A DNA stretch of 64,000 nt, taken from NCBI GenBank assembly GCA_963768225.1, contig CAVYGV010000005.1, positions 347,184 to 411,183 of the forward strand, read 5' to 3'. Shown here one piece after another: positions 1 through 64,000 of this stretch (position 1 is the stretch's first letter; each line of letters starts with the position of its first letter). This DNA comes from an uncultured Alphaproteobacteria bacterium. Lineage in GTDB: Bacteria; Pseudomonadota; Alphaproteobacteria; Rhizobiales; Xanthobacteraceae. The notes beneath the pieces are model-generated. The model ran no database searches and was not told where the DNA came from. It saw only the letters and a program-made list of their open reading frames with translations. The position numbers were made by a program, and so were the translations under genes.

Positions 1-1
1 T

Positions 2-505
2 TGCGAAGTCTGTCACGGCGTGTCGGCGCAGGGTTTTGAGGGATATTATCCGATACCGCGCTTGGCGGGACAACAAATCGCCTATATCGAGAATGAGTTG
101 CAGGGCTTCGTCGAGCACAAGCGGACGAATAATATCATGTTCAACGTCGGGCATGTCCTTAGCCCGGCGATGATAAGAGCGCTTGCCACGAATTTTCACG
201 ATCTCAATCCAAAACCGCTCGGCGGCGCACCGAAGGAACTCGTGGCCACGGGCGAAAAAATCTTTAAAGAGGGAATTCCCGATGCCCAGGTTCCGCCATG
301 CGCTTCCTGTCACGGTCCGGAAGCTAAGGGTAACGAGATTTTTCCTCGTTTGGCGGGTCAGCTCTATCCCTACATCATCGGTCAATTGACGAATTGGACC
401 ACGGAGCGCGCGGAAACCAATTCGAATGTCATGGAGCCGATTGCGCATGGCTTGACCGCGCCGCAAATCAAAGCCGTCGCGGCTTATCTCAGTTATCTGG
501 AGTAA
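2..505 (+). CDS. Diheme c-type cytochrome (c4-like), 5' end truncated by the window edge
   Basis: The frame of ORF 20..505 stays open back to nt 2 and reads CEVCHG (first CXXCH). A second CXXCH (CASCHGPEAKG) follows. The PRLAGQ motif after each heme site is shared with the two downstream paralogs. Confidence 0.8.
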   Translation, partial: CEVCHGVSAQGFEGYYPIPRLAGQQIAYIENELQGFVEHKRTNNIMFNVGHVLSPAMIRALATNFHDLNPKPLGGAPKELVATGEKIFKEGIPDAQVPPCASCHGPEAKGNEIFPRLAGQLYPYIIGQLTNWTTERAETNSNVMEPIAHGLTAPQIKAVAAYLSYLE

Positions 506-509
506 TTCC

Positions 510-1235
510 GTGCGTATCCGCAAAGCATTGCAAACCGCTAAGGAAACGAGTGGCCGGAGTTTTCGGTGCGCGCGACGCCGCACCGCAAAGACCGCCGACT
601 TGGCAGCGGCGCTGGCTATTGCGATTCTGGCGGTTGGCTTCGCCCAGGCCGGTCATGCAGAGGATGTGAGGAGGATTGCCGCCTCAAGGCAAGATGTTCA
701 GGCAAAGATAGGCTACTGCAAGGACTGTCACGGACCGTCGGCACAGGGCTATCGCGGATACTTTCCGATACCGCGGCTCGCGGGGCAGCAACCCGAATAT
801 TTGGAAAATCAGCTGCGAGCCTTTATCGAGCACCGGCGGACGAACAATATCATGTTCAACGTGGCGCATGCGTTGAACCCGGGAATGATGTCGGGGCTCG
901 CCGCGGAATTTAAGAAACTCGATCCCCCGCCGATCGGTGGTGCGCCGAAGGGGCTCGTGGCTGCGGGAAAGAAAATCTTTGAAGATGGAGTTCCCGACGC
1001 CAATGTTGCCGCCTGCGCCGCCTGTCACGGTCCGGAGGCTACCGGCAGCGGAGAAATTCCCCGTCTTGCCGGTCAGCTTGATCCCTACGTCATCAAGGAG
1101 CTGACGAACTGGGGGAAAGAACGAGGACAAAATCCGGCAAGACCGGATACCTCAGCCGTCATGAGCCCGGTTGCGCATAGTTTGAACAAGTCGGAAATTG
1201 AAGCCGTTGCCGCCTTCGTCAGTTATCTCAAGTGA
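510..1235 (+). CDS. Diheme c-type cytochrome with signal peptide (paralog 2 of 3)
   Basis: Two CXXCH motifs (CKDCHG, CAACHG). N-terminal hydrophobic signal AAALAIAILAVGFAQA. Strong similarity to the upstream ORF (YFPIPRLAGQQ..YLENQL..HRRTNNIMFNV). Confidence 0.85.
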   Translation: MRIRKALQTAKETSGRSFRCARRRTAKTADLAAALAIAILAVGFAQAGHAEDVRRIAASRQDVQAKIGYCKDCHGPSAQGYRGYFPIPRLAGQQPEYLENQLRAFIEHRRTNNIMFNVAHALNPGMMSGLAAEFKKLDPPPIGGAPKGLVAAGKKIFEDGVPDANVAACAACHGPEATGSGEIPRLAGQLDPYVIKELTNWGKERGQNPARPDTSAVMSPVAHSLNKSEIEAVAAFVSYLK

Positions 1236-1290
1236 TTCCGTTTGGTTAGCTCGCCGCTCGCAAAGAGGCAGAACGCGTGGAATTCGGATT

Positions 1291-1893
1291 ATGAAATACA
1301 CCCGGTCAAAAATGACGATCCTGGCGATCGTTTTTACCGTTGGTTCCACCTTCGTTGGCCACGCGGAGAGCCTTGCCGTTCGCAATTGTACTTGGTGCCA
1401 TGGCGGCTCGGCGCAAGGCTATACGCCCGCGCCCCGGTTGGCTGGACAGAGATATCAATATCTTGAGAATGAGCTTGCGGACTTTCACGCCCACACGCGG
1501 GACAATCCACTTTCGCGACAATATATGTGGGGCGCTGCTGCAAATCTTACGTGGCAATCCGCACGCAACTTGGCAATGTATTTCTCGACGCTGCCTCCGG
1601 AAGCGGCCGAGGACGGCGACAGGGAGAACGTAGCTCTAGGCAGAACGATCTATCAGCAGGGAATGCCCGATTCCAATATCGTGGCATGCGTGGTTTGCCA
1701 TGGGCCGAACGCGGAGGGCGTTGCGCAAATTCCTCGGCTAGGAGGGCTGGCGTACACCTACCTGAAGCGGCGACTTGAGCAATGGGGTGAAGGCTACCAC
1801 GCGGCCGCAGGCCCTCCGATGCCAGACATTTCGAGCAGATTGTCACAGCATCAAATCGAGGCGCTCGCGTCGTATCTCAGCTTTGTCAAGTAA
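1291..1893 (+). CDS. Diheme c-type cytochrome with signal peptide (paralog 3 of 3)
   Basis: Internal ATG at 1291 (MKYTRSKMTILAIVFTVGSTFVGHA) gives a signal peptide. Two CXXCH motifs (CTWCHG, CVVCHG). PRLAGQ/PRLGGL motifs match the paralogs. Confidence 0.85.
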   Translation: MKYTRSKMTILAIVFTVGSTFVGHAESLAVRNCTWCHGGSAQGYTPAPRLAGQRYQYLENELADFHAHTRDNPLSRQYMWGAAANLTWQSARNLAMYFSTLPPEAAEDGDRENVALGRTIYQQGMPDSNIVACVVCHGPNAEGVAQIPRLGGLAYTYLKRRLEQWGEGYHAAAGPPMPDISSRLSQHQIEALASYLSFVK

Positions 1894-1896
1894 AAG

Positions 1897-1918
1897 GCGA
1901 ATTGCCACGGCAATTCGC
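1897..1918 (-). terminator. Perfect 9-bp hairpin between convergent genes; candidate terminator for the acyltransferase gene
   Basis: GCGAATTGC-cacg-GCAATTCGC. On the minus strand it is followed by CUUUUAC. It lies 3 nt after the minus-strand stop. Confidence 0.4.
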
Positions 1919-1920
1919 AC

Positions 1921-3021
1921 TTAGTTCATTGCGTGCCGGATATTCACCGATCCGGAGACGCCGTACCCACGCACAAAGTCGCGGCATGGCTCTACCAAAG
2001 AACGGTTCAACATCGCCAAGCCGGCTCCGCTCAGGATGATCGCGGGTGTTGCGGCTGCAAGCAGCGTCCAGCCGCGCCATTGTCCCGGCATGAAAGTCGC
2101 AGCGACAGCAAAGCCGGCCAGCCACTGTACCAAAAAGACGAAATATGCCCATTCGCCGAGTGTCCGGTCAACCCGCGCAAGCATTGCGGCTGGTCGCACC
2201 CCGGCGAGCCCGGCGACAACGACCGTAAACAGGACGATGCCAGCGTAGTAGCCAATTCCGAAAACATACGAGTGTGGGAAAATCCAGCCGCCGGCCGCCA
2301 TATTGGCGCACCAGACCGCAAACGCCGCTACCGCGACGCTCGGGGCGACGCACCACGCTTCGCGCTGACGCATGAAATACACGAGCGCACCCGCCGCGAA
2401 TGGAAGCACTGCCGACGGCACGGGAAAATAGTGCGTAGGCCAGCCAAGGTCTGCGTAGGTGCAGGCCAGATGATAACAAAGCCCGACTGTCAAGGCGACC
2501 AATGCCCAGCCGAGGCGTCGTGCGATCACCAGATAGAGCATGAGATACATTTGGACTTCGATCGCGATCGACCAGAACGGCACCATCCGAAATGCCGGAT
2601 TGGTAGTTTGCATAGGCAGCACCGCGAGATTGAGCAGCACATCGCGCAGCTGCATATCGGCATGCCAGAATTTCAGATACTCGCCGGACTCGTTCGGGAG
2701 CACGGCAACGACCAGGAGCGTGATCGCGCTTACGATATAGTAGGGCGGCAGGAGCCGAAGCGCGCGATTGATGCAAAAGCGTAACCCGTCAAAGTGATAT
2801 ACCTCGTTGAGCGCCGATGTCATGACATAGCCGGCAATGACGAAAAATCCGACTACCGCATAAAAGCCGAAATGCGCCAAGTAATTGCCGCCGACAAGGT
2901 GGCTGACGACGACCAGATAGGCCAACAGGAATCGCATCTGTCCGAACATAGATGCCTCACCAGCCGTGTTATCTGGCTCCACGTTTAGCGGCAAAAGAAT
3001 TGGTTTGCGGCTCGCTCGCAT
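1921..3021 (-). CDS. Acyltransferase family 3 integral membrane protein (OafA-like)
   Basis: Polytopic hydrophobic 366-aa ORF. The N-terminal FLLAYLVVVSHL motif is typical of acyltransferase_3. Alternative start at 2949 (MFGQMRF). Confidence 0.75.
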   Translation of the reverse strand: MRASRKPILLPLNVEPDNTAGEASMFGQMRFLLAYLVVVSHLVGGNYLAHFGFYAVVGFFVIAGYVMTSALNEVYHFDGLRFCINRALRLLPPYYIVSAITLLVVAVLPNESGEYLKFWHADMQLRDVLLNLAVLPMQTTNPAFRMVPFWSIAIEVQMYLMLYLVIARRLGWALVALTVGLCYHLACTYADLGWPTHYFPVPSAVLPFAAGALVYFMRQREAWCVAPSVAVAAFAVWCANMAAGGWIFPHSYVFGIGYYAGIVLFTVVVAGLAGVRPAAMLARVDRTLGEWAYFVFLVQWLAGFAVAATFMPGQWRGWTLLAAATPAIILSGAGLAMLNRSLVEPCRDFVRGYGVSGSVNIRHAMN

Positions 3022-3208
3022 CGAGCGAATTTCTCAATTCGTATTTTCCTCCAAGCGAATTAAGCGTGGGCTAATGTCACCCCGCGTCGACCCTGCGATT
3101 GGGCCGGGGCTGCCATGTCGAATTGCGGGCGAGTTGACTTAGATCAATGCGTTAATCCCAATCGATTTCTAGCCTAAGATTTATTTCGGCCGAAGAGAGG
3201 AGGGTCAA

Positions 3209-3640
3209 ATGTCAGCCCTATCCGGTAAAGAAAGTCGATCGCCTTTTAAAGCCTTTCTGCGATGGTGCCGAGAGTGGGCCAGTGGAGATTCCGCATCCGA
3301 TTTGTCATGCGTGGCGGAAGCCGAATTCGAGCGCATAGCGCGGGATTTGCGCATGTCTCCTGCCGAACTCCGGGCCGTTGCGAGGCGAGGTCCGGAAGCT
3401 GCGGATCTCTTGCTGCGCCGCATGACCGCCCTCGATCTCGATCCAACTGAGGTCTCTCAAATTGGACCCGAGACGTTCCGCGACCTCCAGCGTTCCTGCG
3501 CCTTGTGTGAAAGTAAGAGGCGCTGTGCGCGAGATCTTGCGCGCGATCCGGCCAATCCAGCGTGGAAAAATTATTGCCCGAACAATGCAACGCTCATGGC
3601 GCTGGACGCGCTGCCGTGGGCGTCGCGTAACGAGTGGTAG
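3209..3640 (+). CDS. Hypothetical small protein, possibly DUF6455-like
   Basis: 143-aa ORF preceded by GAGAGGAGGG. C-terminal CALCESKRRCARDL..NYCPN cysteine motif. The family assignment is from memory and is not verified. Confidence 0.5.
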   Translation: MSALSGKESRSPFKAFLRWCREWASGDSASDLSCVAEAEFERIARDLRMSPAELRAVARRGPEAADLLLRRMTALDLDPTEVSQIGPETFRDLQRSCALCESKRRCARDLARDPANPAWKNYCPNNATLMALDALPWASRNEW

Positions 3641-3698
3641 TGCGTCGCCGACGTGACTGCGCGATGCCTCTCTTGCATGGACAGCGGTGACAAAGGCA

Positions 3699-4595
3699 TC
3701 AACCTCCGCCGCCGTTGATCTCGCTCATGATTTTTTTGATCTCGGCGCGGAAGCCCGGCGCGATATCCGGGCGCGCCAGCGCATAGGAAACGTTGGCGGC
3801 AAGAAAGCCGATCTTCGAGCCGCAGTCGAAACTGCGGCCGTCGAATTGCAGGCCGTAGAACGGCTGTTTGCCCGCCAGCTGGATCATGGCGTCGGTCAAC
3901 TGGATTTCGCCGCCGGTGCCGCGTCCCTGCGTGCCAAGAATTTCCAGGATTTCCGGCTGCAGAATATAGCGGCCGGTGAGGATCAGATTCGACGGCGCGC
4001 GATTGACCGGCGGCTTCTCCACCATGCTGGTGATGGAAAACATCTTGCCTTTGCGCTCGCCGACGCCGACGACGCCATATTGATCGACGCGATCGTGCGG
4101 CACTTCCTCGACGGCGACAATATTTGCTTGTCCGGGCACTTCGCGCGCCGCATCGAGCATCTGCGCGAGGCAGCCTCGCTCGTGCTGGACCAGCACGTCG
4201 GGCAGAAGCAGCGCAAACGGCTCATGGCCGATCAATTCGCGCGCGCACCATACGGCGTGGCCGAGGCCGAGCGGCTCCTGCTGGCGGGTGAAGCTCGTCG
4301 AACCGGGCACCGGCAGGTCCTGGTTGAGATAGTCGAGGATCTTGTGCTTCTGCCGCTCGAGCAGCGTCATTTCCAGCTCGAACTGGCGGTCGAAGTGATC
4401 TTCAATGACGCCTTTGTTGCGGCCGGTGACGAAGATGAAATGCTCGATGCCGGCTTCGCGCGCCTCATCGACGACGTGCTGAATGAGCGGCCGGTCGACG
4501 ACCGGCAACATTTCTTTCGGCATGGCCTTGGTTGCCGGCAGGAACCGGGTGCCGAGCCCGGCGACTGGGAAAACAGCTTTGCGGACGGTGTTCAT
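3699..4595 (-). CDS. galU: UTP--glucose-1-phosphate uridylyltransferase
   Basis: N-terminal [34 protein letters not shown] signature. Length of 298 aa is typical. Confidence 0.9.
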
Positions 4596-4893
4596 GGGAT
4601 GCCAAGAGGCGCTGTGAATGACGTAGGTTGGCGGGACTGGACCGTGCCGTCCAAATTATCGCGCCAAGCCCGATTTTCCAAAGTCTCGCCTAATTGCTTG
4701 TGCAACAGGGAACGACGCGCGAGGCAGAATGCTCTAATCTCGCTATATATTTTGGCCCGCATCCGATTGCTACCACTGTGACAGCCCGTTGTCGGAAATC
4801 GCTTTGCCGCACGCGGCAAGAACACACTGTTAGTGATTCGAAGTACATTAGCAGGCGCCTGTGGGGGCGGCCATGAGTTGAGACCAGAAGTCT

Positions 4894-6246
4894 ATGCGTT
4901 CCGCGCTCATCCTTCGTCTCACCGCGGCACTTCTGGTGCCGGTCATTCTTGCCCCGGGTCTTGCCGCTCCCGCGCGTGCGCAACAGCCCGACAACTGGTT
5001 AACGCGCTTCTTTCAACCCCCGCCGGCAAGCTCGGTTCCAGGATCGAACGACGCAGCGCAATGGAGCGGCCAGTCGGGCGCGTCTGGCAATCCGCTGATG
5101 ACCGCGGACGCCATCCGCGCGGCCGCCGCCGATTTCGGCAATTGCCTCGCCGGGTTGTGGTCCGATGCCGCGCGGCGCGGCATTACGCGGGCGAATTTCG
5201 AGCGCATTACTGCGGGCCTTACCCCGGACTTGAGCATCATGGATAAGCTCGATGCGCAACCGGAATTCACCAAGGCGCCATGGGACTATCTCGACCTCTT
5301 GGTTAGCGATGACCGGATCACGCGCGGCCGCGAATTGGTGGCGCAATATGCCCCCACATTCGCCGCCGTCGAACGCGCTTACGGTGTCGACCGCTACATC
5401 ATCGCGGCGATCTGGGGCGTCGAGTCGGACTACGGCACGCTCGGCGGCGACCGTCCGGTGCTCCGCTCGACCGCGACGCTCGCCTGCGTCGGCCGTCGCA
5501 GCGATGCCTTCCGCGAGGAGTTTTTGTCGACGCTGGAAATTCTCCAGCGCGGCGATATCCCGCCCGACCGCCTCATCGGCTCGTGGGCCGGCGCGTTCGG
5601 CCCGACGCAATTCATGCCGACCTCGTTTCAACGCTATGCAGTGGATTTCGACGGCGACGGGCATCGCGACGTGGTCGATTCGATTCCGGACATGATCGCT
5701 TCCACGGCAAATCTGTTGCACGTGAACGGCTGGGTCAGCGGTCAGACCTGGGGCTACGAAGTCGCACTGCCGCAGAACTTCAATTATCTGTTGGCCGACA
5801 GTTCGCAGCCGATGACGTTACGGCAATGGCAGGGATTGGGCGTGCGGCGCGCCGACAGCCAAGCATTTCCGCGTCCCGAAGAACGCGCCTTTCTGCTGTT
5901 GCCGGCGGGGGCGCGCGGGCCGGCTTTCCTGATGCTGAAGAACTTCACGGTCATCATGAAATACAATCCGGCCGAAGCCTATGCGCTCGCCATCGGCCAT
6001 CTCGCCGACCGGATGCGCGGCGGCGCTCCTTTCGTCCAGGGCTGGCCGCGCGACGAGCGCGTGCTCACACTCGATGAGCGCTACCAGATGCAGCAGCTTC
6101 TGGCGCAGCGCGGCTTCAACATCGGCGAGCCCGACGGCCTGATCGGTCCGCGAACCCGTCTCGCCATTCGGGATTTCCAGGCCTCGGTCGGCGAGATTCC
6201 GGACGGGTTCGCCTCAGGCGATGTACTCGACCGCCTGCGCCAGTAA
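4894..6246 (+). CDS. Lytic murein transglycosylase (MltB-like) with C-terminal peptidoglycan-binding domain
   Basis: Signal peptide ending in ARAQQ. IIAAIWGVESDYG and GPTQFMP motifs. C-terminal LLAQRGFNIGEPDGLIGPRTRLAIRDFQ (PG_binding_1-like). Confidence 0.85.
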   Translation: MRSALILRLTAALLVPVILAPGLAAPARAQQPDNWLTRFFQPPPASSVPGSNDAAQWSGQSGASGNPLMTADAIRAAAADFGNCLAGLWSDAARRGITRANFERITAGLTPDLSIMDKLDAQPEFTKAPWDYLDLLVSDDRITRGRELVAQYAPTFAAVERAYGVDRYIIAAIWGVESDYGTLGGDRPVLRSTATLACVGRRSDAFREEFLSTLEILQRGDIPPDRLIGSWAGAFGPTQFMPTSFQRYAVDFDGDGHRDVVDSIPDMIASTANLLHVNGWVSGQTWGYEVALPQNFNYLLADSSQPMTLRQWQGLGVRRADSQAFPRPEERAFLLLPAGARGPAFLMLKNFTVIMKYNPAEAYALAIGHLADRMRGGAPFVQGWPRDERVLTLDERYQMQQLLAQRGFNIGEPDGLIGPRTRLAIRDFQASVGEIPDGFASGDVLDRLRQ

Positions 6247-6307
6247 GCGTGCCGGCGATGCGCCTGGAATGACCCTGAAGTTGACATTATCCTTACGCAA
6301 ACCTTCA

Positions 6308-6339
6308 GCCGTGTCGCCGCGGCGGCGTCGGCTTTTTTC
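6308..6339 (+). terminator. Candidate Rho-independent terminator after the transglycosylase gene
   Basis: GC-rich hairpin (GCCGTGTCGCCGCGGCGGCGTCGGC) followed by TTTTTT. Confidence 0.5.
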
Positions 6340-6399
6340 GCTATTATACGCTAATATAGCCGGGCGTTGGCGGAAGGCTCATTCGGGCGAAAGCGGTTC

Positions 6400-7860
6400 A
6401 TGGCAAAGCGGCATATGCGACGGCTGATCATTGCGTTCGTGATTGCGGCGGGCGCCGCGGTGGTGACCAAGCCCGCCATTGCCCAGATTTTTTATTGGGG
6501 CGACCGGCCTTCCAATCCGGGCTATTACCAGCAGCCGCAGCAGCGGGATTTGTTTTCGTTCCCATTCCTCGGCGGCCCGCGGTATCGGCCGCCGGTCGAT
6601 TATTCCAAGGCGCCGCCGCCGCGCAAATTGGAAACGCCGCCAACCTCTACCATCGTAGTGGTGGGCGATTCCATGGCCGACTGGCTCGGCCACGGACTCG
6701 ACGAGATCTACGCCGAGCAGCAACCTGATACCGGCGTGGTGCGCGACATCCGCGCCCCGGCCGGTCTCATACATTACGATGCGAAAAACGAGACGCTCGA
6801 CTGGCCGGGCGCCATCAAAGATCAGCTGGCGACGCAAAAGCCGAATGCTATCGTCGTCATGCTCGGCGTGAATGATCGCATATCGATCCGTGATCGGGCG
6901 CCCTCGGCCAAGGGGACGGAGCAAACGCCGACTGATAAAGGCGCTGCCGCCAATTCCGCAGCTGCATCCCAGCAGGGCGGCGCGGACGCCGCGGCGCAGC
7001 GTCCGGTTCCTGGCGGCAATTACGATTTCCGCACCGATCAATGGGCTGACCTCTACGTCAAGCGCATCGACGAAATGATCGCAGCGCTCAAGACCAAGGG
7101 CGTGCCGGTTTTGTGGGTCGGACTGCCCGCGCTACGCGGCACCAAGTCGACCAGCGATATGGCCTATCTCGATGAGCTGTATCGCGAGCGCGCGGAGCGG
7201 GCCGGGGTCTATTACGTCGACATCTGGGACGGTTTCGTCGACGACCAGGGCCGCTACTCGGTGGACGGCCCGGACTTCGAGGGCCAGATCCGCCGCCTGC
7301 GGGCCGCGGACGGCGTGCATTTCACCAAGGCCGGCGCGGTGAAGCTTGCAAGCTATGTCGAGCTCGAATTGCGCCGGGTCATGTCAGCCAAGGTCGCGCC
7401 GGTGGTTCTGCCGGGGCAGGCGTCGCCGGCCAAGCCCGGCGCGCCGCGACCCAACGTCGGCCCGGTGCTGCCGCTCACCGTCTCAAGCAGCAGCGAGGGG
7501 AGCGCCAACGGTGCCGGCGGTCTTCTCGGCGCCGGCAATCAACCCCCGCCGCTTGCGTCCGATCCACTCGCGGCGAAAGTGTTGGACCGCGGCGCGCCGA
7601 TTGCTGCGGTCGCCGGTCGCGCCGATGATTTTTCGTGGCCGCGGCCGGCCGGGCCGGCCGATGTCGCGCCGCAACCGGTTTCGCTCGCGCCGGGCACGCC
7701 GGCAAAGAGCGCTGCCACCGTGCACGACGAGGCGAAAAAACCGACCGACGCGAAAAAGGATGCCAAGAAGAAACCGGACGCCGATTCGGGAGCGGCAAAG
7801 ACCCGTACCTCGCCGCGGGCGGAACTCGACGGCGCGCCGGCCCCGGTCGGCTCGCGCTAA
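6400..7860 (+). CDS. SGNH/GDSL-type hydrolase family protein (DUF459-like) with Ala/Pro-rich C-terminal tail
   Basis: ATG at 6400 gives [22 protein letters not shown] (signal or anchor). [12 protein letters not shown] block I motif. ADGVHFT block V-like motif. Confidence 0.7.
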
Positions 7861-9299
7861 CGCGGCAACAGCGTCGCGCCCATCAGATATTTGTCGACCG
7901 CGTGCGCGGCTTGGCGACCTTCGCGGATCGCCCAGACCACGAGCGACTGGCCGCGGCGCATGTCGCCGGCGGTAAACACCTTGTCGAGCGAGGTTTTGTA
8001 GTCGTCGGTCGAGGCGGCGACGTTGCCGCGCGGGTCGAGTGCGAGACCGAGACTCTTGATCATCCCCTCGTGCACCGGGTGCACGAAGCCCATCGCCAGC
8101 AGGACGAGGTCGGCGGGAAGCTCGAATTCGGTGCCGGGGACCGGCTTGAACTTGTCGTCGGCGCGCACGCAATGCAGCTTTTTCACCGTGCCGTTCTCGC
8201 CGGTGAATTTCGTCGTCATCACCGCGAAGTCGCGCTCGACGCCTTCCTCGTGACTCGACGACGTGCGCAGTTTGAGCGGCCAATCCGGCCAGGTCAGCGC
8301 CTTGTTCTCATGCAGCGGCGGCTGGGGCATGATCTCGAAATTGGTCACCGACAACGCGCCTTGGCGAAACGAGGTGCCGATGCAGTCCGATCCGGTGTCA
8401 CCACCGCCGATAACGACGACATGCTTGCCGCCGGCGAGGATCGGTGCGCCGTCAGTTGGCGTCTCGCCTGAAACGCGGCGGTTCTGCTGCGGCAAAAAAT
8501 CCATGGCGAAGTGGATGCCCTTGAGCTCGCGGCCGGGGACCGGCAGATCGCGCGGCGCTTCGGCGCCGCCGGTGAGCACCACCGCGTCATAGTCCCTGAG
8601 CAATTTATCGGCCGGAACGTTCACGCCGACATGCGCGCCGTAATGGAACGTGACGCCTTCGGCCTGCATCTGCACAACGCGGCGGTCGACGTGATGCTTC
8701 TCCATCTTGAAGTCGGGGATGCCGTAACGCAAAAGCCCGCCGGCCTTCGCCCAACGCTCGTAGACATGAACGTCGTGGCCGGTGCGGGCGAGCTGTTGCG
8801 CGCAGGCCATACCCGCCGGTCCTGAGCCGACGATTGCGACCTTCTTGCCGGTCTGCGCCGCTGGCGGCTCGGGCTTGAGCCCCTGGGCGATGGCGCGGTC
8901 GGCGATCGCGCATTCGATCGATTTAATAGTGACCGGATTGTCGTCGATGTTGAGCGTGCAGGAGGCCTCGCACGGCGCCGGGCAGACCCGTCCGGTGACT
9001 TCCGGAAAATTGTTGGTCGAATGCAGATTCCGTGCCGCCTCGTCCCAGTTACCGCCATAGACGAGGTCGTTCCAATCCGGGATCTGGTTATTAACCGGAC
9101 AGCCCGGCGAGCCGGGCGCGACCGAGCCGGTGCCCATGCAGTAAGGCACGCCGCAATTCATGCAGCGGGCGGCCTGGATGACGTAATCCTTTTCCGGCAG
9201 CGGCAGGACGAATTCGCGCCAGTGATGAATGCGCTCGGCGACCGGCTCGTAGTCACGATCCTCGCGCTGGTATTCGAGAAAGCCGGTAATCTTGCCCAC
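7857..9299 (-). CDS. gltD: Glutamate synthase small subunit (NADPH)
   Basis: Full-length match by eye to GltD: CMNCGVPYC and CPAPCE Fe-S cysteine clusters, [19 protein letters not shown] and [13 protein letters not shown] dinucleotide folds. Confidence 0.95.
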
Positions 9300-9367
9300 T
9301 GCGCGCTCTAGATTTTGCCGAACCTGATTTTTGCCGAAAATCGGTATCTAATTTTCGGAATCATGCT

Positions 9368-13987
<4,620 letters not shown>

Positions 13988-14593
13988 CGTCCTACTCGCG
14001 ATCCTCCCGGCACCCCGACGCATGCGGCATCGGGCTCCGACAATCCACCTCTTCGCTCCTCCCTCCTATCCTCGCGCGCGGCGGATGGGACGAACGGAGC
14101 TTGCGCCCAGGGGCGAGTTACACTTATTGGAGGCAACCTTTGTGCCGCTTATGCGGCCGCTGGTTGCTTGTTCTTGCCGCCGCCCGGCGCGCCCTCGCCA
14201 CCAGCGGCTGACCCCCTGCGTCTCGTCGGATTTCCCAACCGCGCCTCGTGGGGTCACCAATTGGGACAGCAATGCTGTCCTATGCAGAACATGGCAAATT
14301 CTGCAATCCAATACAAGCGCCCACCCCTTACCTTTCGCTCCCCGCATGAAGGGTCGAGAGGAAAAGGAGACGAAAAGCGCTACCAAGCCCCGGTCGCTGC
14401 CGATTTTGCTAACGTTCCGCAGCTGAAGTGGATCATGGGACGGCCTTTCGTGCAATGGGCGCAGAGACGCGACGCTCCCGCTTGTGTGCAGCCCTGCCGA
14501 ACGTGCGGGGAGACGGGCCAACTCGATCGAACGCTGGTCCGGTCGGTTGCTTAGTCGCGCGGCAGGTACGGCCCGATCTGAGAGTCAGGATTG

Positions 14594-15085
14594 TCAGTCG
14601 ATCTCCGCCAGTTCCATCCAAGGCAGCGCCTCGACGGCGCACGGCCCGGTCGCCCAAATCACCAGGCACGGAACCCGCGAGGCAGAAAATCCAAGTCGCA
14701 AACTGATGCGCCGCCAAATTTCGCCGGCGTCCACTGGCAACGAGGGATAGTCGCGCAGGATGTGCCCGCGATAGACGAAGAACTCCCTGGCGTTGTCAGG
14801 CTCGCGGATGCGCATGGCTTGAAGATTTTCGCCGTCCAAGTCGACATTTTCGACATGGAGTTGGCAATCGTTCTTGCGGCCGAGAGAACCGTGTCCGAAT
14901 GCGCCGGGGTTCACCGCAAATCCCTGGCGCGCAAGCCAGTTTTCAATGGTTTGGTCGAGGCCGATGCCGGTAGGTCGCGGAGCTTCCTTCGGCCCGGTCG
15001 ATTTCAATGCGATCGTCGCCGCGAAAACGGCTGCGACGACACCCAATTTAAGTGCGCGCAAAAAGGTCACGACGATGTCCGGCAA
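14594..15085 (-). CDS. Hypothetical N-terminally membrane-anchored protein encoded directly after the exosortase-like gene; possible accessory partner
   Basis: 163-aa ORF with one N-terminal hydrophobic helix (LKLGVVAAVFAATIAL). It overlaps or abuts the stop of the upstream gene (TAA-A-TTG at 15050-15044). The start codon is ambiguous (TTG 15085, GTG 15070 or TTG 15046). I recognise no family signature. Confidence 0.45.
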   Translation of the reverse strand: MPDIVVTFLRALKLGVVAAVFAATIALKSTGPKEAPRPTGIGLDQTIENWLARQGFAVNPGAFGHGSLGRKNDCQLHVENVDLDGENLQAMRIREPDNAREFFVYRGHILRDYPSLPVDAGEIWRRISLRLGFSASRVPCLVIWATGPCAVEALPWMELAEID

Positions 15086-15929
15086 CGCAAATCAGCACGA
15101 TTAATATCAGGGTCAACTGGCCGGCAATCATGGCCCCGATTGGCCCGTGAACCAGTTCGAAGTTCCGCGGATCGGCAGCCATCAAGCTCAGGCGACCCAG
15201 ATTGATGGCGAATGCCGAAGCGATTGCGGCTGCGCACCATACCGTGTCTGTCATTCGCCAAGGTCGTCCGAGCGCGCGGTTCGTAGCAACCCAAGCAACC
15301 GCGGCCTGGGACATGTTATGGAATGACGAGCAAGCTGCAAATATTTGCAGGACGCGGCCGTCGCGCGGGTACAAAATGACGTTGTCACTATACGGCACAT
15401 GCAAAAGCGTACCGACCAGGAAGGCATCGACCTTGAGCAGCGGTGCGCCAGCGTATTGCAGAAACAGAGGACCCCAGAACACCGGCGCGGCGAGCGCGGC
15501 GAATACGGGCGCAGCTCGGCGCAAAGGACTGCCGATGGAGCTGGTCCTGAAGACGTAAAAGGCAAGTCCGCTCAGACAGATCCAGCTGAGCGAAGTTACC
15601 GGTACGGCAATGAGGAGAACAGCGACAGCCGCCAGCGCCGCGTCGCCGGAACGGATCGGCCGCGCGGCGGCCGGCTCCATCGTTATCGCGCAGGCTGCAA
15701 TCCAGGCCGCCCAGACGATGGCGCTGATCCCGAACGTGTTAGCCAAAGCCGTCCAAAGGCCCAGATCGATGATGCTCGCCGATATATACGGGATCAATCC
15801 GTTGGCGGAGGCGAGGATGAGCAGCGCAGCGAGCAACTGCTCGCGCGTCGCGAATGTCGACGACGTCGTTTCGTTGTCGGCGGGCGGAATGAGACCGGTT
15901 TCGCGACTCGCCGCGACGCGGAAGGACAA
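15048..15929 (-). CDS. Exosortase/archaeosortase-family polytopic membrane protein (putative transpeptidase)
   Basis: Multi-TM protein with the family's Cys...Arg...His arrangement: IFAACSSFHN, then AINLGRLSL about 46 residues later, then LVHGPIGAMIAG 15 residues after that. It lies immediately downstream of two PEP-CTERM-like mini-genes. The start is uncertain. TTG at 15929 is the first in-frame start after the upstream stop. The ORF-track ATG at 16040 overlaps the small gene in another frame. Confidence 0.6.
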   Translation of the reverse strand: MSFRVAASRETGLIPPADNETTSSTFATREQLLAALLILASANGLIPYISASIIDLGLWTALANTFGISAIVWAAWIAACAITMEPAAARPIRSGDAALAAVAVLLIAVPVTSLSWICLSGLAFYVFRTSSIGSPLRRAAPVFAALAAPVFWGPLFLQYAGAPLLKVDAFLVGTLLHVPYSDNVILYPRDGRVLQIFAACSSFHNMSQAAVAWVATNRALGRPWRMTDTVWCAAAIASAFAINLGRLSLMAADPRNFELVHGPIGAMIAGQLTLILIVLICVAGHRRDLFART

Positions 15930-15939
15930 GCCGCGCGAC

Positions 15940-16101
15940 CTAGCAGCGCAGCGCGCGGACCGCGAAATAGACGCCGGCAAGAACTGCCGCTGCCGGCAGC
16001 CCGACCCCCGCAATGGGGCCCGGCGCCGCACTCCCCGCATAGACAGGTTCAGCAGCGAGAACCAGCATGGCCATTCCCAGCAGCGCTGTCATCATTCGCA
16101 T
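15940..16101 (-). CDS. 53-aa pre-peptide: signal peptide plus PEP-CTERM-like (PGP-TM-RALRC) sorting signal, copy A (not in the ORF track)
   Basis: Hand translation: MRMMTALLGMAMLVLAAEPVYAGSAAPGPIAGVGLPAAAVLAGVYFAVRALRC*. GGGGA lies 7 nt upstream of the ATG. A paralog sits 287 bp away, and the conserved blocks differ only by synonymous changes. Confidence 0.65.
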   Translation of the reverse strand: MRMMTALLGMAMLVLAAEPVYAGSAAPGPIAGVGLPAAAVLAGVYFAVRALRC

Positions 16102-16137
16102 GGTGCGATCCCCACCGGTAGAATATCAATGTTATCC

Positions 16138-16166
16138 AAGTTATCTTCGACCGAGTGACCGGTCAA
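16138..16166 (-). promoter_or_regulatory. Candidate sigma70-type promoter for small gene copy A
   Basis: Minus strand TTGACC-N17-TAACTT. The equivalent element is conserved in copy B. Confidence 0.3.
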
Positions 16167-16226
16167 CGCGTGTGAATGTCATCATTGCGCAACCGAGCCG
16201 ATGGACTGGCCGACAAGCCACGCGGC

Positions 16227-16388
16227 CTAACGGCGCAACGCGCGGACCGCGAAATAGACACCGGCAAGAACCGCCGCCGCCGGAAGTCCGACCCCCGCAA
16301 TCGGACCCGGAGCGCCGACTCCCGCATAGACCGGTTCAGCGGCAAAGACGAGCGTGGCAATCCCTAATAACGCAATCCTTATTCCCAT
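16227..16388 (-). CDS. 53-aa pre-peptide: signal peptide plus PEP-CTERM-like (PGP-TM-RALRR) sorting signal, copy B (not in the ORF track)
   Basis: Hand translation: MGIRIALLGIATLVFAAEPVYAGVGAPGPIAGVGLPAAAVLAGVYFAVRALRR*. Same GGGGA-N7-ATG context. The 26 codons PGP...LR are identical in protein to copy A despite 8 nucleotide differences. Confidence 0.65.
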   Translation of the reverse strand: MGIRIALLGIATLVFAAEPVYAGVGAPGPIAGVGLPAAAVLAGVYFAVRALRR

Positions 16389-16425
16389 GGTGCGATCCCC
16401 ACCGGTAGAATATCAATATCTTTCC

Positions 16426-16454
16426 ACGTTACCTTCGACCGAGTGAACGGTCAA
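16426..16454 (-). promoter_or_regulatory. Candidate sigma70-type promoter for small gene copy B
   Basis: Minus strand TTGACC-N17-TAACGT. The position matches the copy A element. Confidence 0.3.
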
Positions 16455-16488
16455 CGCGCGTGAATGTCATCATTGTGAAACCGAGCCG

Positions 16489-17379
16489 ATGGACTGGCCG
16501 ACGATCAGACACTGGCTGCTCCCCTGGACCGACAGCGATGACGCCTGGGTGAGCGTCGTTTTCTGGCTGGGACTTTTCAGCATCGGCGGATTGGAACTGC
16601 TCGTGCCAGTGCATCGAAATAGCCGGCGTGAGCGGCGCTGGCCCGCTAATTTTGGTTTGGGATTGATCAACCTCACTTTGTTGTCGCTGCTGCCGGCGTC
16701 CAGCGTGTTGGCCGCGGTGTGGGCCCAGAGCCATGGCGTGGGGCTGTTGAACTGGCTGCGCGTGCCGTGGATTGAGGCTACCCTCGCTACGATCGCGATC
16801 CGCAGCTTCTCCTCTTATGCGATGCATGTCGTGCTGCACCATGTAGACTTCCTTTGGCGCATCCACCGCGTTCATCACTTCGATATGCAGGTGGATGTAT
16901 CGACAGGCCTGCGCACGCATCCGTTCGAATATGCGCTCGCCTTCTTCCTGGAGCTGACGCTTGCGGTCGCCTTCGGTCTCTTACCTTGGGCGGTATTGTG
17001 CTATGATTTGGCGGACTCGCTCTTTGCGTTTCTCTCGCACGCAAATATTCGCGTCCCGGCGCTGCTGGACCGCCTGTTACGCCTCCTGATCGTGACTCCG
17101 GCCCTGCATGCGATGCATCACTCGTCATGGCGTCCCGAGACGGACAGCAATTTCGGAACTGTTTTGACTTTGTGGGATCGTATTTTCCGCACTTATCGCG
17201 ATCCGCAAGTCGATCGACGCGGCGACCTGCAGTTCGGTTTGTCGGACGTCCGCGATGAACGTACGGCGGACCTCTGGTGGCAGTTGAAATCGCCTCTGGT
17301 GAAGTTCGCGCCCGTCCAATCAGCTGTACCGGAGCACGAAATTACCGATACTCCGCGAACGCCGGTGGCAGTCGAATAA
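16489..17379 (+). CDS. Fatty acid hydroxylase / sterol desaturase family membrane protein
   Basis: Histidine boxes HVVLHHVDFLWRIHRVHH and PALHAMHH. N-terminal TM segments. Divergent from the small-gene pair. Confidence 0.8.
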   Translation: MDWPTIRHWLLPWTDSDDAWVSVVFWLGLFSIGGLELLVPVHRNSRRERRWPANFGLGLINLTLLSLLPASSVLAAVWAQSHGVGLLNWLRVPWIEATLATIAIRSFSSYAMHVVLHHVDFLWRIHRVHHFDMQVDVSTGLRTHPFEYALAFFLELTLAVAFGLLPWAVLCYDLADSLFAFLSHANIRVPALLDRLLRLLIVTPALHAMHHSSWRPETDSNFGTVLTLWDRIFRTYRDPQVDRRGDLQFGLSDVRDERTADLWWQLKSPLVKFAPVQSAVPEHEITDTPRTPVAVE

Positions 17380-17611
17380 GCGGGCGGCGGACCTCATTGC
17401 GGTCTCAGCCCGGCATCGTGCCGACCAGAGGGCGAACCCCTTCCCACGACGGGCCTGTTCTCTACCGGAAGGAACGCCATCCGGATCTAATACCGCTTCC
17501 ATAGCTGATTGAATCGGAATCGTCGTGGTGCTTGGCGGCGTGCATGGGATGGGGGTTTCTCCTTCGAGGCGAGGTGTGATTCGCTGGAACCATCTGATTC
17601 GGAGGGAACAG

Positions 17612-18103
17612 ATGGTCAAATGCTCCAAAGGCCAAGTCCGTCGATTGAAGACAGCGCTGCGCTGGAAAGGAGATCTGCCGCGGCGCCAGCGCATCCAGAT
17701 GGTGCTGCTGCGCGAAAGCGAGATGATGCAGCCTGCGATTGCCGAAGCGATGGGCGTGTCGCTGAGCACAGTAAACCGGGCGCATATGGCCTATGACGGC
17801 GGCGGGCTCAAGGCGCTCAAATCCAAGCCGAGCGGCGGACGCCAGCGCGAAAACATGACCTTGGCCGAGGAAAAGGCCTTGCTCGTTCGTTTTGCCAAAG
17901 CCGCCGGGGCCGGCGAGATGTTGAACATCCACGATCTCAAGGCGGCCTACGAAAAGGCCATTGGGCACGAAACCAGCAACAGCACGGTCTATAATCTTCT
18001 GGCCAGACATGGCTGGCGCAAACTGATGCCGCGTCCGTTTCATCCCAAACGCGACATCGCGGCTCAAAATGCTTTTAAAAAAGCGGTTTTCCAAATGCTG
18101 TGA
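17612..18103 (+). CDS. IS630 transposase, N-terminal HTH part (OrfA)
   Basis: ATG at 17612 preceded by GGAGGG. HTH-like MQPAIAEAMGVSLSTVNRA. Ends ..AFKKAVFQML* just after an A6 run. Confidence 0.8.
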   Translation: MVKCSKGQVRRLKTALRWKGDLPRRQRIQMVLLRESEMMQPAIAEAMGVSLSTVNRAHMAYDGGGLKALKSKPSGGRQRENMTLAEEKALLVRFAKAAGAGEMLNIHDLKAAYEKAIGHETSNSTVYNLLARHGWRKLMPRPFHPKRDIAAQNAFKKAVFQML

Positions 18104-18657
18104 GGAAAGCTAGGCGAGCTGCCGCCAGGCGCGGTCGTCGCTTGCGAATCATGTTCGCCGATGAAGCGCGGTTCGGCCGAATCAACCGGCCGCGGCCGTG
18201 CTGGGCTCCGATCGGAACGAGGCCCGAGGTCGCCGCCCAGCTCATCCGCGAATACATCTATTTGTACGGCGCGGTCTCTCCGAAGGACGGAACTTGCGTC
18301 TATCTGATCATGCCGACATCGAATACAGCGTGCTTCCAGGCCTTCCTCGACGTCCTCTCGCGAAAGTTTGCCAGGCAGGATATTCTCTTGGTTCTCGACG
18401 GCGCCCCCAACCATCGCTGCAGCAACCTCGCGCTTCCCGACAATATCTCGCTGCTGTTCCTGCCGCCCTATTCGCCAGAGCTCAACCCCAAGGAAAATCT
18501 CTGGGATGAAATCCGCGAGAAAATCTTCAAGAACTACGCTCTCAAATCCATCGACGCCGTCCGCACCAAGCTCAAGCACGCAATCCTCTATATCGAGCGC
18601 AATTCCAAAACCGTCCAATCAATCACGTCCTTCCCCTATATCCTCAAGTCACTCTGA
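18100..18657 (+). CDS. IS630 transposase, DDE catalytic part (OrfB, -1 frame relative to OrfA)
   Basis: DEARFG, LVLDGAPNH and PPYSPELNPKENLWDE motifs. The frame is open from the A6 run at 18077-18082, so a fusion would read ..AFKK-SGFPNAVRKA... Confidence 0.8.
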   Translation: MRKARRAAARRGRRLRIMFADEARFGRINRPRPCWAPIGTRPEVAAQLIREYIYLYGAVSPKDGTCVYLIMPTSNTACFQAFLDVLSRKFARQDILLVLDGAPNHRCSNLALPDNISLLFLPPYSPELNPKENLWDEIREKIFKNYALKSIDAVRTKLKHAILYIERNSKTVQSITSFPYILKSL

Positions 18658-18882
18658 TGTGGAAGTGGTATAAGTCTTCACTATGACTTCCGTGGTTTGG
18701 ACGCCGTTTAAGCGATCATCGCAATACGGGGGCAGTACTGTTCAGCGCTGCCTCGGTATTGACCTTGCGCTCAAGCCTGAGCCATAGGTTGTACACCGAA
18801 AGTGCTGGGATTTGCCGGGTTGGATGCGCGCACTATCGAGTACTGCTCGATGCATCTGTGCGTCAACGGAAGGAGGGGTGGC

Positions 18883-19416
18883 ATGGCCAGCTTCGTCGGT
18901 TACTACGAACCGCGTGGGACGCATTGGGTTGCGACTCACGCCATCGACCGTATCGTCGCCCTTTGCGGCATCGTTCCCTACACCCTGGCCGCCATCATCC
19001 TGCGGCTTCTCGTGGCGCGGGACATATTCCTGGCCGGCCAAGCGAAGATCGTCGGGTCGACTTTATTCGCGGGAACCGGCCATCCGGTAACTCTCCCCGC
19101 GCAGGCCAACGATAAGGTGCTTGCCGCCTTCGCCAAGCTGTTTCCGGACGGTGCGGTGTCTTCCGCATTCATCGCTCATTGTTTCGTCTTAGGCGAATTC
19201 ATCCTGCCGATCTGCCTCGTTCTCGGATTTGGCACCCGCATTGCCGCAGCGCTTTTGCTGATCGCGACCGTTCTGTTGGAGGCCTATTTCGTGCCCGGCA
19301 CGTTATGGACGATCCACGCCTATTGGGGCGCAGTGCTTTTAGTGCTGATGACCTGCGGCCCCGGCCCGATTTCGCTCGATTGGGCGGTGCGGACGCTTTA
19401 TCGAAGGCAGGCCTAG
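18883..19416 (+). CDS. DoxX-family membrane protein
   Basis: ATG at 18883 preceded by GGAAGGAGGGG. Four hydrophobic segments and a size typical of DoxX. The family call is from general resemblance only. Confidence 0.55.
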   Translation: MASFVGYYEPRGTHWVATHAIDRIVALCGIVPYTLAAIILRLLVARDIFLAGQAKIVGSTLFAGTGHPVTLPAQANDKVLAAFAKLFPDGAVSSAFIAHCFVLGEFILPICLVLGFGTRIAAALLLIATVLLEAYFVPGTLWTIHAYWGAVLLVLMTCGPGPISLDWAVRTLYRRQA

Positions 19417-19452
19417 CCGGATGGGCGCAGTCCCGGCCGCGCATTCTCGAAA

Positions 19453-20490
19453 GTGAATTTCGCCAGTGACAACACGGCGGGCATTGCTCCCGCCATTCTC
19501 GACGCCATTGCCGAAGCCAATGGCGGCTATGCCCGCGGCTACGGCAATGACGACTGGACGCAAGCGGTCGAGCGGCGGCTCTCGGAGATTTTCGAGCATG
19601 AGGTCGCGGTGTTCCTGGTGCCGACCGGCACCGCGGCGAATGCGCTGGCTTTGGCGCAAGTCTCGCCGCCGTGGGGTGTCGTGTTTTGCCATGCCGAGTC
19701 TCACATCGCGACCGACGAATGCGGCGCGCCGGAGTTTTTCGGCGGCGGTCTCAAACTCGCGGGCTTGCCGGGCAATGGCGCCAAGATCGCTCCGGCGACG
19801 CTGCAAGCGGCGCTGGCCGGCTATGGCGGTCACAGCCCGCATCAGCTCATTCCCTCGGCCTTGTCGATCACCCAGGCGAGCGAAGCCGGCACCATTTACC
19901 GGACCGATGAAATCGCGGCGCTCTGCGAGATCGCGCATGCGCGCGCAATGGCGGTGCACATGGATGGCGCGCGTTTCGCCAATGCGCTGGTTCGGCTGAA
20001 CGCAACGCCGGCGCAATTGACCTGGCGGTCTGGCGTCGATGTGCTCTCGCTCGGCGCCACCAAGGGCGGCGCGCTCGCGGCCGAAGCCGTGGTGATGTTC
20101 GATCCGGCGCGGGCTGCCTATATGGGCGAGCGAAGGAAACGCGCCGGGCATCTTTTGTCGAAGCATCGTTTCATCGCCGCGCAGTTTCTGGCCTATCTCG
20201 CCGACGATCGCTGGCTCACGCTGGCGCGCCACGCCAACGCGAAAGCCGATCGGCTTGCGGAAAAACTCGCTACGGTCGGATTGAAACCGGTCTGGCCGGT
20301 CGAGGCCAATCTCGTGTTCGTGGTGTTGCCGCGTGCGCTCGACGCCAAACTCAAAGCCGCCGGCGCGACATATTACATCCGCGCAAGCGAAGGCCTCAAC
20401 GTTGGAGCGAATAATGTGTTGGTGCGTCTGGTCACGTCGTTTGCGACCGAGGAGTCTGACATCGAGCGCTTCGTCGGACTGTGCACGTAA
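19453..20490 (+). CDS. ltaE: Low-specificity L-threonine aldolase (PLP-dependent)
   Basis: N-terminal FASDNTAGIAPAILDAI. GTAANALAL. PLP-lysine region LSLGATKGGA. Confidence 0.85.
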   Translation: MNFASDNTAGIAPAILDAIAEANGGYARGYGNDDWTQAVERRLSEIFEHEVAVFLVPTGTAANALALAQVSPPWGVVFCHAESHIATDECGAPEFFGGGLKLAGLPGNGAKIAPATLQAALAGYGGHSPHQLIPSALSITQASEAGTIYRTDEIAALCEIAHARAMAVHMDGARFANALVRLNATPAQLTWRSGVDVLSLGATKGGALAAEAVVMFDPARAAYMGERRKRAGHLLSKHRFIAAQFLAYLADDRWLTLARHANAKADRLAEKLATVGLKPVWPVEANLVFVVLPRALDAKLKAAGATYYIRASEGLNVGANNVLVRLVTSFATEESDIERFVGLCT

Positions 20491-20619
20491 TCCGCCAAGC
20501 GACGCCGCGGCCGAGCGTCCAGCACGATTAAAGTCCCGATTGCGCCCAAGCGCCGCCCCAATTGCAGCCGACCGTAGCCGCGGTATTGTAGGCCGGTCGG
20601 GTGGGGAGGCGCGTCGGTC

Positions 20620-21408
20620 GTGCGTCTGCGAATAATCGGAACTGCGATTGCTTCGCTGCTGGCGACGATGGCGTCAGGCAACGCCCAGGTTCCACCACCG
20701 CCGCAAAGCCCGCCACGTCCAGCGCAACCGGCGGTGCAGCAGCCTCCGCCGCCCGGCTTCGTATCGTCCTACGAGATCATGCAAACGCTGCGTTCGGCAG
20801 GGTTCGATCCGCTGGCGCTGCCATTGCGCGAAGGCACGGTCTATGTGGCGCGCGCGACCGACTATCGGGGCATCCTCATGCGGGTCGTCCTCGACGCGCG
20901 CACCGGCGCCATTCGCGATGCCAACCGCATCGTGCCGGGCCCCGGAAATTATGACGGTCCTTATGGCGGTACTTATGGTTCTGAGCCTTATGGTTCTGGT
21001 CCTTACAGTCCCGGACTGTATGGTCCAGAGCCTAATGGACCCGGACCCTATGGCCGCGTCGGCATGATGCCGCCGCCCGACGCGCCACCGCCGGAATCCG
21101 ATAACTCCATGAAGTCTGTGGCGCCGAACCTCGCGCGCCCGGCCACAGGCGTGACCGCTCCGCCGCTGCCGCGTCCGCGGCCTTCACGGCTCGCGTCACG
21201 CAAGCCGGTTGACGATGCCAAGCCGTCCGCCGGCGTCGATCCCAAGCCGGGATCAAAGCCGGGTTCGAAGCCGGATTCGAAGCCCGACATAACGATGACA
21301 GCGCCCGCCGCGCCGCCTGCTCCCCAGGCACAAGCGGCGCCGCCCGCACCGGCACCCGCACCGGCAACTCCGCGCACGGCGCCGTCCACGCTTTCGATCA
21401 ATAATTGA
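20620..21408 (+). CDS. Secreted proline-rich protein with a PepSY-like core and low-complexity repeats
   Basis: Signal peptide ..ATMASGNAQ. Core YEIMQTLRSAGFDPLALPLREGTVYVARA..VVLDARTGAIRD. GPYG/PYG and KPGSKPGSKPDSKPD repeats. Confidence 0.6.
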   Translation: MRLRIIGTAIASLLATMASGNAQVPPPPQSPPRPAQPAVQQPPPPGFVSSYEIMQTLRSAGFDPLALPLREGTVYVARATDYRGILMRVVLDARTGAIRDANRIVPGPGNYDGPYGGTYGSEPYGSGPYSPGLYGPEPNGPGPYGRVGMMPPPDAPPPESDNSMKSVAPNLARPATGVTAPPLPRPRPSRLASRKPVDDAKPSAGVDPKPGSKPGSKPDSKPDITMTAPAAPPAPQAQAAPPAPAPAPATPRTAPSTLSINN

Positions 21409-21533
21409 CCGTCGCGCTCTCTCCCCACGGCAATGCCACGTGCCGCGCGCAGTGGAGCAATGCCGGGGAGCCAGATTGAGCTACTTTCCGCCACAGCGTA
21501 GCATCGCAACGCATTTTGCCGGGAGGCGCCGCC

Positions 21534-22796
21534 GTGAAAGTTTGCATGTTTCATCTCATGCCGTATCGCGACCTGCCGGACGATTTCGATCGGCGCTACA
21601 AATCGGCCTTCATCGATCCCTTGTGGTTCGACGTCGCCGATTCCGAAAAAGTCGGCGCCTATTACAACGCAACGCTCGACGAAATGCTCTATGCGGCCAA
21701 GGCCGGCTTTCACGGCCTGTGCACCAATCAGCATCACCAGAATGTCTACGGCTTCATGGCCAACCCGAGCATCATGGGTGCGGTGCTGGCAAAACAGACC
21801 AACGGCCAGAACGTTGCCATTATTCAACTCGGCTCAACACTGCCCTCGACCAGCCCGCCGACGCGCATTGCCGAGGAATACGCAATGCTCGACTGCATCA
21901 GCGGCGGCCGGCTCATCGCCGGTTTTCCCACCGGCCTGCCGAGCGACGCCACGATCTCGAACGCGGTGGTTCCGATCGAGCAACGCGAGCGTTATCGCGA
22001 GGCCTTGGCGCTGGTCATCAAGGCCTGGTCGGCGCGGGATATCTTTGCCTGGAACAGCAAGCACTATCAGCTCGGCATGGTGAACCTCTGGCCGCGGCCG
22101 ATTCAGCAGCCGCATCCGCCGGTGTGGATTCCGGGTGCCGGCATTTCCGCGACGGCGGACTACGTCGTCGAGCACGACCATTGCTTCTGTCATCTCAGCT
22201 ATTATGGCGCCAAGAACGCCAAGCAGGTGGCCGACCGTTATTGGGAGCTGGCGGTGCGCAAGGGGCGCGACGACAACCCTTATCGGTTCAGCTTTCTGCA
22301 ATTGATCGGCGTCGCGCCGACCGACGCGGAGGCGGAAGATCTCTATGCCGCGCACGCCGAATATTTCTTCCACAAATTGCTGTATACGCCGCCCTATTAT
22401 CAGGCAATCCCGGGCTGCCTCGAATACGACTCCATGGTGCAGGCGCTGCAGCACAATCCGCGCGCCGAGATCAAGCTGCGCGAGCTCAAGGCCAAGGATT
22501 TCTACGCGCGCGGCTTTGTCGTGGTCGGCAGCCCGAAGACCGTGCGCGAGCAATTGCTCGACGGCATCCGCGAACTACGCATGGGACATCTCCTGGCGCT
22601 CCTTCACTTCGGCTCGATGCCGACGGACGTGTGCAAAAACAATATCGATCTGTTCGCGCGCGAAGTGCTGCCGTATCTCAAAGATCAGTGGGACGACAGC
22701 TACGAGGACCGCTGGTGGCCGGCGCGGCTGCGCGGCAAGCGTCCGGCCGCCGCCAAAACCGGTGAGCCGATCGCTCAACCGGCCGTAGCGTCCTAA
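21534..22796 (+). CDS. LLM-class (luciferase-like) flavin-dependent oxidoreductase
   Basis: VKVCMFHLMPYRDLPDDF start with GGGAGG upstream. The overall pattern is typical of luciferase-like monooxygenases. Confidence 0.85.
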   Translation: MKVCMFHLMPYRDLPDDFDRRYKSAFIDPLWFDVADSEKVGAYYNATLDEMLYAAKAGFHGLCTNQHHQNVYGFMANPSIMGAVLAKQTNGQNVAIIQLGSTLPSTSPPTRIAEEYAMLDCISGGRLIAGFPTGLPSDATISNAVVPIEQRERYREALALVIKAWSARDIFAWNSKHYQLGMVNLWPRPIQQPHPPVWIPGAGISATADYVVEHDHCFCHLSYYGAKNAKQVADRYWELAVRKGRDDNPYRFSFLQLIGVAPTDAEAEDLYAAHAEYFFHKLLYTPPYYQAIPGCLEYDSMVQALQHNPRAEIKLRELKAKDFYARGFVVVGSPKTVREQLLDGIRELRMGHLLALLHFGSMPTDVCKNNIDLFAREVLPYLKDQWDDSYEDRWWPARLRGKRPAAAKTGEPIAQPAVAS

Positions 22797-22810
22797 GGCG
22801 GGAGACCAGC

Positions 22811-23608
22811 GTGGCACCCCCGCAAGTGCGCCGGATCAAGCTCTGGCAGGATAAGATCGACACCGAAATCGAGATTGCGGGCTCCGGGCCGCCGCTCGTC
22901 TATCTGCACGGCCCGTGGGGTCTCGCGCCCGATCGTGCGTTCATCGCGCGCCTCGCCGACCGCCACACGGTTTTGGCGCCGAAATTCCCCGGCACCAGCC
23001 AGGGCGATCCGAATTCGGTGCATGCGCTCGATGGCTGGCACGATCTGGTCGTCTGTTACGGCGAACTGTTCGACAAGCTTGAACTGTCCTCTCCCGCACT
23101 CGCCGGCCATTCATTCGGCGGGCTTCTGGCCGCCGAAATCGCGGCCGCCGCGCCGAGATCCGTCAGCCGGCTGGTTCTGATCGATCCGGTCGGTTTGTGG
23201 CGCGACGATTACCCGGTGCAAAACTGGATGATCCTCAGCGAGGCCGCGCGCAAGCACTCGCTGTTTGCCGATGCCGATGGCGCGGCGGCGCGGCGGTTCT
23301 TCGACGTTCCGGTCGAGTCGAAGCAACGCGTCGATACGCTGTCCCAATTCGTCTGGGCCCAAGCCTGCACCGGAAAATTCGTCTGGCCAATCGCCGACCG
23401 CGGTTTGAAGCGGCGCATCCATCGTATTGCCGCGCCGACGCTGATCGTCTGGGGCGATGCCGACCGCATCATCGCGCCGGTCTATACGCGCGAGTTCGCC
23501 CAACGCGTTGCCGGCGCGCGGATCGAACTCATCGGCGAGGCCGGGCATCTGCCGCATCTCGAGCAGCAAGACCGCGTCGTCGCGCTGATCGCAAAATTTC
23601 TCGAATAA
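22811..23608 (+). CDS. Alpha/beta hydrolase
   Basis: HG oxyanion motif (VYLHGPWG). Nucleophile elbow GHSFGG. C-terminal GHLPHLE. Confidence 0.8.
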   Translation: MAPPQVRRIKLWQDKIDTEIEIAGSGPPLVYLHGPWGLAPDRAFIARLADRHTVLAPKFPGTSQGDPNSVHALDGWHDLVVCYGELFDKLELSSPALAGHSFGGLLAAEIAAAAPRSVSRLVLIDPVGLWRDDYPVQNWMILSEAARKHSLFADADGAAARRFFDVPVESKQRVDTLSQFVWAQACTGKFVWPIADRGLKRRIHRIAAPTLIVWGDADRIIAPVYTREFAQRVAGARIELIGEAGHLPHLEQQDRVVALIAKFLE

Positions 23609-23751
23609 TGCGCGGCAATTATCCGGCCTCCGCCGCCAAGGTTCGAAGGTTTGACCGGGAGTGATGCCAAGTTCTTTGCAACTGCGCTTGTGCTCGTGAT
23701 ATTTTTTCAGAAGGTCATAATCATCGACCGAAGCAACGGGGGAAGCTGGCC

Positions 23752-24261
23752 GTGCCGCCGATCCACGAAGCCGAAACTTGGCAAGGAAGGCTTGCCGCGC
23801 TTCCGCTCGCCAGCTACGGCCCCGGCGAGACCGTGTTCGCTGAAGGCAGCAGAACCGGGCAACTGCTCATTCTCAAAAGCGGCGCGGTCAGCATCGTCAA
23901 GGGCGGCACCGAGATCGCCACGGTTGCGGAGCCCGGTGCGATCTTCGGCGAGCTTTCTGCGCTCCTGGATCAACCGCACACTGCGGATGTGCGCACCATA
24001 CAACCCTCGCAGTTTCATGTCGCCGAGGCCGCCGCGTTACTGGCGCAAGACCCGGTCGCGCTGCTTTACGTTGCGACGGTCTTGGCGCGGCGTGTCGATT
24101 GCGCCAACCAAGCCCTCCTTGAACTCAAGAGCGAGCTTGCGGCCGGCGAACCGCCGGGCTTGATCGATCATTCGATCGGCAGGATCCAAGGATTGCTGAC
24201 CGCCATCGGCGACGGCTACATCCGGGCTGGAACCGGGCTTGCCATGTTTCCGCCCAGCTAG
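23752..24261 (+). CDS. Cyclic-nucleotide-binding domain protein (no DNA-binding domain visible)
   Basis: cNMP-binding beta-barrel pattern FAEGSRTGQLLILKSGAVSIVKGG..GAIFGELSALLDQPHTADVRT. Confidence 0.7.
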   Translation: MPPIHEAETWQGRLAALPLASYGPGETVFAEGSRTGQLLILKSGAVSIVKGGTEIATVAEPGAIFGELSALLDQPHTADVRTIQPSQFHVAEAAALLAQDPVALLYVATVLARRVDCANQALLELKSELAAGEPPGLIDHSIGRIQGLLTAIGDGYIRAGTGLAMFPPS

Positions 24262-24336
24262 AACATGAGCTGCTCGTCCGCGCAGCCGCGCGTGAGTCCA
24301 CTGGATTGCCGCGGCAAGTAGGCCGGCATGCAAGAT

Positions 24337-25263
24337 TCAGCGAGCCATTTCGACGCGATGGCGAGAATCCAACGTCCATTCGATCATCGAACCGTAGTAA
24401 AGCTTCACGTCGGGGCGGTGAAGCAACTCGGAAAGCACGAACCAGTCCGTCGCGGACCAGTGGCCGGAATTGCAATAAGTCACGATTGGTCCCTCCGGCA
24501 CGATCGCGGCGATTTTGGCGAGTTCCGATCGCGGTCGCAGCCGATTGGTGTTCGCATCGTAAAACGCCGCGCTGTCGAGACTGAGCGCACCCGGGATGTG
24601 GCCGTACGCCGCGACCGCGGGCACCTTCTCCTTTCCGGCGAAGAACGAATAGGGGCGCGCATCGATCAGCGTCGCGCCGCCGATGCGCTCGATGCTTTCG
24701 ACATCATGGACGTTGGCCAGAAGCCGCTCGTCTATGGTCGCTGTGAATAGCGTGGGAGAAGTTTCCGTCGATCCGGATTCGACTGCGGCGTCGGGCGTAA
24801 ACCGCCAAGCGGAAAATCCGCCGTTCAGGATCGACACGCCCCTGATGCCGCTGAGCTTGAGCGTCCAGTAAACACGCGCCGCAGCGCCGAACTCAGTCGC
24901 GTCTCTGCCGGCCGGCACCACGACGACGCGACTGTCGGCGGCGATCCCTGCTTCGCCGATCAGCACTTCAAGCTCCGCGGTGCTCGGCACCATCGGCGCC
25001 GTCCCGCCGGGCGTCGTCCGCCAACCGGTCTCGTAATCGCTGTGAACGGCTCCGGGAATATGACCCGCGGCGAAAGTCGCGGCGGAACGGATGTCGAGTA
25101 CGGTCAGCGGTCTGGCGTCAAGTCGAGCTCTCAACCAGGAGGCGGAGACGAGCGGCTCCGCGGTGTCGGTTATGGGCTGATTATTTTGCCTTGTCCAAGC
25201 CGTGTGTGGCCAAGCGACCGCGGCTGCGCATAAAGTGGCTATGAGTTCCCGCCGTCGCATCAA
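24337..25263 (-). CDS. Thiosulfate/3-mercaptopyruvate sulfurtransferase (tandem rhodanese), Tat-type signal
   Basis: MMRRRELIATLCAAAVAW signal. Two rhodanese domains. Active-site loop YCNSGHWSA. Confidence 0.85.
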   Translation of the reverse strand: MMRRRELIATLCAAAVAWPHTAWTRQNNQPITDTAEPLVSASWLRARLDARPLTVLDIRSAATFAAGHIPGAVHSDYETGWRTTPGGTAPMVPSTAELEVLIGEAGIAADSRVVVVPAGRDATEFGAAARVYWTLKLSGIRGVSILNGGFSAWRFTPDAAVESGSTETSPTLFTATIDERLLANVHDVESIERIGGATLIDARPYSFFAGKEKVPAVAAYGHIPGALSLDSAAFYDANTNRLRPRSELAKIAAIVPEGPIVTYCNSGHWSATDWFVLSELLHRPDVKLYYGSMIEWTLDSRHRVEMAR

Positions 25264-25364
25264 ATCTTACCCTCGCGGCTCAGGGTCGCACATTAGCACA
25301 TCGCGGTGGGGGCGACCTTCGCTGCTAGAAACCGTGGACTTGTCGCGGGCACGACGATGATGAA

Positions 25365-25392
25365 TTAAAAGCGCCCCGGATGACCGGGGCGC
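25365..25392 (-). terminator. Rho-independent terminator of hsp20
   Basis: GCGCCCCGG-atga-CCGGGGCGC perfect 9-bp stem. On the minus strand it is followed by UUUUAAUU. Confidence 0.6.
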
Positions 25393-25418
25393 TTTATCGT
25401 CCACGAACCGAAGGCGAT

Positions 25419-25883
25419 TTACGCAGCCTTCTGGCTCTCGATTACCGTGGCGCCGTTGCCCTTGCCGTTGATCGGGATCGAGCGCGGCTTTTTCGCCTCG
25501 GGGATCTCGCGCACGAGGTCGACGTGCAGGAGACCGTTTTCGAGGCTCGCGCCCTTGACCAGGACAAAGTCGGCGAGCTGGAACACGCGCTCGAAAGTGC
25601 GCGCCGCAATGCCCTGATAGAGCACTTCGCCGCGCTTGCCTTCCTCCTTGGCGTTTTTCTCGCCGCGGATGGTCAGCGTGTTCTCTTTGGCTACGACCGA
25701 GAGTTCCGGCTCGTTGAAGCCGGCGACCGCCACGGACACGCGGTAGTCATTGTCTCCGGTGCGCTCGATATTGTAGGGCGGATACCCCTGAGCGGCGCCA
25801 TCGACGCTCTGGTCGAGCATCGAGAACAGCCGATCGAAGCCGACCGTGGAACGATAAAGAGGTGTGAGATCGAAAGTTCGCAT
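25419..25883 (-). CDS. Hsp20/alpha-crystallin small heat-shock protein (IbpA-like)
   Basis: MRTFDLTPLYRSTVGFDRLFSMLD N-terminus. PPYNIE..YRVSVAVAGF alpha-crystallin core. LLHVDLVREIPE. Confidence 0.9.
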   Translation of the reverse strand: MRTFDLTPLYRSTVGFDRLFSMLDQSVDGAAQGYPPYNIERTGDNDYRVSVAVAGFNEPELSVVAKENTLTIRGEKNAKEEGKRGEVLYQGIAARTFERVFQLADFVLVKGASLENGLLHVDLVREIPEAKKPRSIPINGKGNGATVIESQKAA

Positions 25884-25968
25884 GGCATATCCTCCTTGTG
25901 AAGCGACATGCGGTTGGCTCGCCCTTATGGGCCAAGCCTATAAACACGCAGCCCGAAGTGGCCTGCGC
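25884..25968 (-). ncRNA. ROSE-like RNA thermometer in the hsp20 5' UTR
   Basis: The last hairpin 5'-CAUGUC-G-CUUC ACAA GGAG GAUAUG-3' (25886-25910) pairs the SD GGAGG with a single bulged G opposite it, which is the ROSE hallmark. Two further hairpins lie upstream (GGCUUGGCCC/GGGCGAGCC and GCGCAGGCC/GGGCUGCGU). Confidence 0.5.
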
Positions 25969-25974
25969 ATCTCG

Positions 25975-26003
25975 GATATGGGTTCGCTTTGCGGCCTCGC
26001 AAG
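25975..26003 (-). promoter_or_regulatory. Sigma32 (RpoH)-type promoter for hsp20
   Basis: Minus strand CCCCCTTG-N17-CCCATATC, close to the CTTGAA-N(13-17)-CCCCATNT heat-shock consensus. Confidence 0.45.
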
Positions 26004-26142
26004 GGGGAGGTAAGGCATTGGTTCTAATTATAAAATTCATCGAATGCCGGCGTGCCGTCGTGGTGAACCGGGAAGCCATGCAGGATGACGGCCAACTCGA
26101 GGCTGCTATAAGCCAACAACGACGCTTCAAATCACCTTCGCA

Positions 26143-27090
26143 ATGAAACTCGTCTCGATTCCCGCCAATCCCGTTCCGGACAATTCCATCGCCGGCACGC
26201 TCAAGACGCCGGATGGGGTCGCCTTGCGTTTTGCCCGCTGGCAGCCGCCGGCCGGCCGGCGCGGCACGGTCTGCATTTTTCAGGGCCGCGCCGAGTGGAT
26301 CGAAAAATATTTCGAGACGGTTCGCGATTTGCGCGCGCGCGGTTTCGCAGTCGCGGCGCTCGATTGGCGTGGGCAGGGTCTTTCCGATCGCGCGCTCAGC
26401 GACCGCCGCAAGAGTTACGTGCGCGATTTCGCCGAATACGACAGCGATCTCGAGACGTTCATGCGCGAGATCGTTTTGCCGGATTGCCCACCCCCCATTT
26501 TCGCCATCGGCCATTCCACCGGCGCGGCGGTGCTGCTCCGCGCCGCGCATCGCGGTCACCGCTGGTTCGACCGCATGGTGTTGACCGCGCCGTTGATCAA
26601 GCTCGGTGGCGTCGATTACGCGAGGGGCGCCGGCCCGCTCATCGTGCGGGCGCTGCGGATGGCGGGCTTCGGCACGATGTACGTTCCGAAAACCGATACC
26701 AGCATCGTCGAAACGCGGCCATTTGTCGGAAACATCCTGACCTCCGATCCGGTGCGCTATGCGCGCAACGCCGCGATCATCGAAGCAGAGCCGGCGCTTT
26801 CGGTCGGCGCGCCGACAGTGGCCTGGATGGACTCGGCCTTCCGCTCGATGCGGGCGATGCGCGAACGCTCTTATCCAAGGCGCATCCGCCAGCCGATGTT
26901 GATCGTTGCCGGCGGCAACGACGCCGTAGTGTCGAATGCGGCGATTGAGGACTTTGCCAGCATGCTGCGCGCCGGTTCGCACCTCGTCATCGTCGGCGCT
27001 CAGCACGAGATTTTGATGGAGCAGGACCGCTTTCGCGCGCAGTTCTGGGCGGCGTTCGATGCCTTCGTTCCCGGCACGCCGCTTTACTGA
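26143..27090 (+). CDS. Alpha/beta hydrolase (lysophospholipase-like)
   Basis: GHSTGAAV nucleophile elbow. The layout is typical of the monoglyceride lipase / lysophospholipase L2 family. Confidence 0.8.
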   Translation: MKLVSIPANPVPDNSIAGTLKTPDGVALRFARWQPPAGRRGTVCIFQGRAEWIEKYFETVRDLRARGFAVAALDWRGQGLSDRALSDRRKSYVRDFAEYDSDLETFMREIVLPDCPPPIFAIGHSTGAAVLLRAAHRGHRWFDRMVLTAPLIKLGGVDYARGAGPLIVRALRMAGFGTMYVPKTDTSIVETRPFVGNILTSDPVRYARNAAIIEAEPALSVGAPTVAWMDSAFRSMRAMRERSYPRRIRQPMLIVAGGNDAVVSNAAIEDFASMLRAGSHLVIVGAQHEILMEQDRFRAQFWAAFDAFVPGTPLY

Positions 27091-27098
27091 AACCTGTT

Positions 27099-27216
27099 TC
27101 CCGGACGCGGTGCAGCGCGTAGCGGTGCACCGCAGATCCGGGACCTTTCTATACTCGGAGTTTGTGAAGGTCCCGGTTATGCAGCGCATCACTGCGTGCT
27201 GCGCTGCGCCCGGGAC
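27099..27216. repeat. Two REP-like composite palindromes between convergent genes
   Basis: Hairpin A at 27099-27143 (TCCCGGA/TCCGGGA plus GCGGTGC/GCACCGC). Hairpin B at 27170-27216 (GTCCCGG/CCGGGAC plus GCAGCGCA/TGCGCTGC). Both share the CCCGG..GCAGCGC core. Confidence 0.35.
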
Positions 27217-27222
27217 ACGCGG

Positions 27223-28005
27223 TCAGTTATTCAACACTTCCAGCGCTTGCGCGTGCACGCGCTTGTCGCCGGCCGCCACGATGCGGCCGCCGTCATGCGG
27301 GCGGCCATTCTCCCAGGTCGTGATGATACCGCCTGCGCCTTCAATGATTGGGATCAACGGCAGCACGTCATGCGGCTTGAGTTCGGTCTCGATGATGAGG
27401 TCGATATGGCCGGCGGCGAGCACGCAATAGGCGTAACAGTCGCCGCCGTAGCGCGACAGCCGTACTTTGTCTTCGACGCGGCCGAAACATTGCCGGTCGG
27501 CGGTGTTCATAAGGAGCGGACTCGTGGTGCACAGCACTGCGTCCGGCAGCGTAGCGCAGGCGCGCACGCGCAAATCGCGATCGCCGGCCGGTCCGCGATA
27601 GCGCGCACCGCGGCCGTCGCCGCAGAAATGCTCGCGGGTGAACGGCTGGTGCATCATGCCGTAGATCGGCTCGCCGCGCCGGGTGAGCGCGATCAAGGTG
27701 CCCCAGGCCGGCATGCCGCAGATGAAAGATTTCGTGCCGTCGATCGGATCGAGCACCCAGACATATTCGGCGTCCGGCCGGTCGGCACCGAATTCCTCGC
27801 CGATCACGCCGTGCTCGGGGAACGTCCGCTTGATCAGCGTACGCATGGCTGCCTCGGCAGCGCGGTCGGCGGCGGTGACCGGATCGAAGCCGCCGGAGCG
27901 GCTTTTGTTTTCGACGCCGAGCGCGCTGCGGAAGAACGGGCGAATCGTCTCGCCGGAGATGGCGGCCAGTTCGTCCACGAATGCCGCGAAGTCGATGGCC
28001 GTCAT
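27223..28005 (-). CDS. hisN: Histidinol-phosphatase, inositol monophosphatase family
   Basis: IMPase motifs (VWVLDPIDGTKSF, GGDCYAY). N-terminus and 260-aa length are typical of alphaproteobacterial HisN. Confidence 0.75.
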   Translation of the reverse strand: MTAIDFAAFVDELAAISGETIRPFFRSALGVENKSRSGGFDPVTAADRAAEAAMRTLIKRTFPEHGVIGEEFGADRPDAEYVWVLDPIDGTKSFICGMPAWGTLIALTRRGEPIYGMMHQPFTREHFCGDGRGARYRGPAGDRDLRVRACATLPDAVLCTTSPLLMNTADRQCFGRVEDKVRLSRYGGDCYAYCVLAAGHIDLIIETELKPHDVLPLIPIIEGAGGIITTWENGRPHDGGRIVAAGDKRVHAQALEVLNN

Positions 28006-28335
28006 ATCCGCCTCGGAATTCCCGGTTTTACGTACCGGACGCCTGCTCCGACGGCAATCGGGGCGTGACCCCGCGGCAACACCCCGTAGCTAATCGACTA
28101 TGCAAAAGTGATACGACCGCAATGGCATCCTGGCGAAGCGGCCTGATGCAATTTTATGCACACCCGGAACATCGGCATAAGCCACTGAAATAAAATGATT
28201 TATTTTGGGACACCGGCGCGGATGCCTCCCCGCAAATGGCAGGCTGCTAAATTTGCGGCAAATTCCTGGGAAAAACTCCGGTCAGATAGGTCAACAGGAC
28301 TTGTATTTTGTGCGACGCAGTGTATGTTGTTGCAG

Positions 28336-28432
28336 TGCGGTAGCGAGAGGTTCCCTCCCGTTACCGTCGCCCTCCTTGGGCGTTTCCTCCCTAGACTTGG
28401 GCCGCTCCCGCAAGGTGAGCGGCCCTTTTTCT
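28336..28432 (+). ncRNA. Candidate trans-acting sRNA with three CCUCC(C) anti-Shine-Dalgarno-like motifs
   Basis: CTTGTA-N17-TATGTT promoter-like element at 28299-28327. Hairpins follow, including CGCCC-UCCUU-GGGCG. A single-stranded UUUCCUCCCUA stretch is present. Strong terminator GGGCCGCUC-N9-GAGCGGCCC plus UUUUU (28398-28429). It runs opposite to both flanking genes and has no plausible ORF. Confidence 0.5.
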
Positions 28433-28462
28433 TGCCCGGTTCCTTGGCCGAGGAATTCGGCG

Positions 28463-29425
28463 CTATTCGGCCGCTGCCCGATACGGCCGCAATTCCTCGA
28501 CCGGGATAGCGGCGAGGCAGTCAGCCAGCAGTTCGAACTCGCCGGCGAGCATTGCGAACGAAGCCGAACGTTCGTAGCGCCGCTCGTCCATATAGAGCGC
28601 GCGATTGATCTCGAGCTGGATGGCGTGCAGGCCGGTGGTCGGATTGCCGTAGTGCTCGGTGATGAACCCGCCGGCATAGGGCTTGTTGCGGCTGACCGAA
28701 TAACCGAAGCCGCGCATGCATTGTTCGATCGCCTCGGCGACCACAGCGACGCAACTGGTGCCGTAACGATCGCCGAGCACCAGGTCGGCACGCGGCCGCT
28801 CATCGCGCCCGCCGGTTGACGATGGCATGGAGTGGCAATCGATCAGGATGGCGGTGCCAAAATCGCGTTGCAGCCGCATGAATACGCGCCGCAACGTGCG
28901 ATGGTATGGCTTGTAAAGGCCGTCGATCCGCCGCAGCGCTTCGGCGACCGAAATGCGTTGGTCGTAGATTTCCTGGGCGTCGCCGACGACGCGCGCCACC
29001 GTGCCGAGCCCGCCGGCGACCCGCATCGAGCGGGTATTGGCGAACGACGGCAGCCGGCCGTCGAACATCCGCGGGTCGAGCTCATAGGGCTCGCGGTTGA
29101 CGTTGACATAGCAGCGCGGGAAATGCGCTCGCATGGTCGGGAAACCGCGCGCGGCGACGCCCTCGATCAATTCACCGACAAAACTGTCCTCGGAGCGGCG
29201 CAGCGTCGCCAGATCGAGCCGTGAGGTCAGCAGGAACTCGCGGGGATAAACGCGCCCGCTATGGGGCGAATTGAACAATAGCGGGCCGCGGCACTGTGCC
29301 GGCTCCACGGCCTCGAATGGAGGATCGAATTCGTCCTGGATTTCCAACATGACGCCTGGCGGGAGTTCCTTGAGACTCGTTACCCGGGCTCCGTTCCCTA
29401 GCGTGCGCCTGCGGCTATTGTCCAT
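28463..29425 (-). CDS. N-formylglutamate amidohydrolase family protein
   Basis: LLFNSPHSGRVYP, ILIDCHSMPS and NKPYAGGFITEHYG motifs of the FGase family. Confidence 0.85.
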   Translation of the reverse strand: MDNSRRRTLGNGARVTSLKELPPGVMLEIQDEFDPPFEAVEPAQCRGPLLFNSPHSGRVYPREFLLTSRLDLATLRRSEDSFVGELIEGVAARGFPTMRAHFPRCYVNVNREPYELDPRMFDGRLPSFANTRSMRVAGGLGTVARVVGDAQEIYDQRISVAEALRRIDGLYKPYHRTLRRVFMRLQRDFGTAILIDCHSMPSSTGGRDERPRADLVLGDRYGTSCVAVVAEAIEQCMRGFGYSVSRNKPYAGGFITEHYGNPTTGLHAIQLEINRALYMDERRYERSASFAMLAGEFELLADCLAAIPVEELRPYRAAAE

Positions 29426-29543
29426 AGCCGTTGGGGCTTGCCAAGACCACTTACGGCCATAGTCATCTGGCCTTCTTTCACTCGATGTTTACCGGCCATC
29501 CGGCTTATGGAATGGAGGGGGCCGGCGCGTAAGCCGGGTTTGA

Positions 29544-29909
29544 GTGATCATGTCCAAAATCCTGCTTGCGGAAGACGACATCGATATGCGCCGTTTCCTG
29601 GTCAAGGCGCTGCAAAATGCCGGCTTCGAGGTGATTTCCTACGACAACGGCCTATCCGCATACCAGCGGCTGCGCGAGGAGCCGTTCGAGCTCCTGCTCA
29701 CCGATATCGTCATGCCTGAGATGGACGGGATAGAATTGGCGCGCCGCGCGGCCGAACTCGATCCGGACATCAAGATCATGTTCATCACCGGCTTCGCCGC
29801 GGTGGCGCTCAACTCCGATTCGACCGCGCCCAAGCATGCCAAGGTGTTGTCGAAGCCGATCCATCTGCGCGAACTGGTCAACGAAGTACAAAAGATGCTG
29901 GCGGCTTGA
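29544..29909 (+). CDS. cpdR: Single-domain response regulator CpdR
   Basis: 121-aa receiver. ILLAEDD, LLLTDIVMPEMDGIELAR and IMFITGFAAVAL closely resemble Caulobacter/rhizobial CpdR. Confidence 0.75.
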   Translation: MIMSKILLAEDDIDMRRFLVKALQNAGFEVISYDNGLSAYQRLREEPFELLLTDIVMPEMDGIELARRAAELDPDIKIMFITGFAAVALNSDSTAPKHAKVLSKPIHLRELVNEVQKMLAA

Positions 29910-29984
29910 TCCGCATTAATCGCCCGCCATTCGGTTTTCCGCCGCTACGCGATGTCAATGCCGCCGCACCGATACGTTCGGCGG

Positions 29985-31712
29985 TCACGCGCTTCTGACG
30001 TGCCGCAAAAATCTCTCGACATTGTTCTGCACGCCTCGGGTGTGGTCGAACAGACGCTTTGTCGTATCGAGCACCTCGTTTGAGGCGGCATAAGTCGCGT
30101 CGGCGTGGCCGTTAAGGTCGACGATATTGGCAGCCACCGCGCGCGAATTGTCCGCTGCAGATTGAGCGCTGGCAAAAATCCCGGCCATCTCGGCGGACTG
30201 CTGAGCGATCCCGGTCGATATTTCCGTGGCGAAAACGCTGAGATCTTTGATCGCCTTGATGATCTGACTGATGGTTGAAACCACGGCGCCGCAAGTTTCG
30301 CGAAGCGCGGAAATTTTTTGCGCGATTTCGTCCGTCGCCTTCCCGCTTTGTTGCGCCAGCGTCTTGACCTCCGCCGCTACGACGGCAAAGCCCTTGCCTG
30401 TCGTGCCCGCCCGTGCCGCCTCGATTGTGGCGTTGAGCGCCAGGAGATTGGTCTGCTGGGCGATGCCCTGGATAAGATCGGTGATCGGCAAAATCTGCTC
30501 AACCGAGGCGGCGAGTTTCGCCAGCTCCGTACTGGCGTTTTCAGATTGCTCCGCCGTGTCGTTGGTAAGCTTGAAAACGTCATTGGTGCGCCGCGCCAAT
30601 TCGTCGATAGTCCGCGAAAGCTCGCTGGCCGCTCGGGCGACGGTTTCGACGTTTTCCCGCGTGTTGACGACGGCATCCACCGTTGAGCCCGATTTTGACC
30701 GGGTCTCCTCGGCGGCTTTTGCCATCGTATCCGCATTATTCCTAACCGCCGTGACCGCTTCAACGAGCTGACCTGCAATGTGTTTGACCGAACCCTCGAA
30801 TTCCTCGGCTAGCGCGCTCATTTCTTGCCGGCGTTTGGCCGCCCGTTGCTCATCGGCCTCGTGGCGGGACAGTTGCATCGCCTGAATCTCGAGCGCGTTC
30901 CGCCGGAATATTTCGATGGCCTCAATCATATGGCCGATCTCGTCGCCGCGGCCGTGGTAGTTCAGGCTTACCGCCGTGTCGCCGGTCGATATTTTCTGCA
31001 TGACGTTGGTAATCGAGGTAATCGGCCTGACGATTGATCTGGCCATGAAAACGATCGCCGCAATGCAGAACAGGAAGCACGTCATCAGTCCGATCGCGAG
31101 AGAAAGTGTTTCGGTCGTCGTTGCATCGGACAGGCTTCTTACGATCGAATCGGATTGCGCGGTTATTGCCAGAAGGATCTTGCGAACGTCATTTTCGATA
31201 CTGGTAAAGCTATCGTCGGTCTGACCCAGCATCATGGTTGCCATTGCCGCGTCGGTGCTGCCGACGTTGAGGACGTCCTTGGCCGTGTTTTCGTATTTAA
31301 TCAGCTTTGTGTTCAGCGTTCCGAGATCGAACTTTTCCGCCGCGGATAGATTTGGCCGCGCGGCGAGTTCTCGGTATTTTTCTTGCATGGTCTGGAAATC
31401 GCCTTCGATTTCCTTCCGTAGATCTTTCAAGAGCTTATCGCTTACGCCGTTGCTGGCCCAAGATACATAGCGAAAGACGCTCATCTGCGCGGCGATAACG
31501 GCGTCGTTGATCGCCGCCGCCGCTGCTCGCGTCGGCAGATTCGACCGCGAAAGCTCGTTTAAATTATGCGCGACTTGACTTGATGTGACCTGGACGATGA
31601 TGCCCATGCCAACCAAGCAAATCAATGCTATCACGGACGCAATGAAAGTTTTGGTCCGAATGCTCAGATTTGAGAAGACAGAGAACGGCGAGCCGCTTCC
31701 GGCGGTCACCAT
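29985..31712 (-). CDS. Methyl-accepting chemotaxis protein (two TM, HAMP, MA domain)
   Basis: Highly conserved signalling hairpin [42 protein letters not shown] region after TM2. Confidence 0.9.
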
Positions 31713-31757
31713 GAGAACGGCCCTTTGCTTAGCGGCTTTTCCTCGACCGAGGAGCAG

Positions 31758-32219
31758 TCACTCCTTATAAATCCCGACGCCGACGAAGTAGTCGCCCATT
31801 TTTTCAACGTAACTGGCCTTGTCTTCGATTTTATTGTTCAGCGGATTCGGCCATTTATAATCGATCCATCCGGATCCCGGTCCGTTTGCAAGCGAAACCA
31901 TTTCGCGGATCAGATACTTGCCATCTTGGTCTTTGAGATCGATCAGATTCTTGCCGATCAGCGCCGGACGCGCACCGTGCGCTACGCAATTTCCGCTCAT
32001 ATCATAGATGAACGGATACAAATCGCGATCGTGAAACTCCGCGACCGACTTGTCGGAAACCGCTTTGAACGTCGCTTCGGAGCCGTCCTTGGCGAACATC
32101 GCTTCGACGCGCTTGACCATGGCGACGGCTTCATCCTTGGTGCCGTGTTGGTCGGCGGACGCCGGAAGACTGAAGGCAAACAATGCAATTGTTGCAATCG
32201 CAGCAAATGTGCGGATCAT
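31758..32219 (-). CDS. Secreted single-Cache (sCache_2-like) domain protein
   Basis: ATG at 32219 preceded by GGAGGG. Signal peptide ..FSLPASADQ. GWIDYKWPNP and YFVGVGIY motifs of Cache sensor domains. Confidence 0.7.
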   Translation of the reverse strand: MIRTFAAIATIALFAFSLPASADQHGTKDEAVAMVKRVEAMFAKDGSEATFKAVSDKSVAEFHDRDLYPFIYDMSGNCVAHGARPALIGKNLIDLKDQDGKYLIREMVSLANGPGSGWIDYKWPNPLNNKIEDKASYVEKMGDYFVGVGIYKE

Positions 32220-32309
32220 GGAGCCCTCCTGAGAGAGAATGGCAACGCCGCTAAAATGGCTAATGATCATTGACGATTAATTAATCTGGATTAATATGCG
32301 ACTTTCCTT

Positions 32310-32495
32310 TCACGCCATCGGCTGGCCGATCCCGCGCTCCGCGGCGCGGCGGCAGATCGGATCGGCGAAAGCGATATCTTCGAGCGCGGTGCCGAGCGAT
32401 TTGAACGGCGCGATAACGGCCGGCCCGCGCCGGCCGGCGGCTCTTCCGGTCAGGAGGTCGCCAAGCTCCACGATGTCGTGCCACGTCACGCGGGG
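32310..32495 (-). pseudogene. Remnant (C-terminal ~60 codons) of an ornithine cyclodeaminase-family paralog
   Basis: Translates to ..VTWHDIVELGDLLTGRAAGRRGPAVIAPFKSLGTALEDIAFADPICRRAAERGIGQPMA*. This is about three-quarters identical by eye to the C-terminus of the intact gene at 34973..36013. No upstream part is present. Confidence 0.6.
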
Positions 32496-32511
32496 GCGGC
32501 GCTCGGCGCCG

Positions 32512-34578
32512 CTAGCCCGCCTTGCGACCGGTGGTTGCGACGAGTTGCGGGAAGATGCTCGCGGCAATGACTTCCAGGACCGCATCTTGAGTTTCGCGGC
32601 ACCGGGCCAGCATTGTAAACGCTTCATCGTCTCCCGCACTGAGGTCGCTGAGTGCGCGCACACGTTCGAGAAGCGTTTCGAAGCCGAGGACGCCGGCGGC
32701 ATTAATAAGATCGTGAGCTTCGCGGCGCGAGCTCGCTAGACCGGACTTGAAAGAGCGGCGCAGCTCCTTCTCGAACGCGACCACGGTCTGTTCGACTTTG
32801 ACGATGCCGAAACTGCCCGTCAGTTCCTCTAGCTTGGCGCGGTTGAAGTGAGGCGAGCCGGGAGGCGAAAGATGTGAGCTCGAATCATTGTGCGGCAGCC
32901 AACGCCACAGCTTGCTATATAAAATGGCTCGCTCGATCGGCTTGCCCACGTGGTCGTTCATACCCGCCTTAAGAAATTCCTGAATCTGCTGCGGCAGGAC
33001 ATTGCCGGTCATGGCCAGAATCGGGATTTCCCTCACCGGAAACCCCATTTGCCGTATTGCGCGTGTAGCGGTGACGCCGTCCATGTCGGGCATCTGGATA
33101 TCCATAAGGACCACATCGAATTTTTCCTTGCGCAGTCGATTGATCGCCTCCGCGCCGCCGCCGACCGGCACGACGTCGTAGCCGCTGTCCTCCAGATAAG
33201 CTCCAACGATCTCCCGATTGGTCTGCAAATCGTCCACCAGAAGGATTTTCCCCCTATTGAGGGCGAAGACCTCCGGCATGGGCGCGATCTGCGGTGCCGG
33301 GTTCAGTTGCGTCACTGCACATAACCGCGCCGTAAACCATATTGTCGTGCCTTTGCCGGCGTCGCTGATCACGCCGATCTGGCCACCCATGAGCTCAACG
33401 AGGCGCTTGCAGATCGCAAGGCCAAGACCGGTTCCGCCGTAACGGCGGCTGATCGATCCGTCGGTCTGCGAGAATTGCTTGAACAAAAGATGCTGCTGTT
33501 CGAGGGGAATCCCGACCCCTGTATCGGCGACGGCAAAATGGACGAGCTTCTCTCCCTCACGCGATAACTTCGGACAGACTGTCACGGTAACCGACCCCGC
33601 GGCCGTAAATTTGATCGCGTTGTTGAGGAGGTTGAACAGTATCTGTCTGAGCCGGGTGTCGTCACCCACGAGCCATTCCGGCATGTGGCGGTCGATCATC
33701 CATTTGAGCACGATCGCCTTTTTCGCCGCCAAGGGCTGAACAATGTTCGTCGCGTCGTGAATCAGCGCGGAGAGCGAAAATGGACGGCTTTGCAGTTCAA
33801 GTTCCCCCGCTTCGACTTTGGAGAAATCGAGTATATCGTCGACAATGGTCAATAATGTCTCGTTCGCCATCCTGATGAGGCCAAGATAGCGAAGCTGCTC
33901 CTTGCTCAGGCGCCCCCTTCGCGCGAGCAAGTCGGTGAAGCCGGCGATGCTGGTCAACGGCGTGCGAATTTCGTGGCTCATGGTGGCTAGAAAATCCGTC
34001 TTGGCGCAATTGGCCGCCTCCGCTTCCAAGCGGGCCTGTTCGGCCATCTCGGTGGCGCGCTGCAACTCGCGGGCTTGTTGATTACGGACCGTGACATCGC
34101 GCATGATTCCGGTGAAGCATTGCTGGCCGTCGATATCGCGCCATTCCGCGACTGAAAGGTCCAGGGGCACTTCACAGCCATCCTTGCGCCGCCCGACCAC
34201 CTCGCGACCAATTCCGATGATCCTTCGTTCTCCGGTGCCGCGATAAGCCGCCAGACAGTTGTCGTGCACGCTCCGGTCGGGTTCCGTCATGAGCGAGCGG
34301 ACGTTCCGTCCAACGGCCTCTTCGGCCGAGTAGCCGAAGATCGATTGCGCGGCCCGATTGAAGGACTGGATGGTGCCAAATCGGTCGGACACGACGATCG
34401 CATCGACCTCGGTATCGAAAATCGCGAGATAGCGGTCTGCATTCTCGCGCAGCACGCGGCCGTGGTGGAGCGCTGCCTCGTCCAGTTTGCTTCGCAAAAA
34501 TTTTGTTATCAGCAGCCGCACTGCGCGATCCCGTAACTGAAGAACAGCGGCCGAGAATTGCGACGAGAACCAGTCCAT
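32512..34578 (-). CDS. Hybrid sensor histidine kinase/response regulator (PAS-HisKA-HATPase-REC-HPt)
   Basis: H-box [10 protein letters not shown]-boxes DTGVGIP and GGTGLGLAI. Receiver [13 protein letters not shown]-terminal HPt-like [15 protein letters not shown]. Start at MDWFSSQ (34578) with GGAGG upstream. Confidence 0.9.
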
Positions 34579-34972
34579 ATCTAGCCTCCGTTCGTGCGTT
34601 CTCTTATCTCGATCGCCGGAATCCGCCGTAAAATCGTCACCAGCGAAAACGCTCAATCAGGTCCGTTCGAAATTCTGATATTTTGGAAATTCTTGAGTGC
34701 ATCGAACAAGAAAAAGCACCCACCAATCGACACCGCCGCGGATCAGGAACTTGCCTCGCACGGTTTTTTTGTTTATTTGTTCCGAATCACGGGCGTTCCA
34801 AACATTGCAGCAGCGTTGATTTTTCGCAAGCAAACCGGATACGTGATAATACCTATGCGACAATAAAGTATGCGCAAAAAGTTGCGCTTGCCCTTGACGT
34901 TTCCTTGTCATGGAACTTCGACGCCGCCGCCCGAATCTGGACAAAGGCGCAAACTCAACCGAGTCCCCGTCG

Positions 34973-36013
34973 TCACATCGGCTTGCCCAAACCGCGCTCC
35001 GCGGCGCGGCGGCAGATCAGAGCGGCGAATGCGATGTCTTCGAGCGCAATGCCGAGCGACTTGAACAACGTAATGTCGGCCGGCCCGCGGCGCCCGATAG
35101 CCTTTCCAGTCACGATGTCGCCGAGCTCCACGATGTCCCGCCAGGTCAGCCGGCCGGCAGCGATGAGGTCGCGGTATTCGCCGGCTTCCAGTCGCGCCTG
35201 CTCGACCTGATCGGTCGCCCGCACCGTTGAGCGCAGCACCGTCTCGGCGTCGACCTCGCGCCGCGTCGCGGCATTGGCACCGGCGGCATTGACGTGAACG
35301 CCGGATTTGAGCCAGTTCGCGCGCAACACCGGTTCTGCCGATTTGGTGATGACGATGACAACGTCGGCTTCGGCGACGGCGGCCTCTGCCGACGCCACCG
35401 GTTGCGCAGCGACGCCAAGCTCGCGCTCGATCCGGCCAGCGAAGGCGTCGCGGTGCTCGCTCGTCGGACTGAATACGCGCACATCGGCGATGCTCCGCAC
35501 CGCGCAGACGGCGGCAGCTTGCGTGAACGCCTGCCGCCCTGTGCCGATGACGCCGAGCGTGCAGGCTTCCGGCTTGGCCAGAAGTTTTGTCGCGAGCCCG
35601 CTCGCCGCGCCGGTGCGCATCCGGCCGAGATTGTCGGACTCGATCATGGCTTTCAGTTTGCCGTCGCTCGCCGAGTAGAGCAGCACGTGATAGCGCGCGC
35701 CATAGCCGCCGGCATAATAGGCCTTCAGCCCGAACAGGGATTTGGCGCCCCACGCCGCGCCCATCAGATTGAAGGCGCCGCCGGCGGCTGGCGCGCGTTG
35801 CCGCGGCAGGTTGACGGTTGCGGGGTCGGACCAGGTCGCGAACAATTCCTCAAGCGTCGCGATGGCGTCTTTGACGGTGACCAGCCGGCAAACGTCTTTC
35901 TCGGTCAGATAGATCGAAGTATCGGCCGGAGCTGCAGCCTTGGGCTTGGACTTGGATTTGGACTTGGGCCCAGTCTTGGCCTTGGTTTTAGGTTTTTTCG
36001 CAGCTTTGGACAT
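34973..36013 (-). CDS. Ornithine cyclodeaminase / mu-crystallin family protein with a Lys-rich N-terminal extension
   Basis: Rossmann GVIGTGRQA. Family-typical C-terminus. The first ~30 residues are MSKAAKKPKTKAKTGPKSKSKSKPKAAAP. Confidence 0.85.
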   Translation of the reverse strand: MSKAAKKPKTKAKTGPKSKSKSKPKAAAPADTSIYLTEKDVCRLVTVKDAIATLEELFATWSDPATVNLPRQRAPAAGGAFNLMGAAWGAKSLFGLKAYYAGGYGARYHVLLYSASDGKLKAMIESDNLGRMRTGAASGLATKLLAKPEACTLGVIGTGRQAFTQAAAVCAVRSIADVRVFSPTSEHRDAFAGRIERELGVAAQPVASAEAAVAEADVVIVITKSAEPVLRANWLKSGVHVNAAGANAATRREVDAETVLRSTVRATDQVEQARLEAGEYRDLIAAGRLTWRDIVELGDIVTGKAIGRRGPADITLFKSLGIALEDIAFAALICRRAAERGLGKPM

Positions 36014-36072
36014 GGCCTTGTTTATGCTCCGGCATGCCAGACTATAATTGCCTGCAAATCTGGAGGAAGCAC

Positions 36073-36801
36073 ATGATTGCCGAAAAGATCAAATATCCCA
36101 TGGGTGCGCTGACCGCGGAGGGTGCGCTGATCTACGACGAAAAGGTCTCCGCCAAGCGCCCGGCAGTCCTGATGGCGCCGAACTGGATGGGCATGACCGA
36201 ACAGGCGATCGCGCGCGGCAAGCTTATCGCCGGGGACCGCTACGTCGTCCTGGTCGCCGACATGTACGGGGAAGGGACGCGGCCGGCGGATTTCGGCGAG
36301 GCGGCGAAGCTTGCCAATCCGCTGCGCGAGAATGCGGTCGAGCAAAGAAAGCGCATCCGCGCCGCCTATGACGCGATGATCGCGAAAGCCTCAAAACGCA
36401 ATCTGATCGACAACCGGCGCGCCGCGGTCGGCTTCTGCTTCGGCGGCGGCAATGTGTTGGAGCTGGCGCGCGACAGCGTCGACATCGCCGCGGCGGTATC
36501 GATCCACGGCGATCTGAAAACCGCGCAAGCGGCAAAGAAAGGCGCGGTGAAAGCCAAGCTCCTGGTCGCCCACGGCGCCCCCGATCCGGTTGCGCCCAAG
36601 GCCGACCGCGACGCGTTCGAAGCGGAAATGGATGCCGCTGGAGCCTATTGGCAGATGCTCCTCTTCGCCGGCGTGCTGCACGCCTATACCGATGAGGGCA
36701 TGGACGCGCCCGGCGTCGCCGGTTGGCACGAACCGGCGTGCCGGCAGACTTACACGCTGACGCATCAGTTCATTGCCGATGCGTTCGCAGGGAAGCTTTA
36801 G
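36073..36801 (+). CDS. Dienelactone hydrolase family protein
   Basis: ATG at 36073 after GGAGGA. GFCFGG nucleophile motif. C-terminal HAY. Confidence 0.8.
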   Translation: MIAEKIKYPMGALTAEGALIYDEKVSAKRPAVLMAPNWMGMTEQAIARGKLIAGDRYVVLVADMYGEGTRPADFGEAAKLANPLRENAVEQRKRIRAAYDAMIAKASKRNLIDNRRAAVGFCFGGGNVLELARDSVDIAAAVSIHGDLKTAQAAKKGAVKAKLLVAHGAPDPVAPKADRDAFEAEMDAAGAYWQMLLFAGVLHAYTDEGMDAPGVAGWHEPACRQTYTLTHQFIADAFAGKL

Positions 36802-39134
36802 GCCCCCTTCTTCGCCGTCTGAATCGCCCGCCAGATCTTCTCCGGCGTCACCGGCATTTCGATATGGGTGACGCCGAATTCGGCGAGTGCATCGACCACG
36901 GCATTGACCACGGCGCCGAGCGCGCCGGTGGTGCCGCCTTCGCCGGCGCCGCGCACGCCGAGCCGGTTGGTCGGCGTCAGCACTTCCGAGATATCGGTGG
37001 TGAACGGCGGCAACAGGTCAGCGCGCGGCATAGCGTAGTCCATGAACGAGGCGGAGAGCAATTGCCCGTCGGCGTCATAGGCGCAAAGCTCCCATAACGC
37101 CTGGCCGATGCCTTGCGCGGCGCCGCCGTGGGTTTGGCCATGCACCACCATCGGATTGATGGCGCGGCCGACGTCGTCGACCGCGGTGTAGCGCACGAGA
37201 TCAAGTGCGCCGGTTTGCGGGTCGATCTCGACTTCGCAGACATGGGCGCCATAGGGAAAGCCGAGCTGCCTGATCGTCTCGTCGGCGGTCGCGGCAAGCG
37301 GCCCGCGCAAATCTTCCGGCAGGCTTTTGCCGTCGGCGGCGGCCGCCGCAGCCTCGACTATACCGACCGAGCGATCGGTACCCTTGACGGTGAAGCGGCC
37401 GGCGGCGAAGGCGATATCGTCCTCGGCGGTTTCCAGCATTTGCGCGGCGATTTTCTTGCCCTTCTCGATGACGAGGTCGGCCGCCTTGCCCATGACGATG
37501 CCGGCGAGTCGCATCGAGCGGGCGGAATGCGAACCGCCGCCCTCCTTGACGATGTCGGTGTCGCTCTCGTTGACGTCGATGTCGTCGAACGGCACGCCGA
37601 GCCACTCGGCGACGCATTGGGCAAAAGTCGTCTCGTGGCTTTGCCCGCTGGACAGCGTGCCGACCACGACGTCGACACGGCCGTGCGGCTGCACCGTGAT
37701 GTCGGCGCGTTCGCGCGGATAGCCGCCGGTGGTTTCGAGGTAACAGCACAGCCCGATGCCGCGCAGCCGCTCGCGCTTGCGCGCCTCGGCGCGGCGCTTC
37801 TTGAAGCCGCGCCAGCCGCCGAGCTCCATGGCGCGGTCCATCACCGCGCGATAGGTGCCGTTGTCGTAGGTGATGCCTTGCGGATTTTTGTACGGGAATG
37901 CCGAGGGCGGAATGAGATTTCGTTTCCGCAAGCTCACGCGATCGAAGCCGTGCTCAAGCGCCGCTTTATCGATCAGCCGCTCGATCACATAGATCACTTC
38001 CGGCCGGCCGGCGCTGCGATAGGGCGTGGTGCACATCGTCGTACTCAGTACGGCGCGCGCGTGCACGTGGGAGATCGGAATACGATAGCCGGATGTCACC
38101 AATCCCACCCCCTTGACCAGCGGCACGTAGGAGCCGGAATGCGCGCCGACATTGCTGAGGTTCGATGAGCGTAGCGCCAGGAAACGCCCCTGCGCGTCGA
38201 GCGCGAGTTCGGCGGACACGGTGAGATCGCGGCCCATATAGTCGCTGACGAAGGCCTCGTGGCGGTCGGCCGTCCATTTAACCGGACGGCCGACGCGGCG
38301 CGCGCCCCAAACCACCAGCGCGAATTCGGGAAAGAAGCTGTTGCGGGTGCCGAAATTGCCGCCGATTTCGCGGGCGATGACCCGCACGTTGTCGAACGGC
38401 ACGCCGAGGATCGCCGCGATCTCCTTTTTCTGGCGCACGATGCCGCCCGAGCCGGCATAGAGCGTGTAGCGTCCGCTCGTCGCATCGTAGATGCCGGTCG
38501 CGGCGCGCGGCTCCATCGGCACGCCGGTGACGCGATTAATCCAGGTGTCGAGCCGGGTGACATGGGCGGCGCGCGCGAAGACATCCGCCGTTGCCGCGGC
38601 ATCGCCCACCTCGGCGTCGATCATGATGTTCGGCAGATCGTCATAGAGTCGCGGCGCATTTTGTTCAATGGCAACCTTGGCGTCGGTCACGGCCGGCAGC
38701 GGCTGATAGTCGACTACGACTTTTTCAGCCGCATCCTTGGCCTGCGCGACCGTTTCCGCGATCACGAAGCCGACCGCGGTGCCGACGTGGCGGACCCGAT
38801 CGGTCGGCAGCACGTAATGTGGCGCGGCCGGCACCGGCGAGCCGTCGCGATTGGTGAGCACGATGTCGGGCGGCGTGCCGGCGGCGGTGAGATGCGGAAT
38901 TCGCTTAAGCCCGTCGGCGAGTGCGTCCGCGCCGGTAAGCACCGCAAGCACGCCGGGCATGGCGCGCGCCGCTTCAACGTCGATTGCGCGGATCAAGGCA
39001 TGCGCATGCGGCGAGCGCACCGCCGCGCCATAGACCTGACCCGGGAAATTGAAATCGTCGCTGTAGCAGCCGCGGCCGGTGACAAGGCGCAAGTCCTCCT
39101 TGCGGCGTACGGTATCTCCGATGCCTAATTGCAT
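36798..39134 (-). CDS. Xanthine dehydrogenase family molybdopterin-binding large subunit (CoxL form II-like)
   Basis: 778 aa. The PYRSAGRPE active-site loop resembles AYRGAGRPE of form II CoxL. GGGFG-type motif (REIGGNFGTR). Confidence 0.9.
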   Translation of the reverse strand: MQLGIGDTVRRKEDLRLVTGRGCYSDDFNFPGQVYGAAVRSPHAHALIRAIDVEAARAMPGVLAVLTGADALADGLKRIPHLTAAGTPPDIVLTNRDGSPVPAAPHYVLPTDRVRHVGTAVGFVIAETVAQAKDAAEKVVVDYQPLPAVTDAKVAIEQNAPRLYDDLPNIMIDAEVGDAAATADVFARAAHVTRLDTWINRVTGVPMEPRAATGIYDATSGRYTLYAGSGGIVRQKKEIAAILGVPFDNVRVIAREIGGNFGTRNSFFPEFALVVWGARRVGRPVKWTADRHEAFVSDYMGRDLTVSAELALDAQGRFLALRSSNLSNVGAHSGSYVPLVKGVGLVTSGYRIPISHVHARAVLSTTMCTTPYRSAGRPEVIYVIERLIDKAALEHGFDRVSLRKRNLIPPSAFPYKNPQGITYDNGTYRAVMDRAMELGGWRGFKKRRAEARKRERLRGIGLCCYLETTGGYPRERADITVQPHGRVDVVVGTLSSGQSHETTFAQCVAEWLGVPFDDIDVNESDTDIVKEGGGSHSARSMRLAGIVMGKAADLVIEKGKKIAAQMLETAEDDIAFAAGRFTVKGTDRSVGIVEAAAAAADGKSLPEDLRGPLAATADETIRQLGFPYGAHVCEVEIDPQTGALDLVRYTAVDDVGRAINPMVVHGQTHGGAAQGIGQALWELCAYDADGQLLSASFMDYAMPRADLLPPFTTDISEVLTPTNRLGVRGAGEGGTTGALGAVVNAVVDALAEFGVTHIEMPVTPEKIWRAIQTAKKGA

Positions 39135-39218
39135 TGATAGTGGCTTCGCGGTTGACTGATGGCGGGCGGCAATAATCTCACAGCCTAGCGGATCGGGCTA
39201 GCCGCCGATGGTGAGCGC

Positions 39219-40163
39219 ATGACAACACATCGTCTGGACGCTGCTCCCGATACGGTGCACTGGGGGTTTTTCGACGCGACGCTCAAGCCGCTCGCGATCG
39301 TCGATCCGGGCGATGAGGTCGTCATCTCGACGGTGTCAGGTGCGCCGTCGACGCTCCCGGGCGCGGATACGGGATTGGTCGTGCCCGCGGCGCTCACCGC
39401 GATTCACGCCAAGGTGCCGCAGCGGCTTGGACCGCACATCATGACCGGCCCGGTTGCGGTACGCGGCGCCAAGGCCGGGCAGGTGCTTGAGGTCCGCATC
39501 AAGGCGATCGATCTCAACTACGACTGGGGCTACAACGCCATCCGGCCGCTTGGCGGTGCGCTGCCGGACGATTTTGAGGAGATGCGTCTCATCCACATTC
39601 CGCTCGACCGCAAGCGCATGGTCGGGCGGCTGCCGTGGGGCCTGGAACTGGCGCTCAAGCCATTCTTCGGCGTCATGGTGGTGGCGCCGCCGCGCGCCTG
39701 GGGACCGGTCGCCTCGCCGCCGCCGCGGCGCAACGGCGGCAATATCGACAACAAGGAACTGGTCGCCGGCACCACGCTTTATCTGCCGATTCATGTCGAC
39801 GGCGCGCTGTTCTCAGTGGGCGACGGCCACGGCGTGCAGGGCGACGGCGAAGTCTGCATTACCGCGATCGAGACCGGCCTCGTCGGCACCTTCGAATTGC
39901 ATGTGCGCGACGACATGAAGCTGGAATGGCCGCTGGCCGAGACGCCGACGCATATCATGACCATGGCGTTCGATCCCGATCTCGACGATGCGGTGGTGAT
40001 CGCGTTGCGCGACATGATCAAGCTCATTTGCGCGCGCACCGGTCTATCGCGGGAGGACGCCTATACGCTGTGCAGCCTCGCCGCAGATTTGCGCGTGACC
40101 CAGGTGGTGAACGGCGCCAAGGGCATCCACGTGATGCTGGAGAAGGCGCACCTCGCGCGTTAG
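39219..40163 (+). CDS. Acetamidase/formamidase family protein
   Basis: Full-length family pattern: VHWGFFD, GGNIDNKEL, LFSVGDGHGVQGDGEVC. Confidence 0.85.
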   Translation: MTTHRLDAAPDTVHWGFFDATLKPLAIVDPGDEVVISTVSGAPSTLPGADTGLVVPAALTAIHAKVPQRLGPHIMTGPVAVRGAKAGQVLEVRIKAIDLNYDWGYNAIRPLGGALPDDFEEMRLIHIPLDRKRMVGRLPWGLELALKPFFGVMVVAPPRAWGPVASPPPRRNGGNIDNKELVAGTTLYLPIHVDGALFSVGDGHGVQGDGEVCITAIETGLVGTFELHVRDDMKLEWPLAETPTHIMTMAFDPDLDDAVVIALRDMIKLICARTGLSREDAYTLCSLAADLRVTQVVNGAKGIHVMLEKAHLAR

Positions 40164-41152
40164 TGCGTCGCTTGCATCGCGCCTTCCACGCGGTGAAAGC
40201 CAAGCCGCTGCATCACCGGCTCGTCGGAGACGCGCAACAGCAGCGCATCCTCGTCGGCCTCGTGGCAATGCGGTCGCCAGGCCGGCGCTGCGATCACGTC
40301 GCCGCGCCGCCATGCGAAGCGCTCGCCGTCGACTGTCGTCGAACCCGAGCCTTTCACAACTGCGTAAATATTGTTTGCGGTGGTCCGGTACGGCGCCGTT
40401 ACGACATGCGGCGAGAGCCGCATCATCGAGAGCCCGATCGTATCCATCGCCGGATTGCCAAGCTCGACATGGGTGGCGAATGGACCGGCCGGATCGGGAG
40501 GCGCGGCGTCGAGGCGCTTAAGCGTCTCGCTCAGCGGAAAGACAAAAGGCGAGTCCTTGGTCGGTGCCGCGCTGTCCGATGCGCCATTTGTTGCCTCTTC
40601 CGCCGGCTCGAAGAACATCGGCTCGAGCAATTGCACCAGCGGCACGTCGAGGAAATCCAGCCAATAGGCGCTGGCGCGGCTGTCATTGCCATGGCCGTGG
40701 CTCGACCAGTTCGGGGTCAGCAGCACGTCACCCGGCTCCATGGCGAGCTTGACGCCATTGACGTCGGTATAGACCCCGGGCTCGGCGTCGATAATAAGCC
40801 GCAGCGCATTCGGCGTATGCCGGTGTGCGCGCGCCCATTCGCCCGGCAGGATCATCTGATAGGCGCTGACCATGGTGCGCACCGTGCCGTAACTCTCGCC
40901 GGAAGCCGGATTGAACAGGATGAGATTGCGCCGCTCGGCAAGCTCGGTATTGATCAGCCGGCCGGCGGCGTCGAGCGCGCCGCGCGCCTGCTCGTAGGTC
41001 CAGTGCGCCGGCGCAAAATTCTTCTGCGGCGCGGGCCACAGCGAGGCCACCTTCTTGTTCCAGCCCGGCGCAATGCCGACCTGGGTAAGCTTGCCGTAAA
41101 GCTCTTCAAGCGAGCCGGAACGGGCGAGTTCTTCTCGGGATGGGGCCTGCAT
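40160..41152 (-). CDS. Gentisate 1,2-dioxygenase-like bicupin
   Basis: Two cupin modules. HRHTPNALRLIID..GD metal motif. ATG at 41152 with GAGGAA upstream; the ORF-track start at 41167 is a GTG. Confidence 0.8.
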   Translation of the reverse strand: MQAPSREELARSGSLEELYGKLTQVGIAPGWNKKVASLWPAPQKNFAPAHWTYEQARGALDAAGRLINTELAERRNLILFNPASGESYGTVRTMVSAYQMILPGEWARAHRHTPNALRLIIDAEPGVYTDVNGVKLAMEPGDVLLTPNWSSHGHGNDSRASAYWLDFLDVPLVQLLEPMFFEPAEEATNGASDSAAPTKDSPFVFPLSETLKRLDAAPPDPAGPFATHVELGNPAMDTIGLSMMRLSPHVVTAPYRTTANNIYAVVKGSGSTTVDGERFAWRRGDVIAAPAWRPHCHEADEDALLLRVSDEPVMQRLGFHRVEGAMQATH

Positions 41153-41315
41153 GGGATTCCTCGGCACTGCGGAGGGTTAGGTCGAGCAAACGCGAAGCCC
41201 GCCGCGAGACGATGGGCTTCGCTGCCGCTCGAGACATCCTACAGGATTTGCAGTTGTCGCCAAGAACCTCCCGTGACACCATTTGGGCGGGCGTTGTTCC
41301 GGGTCTTAGAGCACC

Positions 41316-42344
41316 ATGCCGCGTCGAAAGTTTCCGTGGGCCAAGCTGCCCGACGATGAGTTGCTGGAGGTTCGGCTCAAGGACCTCAAGGTGACGGTCG
41401 ACGGCACTTGGCTCGCGAAATGCCTGCGCACGCTCTACGACGAACTCGACGAGCACGGCATCCGGGTGAGGCCGCATGCTTGGATTTCGAGCGAGTGGTT
41501 TTCGCCCGAAAACACCCCCGGCATCGCCATCCCATTCTATTTGGCGCATCCGCGGCTGATGCAGCTCGAGAAGAAAATGATCTTCGAGGTCGAGGGCGGC
41601 ACCACGTCGGAATGCATGCGAATTCTCCGCCATGAATGCGGACACGTCGTGACGCATGCCTATCAGCTCTATCGCCGCCGGCGCTGGCAGCAGCTGTTCG
41701 GCCCATCCTCGAAGCGCTATCCGCGTTATTACCGGCCCAATCCGGCGAGCCGCAATCATGTCCAGCATTTGCGGCTGTGGTACGCGCAAAGCCATCCGGA
41801 CGAAGATTTCGCCGAGACTTTTGCGGTGTGGCTGCGGCCGCGCTCGCATTGGCGGACGCGCTATGCCGGATGGCCGGCGCTCAAGAAACTCGAATATGTC
41901 GACGAACTGATGACCGAAATCGCCGGCTTGCGTCCGACGCTGACGCACCGCGAGAAGGTCGATCCGCTCGGCAAGCTCAGTCAAACGCTTGGCGACTATT
42001 ACAAGAAAAAGCGCGCGCTTTACGTCGTCGACACGCCGAAAACCTACGATCGCGATCTGCGGCGGTTGTTCTCGGCCGACCCGAGACATCGCCAAGGCGA
42101 GGCGGCGTCAGCCTTCATCAGGCGCAATCGCGCCAAAGTGCGCGAGCTGGTCGCCAAGTGGACCGGCGAATATCAGCTCACCTTCGACGCCGTGCTTGAC
42201 GATATGATCCAGCGCTGCCGCGAACTCGATCTGCGCGCCGTCGGCCGCGAGCGTAAGCTGCTCATGGAATTCACGGTGCTGCTGACCGCGAAGACCATGC
42301 ACGCGCTGTTCGGTCCGTCGCGGCGAAGGTGGATCGCGCTATGA
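41316..42344 (+). CDS. Putative zinc-dependent metallopeptidase (HExxH)
   Basis: ILRHECGHVVTHAY HExxH motif. Its stop overlaps the start of the next gene (ATGA). Confidence 0.65.
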   Translation: MPRRKFPWAKLPDDELLEVRLKDLKVTVDGTWLAKCLRTLYDELDEHGIRVRPHAWISSEWFSPENTPGIAIPFYLAHPRLMQLEKKMIFEVEGGTTSECMRILRHECGHVVTHAYQLYRRRRWQQLFGPSSKRYPRYYRPNPASRNHVQHLRLWYAQSHPDEDFAETFAVWLRPRSHWRTRYAGWPALKKLEYVDELMTEIAGLRPTLTHREKVDPLGKLSQTLGDYYKKKRALYVVDTPKTYDRDLRRLFSADPRHRQGEAASAFIRRNRAKVRELVAKWTGEYQLTFDAVLDDMIQRCRELDLRAVGRERKLLMEFTVLLTAKTMHALFGPSRRRWIAL

Positions 42345-43372
42345 AACGGCTGCGCGTCCTGCTGCTTGTTCACCCGGATCTGATTCCTCCGGAGTCGAGC
42401 AAGGGCTATAGCGAGCAGGAAATCAACGTTTGGAAAACCGAATACGATGTGGTGACGACGCTGCGCGCCGCCGGCCACGAAGTGCGCCCGCTCGGCGTCC
42501 ACGATGAACTAAAGCCGATCCGCGACGATATCGACGCTTGGAAGCCGGACGTGGTGTTCACGCTGCTCGAGCAGTTTCGCGGCGAGGCGATCTACGACCA
42601 GAATGTCGTGAGCTATCTCGAACTGATGCACGTGCCCTATACCGGCTGCAATCCGCGCGGCTTGATGCTAGCGCGCGGCAAAGACCTGTCCAAGACGCTG
42701 GTGCATTATCACCGCATTCCGGTGCCGGCCTTTGCCGTGTTTCCGAAAGGCCGCAAGATCAAGCGCCCGCCCCGGCTGGTTTTGCCGCTCATTGTCAAAA
42801 GCATCAACGAAGACGCGTCATACGGCATTTCGCAGGCTTCCGTCGTCGATTCCGACGAAAAACTGGTCGAACGCGTCACCTTCATCCATGAGCGGATCGG
42901 CACCGCCGCCATCGCCGAGCAATATATCGAGGGGCGCGAAATCTATGTCGGCGTTTTCGGCAACGAGCGGCTGCAAGTCTTGCCGGTCTGGGAGCTGACG
43001 TTTCAGAATATGGCGGAGGGCGACTGGCACATAGCCACCGAAAAGGTCAAGCACGATCCCGACTATCAGGAACGGCGCGGCATCCGTCACGGACCGGCCA
43101 AAGATCTTACGCCGGAGCTGAATGCGCGCATTCAGCGCATGGCGAAACGAATTTACCGCACGCTGGAGCTTGACGGCTACGCGCGCATCGATTTCCGTCT
43201 CGCCGCCGACGGTACGCCGTATTTCCTGGAAGCCAATCCCAATCCCGAGATCGCCGAGAGCCAGGAATTCGCGACGGCGGCAAAGCACGTCGGCATCGAA
43301 TATCCAGATTTGCTGCAGCGCATTGTGACGCTGGGAATAAGACGCGGCTCGGCGCTCGCCGCCGTGGAGTAA
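42341..43372 (+). CDS. ATP-grasp enzyme, D-alanine--D-alanine ligase family
   Basis: ATP-grasp fold pattern (LIVKSINEDASYGIS, EQYIEGREIYVGV, YARIDFRL..YFLEANPNP). Confidence 0.8.
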   Translation: MKRLRVLLLVHPDLIPPESSKGYSEQEINVWKTEYDVVTTLRAAGHEVRPLGVHDELKPIRDDIDAWKPDVVFTLLEQFRGEAIYDQNVVSYLELMHVPYTGCNPRGLMLARGKDLSKTLVHYHRIPVPAFAVFPKGRKIKRPPRLVLPLIVKSINEDASYGISQASVVDSDEKLVERVTFIHERIGTAAIAEQYIEGREIYVGVFGNERLQVLPVWELTFQNMAEGDWHIATEKVKHDPDYQERRGIRHGPAKDLTPELNARIQRMAKRIYRTLELDGYARIDFRLAADGTPYFLEANPNPEIAESQEFATAAKHVGIEYPDLLQRIVTLGIRRGSALAAVE

Positions 43373-43399
43373 AGCAGGGATTGTGGACCTGGCCGCCTG

Positions 43400-44446
43400 T
43401 TATGCGCGGGTGCGCTTTCCGCCGCTTTCGGGGCCATGACGCGCGGCCTCGTGCTCGCCCGCGCGGCGCCCATGGGCAGCGCGTTGCGCTTCGTGACGCT
43501 CATGCCTGCCGCGGCGGTCTTTGCGCTCGGCGGCACGACGATGCCCGCGGTGCAGCCTGGCCGGAGCATCAGCCGCCTCCTTTTCAAGCTTGGCCTCGCC
43601 CGCTTTGGCTTGTTCCAGCTTGACCTGCTCGAGCTTGGCTTGCTGCAATTGCACCTGCTCGGATTGCGTCTGTTCCACGCTGGCGAAGGCCGGCAGGGCC
43701 CGGCACGGCAACGGCCGCGCAAAGGCGAGCGCGTCGTCATTCACCGCCATCCTCCGCCAATCGTCGACTGAGAGGCCAGTGACGCTGATGACGTAACCGC
43801 GTGTCTCGCGCGGCAGGTTATTGCGATGTTGCAGCCATTCGGCGACACGGTGCGCGCCGGCATTGTAAGCGGCGGCGACAAAGCCGAGATTGCCGAATTC
43901 CAGGCGCAGCTCGCGTAACAAGCGGGCCGAAGCCGGGATCGCTTGCATCGGGTCAAACGGATTGTCGAGCCCGGTTTCAGCGGCTGTTTCCGGCATGAAT
44001 TGCGCAATGCCCTGTGCGCCTTTCCTGCTTATATCGTCGGCGCGCAGCCGACTCTCCTGCCAGATCAGATTGGCAAAGAACGCAATGGGCAGATCGTTGT
44101 CCTGGGCCGAGGTGTAAAGCGCATTACAGAGGTCGTTGAGCGACAGGTCGCCAGCGTGACTGAGCGCGGCATTTTCATCCATGCCTTCGTCGGCAGTGGC
44201 GCCAGTCCCCGGGCTTGCAAGGGCGGTTGCCCGCTTGATGATTTCGACGGCCGTTGCATGCGGCTGCAAAGATGCGACCGCGAGCCGATCGGTTCTACCG
44301 GTCGATGATTCGATTTCGATCAGCGACGAGCGCCAGTCGACGCCTGGGGCGTGGAGATAATCGTTGATGTAAGACGAATAGTCCGGTTCCGGCGCGGCGC
44401 TGGAGAGTGCGAGCAACACAATCGCGAATGCCAGGATCGACCGCAT
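43400..44446 (-). CDS. Lytic transglycosylase (SLT domain) protein with basic/His-rich C-terminal tail
   Basis: Signal peptide. IWQESRL..GAQGIAQFMPETA..AAYNAG SLT motifs. A repetitive (L/V)EQ(A/V)K segment precedes the tail. Confidence 0.8.
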   Translation of the reverse strand: MRSILAFAIVLLALSSAAPEPDYSSYINDYLHAPGVDWRSSLIEIESSTGRTDRLAVASLQPHATAVEIIKRATALASPGTGATADEGMDENAALSHAGDLSLNDLCNALYTSAQDNDLPIAFFANLIWQESRLRADDISRKGAQGIAQFMPETAAETGLDNPFDPMQAIPASARLLRELRLEFGNLGFVAAAYNAGAHRVAEWLQHRNNLPRETRGYVISVTGLSVDDWRRMAVNDDALAFARPLPCRALPAFASVEQTQSEQVQLQQAKLEQVKLEQAKAGEAKLEKEAADAPARLHRGHRRAAERKDRRGRHERHEAQRAAHGRRAGEHEAARHGPESGGKRTRA

Positions 44447-44782
44447 GCCCGTTCCCCGCAGAACGTCTGGTCACGGCGCGCGACCCGCCGTTCCAGATTG
44501 ATTAATGAAGGTTTTTCCCTCACTCCGGGTCGCTCATGCAGGTGCAAGCGGGCGGCTTTTGGGACGGATTGTGAGCCATTCAAGGCGAATTACGGCGGCG
44601 CTACCCGCGCCGGAACCGCCGGTCCCCAGCCTTCTTGCGCCGTCGTCGCGGAAAGCGGATATTTGTTACGGTCGAAACTAATTTCACATGGGGTCGTTGC
44701 GAGCGGAGCGAAGCAAACCGGTGCGTGACGCGAACTCCTGATTGTCCGTCGCCATGCCGGCAGGGTGCTTTGGAGGTTGACG

Positions 44783-46126
44783 ATGAATCAAGAAACCAAG
44801 CTCCGCAACGCGGGGACCAAAGCCGCGCCCACGGACTCAACGCTTCAGTACCAATCGGGCTTTGGCAATCATTTTGTCTCTGAGGCCGTGCCCGGCGCGT
44901 TGCCGGTTGGACGCAATTCGCCGCAACGCCCGCCGCATGGGCTCTATGCCGAGCTCATATCCGGAACCTCGTTCACGACGCCGCGCAGCGAAAACCGCCG
45001 CACCTGGACCTACCGCATTCAACCGTCGGTCGTGCATCGGCCCTACGCGCGCATCGACAATGGGCTCATCCGAAGCGCGCCGTTTGACGACGTTGAGGCA
45101 ACGCCGACGCAATTGCGCTGGAGCCCGATTCCGATTCCGCAACAAGCGACCGACTTCGTCGAAGGCATCGTTACGCTTGGCGGCAACGGCGACGTGGCGA
45201 CGCAGGTCGGCATGGCGATCCACATCTATTCCGCCAACCGGTCGATGACCGACCGCTGTTTCTACAATGCCGACGGCGAAATGCTGATCGTGCCGCAGCA
45301 GGGCCGCGCCCGCTTCGTCACCGAGCTCGGCGTGATCGAGACGGCGCCGGGCGAGATCGTCGTTATTCCGCGCGGCTTGCGCTTTCGCGTCGAACTGCCC
45401 GATGGACCGTCGCGCGGCTATATCTGCGAGAATTACGGACAACCGCTGCGGCTGCCGGAGCTCGGCCCGCTCGGCTCCAACGGGCTTGCCAATGTGCGCG
45501 ACTTTTTAAGTCCGGTCGCCGCCTTCGAAGACGCCGCGGCGCCCTGCGTCATGGCGGCGAAATTCCAAGGCAATCTGTGGGCGGCGGAGATGGATCATTC
45601 GCCGCTCAACGTCGTCGCCTGGCACGGCAATTTCGCCCCCTACAAATATGAGCTGGCGCGTTTCATGGTCGTCGGCACGGTGAGCTTCGACCATCCCGAT
45701 CCATCGATCTACAGCGTATTGACCGCGCCGTCGGACGTGCCCGGCACCGCCAATATCGATTTCGTCATCTTTCCGCCGCGCTGGCTGGTCGGCGAGGATA
45801 CGTTCCGGCCACCATGGTATCACCGCAACGTCATGACCGAGTTCATGGGGCTGCTCCACGGCGCCTACGACGCCAAGGCCGAAGGCTTCCTCCCCGGCGG
45901 CGCTAGCCTGCACAATTGCATGACGGCGCACGGCCCGGATGCCGAGACCTGGTTGCGCGCAACGCGCGCGGAACTCAAGCCGCACAAGCTCGAAGATACG
46001 ATGGCGTTCATGTTCGAGAGCCGCTATGCCATGCGGCTCACCCGCTATGCGATCGAGTCGTCGGAACTGCAGCACGACTACTTCGAAGGCTGGCAGGGAC
46101 TGGAGAAGAACTTTAAGGGTAGGTAA
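44783..46126 (+). CDS. hmgA: Homogentisate 1,2-dioxygenase
   Basis: [21 protein letters not shown] start region. Full-length HmgA pattern. ATG at 44783 after GGAGG. Confidence 0.95.
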
Positions 46127-46166
46127 CGACTCCGGTTGCTGCACTTACAATCCGAAGGATTCACCA

Positions 46167-47162
46167 GTGAAGAAAAACGGAATCAAGTTCTTGCCCGGGG
46201 CATGTCTCGCGCTGGCGCTCAGTGTCGTCGGCACCGCGGCCTACGCTCAGAACGCGGCGCAGAGTTATCCGACGCGGCCGATCACCGCCATCATTCCGTT
46301 TGCCGGTGGCAGCGCCAGCGACGTCGTCAGCCGCATCCTGTTCGATAAAATGTCGAAGCTGTTGGGCCAGCCCATCGTGGTCGAGAACAAGCCGGGCGCC
46401 GGCGGCAATATCGGCACCGCCGATGTCGCCCGCGCCGCGCCGGACGGCTACACCATCCTTGGCGGCGGCTCGGGCCCGGTCGCGGCTAACGTGACGCTGT
46501 ACAAACAGCTCGATTACGATCCACAAAAAGATTTCGAGACGGTTTCGCCGTTCGCGTCTTTTACGATCGTGGTGGTCGCCAGCACCAAACTGCCGGTCGA
46601 CAGCCTGCAAGAGCTGATCAGCTACGGCAAGGCGCACCCGGGACTCAATTTCGGATCGGTCGGCATCGGCAGCTCGCAGCATCTGGCCGGCGAATATTTC
46701 AGCGAGCTGACCGGCGTGAAGCTCACCCACGTGCCTTACCGCAACATCGGGCAATACGCGCCGGATCTGATGTCGGGCCAGGTGCCGCTCGGCTTTCAGT
46801 GGTACCCGAACGTCGCCGCGCCGCTGCAGGCCAAGGGCGCCAAGGCGGTCGCTGTCGCCGGCGCTAACCGGCTGGATATTTTGCCCGACACTCCGACGAC
46901 GAAAGAAGCCGGGCTGCCGCAATATCAGGTGTCCGGCTGGTTTGCGCTCCTTGCGCCGAAAGGCACGCCGGCGGCGATCGTGGCCAAGCTGAACGGCGCG
47001 CTCAAAGAGGCGGTTGCCGATCCGCAAGTCCGCGCCGGCTTCCAGCGGCAAGGCGCGGAGACGATGTATCTGCCGTCCGATGAAGCCCCGAAATTCATCG
47101 CGGATGAGATCAAAAAATATCACGACATCATCGTCAACGCGCATATCGCGCAGATCGAGTAG
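46167..47162 (+). CDS. Tripartite tricarboxylate transporter substrate-binding protein (Bug/TctC family)
   Basis: GTG at 46167 gives the signal peptide VKKNGIKFLPGACLALALSVVGTAAYAQ. YPTRPITAIIPFAGGSASD is the Bug signature. Confidence 0.85.
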   Translation: MKKNGIKFLPGACLALALSVVGTAAYAQNAAQSYPTRPITAIIPFAGGSASDVVSRILFDKMSKLLGQPIVVENKPGAGGNIGTADVARAAPDGYTILGGGSGPVAANVTLYKQLDYDPQKDFETVSPFASFTIVVVASTKLPVDSLQELISYGKAHPGLNFGSVGIGSSQHLAGEYFSELTGVKLTHVPYRNIGQYAPDLMSGQVPLGFQWYPNVAAPLQAKGAKAVAVAGANRLDILPDTPTTKEAGLPQYQVSGWFALLAPKGTPAAIVAKLNGALKEAVADPQVRAGFQRQGAETMYLPSDEAPKFIADEIKKYHDIIVNAHIAQIE

Positions 47163-47419
47163 CCCAGCTCGCCAGTCCTGCGGGTGGCGATAGAGAAATT
47201 ACGCCTCTAGCGCGCTGCCGCGGCCGGTGCCGAGCCCTTTCATGAAGCGGTTACGAATGAGCGCCGGATCGCGCGGCTCGTTGTGCCGGTGATTTGATAG
47301 ACGCGGTTATCCGTGGCGTTAATGACAACAGACTGCGTCAACGGATAGGCTTAAGGACGATCCGCCGGCAGCGGGCGCCGCCGCAACAAAAAGTGCAGTC
47401 CCTGTAACGGGAGGAAATC

Positions 47420-48400
47420 TTGACCAAGTTGATGGCCGTGATTGCAGCACTCGTGACGATCGTCGCCTTCGGGACCTCCCGCGGGAGCGCCACGAACGAT
47501 TACCCGAACCGGCCGATCGTCCTTGTCATTCCGCTGCCGCCGGGCGGCACCAACGACATCATGGCGCGCGCGGTGTCCGACAAGATGAGCGCCGTGCTCG
47601 GCCAGCGGGTTGTCGTCGAGGACCGTAATGCCGGAGGCAGCGGCACGGTCGGCACCCGGGAAGTCGCGCACGCCGCGCCCGATGGTTACACGATCATTCT
47701 CGGCTATACATCGACGCTCGCCACCGGGCCGCATATCTATAAGAATGTCGGCTACGACCCGCGCAAGGATTTTGCGCCGATCGGGCTGATCGCGTCGGCG
47801 CCGGCGCTGCTCCTGGTTTACAAAGACCTGCCGGTGCACAATGTCGGCGAACTGATCGCGCTGATGAAGAGCTCCAAAGAGCCCTATCAGGTCGCGACGC
47901 CGGGAGCCGGCACCGTCAACTACCTTGCTTCGGTGTTGTTCGCCGAGCAGGCCGGGGTGAAGGTCGAACAAATCATCGAGAAAGGCTCCCAGCCGCTGAT
48001 CACCGATATGATGGGCGGCTTCGTCAAGGTCGGCTTCAATCCGATCCCGGTGTCGCGGGCCGGGCTCGACGGCGGCTATATCCGCGCGCTGGCGGTGACC
48101 TCCGCCGGGCATTCGACGCTGATGCCGAATCTGCCGACGCTTGCCGAATCCGGCCTGCCGGGTTTTGACGCGACGCTGTCCTACGGGCTCCTCGCGCCCG
48201 CCGACACGCCGGCGCCGATCGTGCAGCGGCTGAACAAGGCGCTGAATATAGCGCTGGCCGATGACGCCGTGCGCAAGCGCATCATCAATGAAGGCGCCGA
48301 GCCGGAGCCGGGCACTCCCGAGCAGCAAGCCGCCGTTATCGACCACGAGGAGACTAAGTGGGCGGCAGTTATTCGCGCCGCAGGTATAGAGCCGAAGTGA
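47420..48400 (+). CDS. Tripartite tricarboxylate transporter substrate-binding protein (Bug/TctC family), paralog
   Basis: Signal peptide. YPNRPIVLVIPLPPGGTNDIMAR. GGGAGGA upstream of the TTG start. Confidence 0.85.
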   Translation: MTKLMAVIAALVTIVAFGTSRGSATNDYPNRPIVLVIPLPPGGTNDIMARAVSDKMSAVLGQRVVVEDRNAGGSGTVGTREVAHAAPDGYTIILGYTSTLATGPHIYKNVGYDPRKDFAPIGLIASAPALLLVYKDLPVHNVGELIALMKSSKEPYQVATPGAGTVNYLASVLFAEQAGVKVEQIIEKGSQPLITDMMGGFVKVGFNPIPVSRAGLDGGYIRALAVTSAGHSTLMPNLPTLAESGLPGFDATLSYGLLAPADTPAPIVQRLNKALNIALADDAVRKRIINEGAEPEPGTPEQQAAVIDHEETKWAAVIRAAGIEPK

Positions 48401-48419
48401 GGAAAGCGGAACACGCGCT

Positions 48420-49586
48420 ATGAACTTCGAATTCACGCCGGAGCAGACGCAGTTCGCCGATACGGTGCGCCGTTTCGCGCGCGCGCATCTCGCGGCTGGC
48501 GCGCTCGAGCGCGCGCACGATCCGCGCTTTCCCTTCGACGTCGCACAGCTCATGGCCGAACAAGGCCTGATGGGAATAGCACTGCCGGAGCGCGACGGCG
48601 GGCAGGGCGGCAGCCTGATGGATGCCGTAATCGCCATCGAACAGGTCGCGGCCGTTTGCCCGCGCAGCGCCGACGTGGTGCAATTCGGCAATTTCGGCCC
48701 GATCCGCACCTTTGCCGAATATGGCACGCCGGCGCAGAAAGCGCGCTGGCTCGGCGAGCTTCTTGCCGGCCGCATGGTGATGTCGCTCGGCATGACCGAG
48801 CCGGACGCCGGCTCGGCGCTGACGGATCTGAAGACCAGCGCCCGGGCGGATGGCTCGTCCTACATCGTCAACGGCGGCAAGGTGTTTTCGACGTTCAGCC
48901 CCGACGCGCAGATTTTTCTAATTTATGTCCGTTTCGGTCCCGGCCTCTCCGGTATCGGTTCCGTAATCGTCGAGCGCGGCGCGCCCGGATTTTCTATCGG
49001 CGCGCCGTCGGTATTCATGAGCGGCGAGGAATGGTGCGAACTTCATTTCAACGACTGCCGCGTCCCGGCCGAGAACGTGCTGCTCGGGCCCGGCGGTTTT
49101 AAGAAGCAAATGGCCGGCTTCAATGTCGAGCGCCTCGGCAACACGGCGCGCTCGCTTGCCTGTGGCCGCTACGCCTTCAACGCGGCACGGGACTACGCGG
49201 CGACCCGTGAGCAATTCGGCCGGCCGCTGTGCGAGTTCCAGGGTCTGCAATGGAAGTTTGCCGATATGGCGATCAAGCTCGACGGCGCGCAATTACTGCT
49301 CTACCGCGCCGCCGCCAATGCCGACCGCGGTCTGCCGTCGGCCTATGAAACCGCGGTCGCCAAGGCGGCCTGCAATCAGACAGGCTTCGAAGTGGCAAGC
49401 GAAGCGGTGCAGATCATGGGCGCGCTGGGTTACAGCCGCGAGACCCTGGTCGAATATTGCATGCGGCGCACGCGCGGCTGGATGATCGCCGGCGGCTCGA
49501 TCGAAATCTTGAAGAACCGCATCGCCGAGCACGTGTTCGACCGCCGTTTTGACCAGCGCAAGCGGCCGCCGGCCGCGGCAGAGTGA
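48420..49586 (+). CDS. Acyl-CoA dehydrogenase
   Basis: Typical ACAD layout (GMTEPDAGS, FNVERLGN, C-terminal IAGGSIEILKNRIA). Confidence 0.9.
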   Translation: MNFEFTPEQTQFADTVRRFARAHLAAGALERAHDPRFPFDVAQLMAEQGLMGIALPERDGGQGGSLMDAVIAIEQVAAVCPRSADVVQFGNFGPIRTFAEYGTPAQKARWLGELLAGRMVMSLGMTEPDAGSALTDLKTSARADGSSYIVNGGKVFSTFSPDAQIFLIYVRFGPGLSGIGSVIVERGAPGFSIGAPSVFMSGEEWCELHFNDCRVPAENVLLGPGGFKKQMAGFNVERLGNTARSLACGRYAFNAARDYAATREQFGRPLCEFQGLQWKFADMAIKLDGAQLLLYRAAANADRGLPSAYETAVAKAACNQTGFEVASEAVQIMGALGYSRETLVEYCMRRTRGWMIAGGSIEILKNRIAEHVFDRRFDQRKRPPAAAE

Positions 49587-49590
49587 AAGT

Positions 49591-50625
49591 TCATTTGCTC
49601 CGGCCGCGCGCGAAGGCGAACAGCAACCAGGCAACGAGCGCGCCACCGGCGCTCACAGCGATCATGTCGGTTTCACGCGACGGCACCATCACCGTCGCGA
49701 GCGCGAGCGCCGCAAGTCCGAGATTGGCGGCAAAGACCCGCGCCACCACGTCGATAACCGAGAAGCCGCGATCGATAGCGCGCTGATAAAAGTGCGAGCG
49801 ATGTGCTTGCCACACCGGCTCGCCATTGAACGCGCGGCGGACGAGCGTCGTGGTGCTGTCGGCGAGATAGTATAATGGCAGCAGCAGCGCCGCGGAGCGG
49901 CCGCCATTGCCGGCGAGCAATACCAGGAGCCAGCCGAGCACCAGCCCGATGGGGAGGCTGCCGACGTCGCCAAGAAAAAGCCTCGCGACCGGACGGTTGA
50001 AATAAGCAAAGCCGAGCATCGCGCCGCATAGCGCAAGGTCCACCGCAATTGCCGGCTGCGGCAGGATGCCGAACAGTCCGAGCAGCGCCAGCGCGGCGGT
50101 GACCGGAACGACTTCCGCCACGGTCATCCAGTCGAGGCCGTCCATGAAATTCACCAGATTGACGAACCAGACTCCGCCGATCACGAGCGCGCTGCGCTCG
50201 GCCGGCAACGGCAAAATAGGCGCGATGCGCGTTTGGGCCGGCAGAGCAAAGATGACCGCGGCGACCGCCAGCGTCTGTAGGAAGAGCCGCGAGCCGACGT
50301 TTTCCGGATGGAAGTCGGCGAGCACTCCCACGCAGGCAATCAGAACGGTGGCGGCGAATATAATCGGTAACCGAAGTGAGCTTGTCGCGCCGTCCGGCAA
50401 AAAATAAAACGCAGTATAGGAAACAACGATTGTCGCCGCGACGACCGCAATGCCGCCGCCCTGCGGCGTCGGTATTTCATGCGACGAACGCGCGTTAGGC
50501 TGCGCCATCGCGTAGCGGTTGAGCAGCGCGCGCAATATGACGATCAGCAGGGCGCTGCCGAGCGCTGCCGCCGCAAGAATTGCGGGCCCGCGCGTCACCC
50601 AGGAAGCCGTCAACTCCCCGCTCAT
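49591..50625 (-). CDS. Glycosyltransferase family 4 (WecA/MraY-like polyprenyl-phosphate sugar-1-phosphate transferase)
   Basis: Polytopic. The NLVNFMDGLDWM motif is typical of the family. Start taken at MSGELTASW (50625). Confidence 0.8.
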   Translation of the reverse strand: MSGELTASWVTRGPAILAAAALGSALLIVILRALLNRYAMAQPNARSSHEIPTPQGGGIAVVAATIVVSYTAFYFLPDGATSSLRLPIIFAATVLIACVGVLADFHPENVGSRLFLQTLAVAAVIFALPAQTRIAPILPLPAERSALVIGGVWFVNLVNFMDGLDWMTVAEVVPVTAALALLGLFGILPQPAIAVDLALCGAMLGFAYFNRPVARLFLGDVGSLPIGLVLGWLLVLLAGNGGRSAALLLPLYYLADSTTTLVRRAFNGEPVWQAHRSHFYQRAIDRGFSVIDVVARVFAANLGLAALALATVMVPSRETDMIAVSAGGALVAWLLFAFARGRSK

Positions 50626-50735
50626 CGGCGCAACCGATTTCGTATTTTCATGGCCGAAGCCTCTAGCATAAAAATCTTGCCGGACCGTGCAATTTCCGGG
50701 ATGTTGCAGCGCCCGAGAACCCGGAGAATTGCCGG

Positions 50736-51992
50736 ATGACAGCATTGGCCACGGCGGGTCGCTTCGATCGCGCGTTCTTCACGTTCCTCGCCGATTGGCT
50801 TGCCGTCGGCGTTGCGGTCGCGCTGCCATGGTCGACGAGCGTCACCGGGATTTTCATTGCGCTCTGGCTCGTGGCGGCACTGGCGACATTGCAACCGGCC
50901 GCGATCAAGCGCGAGCTGCTCACGCCGGCCGGCGGCCTTCCGGTATTATTATGGTGTCTTGGCGTTGTCGGCATGCTGTGGGCGAATACCGACTGGCATG
51001 CCCGCCTTACCGGCATCGAGAGCTTTCACCGCCTTTTGATGATTCCGTTGCTGCTCGCGCAATTCCGCCGCTCCGAACACGGCGGCTGGGTGGTTTACGG
51101 CTTTCTAATTTCATCAGCGATTGCGCTTCTCGTGTCATTCATACTCGTGCTGACGCCCGGCCTGACCTGGCGCGGCATTTATGTTGGCGTGCCAGCGCAT
51201 GACTACATTTATCAGGGCTCGGCGTTTCTGATCTGCGGATTTGGCGCACTCGGTTATGCGGCCCTCGAAATCAAAAGGCTTCATTGGCGGGCGGCGTCGG
51301 CGTTCATCGTTATCGGCGTGCTTTTTCTCGCCAATTTTGCCTTCGCCGAGATCAGCCGCATTTCTGCTGCAGTCGGTCCGGTACTGGCTGTTCTGCTTGG
51401 CTGGCGGATTTATCGCTGGAAGGGCGTGTTGGGCGCCGTCATTTTGGCCGCTGTGATGGGCGCTGCGGCCCTGTTCGTCTCTCCGAGTTTGCGCGCGCGT
51501 ATGAACCAATCGATCGAAGAAATTCAGGCCTATCGAGCCACGGATGCGGCAAATCCCATCGGAATGCACTCGGCTTTTCTAAAAGAGTCAATCGAGATTA
51601 TTGCGTCCGCTCCGGTGATCGGCCACGGCACTGGTTCGATACCCGAGCAATTCCGTAGAGTCACAGTTGGCCAATCCGGAGCGGCCGGGGTGGCCACGGT
51701 CAATCCCCACAACCAGACTTTCGCCGTGGCGATCCAACTTGGTTTGGTCGGCGCACTCGCGCTATGGGCGATGTGGCTTGCGCACCTCCTGTTGTTCCGC
51801 GACGAAGATATTGCCGCGTGGCTGGGCACGGTCGTTGTGATCGAAAATATCGTGTCCTCCACCGTGCATTCGCACCTGTTCGATTTCAACAATGGCTGGC
51901 TTTACGTTTTCAGTGTCGGGGTGCTGGGCGGCATGGTGCTGCAAAAGCCTGTCGCGTCCTCGGCGAAGCCGCCGCCACCGCCGGTCGCTTGA
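50736..51992 (+). CDS. O-antigen ligase / polymerase family (Wzy_C) membrane protein
   Basis: About 10 TM segments. Periplasmic loop GHGTGS..NPHNQTFAVAIQLGLVG is typical of Wzy_C. Confidence 0.75.
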   Translation: MTALATAGRFDRAFFTFLADWLAVGVAVALPWSTSVTGIFIALWLVAALATLQPAAIKRELLTPAGGLPVLLWCLGVVGMLWANTDWHARLTGIESFHRLLMIPLLLAQFRRSEHGGWVVYGFLISSAIALLVSFILVLTPGLTWRGIYVGVPAHDYIYQGSAFLICGFGALGYAALEIKRLHWRAASAFIVIGVLFLANFAFAEISRISAAVGPVLAVLLGWRIYRWKGVLGAVILAAVMGAAALFVSPSLRARMNQSIEEIQAYRATDAANPIGMHSAFLKESIEIIASAPVIGHGTGSIPEQFRRVTVGQSGAAGVATVNPHNQTFAVAIQLGLVGALALWAMWLAHLLLFRDEDIAAWLGTVVVIENIVSSTVHSHLFDFNNGWLYVFSVGVLGGMVLQKPVASSAKPPPPPVA

Positions 51993-52061
51993 TGTCAGCG
52001 ATCTGGTTCGCGCGATAAGACGCCGCCGTTGGCTCGTCAGTGTCGCGGTCAAAAACGATTT

Positions 52062-52706
52062 TCATGACCGTAGGATAGGTAACGTCATAGCGTCTGCAAT
52101 CGAGCGGGCGAAACGGACTTCGAATGTCGATGTGGCGAGGCCGGCAACGCGCGCACGCTCGGCCATGCCGTGGCCGGTGGCGACCTGCATGGCGCCGGCG
52201 AGGCCAGCGCGTTTTGCCGCCTCGACGTCGCTTGCTTTGTCGCCGACAAGCCACGACATCTTACGATCGATCGCGAGATCGGACGCCGCCCGCAACAGCA
52301 TACCTGGATTTGGCTTGCGGGCCGGATGGTCCGGATGGGCGAACCCATCGCGGCCCTCGGGATGATGCGCACAGGCATAGACGGCGTCCAGTCGCGCGCC
52401 TTCGGCCGCCAAGGCCGCGACAATCGCCTCTTGAACGCGCTTGAATTCGCTCCAGCCATAGTAGCCACGGCCGATGCCGGCTTGATTGGTCACCAGCACA
52501 ACCGGCATTCCGCGTTCGTTGCCGGCGGCAATCACTGCCGCGGCCCCGGGGATCATCGCGATGTCTTCGACCCGGCATAAGTATTCGGTATCCTCGACGA
52601 CGGCCCCGTCGCGATCCAAAAACAGCGCCGGACGGCCGGGCCGGGGCGTCGTTAACACTTCGCACCACACACCCTCGGCATTGAGTGGATAGTCTACAAG
52701 CGGCAT
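52062..52706 (-). CDS. gmhB: D-glycero-D-manno-heptose 1,7-bisphosphate phosphatase (HAD-IIIA)
   Basis: LFLDRDGAV (DxD). TNQAGIGRGYY. KPNPGML. VGDKASD. Confidence 0.8.
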   Translation of the reverse strand: MPLVDYPLNAEGVWCEVLTTPRPGRPALFLDRDGAVVEDTEYLCRVEDIAMIPGAAAVIAAGNERGMPVVLVTNQAGIGRGYYGWSEFKRVQEAIVAALAAEGARLDAVYACAHHPEGRDGFAHPDHPARKPNPGMLLRAASDLAIDRKMSWLVGDKASDVEAAKRAGLAGAMQVATGHGMAERARVAGLATSTFEVRFARSIADAMTLPILRS

Positions 52707-52781
52707 CGGTCGGATCTTTCTTCGCATCGTGCGCCGATAGGCTTTCATAGCACGATAAAATTATGTTAGGTCCACAGACAC

Positions 52782-52815
52782 CTTGAAACGGCAAAGCACT
52801 TGAAACGACAAAGCA
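52782..52815. repeat. 17-bp perfect-register tandem repeat x2 immediately upstream of the gmhA start
   Basis: CTTGAAACGGCAAAGCA followed by CTTGAAACGACAAAGCA, with the ATG at 52817. Confidence 0.8.
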
Positions 52816-52816
52816 C

Positions 52817-53422
52817 ATGGCCTCACAGAACGATATGGTGGCCGAGCACTTTCGTCGCTCGTGCGAGACGCTGTCGCTCGCCGCCGAAGATGCGAAACTG
52901 CGCGCCGCTATCCATGCGATCGCCGATACGATCACGGATGCATTTCGCTCCGGCCATAAGCTCCTGATCGCCGGCAATGGCGGCAGCGCCGCCGACGCCC
53001 AGCACATCGCCGGCGAGTTTTTGTCGCGCTTGAATTTTGATCGCAATCCGCTGCCGGCAATCGCGCTGACCACCGACTCGTCGGTTCTCACCGCAATCGG
53101 CAACGATTACGGTTTCGATCGCACTTTCGAGCGCCAGGTTCGTGGGCTTGGCCAAAAGGGCGACGTGTTCATCGCCATCTCCACTTCGGGGCGCTCGCCG
53201 AACATCGTCGCGGCGCTGCAAACGGCGCGCGAGGCGGGGCTGACCACCATCGGCTTCACCGGAACCGCCGCCAACGGCATGATGCAGCCGCTATGCGATC
53301 ACTGTCTGGCCGCGCCATCGGCCGAGACCCCGCTGATCCAGCAAGTCCACATTGTGGCGGCGCACGCAATTTGCGGCCTGGTGGAGCGCAGTCTGTTCGG
53401 AGGCGGTTTAGCTTCGAGATGA
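52817..53422 (+). CDS. gmhA: D-sedoheptulose-7-phosphate isomerase (SIS domain)
   Basis: [23 protein letters not shown] and ISTSGRSPN motifs. Confidence 0.85.
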
Positions 53423-53447
53423 GTATTGTATATATTTCAATATGTTA

Positions 53448-53493
53448 GAACGTTCATCATTTGAACATTGGGCTTGACGTTCACGCCGTGAAC
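53448..53493. promoter_or_regulatory. Cluster of GTTCA/TGAAC palindromes upstream of the wHTH regulator (candidate operator)
   Basis: GAACGTTC (53448-55). GTTCA-N5-TGAAC (53452-66). GTTCAC-GCC-GTGAAC (53479-93). They lie in an AT-rich spacer. Confidence 0.3.
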
Positions 53494-53527
53494 AATGTAC
53501 TCCTGGCGCTGGATGGGAGGTGATGCG

Positions 53528-54172
53528 ATGCCTTATGCGGCGCGCAACGAGGAAACGGACAACAGCCGGATCGTGCTCGGGCTGCTTGAATTGGTCGAGC
53601 GCGACGGCGCCCAGTCCCAGCGCAAGCTTGCCTCCGACCTCGGCATCGCGCTCGGCTTGGTGAACGCCTACCTCAACCGCTGCGTGAAAAAGGGTCTCCT
53701 GAAAATCGGCCAAGTCCCGCCGCGGCGCTATGCCTATTACCTGACGCCGCATGGATTTGCCGAGAAGTCGCGGCTCACGGTCGAGTATCTCTCCCGATCG
53801 TTCTCATTCTTCCGCAGCGCCCGCGAGGATTGCTCGTCCGTCCTTACGGCGGCGTATGCGCGCGGTTGGAACCGGATCGCACTGATAGGCGTCTCCGATC
53901 TTGCCGAAATCGCCATCATCTGCGCGCTCGAACAGGGCATTACGATTGCGGCGGTGGTGGACTCCAAATCCGAGAACTCTCGCTTCGTCGGCACTCCCAT
54001 CGTCAAGTCGATTGCGGCGGTGCCGGGAGGATTTGACGCCCTGCTGGTGACCGATCTCGAAGCGACGCGCGAATTGGTGAAGGCCGTGGCTGACCAACTC
54101 GATGCGGATCGCGTCCTGGTGCCCGCGTTGCTGGGAATACGGATTGATCGGACAACGGAGAGCGTCGCATGA
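53528..54172 (+). CDS. Winged-helix transcriptional regulator of the EPS-locus-associated MarR-like type
   Basis: SQRKLASDLGIALGLVNAYLNRCVKKGLLKI wHTH. C-terminal Rossmann-like part (RIALIGVSDLAEIA). Start taken at MPYAARN. Confidence 0.7.
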   Translation: MPYAARNEETDNSRIVLGLLELVERDGAQSQRKLASDLGIALGLVNAYLNRCVKKGLLKIGQVPPRRYAYYLTPHGFAEKSRLTVEYLSRSFSFFRSAREDCSSVLTAAYARGWNRIALIGVSDLAEIAIICALEQGITIAAVVDSKSENSRFVGTPIVKSIAAVPGGFDALLVTDLEATRELVKAVADQLDADRVLVPALLGIRIDRTTESVA

Positions 54173-54684
54173 CAACCGGACTGCATCCGCGCTGGTTCGT
54201 CGCTCACACCCATCCGCATGCCGAAGTCAAAGCGACGGCGCATCTCAATCGCCAGGGCTTTGAGATCTACTTCCCACGCTATTTGAAGCGGCGCCGGCAT
54301 GCCCGCCGCATCGAGACCGTCGCGGCGCCGCTGTTTCCCCGCTACCTCTTCGTCGCGGTCGATCTGGCGGCGCAGCGCTGGCGCTCGATCTACTCGACCA
54401 TCGGCGTCACCCGGCTCGTTTGCAATGGCGACGATCCTACCGCGGTGCCGGACGGCATTGTCGAGGCGCTGAAGAGTCGTGAGGATGCCAACGGCTTCAT
54501 CAAGCTCGACTGCCGGCCGCCGTTTCGCGCCGGTGACAAGATACGCGTGCTCGACGGCGCATTCACGTCCTGCCTCGGCCTGTTTGAGGGCATGGCGGAA
54601 CGGGAACGCATCGCGATTTTGCTCGATCTATTGGGCCGCAAGGTTCGCGTGGTGCTGGATGCGGATTTGGTCGCCGCGGCCTAG
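54169..54684 (+). CDS. NusG-family transcription antiterminator paralog (RfaH-like)
   Basis: WFVAHTHPHAEVKA..LFPRYLFV NGN domain. C-terminal KOW-like KIRVLDGAFTSCLGLFEG. ATGA overlap with the upstream regulator. Confidence 0.8.
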   Translation: MTTGLHPRWFVAHTHPHAEVKATAHLNRQGFEIYFPRYLKRRRHARRIETVAAPLFPRYLFVAVDLAAQRWRSIYSTIGVTRLVCNGDDPTAVPDGIVEALKSREDANGFIKLDCRPPFRAGDKIRVLDGAFTSCLGLFEGMAERERIAILLDLLGRKVRVVLDADLVAAA

Positions 54685-54783
54685 CCGCGGACTGGTTGCG
54701 GTCACGGAGCGAGTGCGCCAAGCGGTTTGCCCGAGGTGCTCTCGCACTGTGTGTGAGTTCGGGTGAGCTTGCCTCACCCGGAT

Positions 54784-54795
54784 TGCGGTAGCGTG
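54784..54795 (+). promoter_or_regulatory. ops-like element (RfaH recruitment site candidate)
   Basis: TGCGGTAGCGTG matches 11 of 12 positions of the E. coli ops GGCGGTAGCGTG. It is preceded by a perfect 7-bp hairpin GGGTGAG-cttgc-CTCACCC (54761-54779). Confidence 0.45.
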
Positions 54796-54825
54796 GATAA
54801 TTCGGCTGATAAGAGCGCGTATCTC

Positions 54826-56622
54826 GTGAATGCACATCGACAATTGTTCTTCGACCTGTCGCGACGCCTCGGCTGGCGCCTGCCGACGCTCATTGCGTTG
54901 ATGTCGATTGTCGGTCTCGGTGAAGGAATATCGGTCGCACTGCTGCTGCCGTTGCTGGGCCGCCTGGGTGTCACCGCCACGGTTAAAGCGGGAATGACGA
55001 ATAATTTGCTGGCCGCGGGCTTGTCACTGATTGCCGCGGCGACGCCGGCAGAGCTCCTCCTGGTTATTGTCGCGATTACCGTGGCGCATACGGCGCTTTA
55101 TATTGCGCTGAATTGGTGGATGACGCGATTGGCGCGGCATTATCAGAGCCAGCGTCAATCGGAATTATTCCGCTCCTGCGTTCGCGCCAACTGGAAATTC
55201 ATGGTCGGACGCAAGGCCGGTGAATTGACGAACGCCATCGTCAGCGAAAGCGAGCGGCTGGGTTTTGCATTCACTGCGCTGCTGACGATCACATCGACTG
55301 TGGTAGTCGTGCTTGTTTATTTCGCGCTGTCAATGATCATCGCGTGGCAGGTGATGCTGTGTCTCGCGGTATTCTCGGCATTGTGCGCAGCAGCGATGGC
55401 GCGGTTCTACGTTATGAGCTATGCGGCCGGTCAATTGCTCGCGCCGCTCAATGCCGAACTACAGTCGACGCTGAGCGAGCAATTCGCCGCCTTTAAGCTT
55501 ATCAAGGCGACCGGCAGCGAAGGCAGCGCCGCAGCCCGCGTCGATCCCCTGTTGGTGAAATTGGAACGGGCCAATGCGCTGGTCAGTTTTTTGCCGTATA
55601 TGGTGCGCGCGCTGTTCGAATGTCTCGGCATCGTCGGATTTTCGATCATTATCATCCTCGCCAGCAACGGCATGGGCGTGGCGATCGGCAATGTCGTCAT
55701 CGTTCTCATCCTCTTCGCGCGGCTGTTCCCGCGGATCACCATGCTGCAAGCGCAAGTGCATTTTTTGAACGGCCACATATCCTCTCTCGAAGTCGTCAAT
55801 CGGCTGCAATCGGCGGCCGAAGCGGCGGCGGAGCCGCGCGATGCTCGAAATGAGCCGCTGCACGTCGCCTTGCCGACCAGTTTGATCGTGCAGAATCTTG
55901 ATGTCAGCATTGACGGGCGCAAAATCCTCGATCGAGTTAACGTGAAACTGCCAATTCCGGGGATGCTCGCCGTTATCGGCAGTTCCGGCGCAGGAAAATC
56001 GACTCTCGTGCACGCGCTGCTTAGGCTGATCGAACCGAACGGCGGATCGATGCAGCTGGGACAATATGAATTTCGTTCCCAGTCTTTGAGCGCTTGGCGC
56101 GGCGTCATGGGTTACGTGCCGCAGGAAACGATTCTGTTTCATTCCACGATCCGAGAGAATTTGTTGGTTGCCAATGCAAATGCGTCGGATGCGGAGATCA
56201 AGATTGCGGTTCGCCGTGCGCATGCGCAGGAATTCATCGACGCATTGCCGGAAGGGCTCGACACCGGCATCGGCGACCAGGGCGTCAAGCTTTCCGGGGG
56301 TCAACGTCAACGGCTTGGCATCGCTCGAGCGTTGCTGACCAATCCAATTGTGCTGCTTCTCGACGAGGCGATGAGCGCTCTCGATGCCGAGTCCGAAGCA
56401 GAGTTGCTAGGCACTCTCCTGGAGCTTCGGCGGGAAATGGGGATCGTCATTGTTGCGCATCGACTTGCCGCCGTGCGGGCCGCCAACTCGATCTGCGTTA
56501 TCGAAGCGGGGAGGGTGGTCGAAGCGGGGACATGGGATGAATTGATGGCGCGAAGGGCACGGCTCTACGCGCTGGCCGAGTCGGACTCGATTGCCGACTC
56601 GCGTCCGATGGCCGCCCATTAG
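54826..56622 (+). CDS. ABC exporter, fused permease/ATPase (MsbA-like)
   Basis: Six-TM N-terminal domain. Walker A GSSGAGKST. Signature LSGGQRQR. Walker B LLLDEA. Start set at GVG 54826 because the ORF-track GTG at 54763 lies inside the leader hairpin. Confidence 0.85.
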   Translation: MNAHRQLFFDLSRRLGWRLPTLIALMSIVGLGEGISVALLLPLLGRLGVTATVKAGMTNNLLAAGLSLIAAATPAELLLVIVAITVAHTALYIALNWWMTRLARHYQSQRQSELFRSCVRANWKFMVGRKAGELTNAIVSESERLGFAFTALLTITSTVVVVLVYFALSMIIAWQVMLCLAVFSALCAAAMARFYVMSYAAGQLLAPLNAELQSTLSEQFAAFKLIKATGSEGSAAARVDPLLVKLERANALVSFLPYMVRALFECLGIVGFSIIIILASNGMGVAIGNVVIVLILFARLFPRITMLQAQVHFLNGHISSLEVVNRLQSAAEAAAEPRDARNEPLHVALPTSLIVQNLDVSIDGRKILDRVNVKLPIPGMLAVIGSSGAGKSTLVHALLRLIEPNGGSMQLGQYEFRSQSLSAWRGVMGYVPQETILFHSTIRENLLVANANASDAEIKIAVRRAHAQEFIDALPEGLDTGIGDQGVKLSGGQRQRLGIARALLTNPIVLLLDEAMSALDAESEAELLGTLLELRREMGIVIVAHRLAAVRAANSICVIEAGRVVEAGTWDELMARRARLYALAESDSIADSRPMAAH

Positions 56623-56637
56623 CCGAGCATCGCTGCC

Positions 56638-57579
56638 GTGTTGAATCATCGAACCCGAGATAGCAACTTGACTGACCGATTGCTGCCACCCGACCTGCGC
56701 CGCCTCGAAGCGGAAGCGATCTACATATTCCGCGAGGTGGCGGCTGAGTTTAAGAAGCCGGTCCTGCTCTATTCGATCGGCAAGGACTCTTCAGTCCTGC
56801 TACATCTTGCGCGCAAGGCCTTCTTTCCCTCGGCCTTGCCATTTCCGCTGCTGCATATCGATACCACGTGGAAATTCCGCGAAATGATCCGATTCCGAGA
56901 CGAGACGGCCGCGCGGCTTGGGCTCGATCTGATTGTGCACGTCAATCGCGACGGTGTGGCGCAAGGCATCAATCCGATCACCCACGGCTCGTCGTACTAC
57001 ACCCACGTCATGAAAACCGAGGCGCTCAAGCAGGGGCTGAGCCAATACGGTTTCGACGCCGCATTCGGTGGAGCGCGCCGCGACGAAGAGAAGAGCCGCG
57101 CCAAGGAGCGCGTCTTCTCATTCCGCTCGGCCGCTCATGTCTGGGATCCCAAGAACCAGCGGCCCGAACTGTGGCACATCTACAATTGCCGCGTCGCCGC
57201 GGGCGAATTGATCAGGGTTTTTCCGCTGTCCAATTGGACCGAGCTCGACGTTTGGCGCTATATCGAGCACCAGAAAATTCCGGTGGTGCCGCTTTATTTC
57301 GCGGCGCCGCGTCCTGTCGTGCAACGAAGCGGCGGTCTCATTGTCGTCGATGACGGACGCCTGCCGCTCGAGCCCGAGGAGCGGCCGGTTATCCGCACGG
57401 TACGGTTTCGCACGCTCGGCTGCTATCCGCTCACTGGCGCGATCGAATCCGGCGCCGCCACGGTCGCCGACATCGTCGAAGAAATGCAAGCCGCGGCGAC
57501 CTCCGAACGCGCCGGACGCTTGATCGATCACGACGAGGGCGATTCCATGGAGAAGAAGAAACGTGAAGGCTATTTCTGA
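56638..57579 (+). CDS. cysD: Sulfate adenylyltransferase subunit 2
   Basis: [30 protein letters not shown] (PP-loop). Full-length CysD pattern. Confidence 0.95.
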
Positions 57580-59467
57580 TCCAAGCCTGGCGGTCGCCGC
57601 TGTTGCATCGGGTCCGTTCGCCGCCAAGCGCGACCAGCTCTGCGTTCTCACTTGCGGCTCCGTCGACGACGGCAAGTCGACGCTCATCGGCCGGCTTCTT
57701 CTCGATGCATCGCTCGTTTTCGACGATCACGTTGCGGCGCTGACACGCGATTCCAGGACGCATGGCACGGTCGCGGGCGATGTCGATCCCGCATTGCTCG
57801 TGGATGGGCTTGAGGCCGAACGCGAGCAGGGCATCACGATCGACGTCGCCTATCGCTATTTCGGCACGCCGCGGCGGCGCTTTATCGTGGCCGATACGCC
57901 GGGCCACAAGGACTACACGCGCAACATGGTCACCGGGGCGTCGACTTCGGATCTCGCGATCCTGTTGGTCGACGCGGAGAAAGGCCTTCTCGAACAGACG
58001 CGCCGGCATGCTTACCTGTGCTCGTTGCTAGGCATTCGCGATTTCATCCTCGTCGTGAACAAGATGGACCTGACCGGCTTCGACGAGCGCCGGTTCCTGG
58101 CCATTGCCGAAGCCTTTGCGCAATTCGCCGGCCGATTTGATGGCTGCCGCTTCGTCGCCATTCCAACGTCCGCGCTCTACGGCGACAACGTGGTGCAGAA
58201 GAGTGCGCGGATGCCGTGGTATCGCGGCGTCCCGCTCCTTGAATATCTGGAGACTATCGTAGTGAACGAGCCGCCAGGAGCGGTGCCGCTTCGGCTGCCG
58301 GTGCAATATGTCAATCGGCCGGATGCGAATTTCCGCGGTTATGCCGGAACGATCGCGTCCGGCGTGTTGCGGCAGGGCATGGAAATCGCGGTTCCGCGCA
58401 CCGGAGTGCGATCGCGCATCGCGCGCATCGTATCCATGGACGGCGATCTCGACGCCGCATCGGCCTCCGATGCCGTGACCGTCGTTCTGGCGGATGCCAT
58501 CGACGTATCGCGCGGCGATATTATCAGCTCCGTCGAAAAGCCGCCGCAGCGGGCCGATGCTGTGGCTGCGCATTTGATTTGGATGTCGGAAACGCCGCTC
58601 CTGCCCGGCCGGACCTATCTGCTCAAAGCCGGGGCACAAAGCGTGAGCGCCACCGTGACGGAGCTCAAATATCGCGTCGATATCGAAAATTTCGAGCATC
58701 TCGCCGCCAAAGAACTGCATCTCAACGAAATCGCGTTCGTCAATGTCGCCACCGCCGAGCCGATCGGCTTCGACCCCTACGACGAGAGCCGCGAGACCGG
58801 CGGGTTTATTCTGATCGACCGCCAAAGCAACGCCACGGTGGGCGCGGGCCTGATCCGCTTCGGGTTGCGCCGCTCCGCCAATACCTACTTTCAGGCCTTC
58901 GAAGTCACAAAGGCGGCGCGCGCGGGGCTGAATGCACAGCAGCCGGCGCTGCTCTGGTTCACCGGCCTGTCCGGCGCCGGTAAATCGACCATTGCCGACC
59001 AGTTGGAAAAGAAACTCCACGCGCTCGGCAAGCACACATTTGTGCTCGACGGCGACAATGTCCGCCATGGGCTCAATCGCGATCTCGGTTTCACCGAAGC
59101 CGACCGTGTCGAGAATATCCGCCGCGTCGCCGAAGTGGCGAAATTGTTCGTTGAGGCGGGCCTGATTACGCTGGTTTCCTTCATCTCGCCGTTCCGGGCG
59201 GAGCGCGAGCTGGCGCGCGAACTCGTCGGGCCGGGCGAATTCGTCGAAATTTTCGTCGACACGCCGTTGGAAACTTGCGAACGGCGCGATCCCAAGGGCC
59301 TGTATAAGAAAGCGCGACGGGGCGAGTTGCAGAATTTTACCGGAATCGATTCGGCCTACGAGCCGCCCGTCAATCCCGAATTGATCCTCGACGCGCTCAA
59401 CGAAAGCGCCGGCGACCTCGCCGACCGCATCATCGATTTCATGCAGCGGCGCGGCATGCTTTCGTGA
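57563..59467 (+). CDS. cysNC: Bifunctional sulfate adenylyltransferase subunit 1 / adenylylsulfate kinase (CysN-CysC fusion, NodQ-like)
   Basis: GTPase G1 [19 protein letters not shown]-terminal APS kinase P-loop GLSGAGKST. Confidence 0.95.
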
Positions 59468-60513
59468 CGCCGAACCATAAGCGCGCAGACCTGGCAACGT
59501 CGCAACATCCCGTCCTGATCACCGGCGCGGCCGGATTTATCGGTTTTGCACTGGCGCGGCGGCTGCTGGAAGGCGGTCGCGCAGTTATCGGGGTCGATAG
59601 CGTCAACGACTATTACGATCCCGCGCTCAAGGAGGCGCGGCTCGCGGTCTTGCGGCAATTTAACAACTTCATTTTTCACAAGCTCGATCTCGCCGATCGC
59701 AAAAGCAGCGACGCGTTATTTCATGACGGCGATTTCGGTCCGGTGGTGCATTTCGCTGCACAGGCGGGCGTGCGCTACTCGCTGCAAAACCCGCACGCCT
59801 ATCTCGACGCCAATCTCGCGGGCTTCCTCAACGTTTTGGAAGGCTGCCGTCATCGCCGCACCGAGCATCTCGTGTTCGCGTCATCGAGCTCAGTCTATGG
59901 CGCCAATACGCATTTGCCGTTTTCCGTACATGACAATGTGGATCATCCGATCAGTCTCTACGCCGCGACCAAAAAGGCGAACGAGCTGATGGCCCACGCC
60001 TACAGTCATCTCTACGAGCTGCCCGCGACCGGATTGCGGTTCTTCACCGTCTACGGTCCGTGGGGCCGACCGGATATGGCGATGTTCATCTTCGCCAAGG
60101 CTATTGCCGAAGGCCGGCCGATTAGATTGTTCAATTACGGCCGCATGCGGCGGGATTTCACTTATGTCGATGACGCCGTCGAGGCGGTCGAACGGGTCAT
60201 CTCCCGCGTGCCGCCGAGAACCGGCCCGCCGCCGGGCGGCGAACCCGATCCGGCCAGCAGCGCCGCGCCGTGGCGAATCTACAATATCGGCAACAACCGC
60301 ACGGTCGAGTTGCTGCGCGTCGTCGAACTGCTGGAGCAGGAATTCGATCGTAAGGCCAAGACCGAACTTGTACCGATGCAGCCCGGCGATGTCCCGGAAA
60401 CCTGCGCCGATGTCGACGACTTGATGCGCGACGTCGGTTTCCGCCCGTCGACGCCGATCGAACAAGGCGTGCACGATTTCGTCGCCTGGTATCGCGATTA
60501 TCACCGGCGGTGA
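59464..60513 (+). CDS. NAD-dependent nucleotide-sugar epimerase (UDP-glucuronate 4-epimerase-like)
   Basis: [14 protein letters not shown] Rossmann motif. [16 protein letters not shown] (YxxxK). GTGA overlap with cysNC. Confidence 0.85.
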
Positions 60514-60565
60514 CCACCCTGCAAGACGTTTCGCCGTCCCGCGCGCGCTGGATTATAATGACGCC

Positions 60566-62502
60566 ATGATGGGATTTTTGCGTAATCCGCGCCGCCTCCT
60601 GCTCGTCGTTCACGACCTCGTCGCCACGGCGCTGGCGATGCTGGTGACGCTCTATATTCGTTTCGGCGATGGCCAAAACGGCGGACTTGCGGTGCGCTAT
60701 CCTTGGCTTGCCGCCATTCTGCCGTGCTACCTCGTTTATGCCGGAATAATCTATTGGCATTTCCATCTCTCTATGGCGAAGTGGCGTTTCACGTCGCTGC
60801 CGGATTTGCGCAACATTTTTCGCGCGGTGACGGTGCTGGCGATTTCGCTGCTTGTGCTCGATTACATCCTGTTGCATCCGGCGCTGTATGGCACGTTCTT
60901 CTTCGGCAAGATCACCATCGCGCTGTATTGGTCGCTGCAGATGTTCTTTCTTGGCGGGCCGCGCATCGCCTATCGCCAATTTAGGCTGTCACGCACCCAG
61001 CACCGCGCTAAAGGTCCCGAGGCGATCCCAACGCTGATCGCGGGGCGCGCCGCGGATGCGGAGGTGCTGTTGCGCGCGGTCGAGAGCGGCGCTGTCAGGA
61101 ATGTACTTCCAGTCGGGATTTTTCGCCGTCTGCAGCCGATCAGTACCAGGAACTGCGCGACGTTCCAGTGCGCGGCTTCTTGACCGATCTTGAGTCGACC
61201 GTGGCGGCGTTGCAGTCGCAAGACATCCGCGTTGGGCGGCTGGTGTTGACGCCGAGCGCGCTTGAACCGGAGCTGCATCCGGAAACGATGCTGATGCAGG
61301 CGCGGCGGCTCGGTCTTGCCGCCAGCCGGATGCCTTCGCTCGGCGCCGGCGACGAGGCGTTGCGGCTGGCGTCGGTCAATGTCGAGGATTTGTTGCTCCG
61401 GCCCAGCGTCAAAATCGACTACGGACGGTTGCAGAGCTTCATCACGGGCAAGGCGGTGGTGGTCACCGGCGGCGGCGGATCTATCGGGGCCGAGATTTGC
61501 AGGCGCGTCGTCAATTTCCACGCCGGGCATCTCCTCGTGATTGAAAATTCGGAGCCGGCGCTTCACGCCGTGCTCGAACAACTCGCCGTTCAAACGAAAT
61601 CAACCGTCGTCGAGGGCCGCATTGCCGACGTTCGCGATCGCGAGCGAATCCTGCGGTTGATTTCGGATTTCAAGCCGAACCTCGTTTTTCATGCCGCGGC
61701 GCTCAAGCATGTGCCGTTGCTCGAGCGTGATTGGGACGAGGGGATCAAGACCAATGTCTTCGGATCGGTCAACGTCGCCGACGCCGCGCTCCATGCCGGC
61801 GCCGACGCCATGGTCATGATCTCGACCGACAAGGCAATCGAGCCGGTGTCCGTGCTTGGGGCCACCAAGCGGCTCGCCGAAATGTATTGCCAGGCTCTGG
61901 ATGCCGACCGCGGCGGCGGGCAGGTCAATGGCGGCAGGCCGCCAATGCGCATGATTGCCGTGCGGTTCGGCAATGTGCTCGCCTCCAACGGCTCGGTGGT
62001 GCCGAAATTCAAGGCGCAGATTGAAGCGGGCGGGCCGGTCACCGTAACCCATCCCGATATGGTGCGCTACTTCATGACGATCCGCGAAGCTTGCGACCTT
62101 GTCATTACCGCGGCGAGCCACGCGCTCAGCCCGCCGCGCTCGGATACGTCGGTGTATGTGCTCAATATGGGCCAACCCATCAAGATCGTCGATTTGGCCG
62201 AACGCATGATCCGTTTAAGCGGTCTCGAACCGGGACGCGACATCAATATTGTTTTCAGCGGCATTCGTCCCGGTGAACGGCTTAATGAGATTTTGTTCGC
62301 GGGCGATGAAGGCAGTTCCGAGATCGGCGTCGAAGGCGTTGTCGCCGCTAAACCGGTCTGTCCGCCGATTGCGGTCGTTCAAGGCTGGATCGCGAGGTTG
62401 CAGCGCGATCTCGAGGTCGGCAAGCGCGCCGAGATCTATGGTGTGCTGCGCGAGGCGGTGCCGAATTTCTGCGCCGAGACGGCATTGCCCGGCAAGCCAT
62501 GA
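60566..62502 (+). pseudogene. CapD/WbpM/PglF-like membrane-anchored nucleotide-sugar 4,6-dehydratase, split by a 1-nt frameshift
   Basis: N-terminal 4-TM part in ORF 60566..61183. The catalytic part (VVVTGGGGSIGAE, STDKA, ATKRLAE) is in ORF 61168..62502, one frame over. Adding one T to the T5 run at 61119-61123 restores ..PVGIFSPSAADQYQELRDVPVRGFL... Confidence 0.8.
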
Positions 62503-62653
62503 GCTGAAAGGACCGTGGGCGCGGCAGTCCGTCACAGACCGGGATTTCCACGCGCCATGGTTGCGAAATTGCTGTATCGTTGACGCCTCGGCATGGGGAA
62601 GCTCGCCGCCGCCTTGGCGCGGTACCGCGAGCGTTGCCGAGAGGGAGGACAAT

Positions 62654-63695
62654 ATGAACAGCATGCAACGCAGCCGTATTGCGCGTTCAATCGTCGCCGC
62701 GACTGCCTTCGCCTTGGCGCTGCCGCTCGGCGCGGCGCGGGCGCAAAGCCAAACCTACGAGATGAAGATTTCGACCCCGACCATCAACGACGTTCCCGAT
62801 ACCTGGGCCAGGAACTACGGCGCGGCGCTGGAAAAGGATTCCGGCGGCCGCATCAAGGTCCAGGTTTATCCCGCGAGTTCAGCTCGGCTCGATCCCGCGG
62901 CAGATCGAAGGCACGCAGTTCGGCGCGATTCAGTGCGAAGTCGTTCCGCCGGAGTTTATGGTTGGTCTCGACGAGCGTTTCGAGGTCATGGCCGCTCCCG
63001 GGCTTGTCGATTCCCAATTGCACGGCCAGCGCGTCGCCGCCGATCCCGGGGTGCTCAAGCTGATGCTCGGGCTCGGCGCCGACAAAGGGCTGCATGGCGT
63101 CGGATTGTTTATGGCTATGCCGTCCGAAGTTATCTCAAAAACTCCCATCCGCCATCTCGCTGACTTCAAGGGCAAAAAGATCAGGATTTTCGCTTCGCAA
63201 TTCCAAAGCGTGGCGTTCGAGCGTCTGGGCGTCACGCCGGTGGCAATGAGTCTCGGTGATGTCGTGCCCGCTATTCAGCAGGGTGCTATCGACGGCGCGG
63301 TCAGCGGGATGGGTCCCTTTGCCCACATGCACTTTGTCGACGCCGCGAAATACATTACGCTGACCGACCAGCCGGGAATCTTCATAATCGCGGAAGTCAA
63401 CAAGAAATGGTACAACTCTCTGCCCAAGGATCTGCAAGAGATCGTTGATAAGGACGCCGCGACGCAGTCCGTGGCCATCAATCCGTTTGCAGTCAAGTCG
63501 CTCAACGACGATTTCACCAGCTGGACTGGCGCCGGCGGCGAACTGATCAGCCTGCCGCCTGCCGAAAAAACTGCGATGATGAGAACCCTTGCGAACGTCG
63601 CCCCGGACGTGTCGAACAAAGATCCGAATCTTGCTGCGGCCTACAAGATCGTCGCGGACGCCGCGGCGCGGTCGCGACAGGCTCCGAGCCAGTAA
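62654..63695 (+). pseudogene. TRAP transporter substrate-binding protein (DctP family), split by a 1-nt frameshift
   Basis: The start MNSMQRSRIA.. with a signal peptide is in one frame. After ..KVQVYPAS the family sequence QLGSIPRQIEGTQFGAIQCEVVPPEFMVGL continues in another frame. Removing one T of TT at 62878-62879 restores it. Confidence 0.75.
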
Positions 63696-63838
63696 CCGGA
63701 AACGGCCCGGCGTCGTTGCGGCAGACGGGCGGCGACGGCAATTTCACGACTCTGGTCGCGGAATGCTGTATTGTGCCGCACTCGGCAAGACAAGTTCGAC
63801 GCTGCCTCGCCGCAGATGGCTCGGCTGTCAGGGAGGAA

Positions 63839-64000
63839 ATGATGAAGTTCAGAAATCGTGGGGGTATCGCGAGTTCGTTCGGCGCGACCGGCGCCGTCGT
63901 CATGGCCTTGGCGCTGTTGCTCGGCGGGGCGCAAGGCCAAGACAAGACTTATGAGTTGAAGATTTCGACGCCGACCATTCACGACGTTCCCGATAAATTT
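63839..64000 (+). CDS. TRAP transporter substrate-binding protein (DctP family) paralog, 3' end truncated by the window end
   Basis: GGGAGGAA upstream. MMKFRNRGG..signal..QDKTYELKISTPTIHDVPDKF parallels QSQTYEMKISTPTINDVPDTW of the upstream paralog. Confidence 0.8.
   Translation, partial: MMKFRNRGGIASSFGATGAVVMALALLLGGAQGQDKTYELKISTPTIHDVPDKF

Follow-up and report, generated by a model that had tools for sequence, protein, structure and literature searches.

What do bacterial exosortases attach their substrates to? In the literature covered, enzymatic activity has been demonstrated for no bacterial exosortase (PMC6098224). The locus described here, which lies in a window of 64,000 nucleotides (the whole stretch of alphaproteobacterial DNA that was analysed), could serve as a small test system for this question. 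It is a four-part gene module consisting of an exosortase-like enzyme, a partner protein, two mini-substrates, and a co-inherited hydroxylase of lipid type. We consider it probable that these genes represent an uncurated exosortase subfamily with an obligate partner, a new tripartite sorting signal, and a hydroxylase working in the same pathway.

Organization of the module

Translation of the window recovered all five ORFs of the module on the strands given in Table 1. The module is flanked by gltB and by the IS630-type element that had already been named in a preliminary description of the region. In the divergent control region, a promoter scan placed a plus-strand sigma-70-like site that faces the hydroxylase (16382..16411), with a duplicate at 16095..16124. 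Inspection by eye revealed TTGACC-17-TAACGT ahead of each mini-substrate gene on the minus strand, where the scanner made no call.

Table 1 Features of the module and its flanks, in window coordinates
Feature	Position	Strand	Details
gltB	9368..14023		identified from translation alone
Partner protein, 158 aa	14594..15070	-	most likely start GTG 15070; overlaps enzyme stop by 23 nt
Exosortase-like polytopic membrane enzyme	15048..15929	-	293 aa from TTG 15929 (preferred start)
Tandem duplication	15930..16502	.	two units of ~286 bp: 15930..16214 and 16217..16502
Mini-substrate 2, 53 aa	15940..16101	-	predicted signal peptide to VYA (before G), then SAAPGPIAGVGLP, TM helix, RALRC
Mini-substrate 1, 53 aa	16227..16388	-	predicted signal peptide to VYA (before G), then VGAPGPIAGVGLP, TM helix, RALRR
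Divergent control region, 100 bp	16389..16488		between mini-substrate 1 and hydroxylase
Membrane di-iron fatty-acid-hydroxylase superfamily protein, 296 aa	16489..17379	+	PF04116, His boxes
IS630-type element	17525..18657		HTH + DDE_3

The enzyme is related to exosortases and archaeosortases

The preliminary description had claimed an exosortase-like membrane protein with Cys, Arg, and His motifs in a characteristic spacing, and these were found as claimed. In the 330-aa ORF, C237 lies in AACSSFHN, R283 follows 46 residues later in AINLGRLSL, and H298 another 15 residues on in VHGPIGAMIAG. The TTG start, proposed earlier as well, was preferred because the resulting length is in keeping with homologs of 261-285 aa; in the numbering of this shorter form, the conserved residues are Cys200, Asn243, Arg246, and His261. 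The ATG at 16040 was considered as an alternative start and rejected, as the reading runs through mini-substrate 2 and gives a length that does not agree with the homologs.

The exosortase/archaeosortase model TIGR04178 aligned with the window enzyme over model positions 2-93 of 97, scoring 18.1-18.4 bits (E about 0.002) and therefore below the curated cutoff of 23 bits, and Pfam returned no match for this protein at E <= 1. An exhaustive profile search defined a family of 1114 representatives, and 115 full-length homologs were sampled (profile-search alignment E from 1e-45 to 1e-122), sharing 23-56% identity with the window enzyme. TIGR04178 matched 100 of the 115 at E <= 0.01 and 53 at E <= 8e-5, the extrapolated equivalent of about the 23-bit cutoff, with a best value of 8.8e-9; secondary matches were to other exosortase/archaeosortase models only. 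Cys200, Arg246, and His261, as well as Asn243, Ser202, and Pro110, were invariant in all 115 members. In order, the first three correspond to the putative catalytic triad that has been deduced for both exosortases and archaeosortases (bioRxiv 10.1101/2023.06.07.544157) and that mutagenesis of ArtA supports (PMC6098224).

The preliminary description had named two findings that would count against an exosortase: a score below threshold, which is literally what the window enzyme gives, and a Cys not conserved in orthologs, whereas this residue was present in every homolog sampled. We therefore weighed whether the match and the three residues might be coincidental in a polytopic protein from outside the exosortase family. 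The sub-threshold score and the missing Pfam match of the window enzyme would agree with this, as would the fact that Pfam Exosortase_EpsH (PF09721) matched just 8 of the 115 members and that there is no solved structure for comparison. The matches across the family, the exclusively exosortase/archaeosortase secondary matches, the invariant residues, and a gene with a tripartite signal beside the enzyme at most loci argue against coincidence, which we regard as highly improbable. Because the family-wide matches and the invariant residues override the sub-cutoff score, the window enzyme can be assigned to the exosortase/archaeosortase family transitively, via homologs that reach the cutoff. Members of this family are intramembrane peptidases or transpeptidases of the Cys/Arg/His type.

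None of the named subfamily models (XrtA-XrtY, CrtA-C, ArtA-F) fits the enzyme family. Their best E-values ranged from 2e-7 to 1e-2, with 1-21 of the 115 members matched by each, and the sole named-subfamily match of the window enzyme was ArtD, at 14.7 bits with a cutoff of 125. PGAP labels the family 'hypothetical protein'. Apart from one short beta-hairpin ahead of the Cys, the AF2 model of the enzyme (pLDDT 93.6, pTM 0.88) is helical throughout and shows about 8-9 long helices. A crude hydropathy scan agreed with this polytopic model, which corresponds to the deep membrane embedding and the roughly 8 TM helices expected of the exosortase/archaeosortase family.

A conserved partner protein follows the enzyme

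The protein encoded downstream of the enzyme had been described as a 163-aa product with an N-terminal anchor, starting at a TAA-A-TTG junction. The anchor and the overlap with the enzyme gene stand, and the length and the junction probably do not: the GTG start listed in Table 1 is the most likely one because a near-identical public protein (P0008) has 158 aa and the overlap is conserved, amounting to 20-23 nt at the other loci checked. Wherever a related locus reaches far enough downstream, the partner directly follows the enzyme or is fused to it, with six cases of fusion (L014, L161, P0013, P0014, P0060, and P0137).

For the partner, a TM helix is predicted at the N-terminus, ahead of an alpha/beta domain of some 120 aa whose C69 and C144 were the only residues invariant in an ortholog alignment. 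No consistent NCBIfam or Pfam family was found for the 28 partner orthologs, and none of them matched EpsI (TIGR02914/PF11984) at E <= 5, which bears out the earlier suggestion of a new partner family lacking an EpsI signature. A PDB fold search with the AF2 model of the partner (pLDDT 76) gave no match.

Mini-substrates carry a new tripartite sorting signal

Directly upstream of the enzyme, as first reported, lie two small genes whose products consist of a signal peptide followed almost at once by a tripartite C-terminal signal, with nearly no cargo. Mini-substrate 2 matched the mini-substrate HMM at E = 7.5e-20 and the signal HMM at E = 6e-12, and mini-substrate 1 was likewise supported. A DNA pattern encoding PGPIAGxGLP was found at two places in the window, against 0 expected from shuffles. 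Both genes belong to a tandem duplication whose units are 85% identical over 288 columns of a local alignment; the duplicated stretch spans a mini-substrate gene together with its promoter region and the hydroxylase coding sequence up to nucleotide 14, which the upstream copy reaches into, and the non-coding part is better conserved than the part encoding the signal peptide. Over residues 26-52, the 9 codons that differ between the two genes are all synonymous (9/9), so the coding sequence appears to be under purifying selection. Homologs of the mini-substrates are found directly upstream of the enzyme at most related loci, in tandem sets of 1-6 precursor-like genes per locus. The segment between signal peptide and motif varies among them, the recognition sequence is conserved, and nearly all have A-x-A and then Gly at the predicted signal-peptidase site. 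A cargo of so few residues has no obvious function, an observation that weighs against the reading given at the outset.

In the mini-substrates, the signal takes the form [AV]PGPIAGxGLP, TM helix, Arg/Lys. The wider consensus, [AVT]P[GAL]P[IVM][AIVL]GxG[LI]P followed by a TM helix and an Arg/Lys cluster, describes an arrangement of motif, helix, and basic cluster common to 48 distinct C-terminal tails. A signal-bearing protein was encoded within 2.5 kb of the enzyme, usually immediately upstream, at most of about 40 distinct loci; L040 and L162 had none within that distance. Curated models do not cover this signal: PEP_CTERM (TIGR02595) gave 8.9 bits with the isolated signal (cutoff 16), the motif of which reads PGP, PAP, or PLP without Glu, and no match with the mini-substrates, and the VPLPA-CTERM model was absent among the signal matches at E <= 10. 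Published criteria for such systems combine a tripartite signal with adjacency of enzyme and target (bioRxiv 10.1101/2023.06.07.544157), and here the architecture was found on unrelated carriers and with a substrate gene beside the enzyme. On our reading, enzyme and signal constitute a new exosortase subfamily and a new sorting signal.

The signal is not confined to mini-substrates. It was present in 131 metagenomic ORFs, in most cases about 30 residues from the stop and on unrelated domains, and many secreted proteins of 200-500 aa in soil metagenomes end in it, in a form beginning VPGPIAG. The term 'dedicated', which the preliminary description had applied to the module, is therefore not established. 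These large carriers, together with a 189-aa signal-bearing protein whose gene in L005 lies about 2.2 kb upstream of the enzyme, could indicate that the enzyme is a general many-to-one sorter of large PGPIAG-tagged surface proteins encoded elsewhere in the genome, with the mini-substrates incidental, abundant, or regulatory and the hydroxylase linked by synteny alone, its lipid function being unrelated. However, the large-cargo proteins cannot be assigned to enzyme-carrying genomes because they derive from short metagenome contigs, and the distribution of the hydroxylase bears on the same point.

A hydroxylase is co-inherited with part of the family

The divergent gene, which starts 100 bp from mini-substrate 1, encodes a hydroxylase with the His boxes HVVLHH, HRVHH, and HAMHH in its translation and an 88.5-bit match to PF04116 (cutoff 31, E = 6.6e-25), in agreement with its earlier description. 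Its sole NCBIfam match was OlsE (NF052566), at 53 bits (equivalog cutoff 475). With six of its orthologs included, scores against this model spanned 53-88 bits. On these scores, the hydroxylase is classed as a distant relative of OlsE and not as its ortholog.

OlsE hydroxylates C4 of the ornithine head group and thus acts on an amino-acid moiety, not on the acyl chain (PMC12971839). With the tandem precursor-like genes and the variable segment ahead of a conserved recognition sequence, this could suggest a RiPP-like factory, in which the mini-substrates would be small-peptide precursors, the enzyme only a releasing protease, and the hydroxylase a modifier of Pro or another side-chain carbon of the peptide. 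The 'core' of such a precursor, however, would be merely 3-9 residues of Gly, Ala, Pro, and Val, the similarity to OlsE is remote, and the fact that large enzymes bear the signal favours sorting or anchoring over peptide maturation. Moreover, active sites in the hydroxylase superfamily are generally on the cytoplasmic side of the membrane, so that of the window protein would be expected away from the periplasmic signal motif; this placement also weighs against the reading given at the outset. A peptide-maturation role for the locus seems improbable to us.

In 19 distinct loci, which represent three deep clades in the enzyme tree and have differing flanks, the hydroxylase gene is oriented divergently to the module, and the ranking of these hydroxylases by similarity to that of the window is about the same as the ranking of the enzymes. 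The whole block of hydroxylase, mini-substrate, enzyme, and partner recurs with differing flanks in at least five contexts across the three deep clades, at about 30% enzyme identity. A failure of the four genes to occur together in other genomes, which the preliminary description would have taken as a refutation, is not what was observed. One clade, comprising Microvirga, Bradyrhizobium, Azorhizobium, Devosia, Methylobacterium, Aquabacter, and Rhizobium, lacks the hydroxylase, which would therefore be dispensable for the core reaction. The substrates of this clade have Gly/His-rich spacers, and in this sample, the presence of the hydroxylase correlated perfectly with the cargo-less substrate type. 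In Sphingomonadales, the block lies within a conserved neighbourhood (Lon/HrpB ... dnaX-ybaB), so part of the co-occurrence there is attributable to vertical synteny. The hydroxylase link holds for part of the family only.

The hydroxylase-free clade and the Sphingomonadales synteny are both compatible with a general sorter of large proteins, as are the polysaccharide genes beside enzyme and partner in Rhizobium sp. WL3 and L010, an arrangement also seen in classical exosortase loci. Recurrence of the block in different contexts, the parallel divergence of hydroxylase and enzyme, and the perfect correlation with cargo-less substrates are evidence against it, and we consider a general sorter unlikely. 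A shared pathway of enzyme, partner, mini-substrates, and hydroxylase is the reading we prefer.

Proposed pathway

The observations behind this preferred reading are the gene content, the homologies, the invariant residues, the make-up of the signal, and the co-occurrence of the genes; the topology, cleavage, transpeptidation, acceptor, and hydroxylase role set out below are inferred. Sec would export the two 53-aa pre-peptides, and signal peptidase would cleave them behind VYA, leaving 31-residue peptides that begin with Gly and that their C-terminal helix keeps in the inner membrane. The Cys, Arg, and His of the enzyme, placed near the periplasmic face, would cut in or beside the PGP...G motif directly adjoining the helix. 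The anchor would be removed and the short N-terminal remnant (about 5-12 residues) transferred to an acceptor through a thioester intermediate. The partner, translationally coupled to the enzyme, may act as a subunit analogous to EpsI, and its periplasmic domain would probably contain a disulfide. The co-inherited hydroxylase would most probably hydroxylate the lipid acceptor or a lipid-linked product. A lipid acceptor is put forward as a hypothesis for this module, as it is for exosortase substrates in general, and the idea can be tested on the module.

The exposed N-terminal Gly could alternatively attack another acyl-enzyme, polymerising the mini-substrates head to tail into a Gly/Pro-rich, elastin-like surface polymer. 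The nearly universal Gly after the predicted cleavage site fits this idea, as do the low complexity of the remnant (e.g. GVGAPGP), the likewise Gly-rich, low-complexity substrates of the hydroxylase-free clade, and the same attacking role played by oligo-Gly in sortase chemistry. The proposal is, however, purely inferential, leaves the hydroxylase unexplained, and has to contend with the use of the same signal by large-cargo proteins; to our knowledge, no exosortase polymerises its substrates. We give it very little credence compared with transfer to an acceptor.

Comparison with known systems

The enzyme resembles those of the XrtA/EpsH-PEP-CTERM and ArtA-PGF-CTERM systems in being a polytopic helical protein with the same order of Cys, Arg, and His and in having a signature region that aligns to TIGR04178. 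Further features shared with exosortase and archaeosortase systems are a tripartite substrate signal whose motif abuts a TM helix, a small accessory membrane protein encoded downstream and at times fused, and, for some members of the family and as in exosortase systems, a location in polysaccharide clusters. The module differs in that its enzyme fits none of the named Xrt, Art, or Crt subfamily models, in that its motif, PGPIAGxGLP, has neither Glu nor Phe, and in the combination of nearly cargo-less substrates with a co-inherited lipid-type hydroxylase.

EpsI is found directly downstream of the exosortase, at times fused to the enzyme C-terminus, and combines a TM helix at its N-terminus with a domain lying outside the cytoplasm. 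The partner is like EpsI in its place and occasional fusion and in its predicted N-terminal helix with a domain beyond the cytoplasm, and unlike it in lacking sequence similarity (0 of 28), in being shorter (about 160 aa), and in having only two invariant Cys residues. The VPLPA-CTERM/XrtD system is likewise alphaproteobacterial, and the V-P-x-P-x start of the large-cargo signal (VPGPIAG...) bears a resemblance to VPLPA that may serve as a lead; unlike in that system, the VPLPA-CTERM model found no match here and XrtD matched just 2 of the 115 enzymes (best E = 0.002). With OlsE, the hydroxylase shares the PF04116 superfamily and the character of a membrane di-iron His-box enzyme of Alphaproteobacteria, and its scores, far below the equivalog cutoff, set it apart from OlsE orthologs.

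A precedent for the lipid connection is archaeal: because artA is syntenic with the lipid genes pssA and pssD, these two were investigated and found to be needed for ArtA-dependent lipid anchoring (PMC7157517). The two cases differ in the domain of life, in the signal, and in the chemistry of the linked genes, which is head-group synthesis in archaea and a di-iron hydroxylase here; lipid anchoring is experimental there, whereas the present module is known from sequence alone. What they have in common is a sortase-like enzyme genomically linked to lipid-metabolism genes.

Gene order, start sites and duplication

The minus-strand genes of the module and the divergent hydroxylase are arranged as listed in the table. 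The catalytic motifs and spacing reported for the membrane enzyme in the preliminary description were exact in the long open reading frame (C237, R283 at +46, and H298 at +15). Its choice of a TTG start is sensible, with homologs of 261-285 aa, and a 330-aa enzyme model beginning at ATG 16040, which exceeds that range and runs through mini-2, was rejected. The public 330-aa gene call P0001, which uses this ATG and covers, in a different frame, all of the mini-2 C-terminal part (15940..16040), is probably mis-started, and such a mis-start would hide mini-2 from annotation. For the partner protein, the 163-aa form with a TTG start at the "TAA-A-TTG" junction was abandoned in favor of GTG 15070 (158 aa), the most likely start from sequence comparison, because it matches the 158-aa public protein P0008 (95% identical) and makes the gene overlap the enzyme stop by 23 nt; the overlap was 20-23 nt in the other loci checked.

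Each mini-substrate gene lies in one copy of a tandem duplication of ~286 bp (85% identity), the unit of which also covers the control region upstream of the gene and reaches 14 nt into the hydroxylase coding sequence. When mini-1 and mini-2 were compared, all nine codon differences in residues 26-52 were synonymous, while replacements were present in the signal-peptide part, as expected of a sequence that is translated and under selection. The DNA pattern encoding PGPIAGxGLP occurred at only two sites in the 64-kb window, both of them the minis, against an expectation of 0 from shuffles.

No glycosyltransferase was found within 5 kb of the module in the window; the flanks hold gltB, an IS630-type element, a DoxX protein, and a beta-eliminating lyase. 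The IS630-type element (17525..18657) directly follows the hydroxylase, and its two ORFs overlap by 4 nt and may be joined by a frameshift. GC content was slightly lower over 16.7-18.9 kb. The sole Rfam match in the window at the gathering threshold was an mmgR/suhB sRNA (RF00519; 70 bits, E = 2e-12), which we take to be consistent with an alphaproteobacterial origin.

Coordinates of the module genes in the window and of related features in other genomes, metagenomes, and plasmids (L-numbered loci)
Feature	Locus	Coordinates	Strand	Remarks
mini-1	window	16227..16388	-	53 aa; first of the minus-strand genes
mini-2	window	15940..16101	-	53 aa; second
Polytopic membrane enzyme	window	end 15048, start TTG 15929	-	293 aa; third
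Partner	window	end 14594	-	~160 aa; fourth of the minus-strand genes in 14594..16388
His-box hydroxylase	window	start 16489	+	296 aa; 100 bp from mini-1
Tandem duplication	window	15930..16214, 16217..16502
IS630-type ORF, HTH_29/HTH_33	window	17525..18103	+
IS630-type ORF, DDE_3	window	18100..18657	+
mmgR/suhB sRNA	window	28362..28440	+
Enzyme-partner fusion	L014	2328..3719		453-479 aa for all fusions
Enzyme-partner fusion	L161	5887..7326
Enzyme and partner	L162 (NZ_CP042825.1)	5890..7255		Rhizobium sp. WL3 plasmid
Second enzyme paralog with two further mini genes	L013	963..1889 and 2528..3064
Second PF04116 hydroxylase	L005	7685..8248		187 aa; also in L006, L007
PF01161 gene	L008	7368..7928
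PF01161 gene	L023	~7360..7965
PF01161 gene	L031	~7310..7879
Distant PF01161 copies	L005	1966..2787, 1..512
Signal carrier	L088	106..1452		metagenome; carriers are L041-L160
Signal carrier	L079	16..1224
Signal carrier	L105	3173..4690

Assignment and predicted structure of the enzyme

Against TIGR04178, the exosortase/archaeosortase signature, the window enzyme scored 18.1-18.4 bits with a cutoff of 23 (E ~0.002, model positions 2-93 of 97), and a Pfam scan of this protein alone gave no match. The preliminary description would have read a score below threshold as speaking against the assignment; so it stands for the single protein, and at the level of the family the outcome is reversed. An exhaustive HMMER search with an alignment of seven relatives, all that a word-indexed protein search had returned (badly understating the size of the family), recovered 1114 representative proteins, clustered at 50% identity, at E <= 1e-3, including 296 at E <= 1e-30; most are ~280 aa long and match end to end. 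When 115 members (23-56% identity to the window protein) were scanned singly, 100 matched TIGR04178 at E <= 0.01 and 53 at E <= 8e-5, a value taken by extrapolation as the ~23-bit cutoff, with a best E of 8.8e-9. The other NCBIfam models matched by these proteins were nearly all exosortase/archaeosortase models, every one weakly, and Pfam Exosortase_EpsH matched 8 of the 115. By transitive evidence from its homologs, the enzyme thus belongs to the exosortase superfamily, and none of the named Xrt, Crt, or Art subfamilies fitted it in the NCBIfam scan.

Six columns were invariant in the 115-member alignment: P110, C200, S202, N243, R246, and H261. Cys, Arg, and His form the triad inferred for the exosortase/archaeosortase family (Haft preprint, bioRxiv 10.1101/2023.06.07.544157), and mutagenesis of ArtA showed the predicted active-site residues to be important (PMC6098224). 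The AlphaFold2 model built from this alignment was a confident, all-helical polytopic structure (pLDDT 93.6, pTM 0.88) with ~8-9 long helices and a short beta-hairpin just ahead of Cys200. Applying the positive-inside rule to the predicted secondary structure would place the C-terminal tail in the cytoplasm along with the basic loops (~84-93, 130-134, and 220-225), and therefore Cys200, Arg246, and His261 at periplasmic helix ends. The enzyme profile matched no PDB sequence at E <= 10, and a Foldseek search of the model against the PDB returned nothing meaningful (best E = 0.2, TM-score 0.15-0.24). In L013, a second, divergent paralog of the enzyme lies on the same contig without an adjacent partner gene; its region holds two more mini genes on the opposite strand, with the tail ...PAPLLGVGLPAIAAVGGVLLGSRLFKRK.

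The partner protein

A partner homolog was found directly 3' of the enzyme in every related locus extending far enough; the partner is obligate to the enzyme system. It was fused to the enzyme C-terminus in two Microvirga loci (L014 and L161) and in four database representatives (P0013, P0014, P0060, and P0137). Only C69 and C144 were invariant in 28 orthologs, with a Lys after the transmembrane helix and one Pro nearly so. Because the enzyme C-terminal tail is basic and presumably cytoplasmic, the geometry of the fusions together with the conserved Cys pair leads us to infer a periplasmic, disulfide-bearing partner domain. The absence of an EpsI signature was upheld, as none of the 28 orthologs matched EpsI at E <= 5, and neither Pfam nor NCBIfam offered a consistent family at that threshold. 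The 18 database relatives found by word-indexed search were all annotated as "hypothetical". The AlphaFold2 model (pLDDT 76) showed a transmembrane helix and a small alpha/beta domain and matched no PDB fold (best E = 0.09, TM-score 0.24).

A sorting signal on minimal and larger substrates

Genes beside the enzyme were surveyed in 12 contigs, obtained by exact-protein look-up, and in 28 genome loci. The adjacent proteins shared a C-terminal tail (48 distinct tails) with the consensus [AVT]-P-[GAL]-P-[IVM]-[AIVL]-G-x-G-[LI]-P, leading directly into a hydrophobic helix and then an Arg/Lys cluster at the end. This tripartite architecture is that of sortase, exosortase, and rhombosortase signals (Haft preprint, bioRxiv 10.1101/2023.06.07.544157). 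In the window and its nearer relatives, the substrates, present as 1-6 tandem copies per locus, consist of a signal peptide, an A-x-A site usually followed by Gly, and 3-9 residues before the motif, so that the term "mini-substrates" was well chosen. Head-to-tail polymerization of the minis through this N-terminal Gly, which would make use of the residue usually exposed at the A-x-A site, is a reading to which we give a lower probability than to the mechanism set out below.

The tail is a general signal that extends beyond the minis. It was present on larger neighbors, a 150-aa protein in L010 and a 189-aa protein in L005, and a DNA-pattern scan of metagenomes gave at least 131 signal-bearing ORFs in at least 120 loci. 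Among the matches listed, most had the motif ~30 residues ahead of the stop codon, and most were unrelated secreted proteins of 200-500 aa from soil metagenomes sharing a 31-residue tail; these large-cargo proteins are known from metagenome contigs and are not assigned to enzyme-bearing genomes. One carrier distantly resembles GDSL-type esterases. A tblastn search of plasmids with a 35-aa large-cargo signal gave no match, probably owing to low-complexity masking. No NCBIfam model exists for the signal; LPXTG, MYXO-CTERM, PFE-CTERM, and PEP-CTERM models matched weakly through their generic helix-plus-basic parts (PEP_CTERM at 8.9 bits, cutoff 16), and the signal strings and candidate "-CTERM" names were absent from the literature searched.

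At loci without the hydroxylase, the adjacent substrate carries a spacer of 18-100 residues, mostly rich in Gly, His, and Asn. Low-complexity examples encoded upstream of the enzyme (L014-L026 and L161) include HGGGGHGGGGNHG and GGGGGHGGGHGGSHG, and such spacers are possible metal-binding or glycine-rich surface peptides.

Linkage to a fatty acid hydroxylase

The hydroxylase is a clear member of PF04116 (88.5 bits, cutoff 31). Its sole named relative was OlsE (53 bits, cutoff 475; 63-88 bits for orthologs elsewhere), which hydroxylates ornithine lipids at C4 of the ornithine head group (PMC12971839), and sequence search of the PDB returned no relative. Local HMM mapping identified 19 distinct loci (the window, L002, L005, L008, L011, L013, L023, L025, L027, L029, and L031-L039) in which an ortholog diverges from the first substrate gene; all 19 have the cargo-less substrate type, and their carriers include Novosphingobium, Allosphingosinicella, Alteraurantiacibacter, and unclassified alphaproteobacterial MAGs. 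It was absent from ~15 loci, in Microvirga, Bradyrhizobium, Azorhizobium, Devosia, Methylobacterium, Aquabacter, Rhizobiaceae, and L010. Co-occurrence of all four components, as proposed from the window, held throughout for the partner and in part for the hydroxylase. The taxonomic range rests on 28 genome loci found with one peptide pattern and three plasmid hits, and is a sample, not a census.

That the enzyme is a general sorting enzyme and the hydroxylase an unrelated neighbor is a reading we rate lower than the mechanism set out below. Alongside the loci lacking the hydroxylase, the Sphingomonadales block sits within a conserved Lon/HrpB ... dnaX-ybaB neighborhood, so that part of the co-occurrence there is vertical synteny; the families enriched at hydroxylase-linked loci were this housekeeping synteny (Lon, HrpB, dnaX, and ybaB) and, in one clade, a PEBP gene. 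On the other side, flanking genes differ between the window, L002, L005, L008, L011, and L013, and the ranking of hydroxylases by similarity to the window copy roughly follows that of the enzymes. In a neighbor-joining tree of the enzyme, hydroxylase-free loci formed one clade, surrounded by three deep lineages of hydroxylase-linked loci; the simplest history would be a single loss of an ancestral linkage, only indicatively so, as this rests on a midpoint-rooted distance tree.

The L005 lineage carries a second, short PF04116 hydroxylase just 3' of the partner, so that the module is flanked by two hydroxylases there. One clade has a PF01161 (phosphatidylethanolamine-binding-protein family) gene directly 3' of the partner; L005 has two further copies near the module, at a greater distance, and none was found in the window.

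Hydroxylase-free loci showed no further conserved neighbor, with sugar or glycosyltransferase genes in ~2-3 of 14. In L010, a Bac_transf gene and a GT4 gene follow the module. The Rhizobium sp. WL3 plasmid carries the two genes (WP_147884957.1 for the enzyme and WP_147884958.1 for the partner, each a "hypothetical protein" in PGAP) inside an EPS/LPS polysaccharide cluster with GDP-fucose synthase, a WcaI-family glycosyltransferase, further glycosyltransferases, and a sugar transferase, and no signal-bearing protein is adjacent to them.

A putative mechanism and its relation to known systems

Most likely, Sec would export the minis and signal peptidase would cut after VYA, leaving 31-residue peptides with Gly at the N-terminus and the C-terminal helix as their anchor. 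Cys200 would then attack at or near the PGP...G motif on the outer face of the inner membrane, the C-terminal helix and basic tail would be lost after the cut, and the short remnant would pass to an acceptor. The linkage of the hydroxylase to the module suggests that the acceptor or product is a lipid; as precedent, the synteny of artA with pssA/pssD was a correct guide to the involvement of lipid in anchoring by archaeosortase (PMC7157517). Tentatively, and as a possibility to which we attach rather low confidence, the enzyme in hydroxylase-linked clades may move the few-residue remnant onto a membrane lipid that the hydroxylase prepares or modifies; the product would be either a small lipopeptide or a lipid whose head group bears the peptide. 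Alternatively, the enzyme may release a RiPP-like peptide that the hydroxylase then modifies, which seems to us less probable than the mechanism set out above. Transfer to a lipid, if true, would for the first time give a bacterial exosortase a genetically defined acceptor pathway, and would mean that the cargo is reducible to almost nothing and that the modification itself is the product.

Exosortases were without experimental analysis as of a 2018 review (PMC6098224), and their substrate attachment target is a question that this module could make testable: its genes are of only four kinds, its signal is conserved, its mature substrates of ~31 residues are fit for intact-mass analysis, and a co-inherited lipid-type hydroxylase is a candidate acceptor source, in parallel to artA-pssA/pssD. 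Current annotation misses the enzyme subfamily, "hypothetical" in PGAP despite its many representatives, a partner family without a Pfam or NCBIfam model, and a sorting signal (PGPIAGxGLP-CTERM) on many secreted proteins of soil metagenomes. Curated models for all three would improve surface-proteome annotation in alphaproteobacterial carriers such as Bradyrhizobium, Microvirga, Methylobacterium, and Novosphingobium. In the literature we searched, neither substrates so nearly devoid of cargo nor a link between an exosortase and a fatty acid hydroxylase was described.

The motif abuts the helix in this signal as it does in PEP-CTERM and PGF-CTERM, and yet the signal is not PEP-CTERM and, by HMM, not VPLPA-CTERM either. 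The partner likewise resembles EpsI in position and architecture without being a detectable member of that family. The module would operate like an exosortase system and is not categorically new, since it follows the established scheme of an enzyme, a tripartite signal, and an accessory protein; it goes beyond another member of the family because its signal and partner were unrecognized, its cargo is near-absent, and a lipid enzyme is linked to it.

Follow-up and report, generated by a model that had tools for sequence, protein, structure and literature searches.

What would an exosortase-type enzyme sort if its substrates carried next to nothing to be sorted? This question is raised by a locus within the 64,000-nucleotide stretch of alphaproteobacterial DNA that we analysed (the window), where two minus-strand ORFs of 53 aa adjoin the gene for a polytopic membrane protein. 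The original prediction described these ORFs as unannotated genes for almost cargo-less, PEP-CTERM-like pre-peptides, and both were found exactly where, and with the translations that, it gave. The word unannotated holds in the sense that they fall below the 60-aa cut-off of the ORF track, but gene callers applied to public metagenomes list their orthologues as 'hypothetical protein'. The peptide genes and the repeat that contains them are laid out as follows:

16227..16388, minus strand: pre-peptide gene copy B, 53 aa (ORF, dN/dS against copy A, profile membership in the family)
15940..16101, minus strand: pre-peptide gene copy A, 53 aa (ORF, dN/dS against copy B, orthologue P0002)
16102..16226, minus strand: upstream region of copy A, a duplicated intergenic promoter/RBS region carrying the SD-like GGTGGGGA
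16389..16488, no strand: intergenic region from copy B (minus) to the hydroxylase gene (plus), from which the upstream element of copy A was duplicated
15925..16502, no strand: tandem direct repeat with a unit of 287-288 bp, two copies and the start of a third

Each ORF begins with ATG. Copy B encodes, in order, a signal peptide (MGIRIALLGIATLVFAAEPVYA), a 4-residue linker (GVGA), a PGP motif with its 19-residue helix (PGPIAGVGLPAAAVLAGVYFAV) and a basic tail (RALRR); the copy A product reads MRMMTALLGMAMLVLAAEPVYA, GSAA, PGPIAGVGLPAAAVLAGVYFAV and RALRC. Signal peptides were judged from their n, h and c regions and the -3/-1 rule, and the tripartite signal that had been proposed, consisting of motif, 19-residue helix and basic tail, is present in both peptides. 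The two copies differ at 35 of 162 nucleotides, with 23 of these differences at third codon positions. Across codons 27-52 (PGP...LR) all eight differences are synonymous (dN 0, dS 0.43), as are three more in the AAEPVYAG block, which reproduces the counts of the original prediction; dN is 0.10 and dS 0.90 over the whole ORF. With synonymous sites at about 31%, the chance of eight out of eight is 9e-5 and that of 11 out of 11 is 2e-6. A codon-wise count also confirmed that non-synonymous changes are restricted to the signal peptide, the linker and the last codon: they occur only at codons 2-5, 10, 12 and 15 (signal-peptide n and h regions), 24-25 (linker) and 53. Because the changes in the conserved blocks are synonymous (11/11, p = 2e-6), both ORFs are, judged by their substitution pattern, real coding genes under purifying selection, as had been claimed. 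Copy B has an orthologue, P0001, that is 96% identical. The SD-like GGTGGGGA ends 7 nt 5' of the ATG in both copies, and G-rich SD-like sequences lie 5' of every copy in the related loci L001, L002 and L007.

The tandem repeat either generated the two peptide genes or maintains them. Its identities are 82% (D1) and 93% (D2), and it extends 14 nt into the hydroxylase ORF. The upstream regions of the two copies are 92% identical, with 9 differences in 113 nt, whereas 23 of the 53 third codon positions differ (Fisher p = 2.4e-7). The region at 16389..16488 is presumably a bidirectional promoter region. Upstream of copy A, a TTGACC-N17-TAACTT string spotted by eye hints at a promoter, and a scan of the locus for sigma-70-like sites returned none on the minus strand. 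The window includes an alphaproteobacterial mmgR sRNA. At the locus itself an RNA element is unsupported, as an Rfam search at E <= 1 gave no match and the conserved upstream 114 nt folds no better than its shuffles (z = 0.25).

Three further genes flank the peptide genes:

15048..15932, minus strand: putative exosortase/archaeosortase-family polytopic membrane protein, 294 aa (TIGR04178 similarity, invariant residues, AF2 model)
14594..15085, minus strand: partner protein, about 163 aa (positional conservation, fusions, alignment)
16489..17379, plus strand: divergent fatty-acid-hydroxylase-superfamily membrane hydroxylase/desaturase, 296 aa (PF04116)

The divergent hydroxylase-family gene, the peptide array, the enzyme gene and the partner gene form a four-part cassette of about 2.8 kb, all candidate accessory genes included. 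The whole cassette is kept in ten of ten independent loci (the window, L001, L002, L005, L007, L008, L009, L011, L092 and L093). The enzyme gene stands immediately downstream of the peptide arrays in all ten, which bears out the expectation that relatives would carry small ORFs beside an exosortase homologue, and in the window it begins at a TTG 8 nt past the copy A stop. The partner start in turn overlaps the end of the enzyme gene by 38 nt. On the other side, the hydroxylase gene adjoins the peptide array in 10/10 mini-peptide loci. The exosortase homologue had thus been correctly named as a component, but the partner and the hydroxylase-family protein, both conserved, had gone unmentioned. 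A genome scan with alignment A2 and two search patterns, which were probably too narrow, recovered one MAG only.

The available comparisons support assigning the enzyme to the exosortase/archaeosortase family, though to no named subfamily, because its relatives match TIGR04178 and its Cys, Arg and His are invariant. TIGR04178 is matched at E <= 0.1 by 15 of 17 close relatives (best 4e-5) and above its cut-off by three of ten sampled representatives (P0032, 29.0 bits; P0150, 26.9 bits; P0169, 25.2 bits); PF09721 is matched by one of the 17 relatives (9.6e-6). Cys201 (in CSS), Asn244-x-x-Arg247 and His262 are invariant in the 17 relatives, and the Cys, Arg and His also across 60 diverse representatives. 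A near-invariant Cys, Arg and His make up the putative catalytic triad of the family (Haft 2023 preprint). Against TIGR04178, however, the enzyme of the window reaches 18.5 bits (E 0.0019), under the cut-off of 23 bits, which counts against the preferred reading given below.

Enzymes of this clade are membrane proteins of about 280 aa. The AF2 model of the window enzyme (pLDDT 89.7, pTM 0.83) has 11 helices and agrees with the family description of a deeply membrane-embedded polytopic protein with about 8 TM helices; it is mostly helical, with one short beta-hairpin just before Cys201. The helices in this model and the positive-inside rule would place C201, R247 and H262 on the periplasmic face, level with the PGP of the substrate. 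Foldseek of the model against the PDB gave no match at E <= 0.001, and the enzyme profile, searched against PDB sequences, returned noise only (E about 1.5). No model for a named Xrt, Art or Crt subfamily (XrtA-X, ArtA-F, CrtA-C) reaches its cut-off, and scores fall far short of it (ArtD 15-21 of 125 bits, XrtP 21.9 of 200, XrtX 18.4 of 170); the XrtS, XrtO, CrtA, CrtC and ArtE models give E-value matches in single members only. The clade has no name, and comprises 1306 cluster representatives at 50% identity.

The peptides, too, belong to a family without a name, with at least 2155 profile matches; nearly all of the top 120 are 56-60 aa long. Its members consist of a signal peptide ending in P-A-F-A, a hypervariable linker of 4-6 residues, a near-invariant PGPxxGxGLPxxAxxxGxY helix and a basic tail, and are encoded in arrays of two to seven genes per locus. 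Entropy is only 0-0.9 bits at twenty positions from PGP on, and variability peaks in the linker. The motif itself is P-G-P, or P-A-P in variants. Homologues about 50% identical to the window peptides at the protein level are encoded by unrelated DNA. The original prediction placed signal-peptide cleavage after VLA or VFA, which left 10-13 residues before PGP. Because the P-A-F-A c-region (P-V-Y-A at the same place in the window peptides) is conserved family-wide, cleavage is likelier after VYA; the stub before PGP would then be four residues, GSAA or GVGA, and the view of these peptides as almost cargo-less is borne out.

The PEP-CTERM affiliation did not survive. TIGR02595 (PEP-CTERM) matched neither window peptide at E <= 1 and none of 12 family peptides at E <= 10, and one sister-clade protein scored 11.5 bits, under the 16-bit cut-off; this null result and the PGP motif, in place of PEP, exclude membership of that family. 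As read from the sequences, the tripartite C-terminal end and N-terminal signal peptide are present as they are in PEP-CTERM proteins. A full-text literature search on the motif strings and 'PGP-CTERM' found nothing.

A sister clade of enzymes, marked by CSSLAN, bears on what this C-terminal end does. Among its loci of 5 kb or more, 17 of 21 encode at least one ORF ending GAPGPIAGAGLP...RRRK within 2.5 kb (reversed-DNA control, 0). These ORFs are 63-320 codons long, their N-terminal parts are unrelated to one another and the proteins share no Pfam or NCBIfam domain; in the window's own subclade, mini-peptides were the only tag bearers seen. A tag common to otherwise dissimilar proteins is among the criteria for a sorting signal (Haft 2023 preprint). 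Because otherwise dissimilar sister-clade ORFs carry the same C-terminal end, the tag is, on this comparative evidence, a genuine sorting signal. PGPxxGxGLPxxAxxxGxY with its basic tail would accordingly constitute a new C-terminal sorting tag, for which Pfam and NCBIfam have no model.

The partner protein is anchored by a TM helix at its N-terminus. Directly after the helix comes an invariant Lys, then a domain that would be periplasmic and in which two Cys are invariant; an LPW motif lies at the C-terminus. A homologue lies immediately downstream of the enzyme in 60/60 sister-clade loci and in all mini-peptide loci, and three representatives (P0030, P0032 and P0063) are enzyme-partner fusions. 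These features recall EpsI, an exosortase-associated protein of about 200 aa with a TM anchor and a periplasmic domain that is sometimes fused to the exosortase C-terminus. The partner shares position, architecture and the tendency to fuse to the enzyme C-terminus with EpsI, but shows no detectable sequence similarity: 21 homologues searched against Pfam and NCBIfam at E <= 1 gave no EpsI or DUF3485 match, and the window protein gave no Pfam or NCBIfam match. Its single-sequence structure prediction (pLDDT 51.6) was too poor for fold comparison. The hydroxylase scores 88.5 bits against PF04116. Its identity as the ornithine-lipid hydroxylase OlsE (NF052566) was rejected, as it scores 53.1 bits against an equivalog cut-off of 475, which leaves only the broader FA_hydroxylase superfamily. 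In the sister clade the hydroxylase was seen only in two loci, L078 and L088, both with tandem small-cargo peptides, which are minimal in L078 and have linkers of 6 and 13 residues in L088.

Several known systems resemble parts of this cassette. Like the PEP-CTERM/exosortase systems (XrtA, XrtB and other Xrt), it pairs substrates with a signal peptide, a Pro motif abutting a TM helix and a basic tail with a polytopic enzyme that has conserved Cys, Arg and His and the TIGR04178 signature region. It differs from them in that PEP is replaced by PGPxxGxGLP, beyond reach of the PEP-CTERM HMM; the locus lacks an EPS context; the substrates are essentially cargo-less and encoded in tandem arrays beside the enzyme; and the cassette includes an obligatory, unrelated partner and a lipid-type hydroxylase. 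The PGF-CTERM/archaeosortase A system of Haloferax volcanii has an enzyme of the same superfamily and a Pro-Gly-x motif at the membrane interface, but it is archaeal, handles large S-layer glycoprotein cargo and is one-to-many, whereas the window system is bacterial and cargo-less, with its substrate encoded locally. Membership of the PGF-CTERM system was rejected, and the ArtD and ArtE models gave sub-threshold matches only. Among one-to-one sorting systems, JDVT-CTERM/MrtJ offers the parallel of consecutive genes for substrate and sorting enzyme, which is a criterion for dedicated systems (Haft 2023 preprint). MrtJ, however, is an intramembrane glutamic protease of the CPBP/Rce1 type rather than an exosortase, and JDVT-CTERM proteins have real cargo and an invariant Cys, whereas the window substrates are instead amplified to 2-7 copies.

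Our preferred reading, which we hold to be probable with modest confidence, is that the ORFs are translated minimal pre-proteins and the dedicated substrates of the adjoining downstream exosortase/archaeosortase-family enzyme; it is the adjacency of the genes that leads us to call them dedicated. The 53-aa product would enter the inner membrane as a helical hairpin, with MGIR and RALRR in the cytoplasm as their charge distribution suggests. Signal peptidase I would then cut after P-V-Y-A, the conserved c-region, to give a 31-residue single-pass peptide whose periplasmic stub before PGP is GVGA or GSAA only. On the outer face of this inner membrane the enzyme, with which the peptides are paired across genomes, may recognize PGPxxGxGLPxxAxxxGxY and, by analogy with archaeosortase A and sortases, cleave in or near PGP. 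The N-terminal peptide of about 7-8 residues, hypervariable in its middle, would pass to a membrane or envelope acceptor and the helix would be discarded. Removal of the C-terminal helix in an ArtA-dependent manner is coupled to lipid attachment (Haft 2023 preprint), and this precedent from archaeosortase A is the reason that we propose lipid transfer here. The partner, obligately paired with the enzyme and sometimes fused to it, would work together with it, and the hydroxylase, associated with cargo-less arrays, would alter the acceptor lipid or else the peptide itself. Arrays of 2-7 genes would supply the short peptide in quantity and in several sequence variants. We know of no precedent for a sorted product of 7-8 uncharged small residues. 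Also at odds with sorting, the part that would be discarded is the most conserved and the part that would be delivered the most variable; high helix and low linker conservation would equally fit the helix as the functional product.

Such a role for the helix is the core of an explanation that we think unlikely but deserving of attention, in which the membrane-embedded peptide of 31-36 residues is itself functional as a stable small membrane protein, either uncleaved or with its C-terminal fragment as the active part. It could bind or regulate the enzyme-partner-hydroxylase complex as a subunit, pseudo-substrate or inhibitor, and the low entropy at the twenty positions from PGP on beside a most variable linker, the dN of 0 in the helix and the multi-copy arrays suited to a stoichiometric structural component would all be in keeping with this. 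However, the sister clade attaches the same tag to unrelated cargo that reaches about 290 residues, like a removable address label, and conserves it equally well there, so the high conservation belongs to the tag and not to mini-peptides. The enzyme also retains its invariant Cys, Arg and His, as would an active protease or transpeptidase.

A second idea, which we consider quite unlikely, is that the enzyme manufactures a small molecule rather than sorting: a hypervariable GxxxAPGP of 7-8 residues, excised from a precursor exported by Sec, might be ligated to a hydroxylase-modified membrane lipid, so that the product is a peptidolipid encoded ribosomally, or be joined head-to-tail as a cyclic peptide or polymer. 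If true, this would be the first exosortase to act as a RiPP-type maturase. Its specifically RiPP-like form, in which the Sec signal is the leader, the PGP helix the follower and the enzyme a transpeptidase using the new N-terminal Gly as nucleophile, so that the products are cyclic octapeptides (cyclo-GxxxAPGP) or concatenated Gly/Pro/Ala-rich polymers, strikes us as distinctly improbable. Tandem multi-copy precursor genes are typical of multi-core RiPP families, and the 2-7 genes per locus recall them. Moreover, conserved flanks enclose a hypervariable core of fixed length, with 5 residues in 74 of the 121 peptides, and 92 of the 121 have Gly directly after the predicted signal-peptidase site. 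The core has no charged residues and is 83% A, G, P, V, T or S, and codon 25, in the linker, differs non-synonymously from that of the close relative L005 in each of the two window copies. Yet Gly at +1 and small residues are ordinary at signal-peptidase sites and in short periplasmic loops, and core variability may reflect weak constraint only. The cassette loci compared have no exporter or immunity gene in common, no known RiPP maturase family is present in the cassette and, to our knowledge, no exosortase-family enzyme cyclizes or polymerizes. The likeness to the multi-copy precursors of cyanobactins, orbitides and amatoxins (MSDIN), with their short, fixed-length hypervariable core, conserved flanks and tandem genes, is one of functional analogy only: here a membrane helix serves as follower, and as leader an ordinary signal peptide of the Sec type.

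Larger tagged ORFs occupy the same position at sister-clade loci, which might suggest that the small ORFs are functionless, decayed remnants of such proteins. We rejected this as very improbable, given the purifying selection, a length and anatomy that are constant over more than 100 distinct members, the separate ribosome-binding site of each ORF, repeated amplification to 2-7 copies and the strict linkage to a hydroxylase gene that cargo-bearing loci do not have. It is scarcely credible that these frames are open by chance in a repeat that codes for nothing and acts instead as DNA or RNA, in a regulatory or structural capacity: the ORFs do sit in a tandem repeat whose non-coding upstream part is better conserved than they are, but the third-position bias and frame-respecting substitutions, together with protein-level homologues on unrelated DNA, refute it, and neither Rfam nor RNA folding lends it support.

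The locus matters in three respects. First, three families outside current Pfam and NCBIfam come into view: a sorting tag, a large exosortase clade and an obligatory partner family. Second, thousands of environmental-metagenome genes of about 58 codons, now listed as 'hypothetical', are one coherent, selected family. Third, exosortases are widespread, and the attachment target of their substrates is still unsettled, as is whether they act as transpeptidases in a single step (Haft 2023 preprint). On our preferred reading, a naturally minimal substrate, with a predicted transferred part of about 7-8 residues, would make the attached moiety easy to see by mass spectrometry; were the enzyme to make a small molecule instead, the same substrate would likewise expose exosortase acceptor chemistry. 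The cassette may thus be the simplest system yet for finding what exosortase-type enzymes attach their substrates to.

Two tandem genes of 53 codons, copies A and B, encode mini pre-peptides and share their part of the window with a sortase-like gene (hereafter the enzyme), a partner ORF and a divergent hydroxylase gene:

9368..14023, gltB, after the partner ORF
14594..15085, minus strand, partner ORF of about 163 aa, overlapping the end of the enzyme gene by 38 nt; no family match in Pfam or NCBIfam
15048..15932, minus strand, enzyme gene, polytopic membrane protein of 294 aa; TTG start 8 nt past the copy A stop
15940..16101, minus strand, copy A, 53-codon ORF with ATG start, from translation
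16227..16388, minus strand, copy B, 53-codon ORF with ATG start, from translation
16489..17379, plus strand, divergent membrane hydroxylase gene (PF04116, fatty-acid-hydroxylase superfamily, 88.5 bits)

Both peptide genes are present, with translations exactly as the original prediction quoted them. The two sit in a direct repeat whose units are spaced 287-288 bp apart (15925-16502), and each is preceded by GGTGGGGA, which ends 7 nt 5' of the ATG. Of their 162 nucleotides, 35 differ between the copies, 23 of them at third codon positions. The synonymous-only pattern attributed to them holds: all eight differences in codons 27-52 (PGP...LR) are silent (dN 0, dS 0.43), as are three more in the AAEPVYAG block, and with a synonymous share of sites of about 31% the chance of 8/8 is 9e-5 and of 11/11 is 2e-6. 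Over the whole ORF, dN is 0.10 and dS 0.90. Copies A and B are coding genes under selection, far beyond chance, and belong to a large family. The last codon of copy A (15943-15945) is Cys (..RALRC), a residue kept in the orthologous protein P0002 from the near-identical metagenomic locus L005; copy B and most family members have a basic residue there. Relative to L005, codon 25 in the middle of the linker carries non-synonymous changes (A25T in copy A, 16027-16029; G25S in copy B, 16314-16316), unlike the tag, where every change is synonymous, a hint that the linker is under relaxed or diversifying selection.

Apart from near-identical copies, a search with a single peptide returned only two proteins (71 and 81 aa), which have the motif APGPIAGVGLP in common. 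A profile of 12 peptides (alignment A3), drawn from small ORFs adjoining homologues of the membrane protein, returned at least 2155 matches. Nearly all of the best 120 are 56-60 aa long, and the few longer ones among them are calls extended 5' of an internal Met where the conserved peptide starts. The peptides are built in a strikingly regular way. Their signal region begins with an n-region bearing a single basic residue and continues with a hydrophobic core of about 12 residues and a c-region reading P-A-F-A in the family and P-V-Y-A in the window. Cleavage had been placed after VLA or VFA; the conserved c-region indicates a signal-peptidase cut after VYA instead, so the stub of 10-13 residues before PGP gives way to GSAA or GVGA. 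The original prediction of nearly cargo-less peptides stands. The linker spans 4-6 residues (5 in 74 of 121 peptides) and leads into PGPIAGIGLPALALIGGAYWVGRKLFARKK. Gly opens it in 92/121 and Ala or Val closes it in 104/121; its middle positions are the peptide's most variable (3.2-3.5 bits), and 83% of its residues are A, G, P, V, T or S, with Lys and Arg absent. From PGP on, entropy is 0-0.9 bits at twenty positions, and the columns that never vary in the 12-sequence alignment spell PGPxxGxGLPxxAxxxGxY. The sorting-domain models of NCBIfam and Pfam gave no meaningful match to the peptides, and the PEP-CTERM model TIGR02595 none whatever. One metagenomic locus, L007, holds four PGP-type copies and, past the far end of its hydroxylase gene, a second mini pre-peptide pair (507-677 and 801-1043, minus strand) with the variant tag ..TPAPLLGVGLPAIAAVGGVLLGSRLFKRK, PAP replacing PGP.

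The original prediction paired the peptides with an exosortase, and small homologous ORFs do lie beside an exosortase homologue in all ten independent mini-peptide loci (the window, L001, L002, L005, L007, L008, L009, L011, L092 and L093; L003, L004, L006 and L010 are duplicates of four among them). Each has a same-strand array of 2, 3, 4 or 7 peptide genes between a divergent FA_hydroxylase gene and a sortase-like gene, whose product is 45-58% identical to the window's (measured in L001, L002 and L007). The partner gene follows the enzyme wherever downstream sequence exists (L093 stops at the enzyme gene), and the L008 enzyme gene is present with frameshifts that are probably assembly errors. 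Array copies are more alike within a locus than between loci, which implies that the genes have repeatedly been duplicated locally or have undergone gene conversion. Lipid or envelope genes (LPG_synthase_TM, amine oxidase-like, family-2 glycosyltransferase, Acyl_transf_3; L001 9097-12625, L011 7472-7945) stand near some cassettes only and are not kept across loci; the window's downstream neighbour is gltB. Elsewhere in the window, at 28362-28440 (+), lies the suhB/mmgR sRNA (Rfam RF00519; 70.1 bits, gathering score 41), a regulatory RNA of alphaproteobacteria that assigns the organism to this class.

The non-coding stretches of about 113 nt 5' of the peptide genes (16102-16215 and 16389-16502, minus strand) differ between repeat units at 9 of 113 nt, versus 23 of 53 third codon positions (Fisher p = 2.4e-7), and are better conserved than the synonymous sites of the ORF in L005 as well. 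Neither an Rfam family nor RNA structure (z = 0.25) accounts for this conservation; the stretch is either a protein-binding promoter/operator or a recent gene-conversion tract. The duplicated unit includes the first 14 nt of the divergent hydroxylase ORF (ATGGACTGGCCGAC; 16489-16502 versus 16201-16214), leaving a dead hydroxylase start between the two peptide genes, so the duplication took the entire bidirectional intergenic region.

The 294-aa protein has no Pfam match and only sub-threshold library matches, to exosortase-family models, chiefly TIGR04178 (18.5 bits against a cut-off of 23); 15 of 17 relatives match this model, and 3 of 10 sampled representatives exceed its cut-off. Invariant in the 17 relatives are C201 (C-S-S), N244-x-x-R247 and H262, as well as P111, W153 and N184, and C201, R247 and H262 are also invariant in 60 diverse representatives. 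In exosortases and archaeosortases, the putative catalytic triad consists of Cys, Arg and His (Haft 2023 preprint). Matches to models of the named Xrt, Art and Crt subfamilies all fall far short of the cut-offs. In an exhaustive profile search, 1306 cluster representatives (50% identity) matched at E <= 1e-3 and 474 at E <= 1e-30; the relatives are a large clade without a name. Sequence and fold searches of the PDB found no relative of the enzyme. The AF2 model is confident (pLDDT 89.7) and consists of helices apart from a single short beta-hairpin immediately N-terminal to Cys201. From its helices and the positive-inside rule we infer a cytoplasmic location for loop 221-226 (NRALGRPWR) and for the C-terminal HRRDLFART, which would put C201, R247 and H262 on the periplasmic side. 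By the same reasoning rather than by computation, a substrate with its basic tail in the cytoplasm would have its PGP level with these three residues.

A metagenome scan with a distant enzyme subclade (CSSLAN motif, about 30% identity to the window's enzyme) gave 80 loci. At least one ORF ending [GA]AP[GA]P[IV][AV]G[AVG]GLP...RRRK lies within 2.5 kb in 17 of the 21 loci of at least 5 kb; over all 80 loci the count comes to 38, and in a reversed-DNA control to 0. These ORFs run from 63 to 320 codons, with unrelated N-terminal parts and no domain in common, and include ORFs of 320 codons (L061) and 249 codons (L087), a family of 182-191 codons with a double-Cys motif, and minis of about 75 aa with C-N-G-x-G-x-C. 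A sorting signal is defined operationally as a C-terminal tag common to dissimilar proteins with the enzyme encoded nearby, a definition that covers a 'dedicated system' (Haft 2023 preprint). Given the tag's presence on dissimilar ORFs near the enzyme, the window peptides bear a bona fide sorting tag without earlier description, and they are the cargo-less end of the tag-bearing range. Sister-clade substrates of about 75-85 aa with a short, conserved Cys-rich cargo occur at L028 (1884-2144), L029 (47-292), L035, L043, L053 and L072; their motif, A-C-N-G-x-G-x-C-x-x-A-P-G-H/Q... directly after the signal peptide, could be a metal-binding or disulfide-looped mini-domain.

A partner homologue lies directly downstream on the same strand in all 60 of these sister-clade loci with sufficient sequence. 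In three representatives (P0030, P0032 and P0063; 453-462 aa) partner and enzyme form one protein, the partner joined to the enzyme C-terminus, and these natural fusions are Rosetta-stone evidence for joint action. The partner alignment (A7) features an N-terminal TM helix followed directly by an invariant Lys, two invariant Cys and a C-terminal LPW motif; the Cys pair suggests a disulfide and hence a periplasmic domain. In position and architecture we take the partner to be like EpsI of classical exosortase systems, although sequence gives no support for this likeness. The hydroxylase gene, present in 10/10 mini-peptide loci, occurs among the 80 sister-clade loci in L078 and L088 only, both with tandem small-cargo peptides (linkers minimal in L078, 6 and 13 residues in L088); it tracks cargo-less arrays. 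Its identification as the ornithine-lipid hydroxylase OlsE is ruled out (53 bits against a cut-off of 475).

The peptides are strictly linked to an exosortase-family enzyme with its catalytic residues kept, to the partner and, for the cargo-less arrays, to a lipid-type hydroxylase, and we think it reasonably likely that they are dedicated substrates of the adjoining enzyme. The main rival, that the conserved helix itself is a functional small membrane protein, seems unlikely to us. Less probable still is a RiPP-like fate of cyclisation or polymerisation, suggested by the tandem copies, the hypervariable core of fixed length and the Gly predicted at the N-terminus. As a dedicated substrate, the peptide would insert into the membrane as a hairpin and be cut by signal peptidase after VYA; its long PGP...Y tag would be recognised at the outer membrane face, and the peptide cleaved near PGP. 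Archaeosortase A couples its reaction to lipid attachment (Haft 2023 preprint), and by analogy an N-terminal peptide of 7-8 residues may then pass to an acceptor. The hydroxylase may act on the acceptor lipid or on the peptide. That the product is specifically a lipid-linked peptide is a tentative suggestion from the archaeosortase analogy.

Systems that pair a C-terminal sorting tag and an exosortase-family enzyme are already known. New are the tag itself, for whose motif a full-text search of a literature collection returned no match, the enzyme clade and the obligatory partner and, above all, substrates that consist of an export signal and a tag alone, tandem-amplified and hydroxylase-linked. 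These peptides offer a minimal natural substrate for addressing the acceptor chemistry of exosortases.
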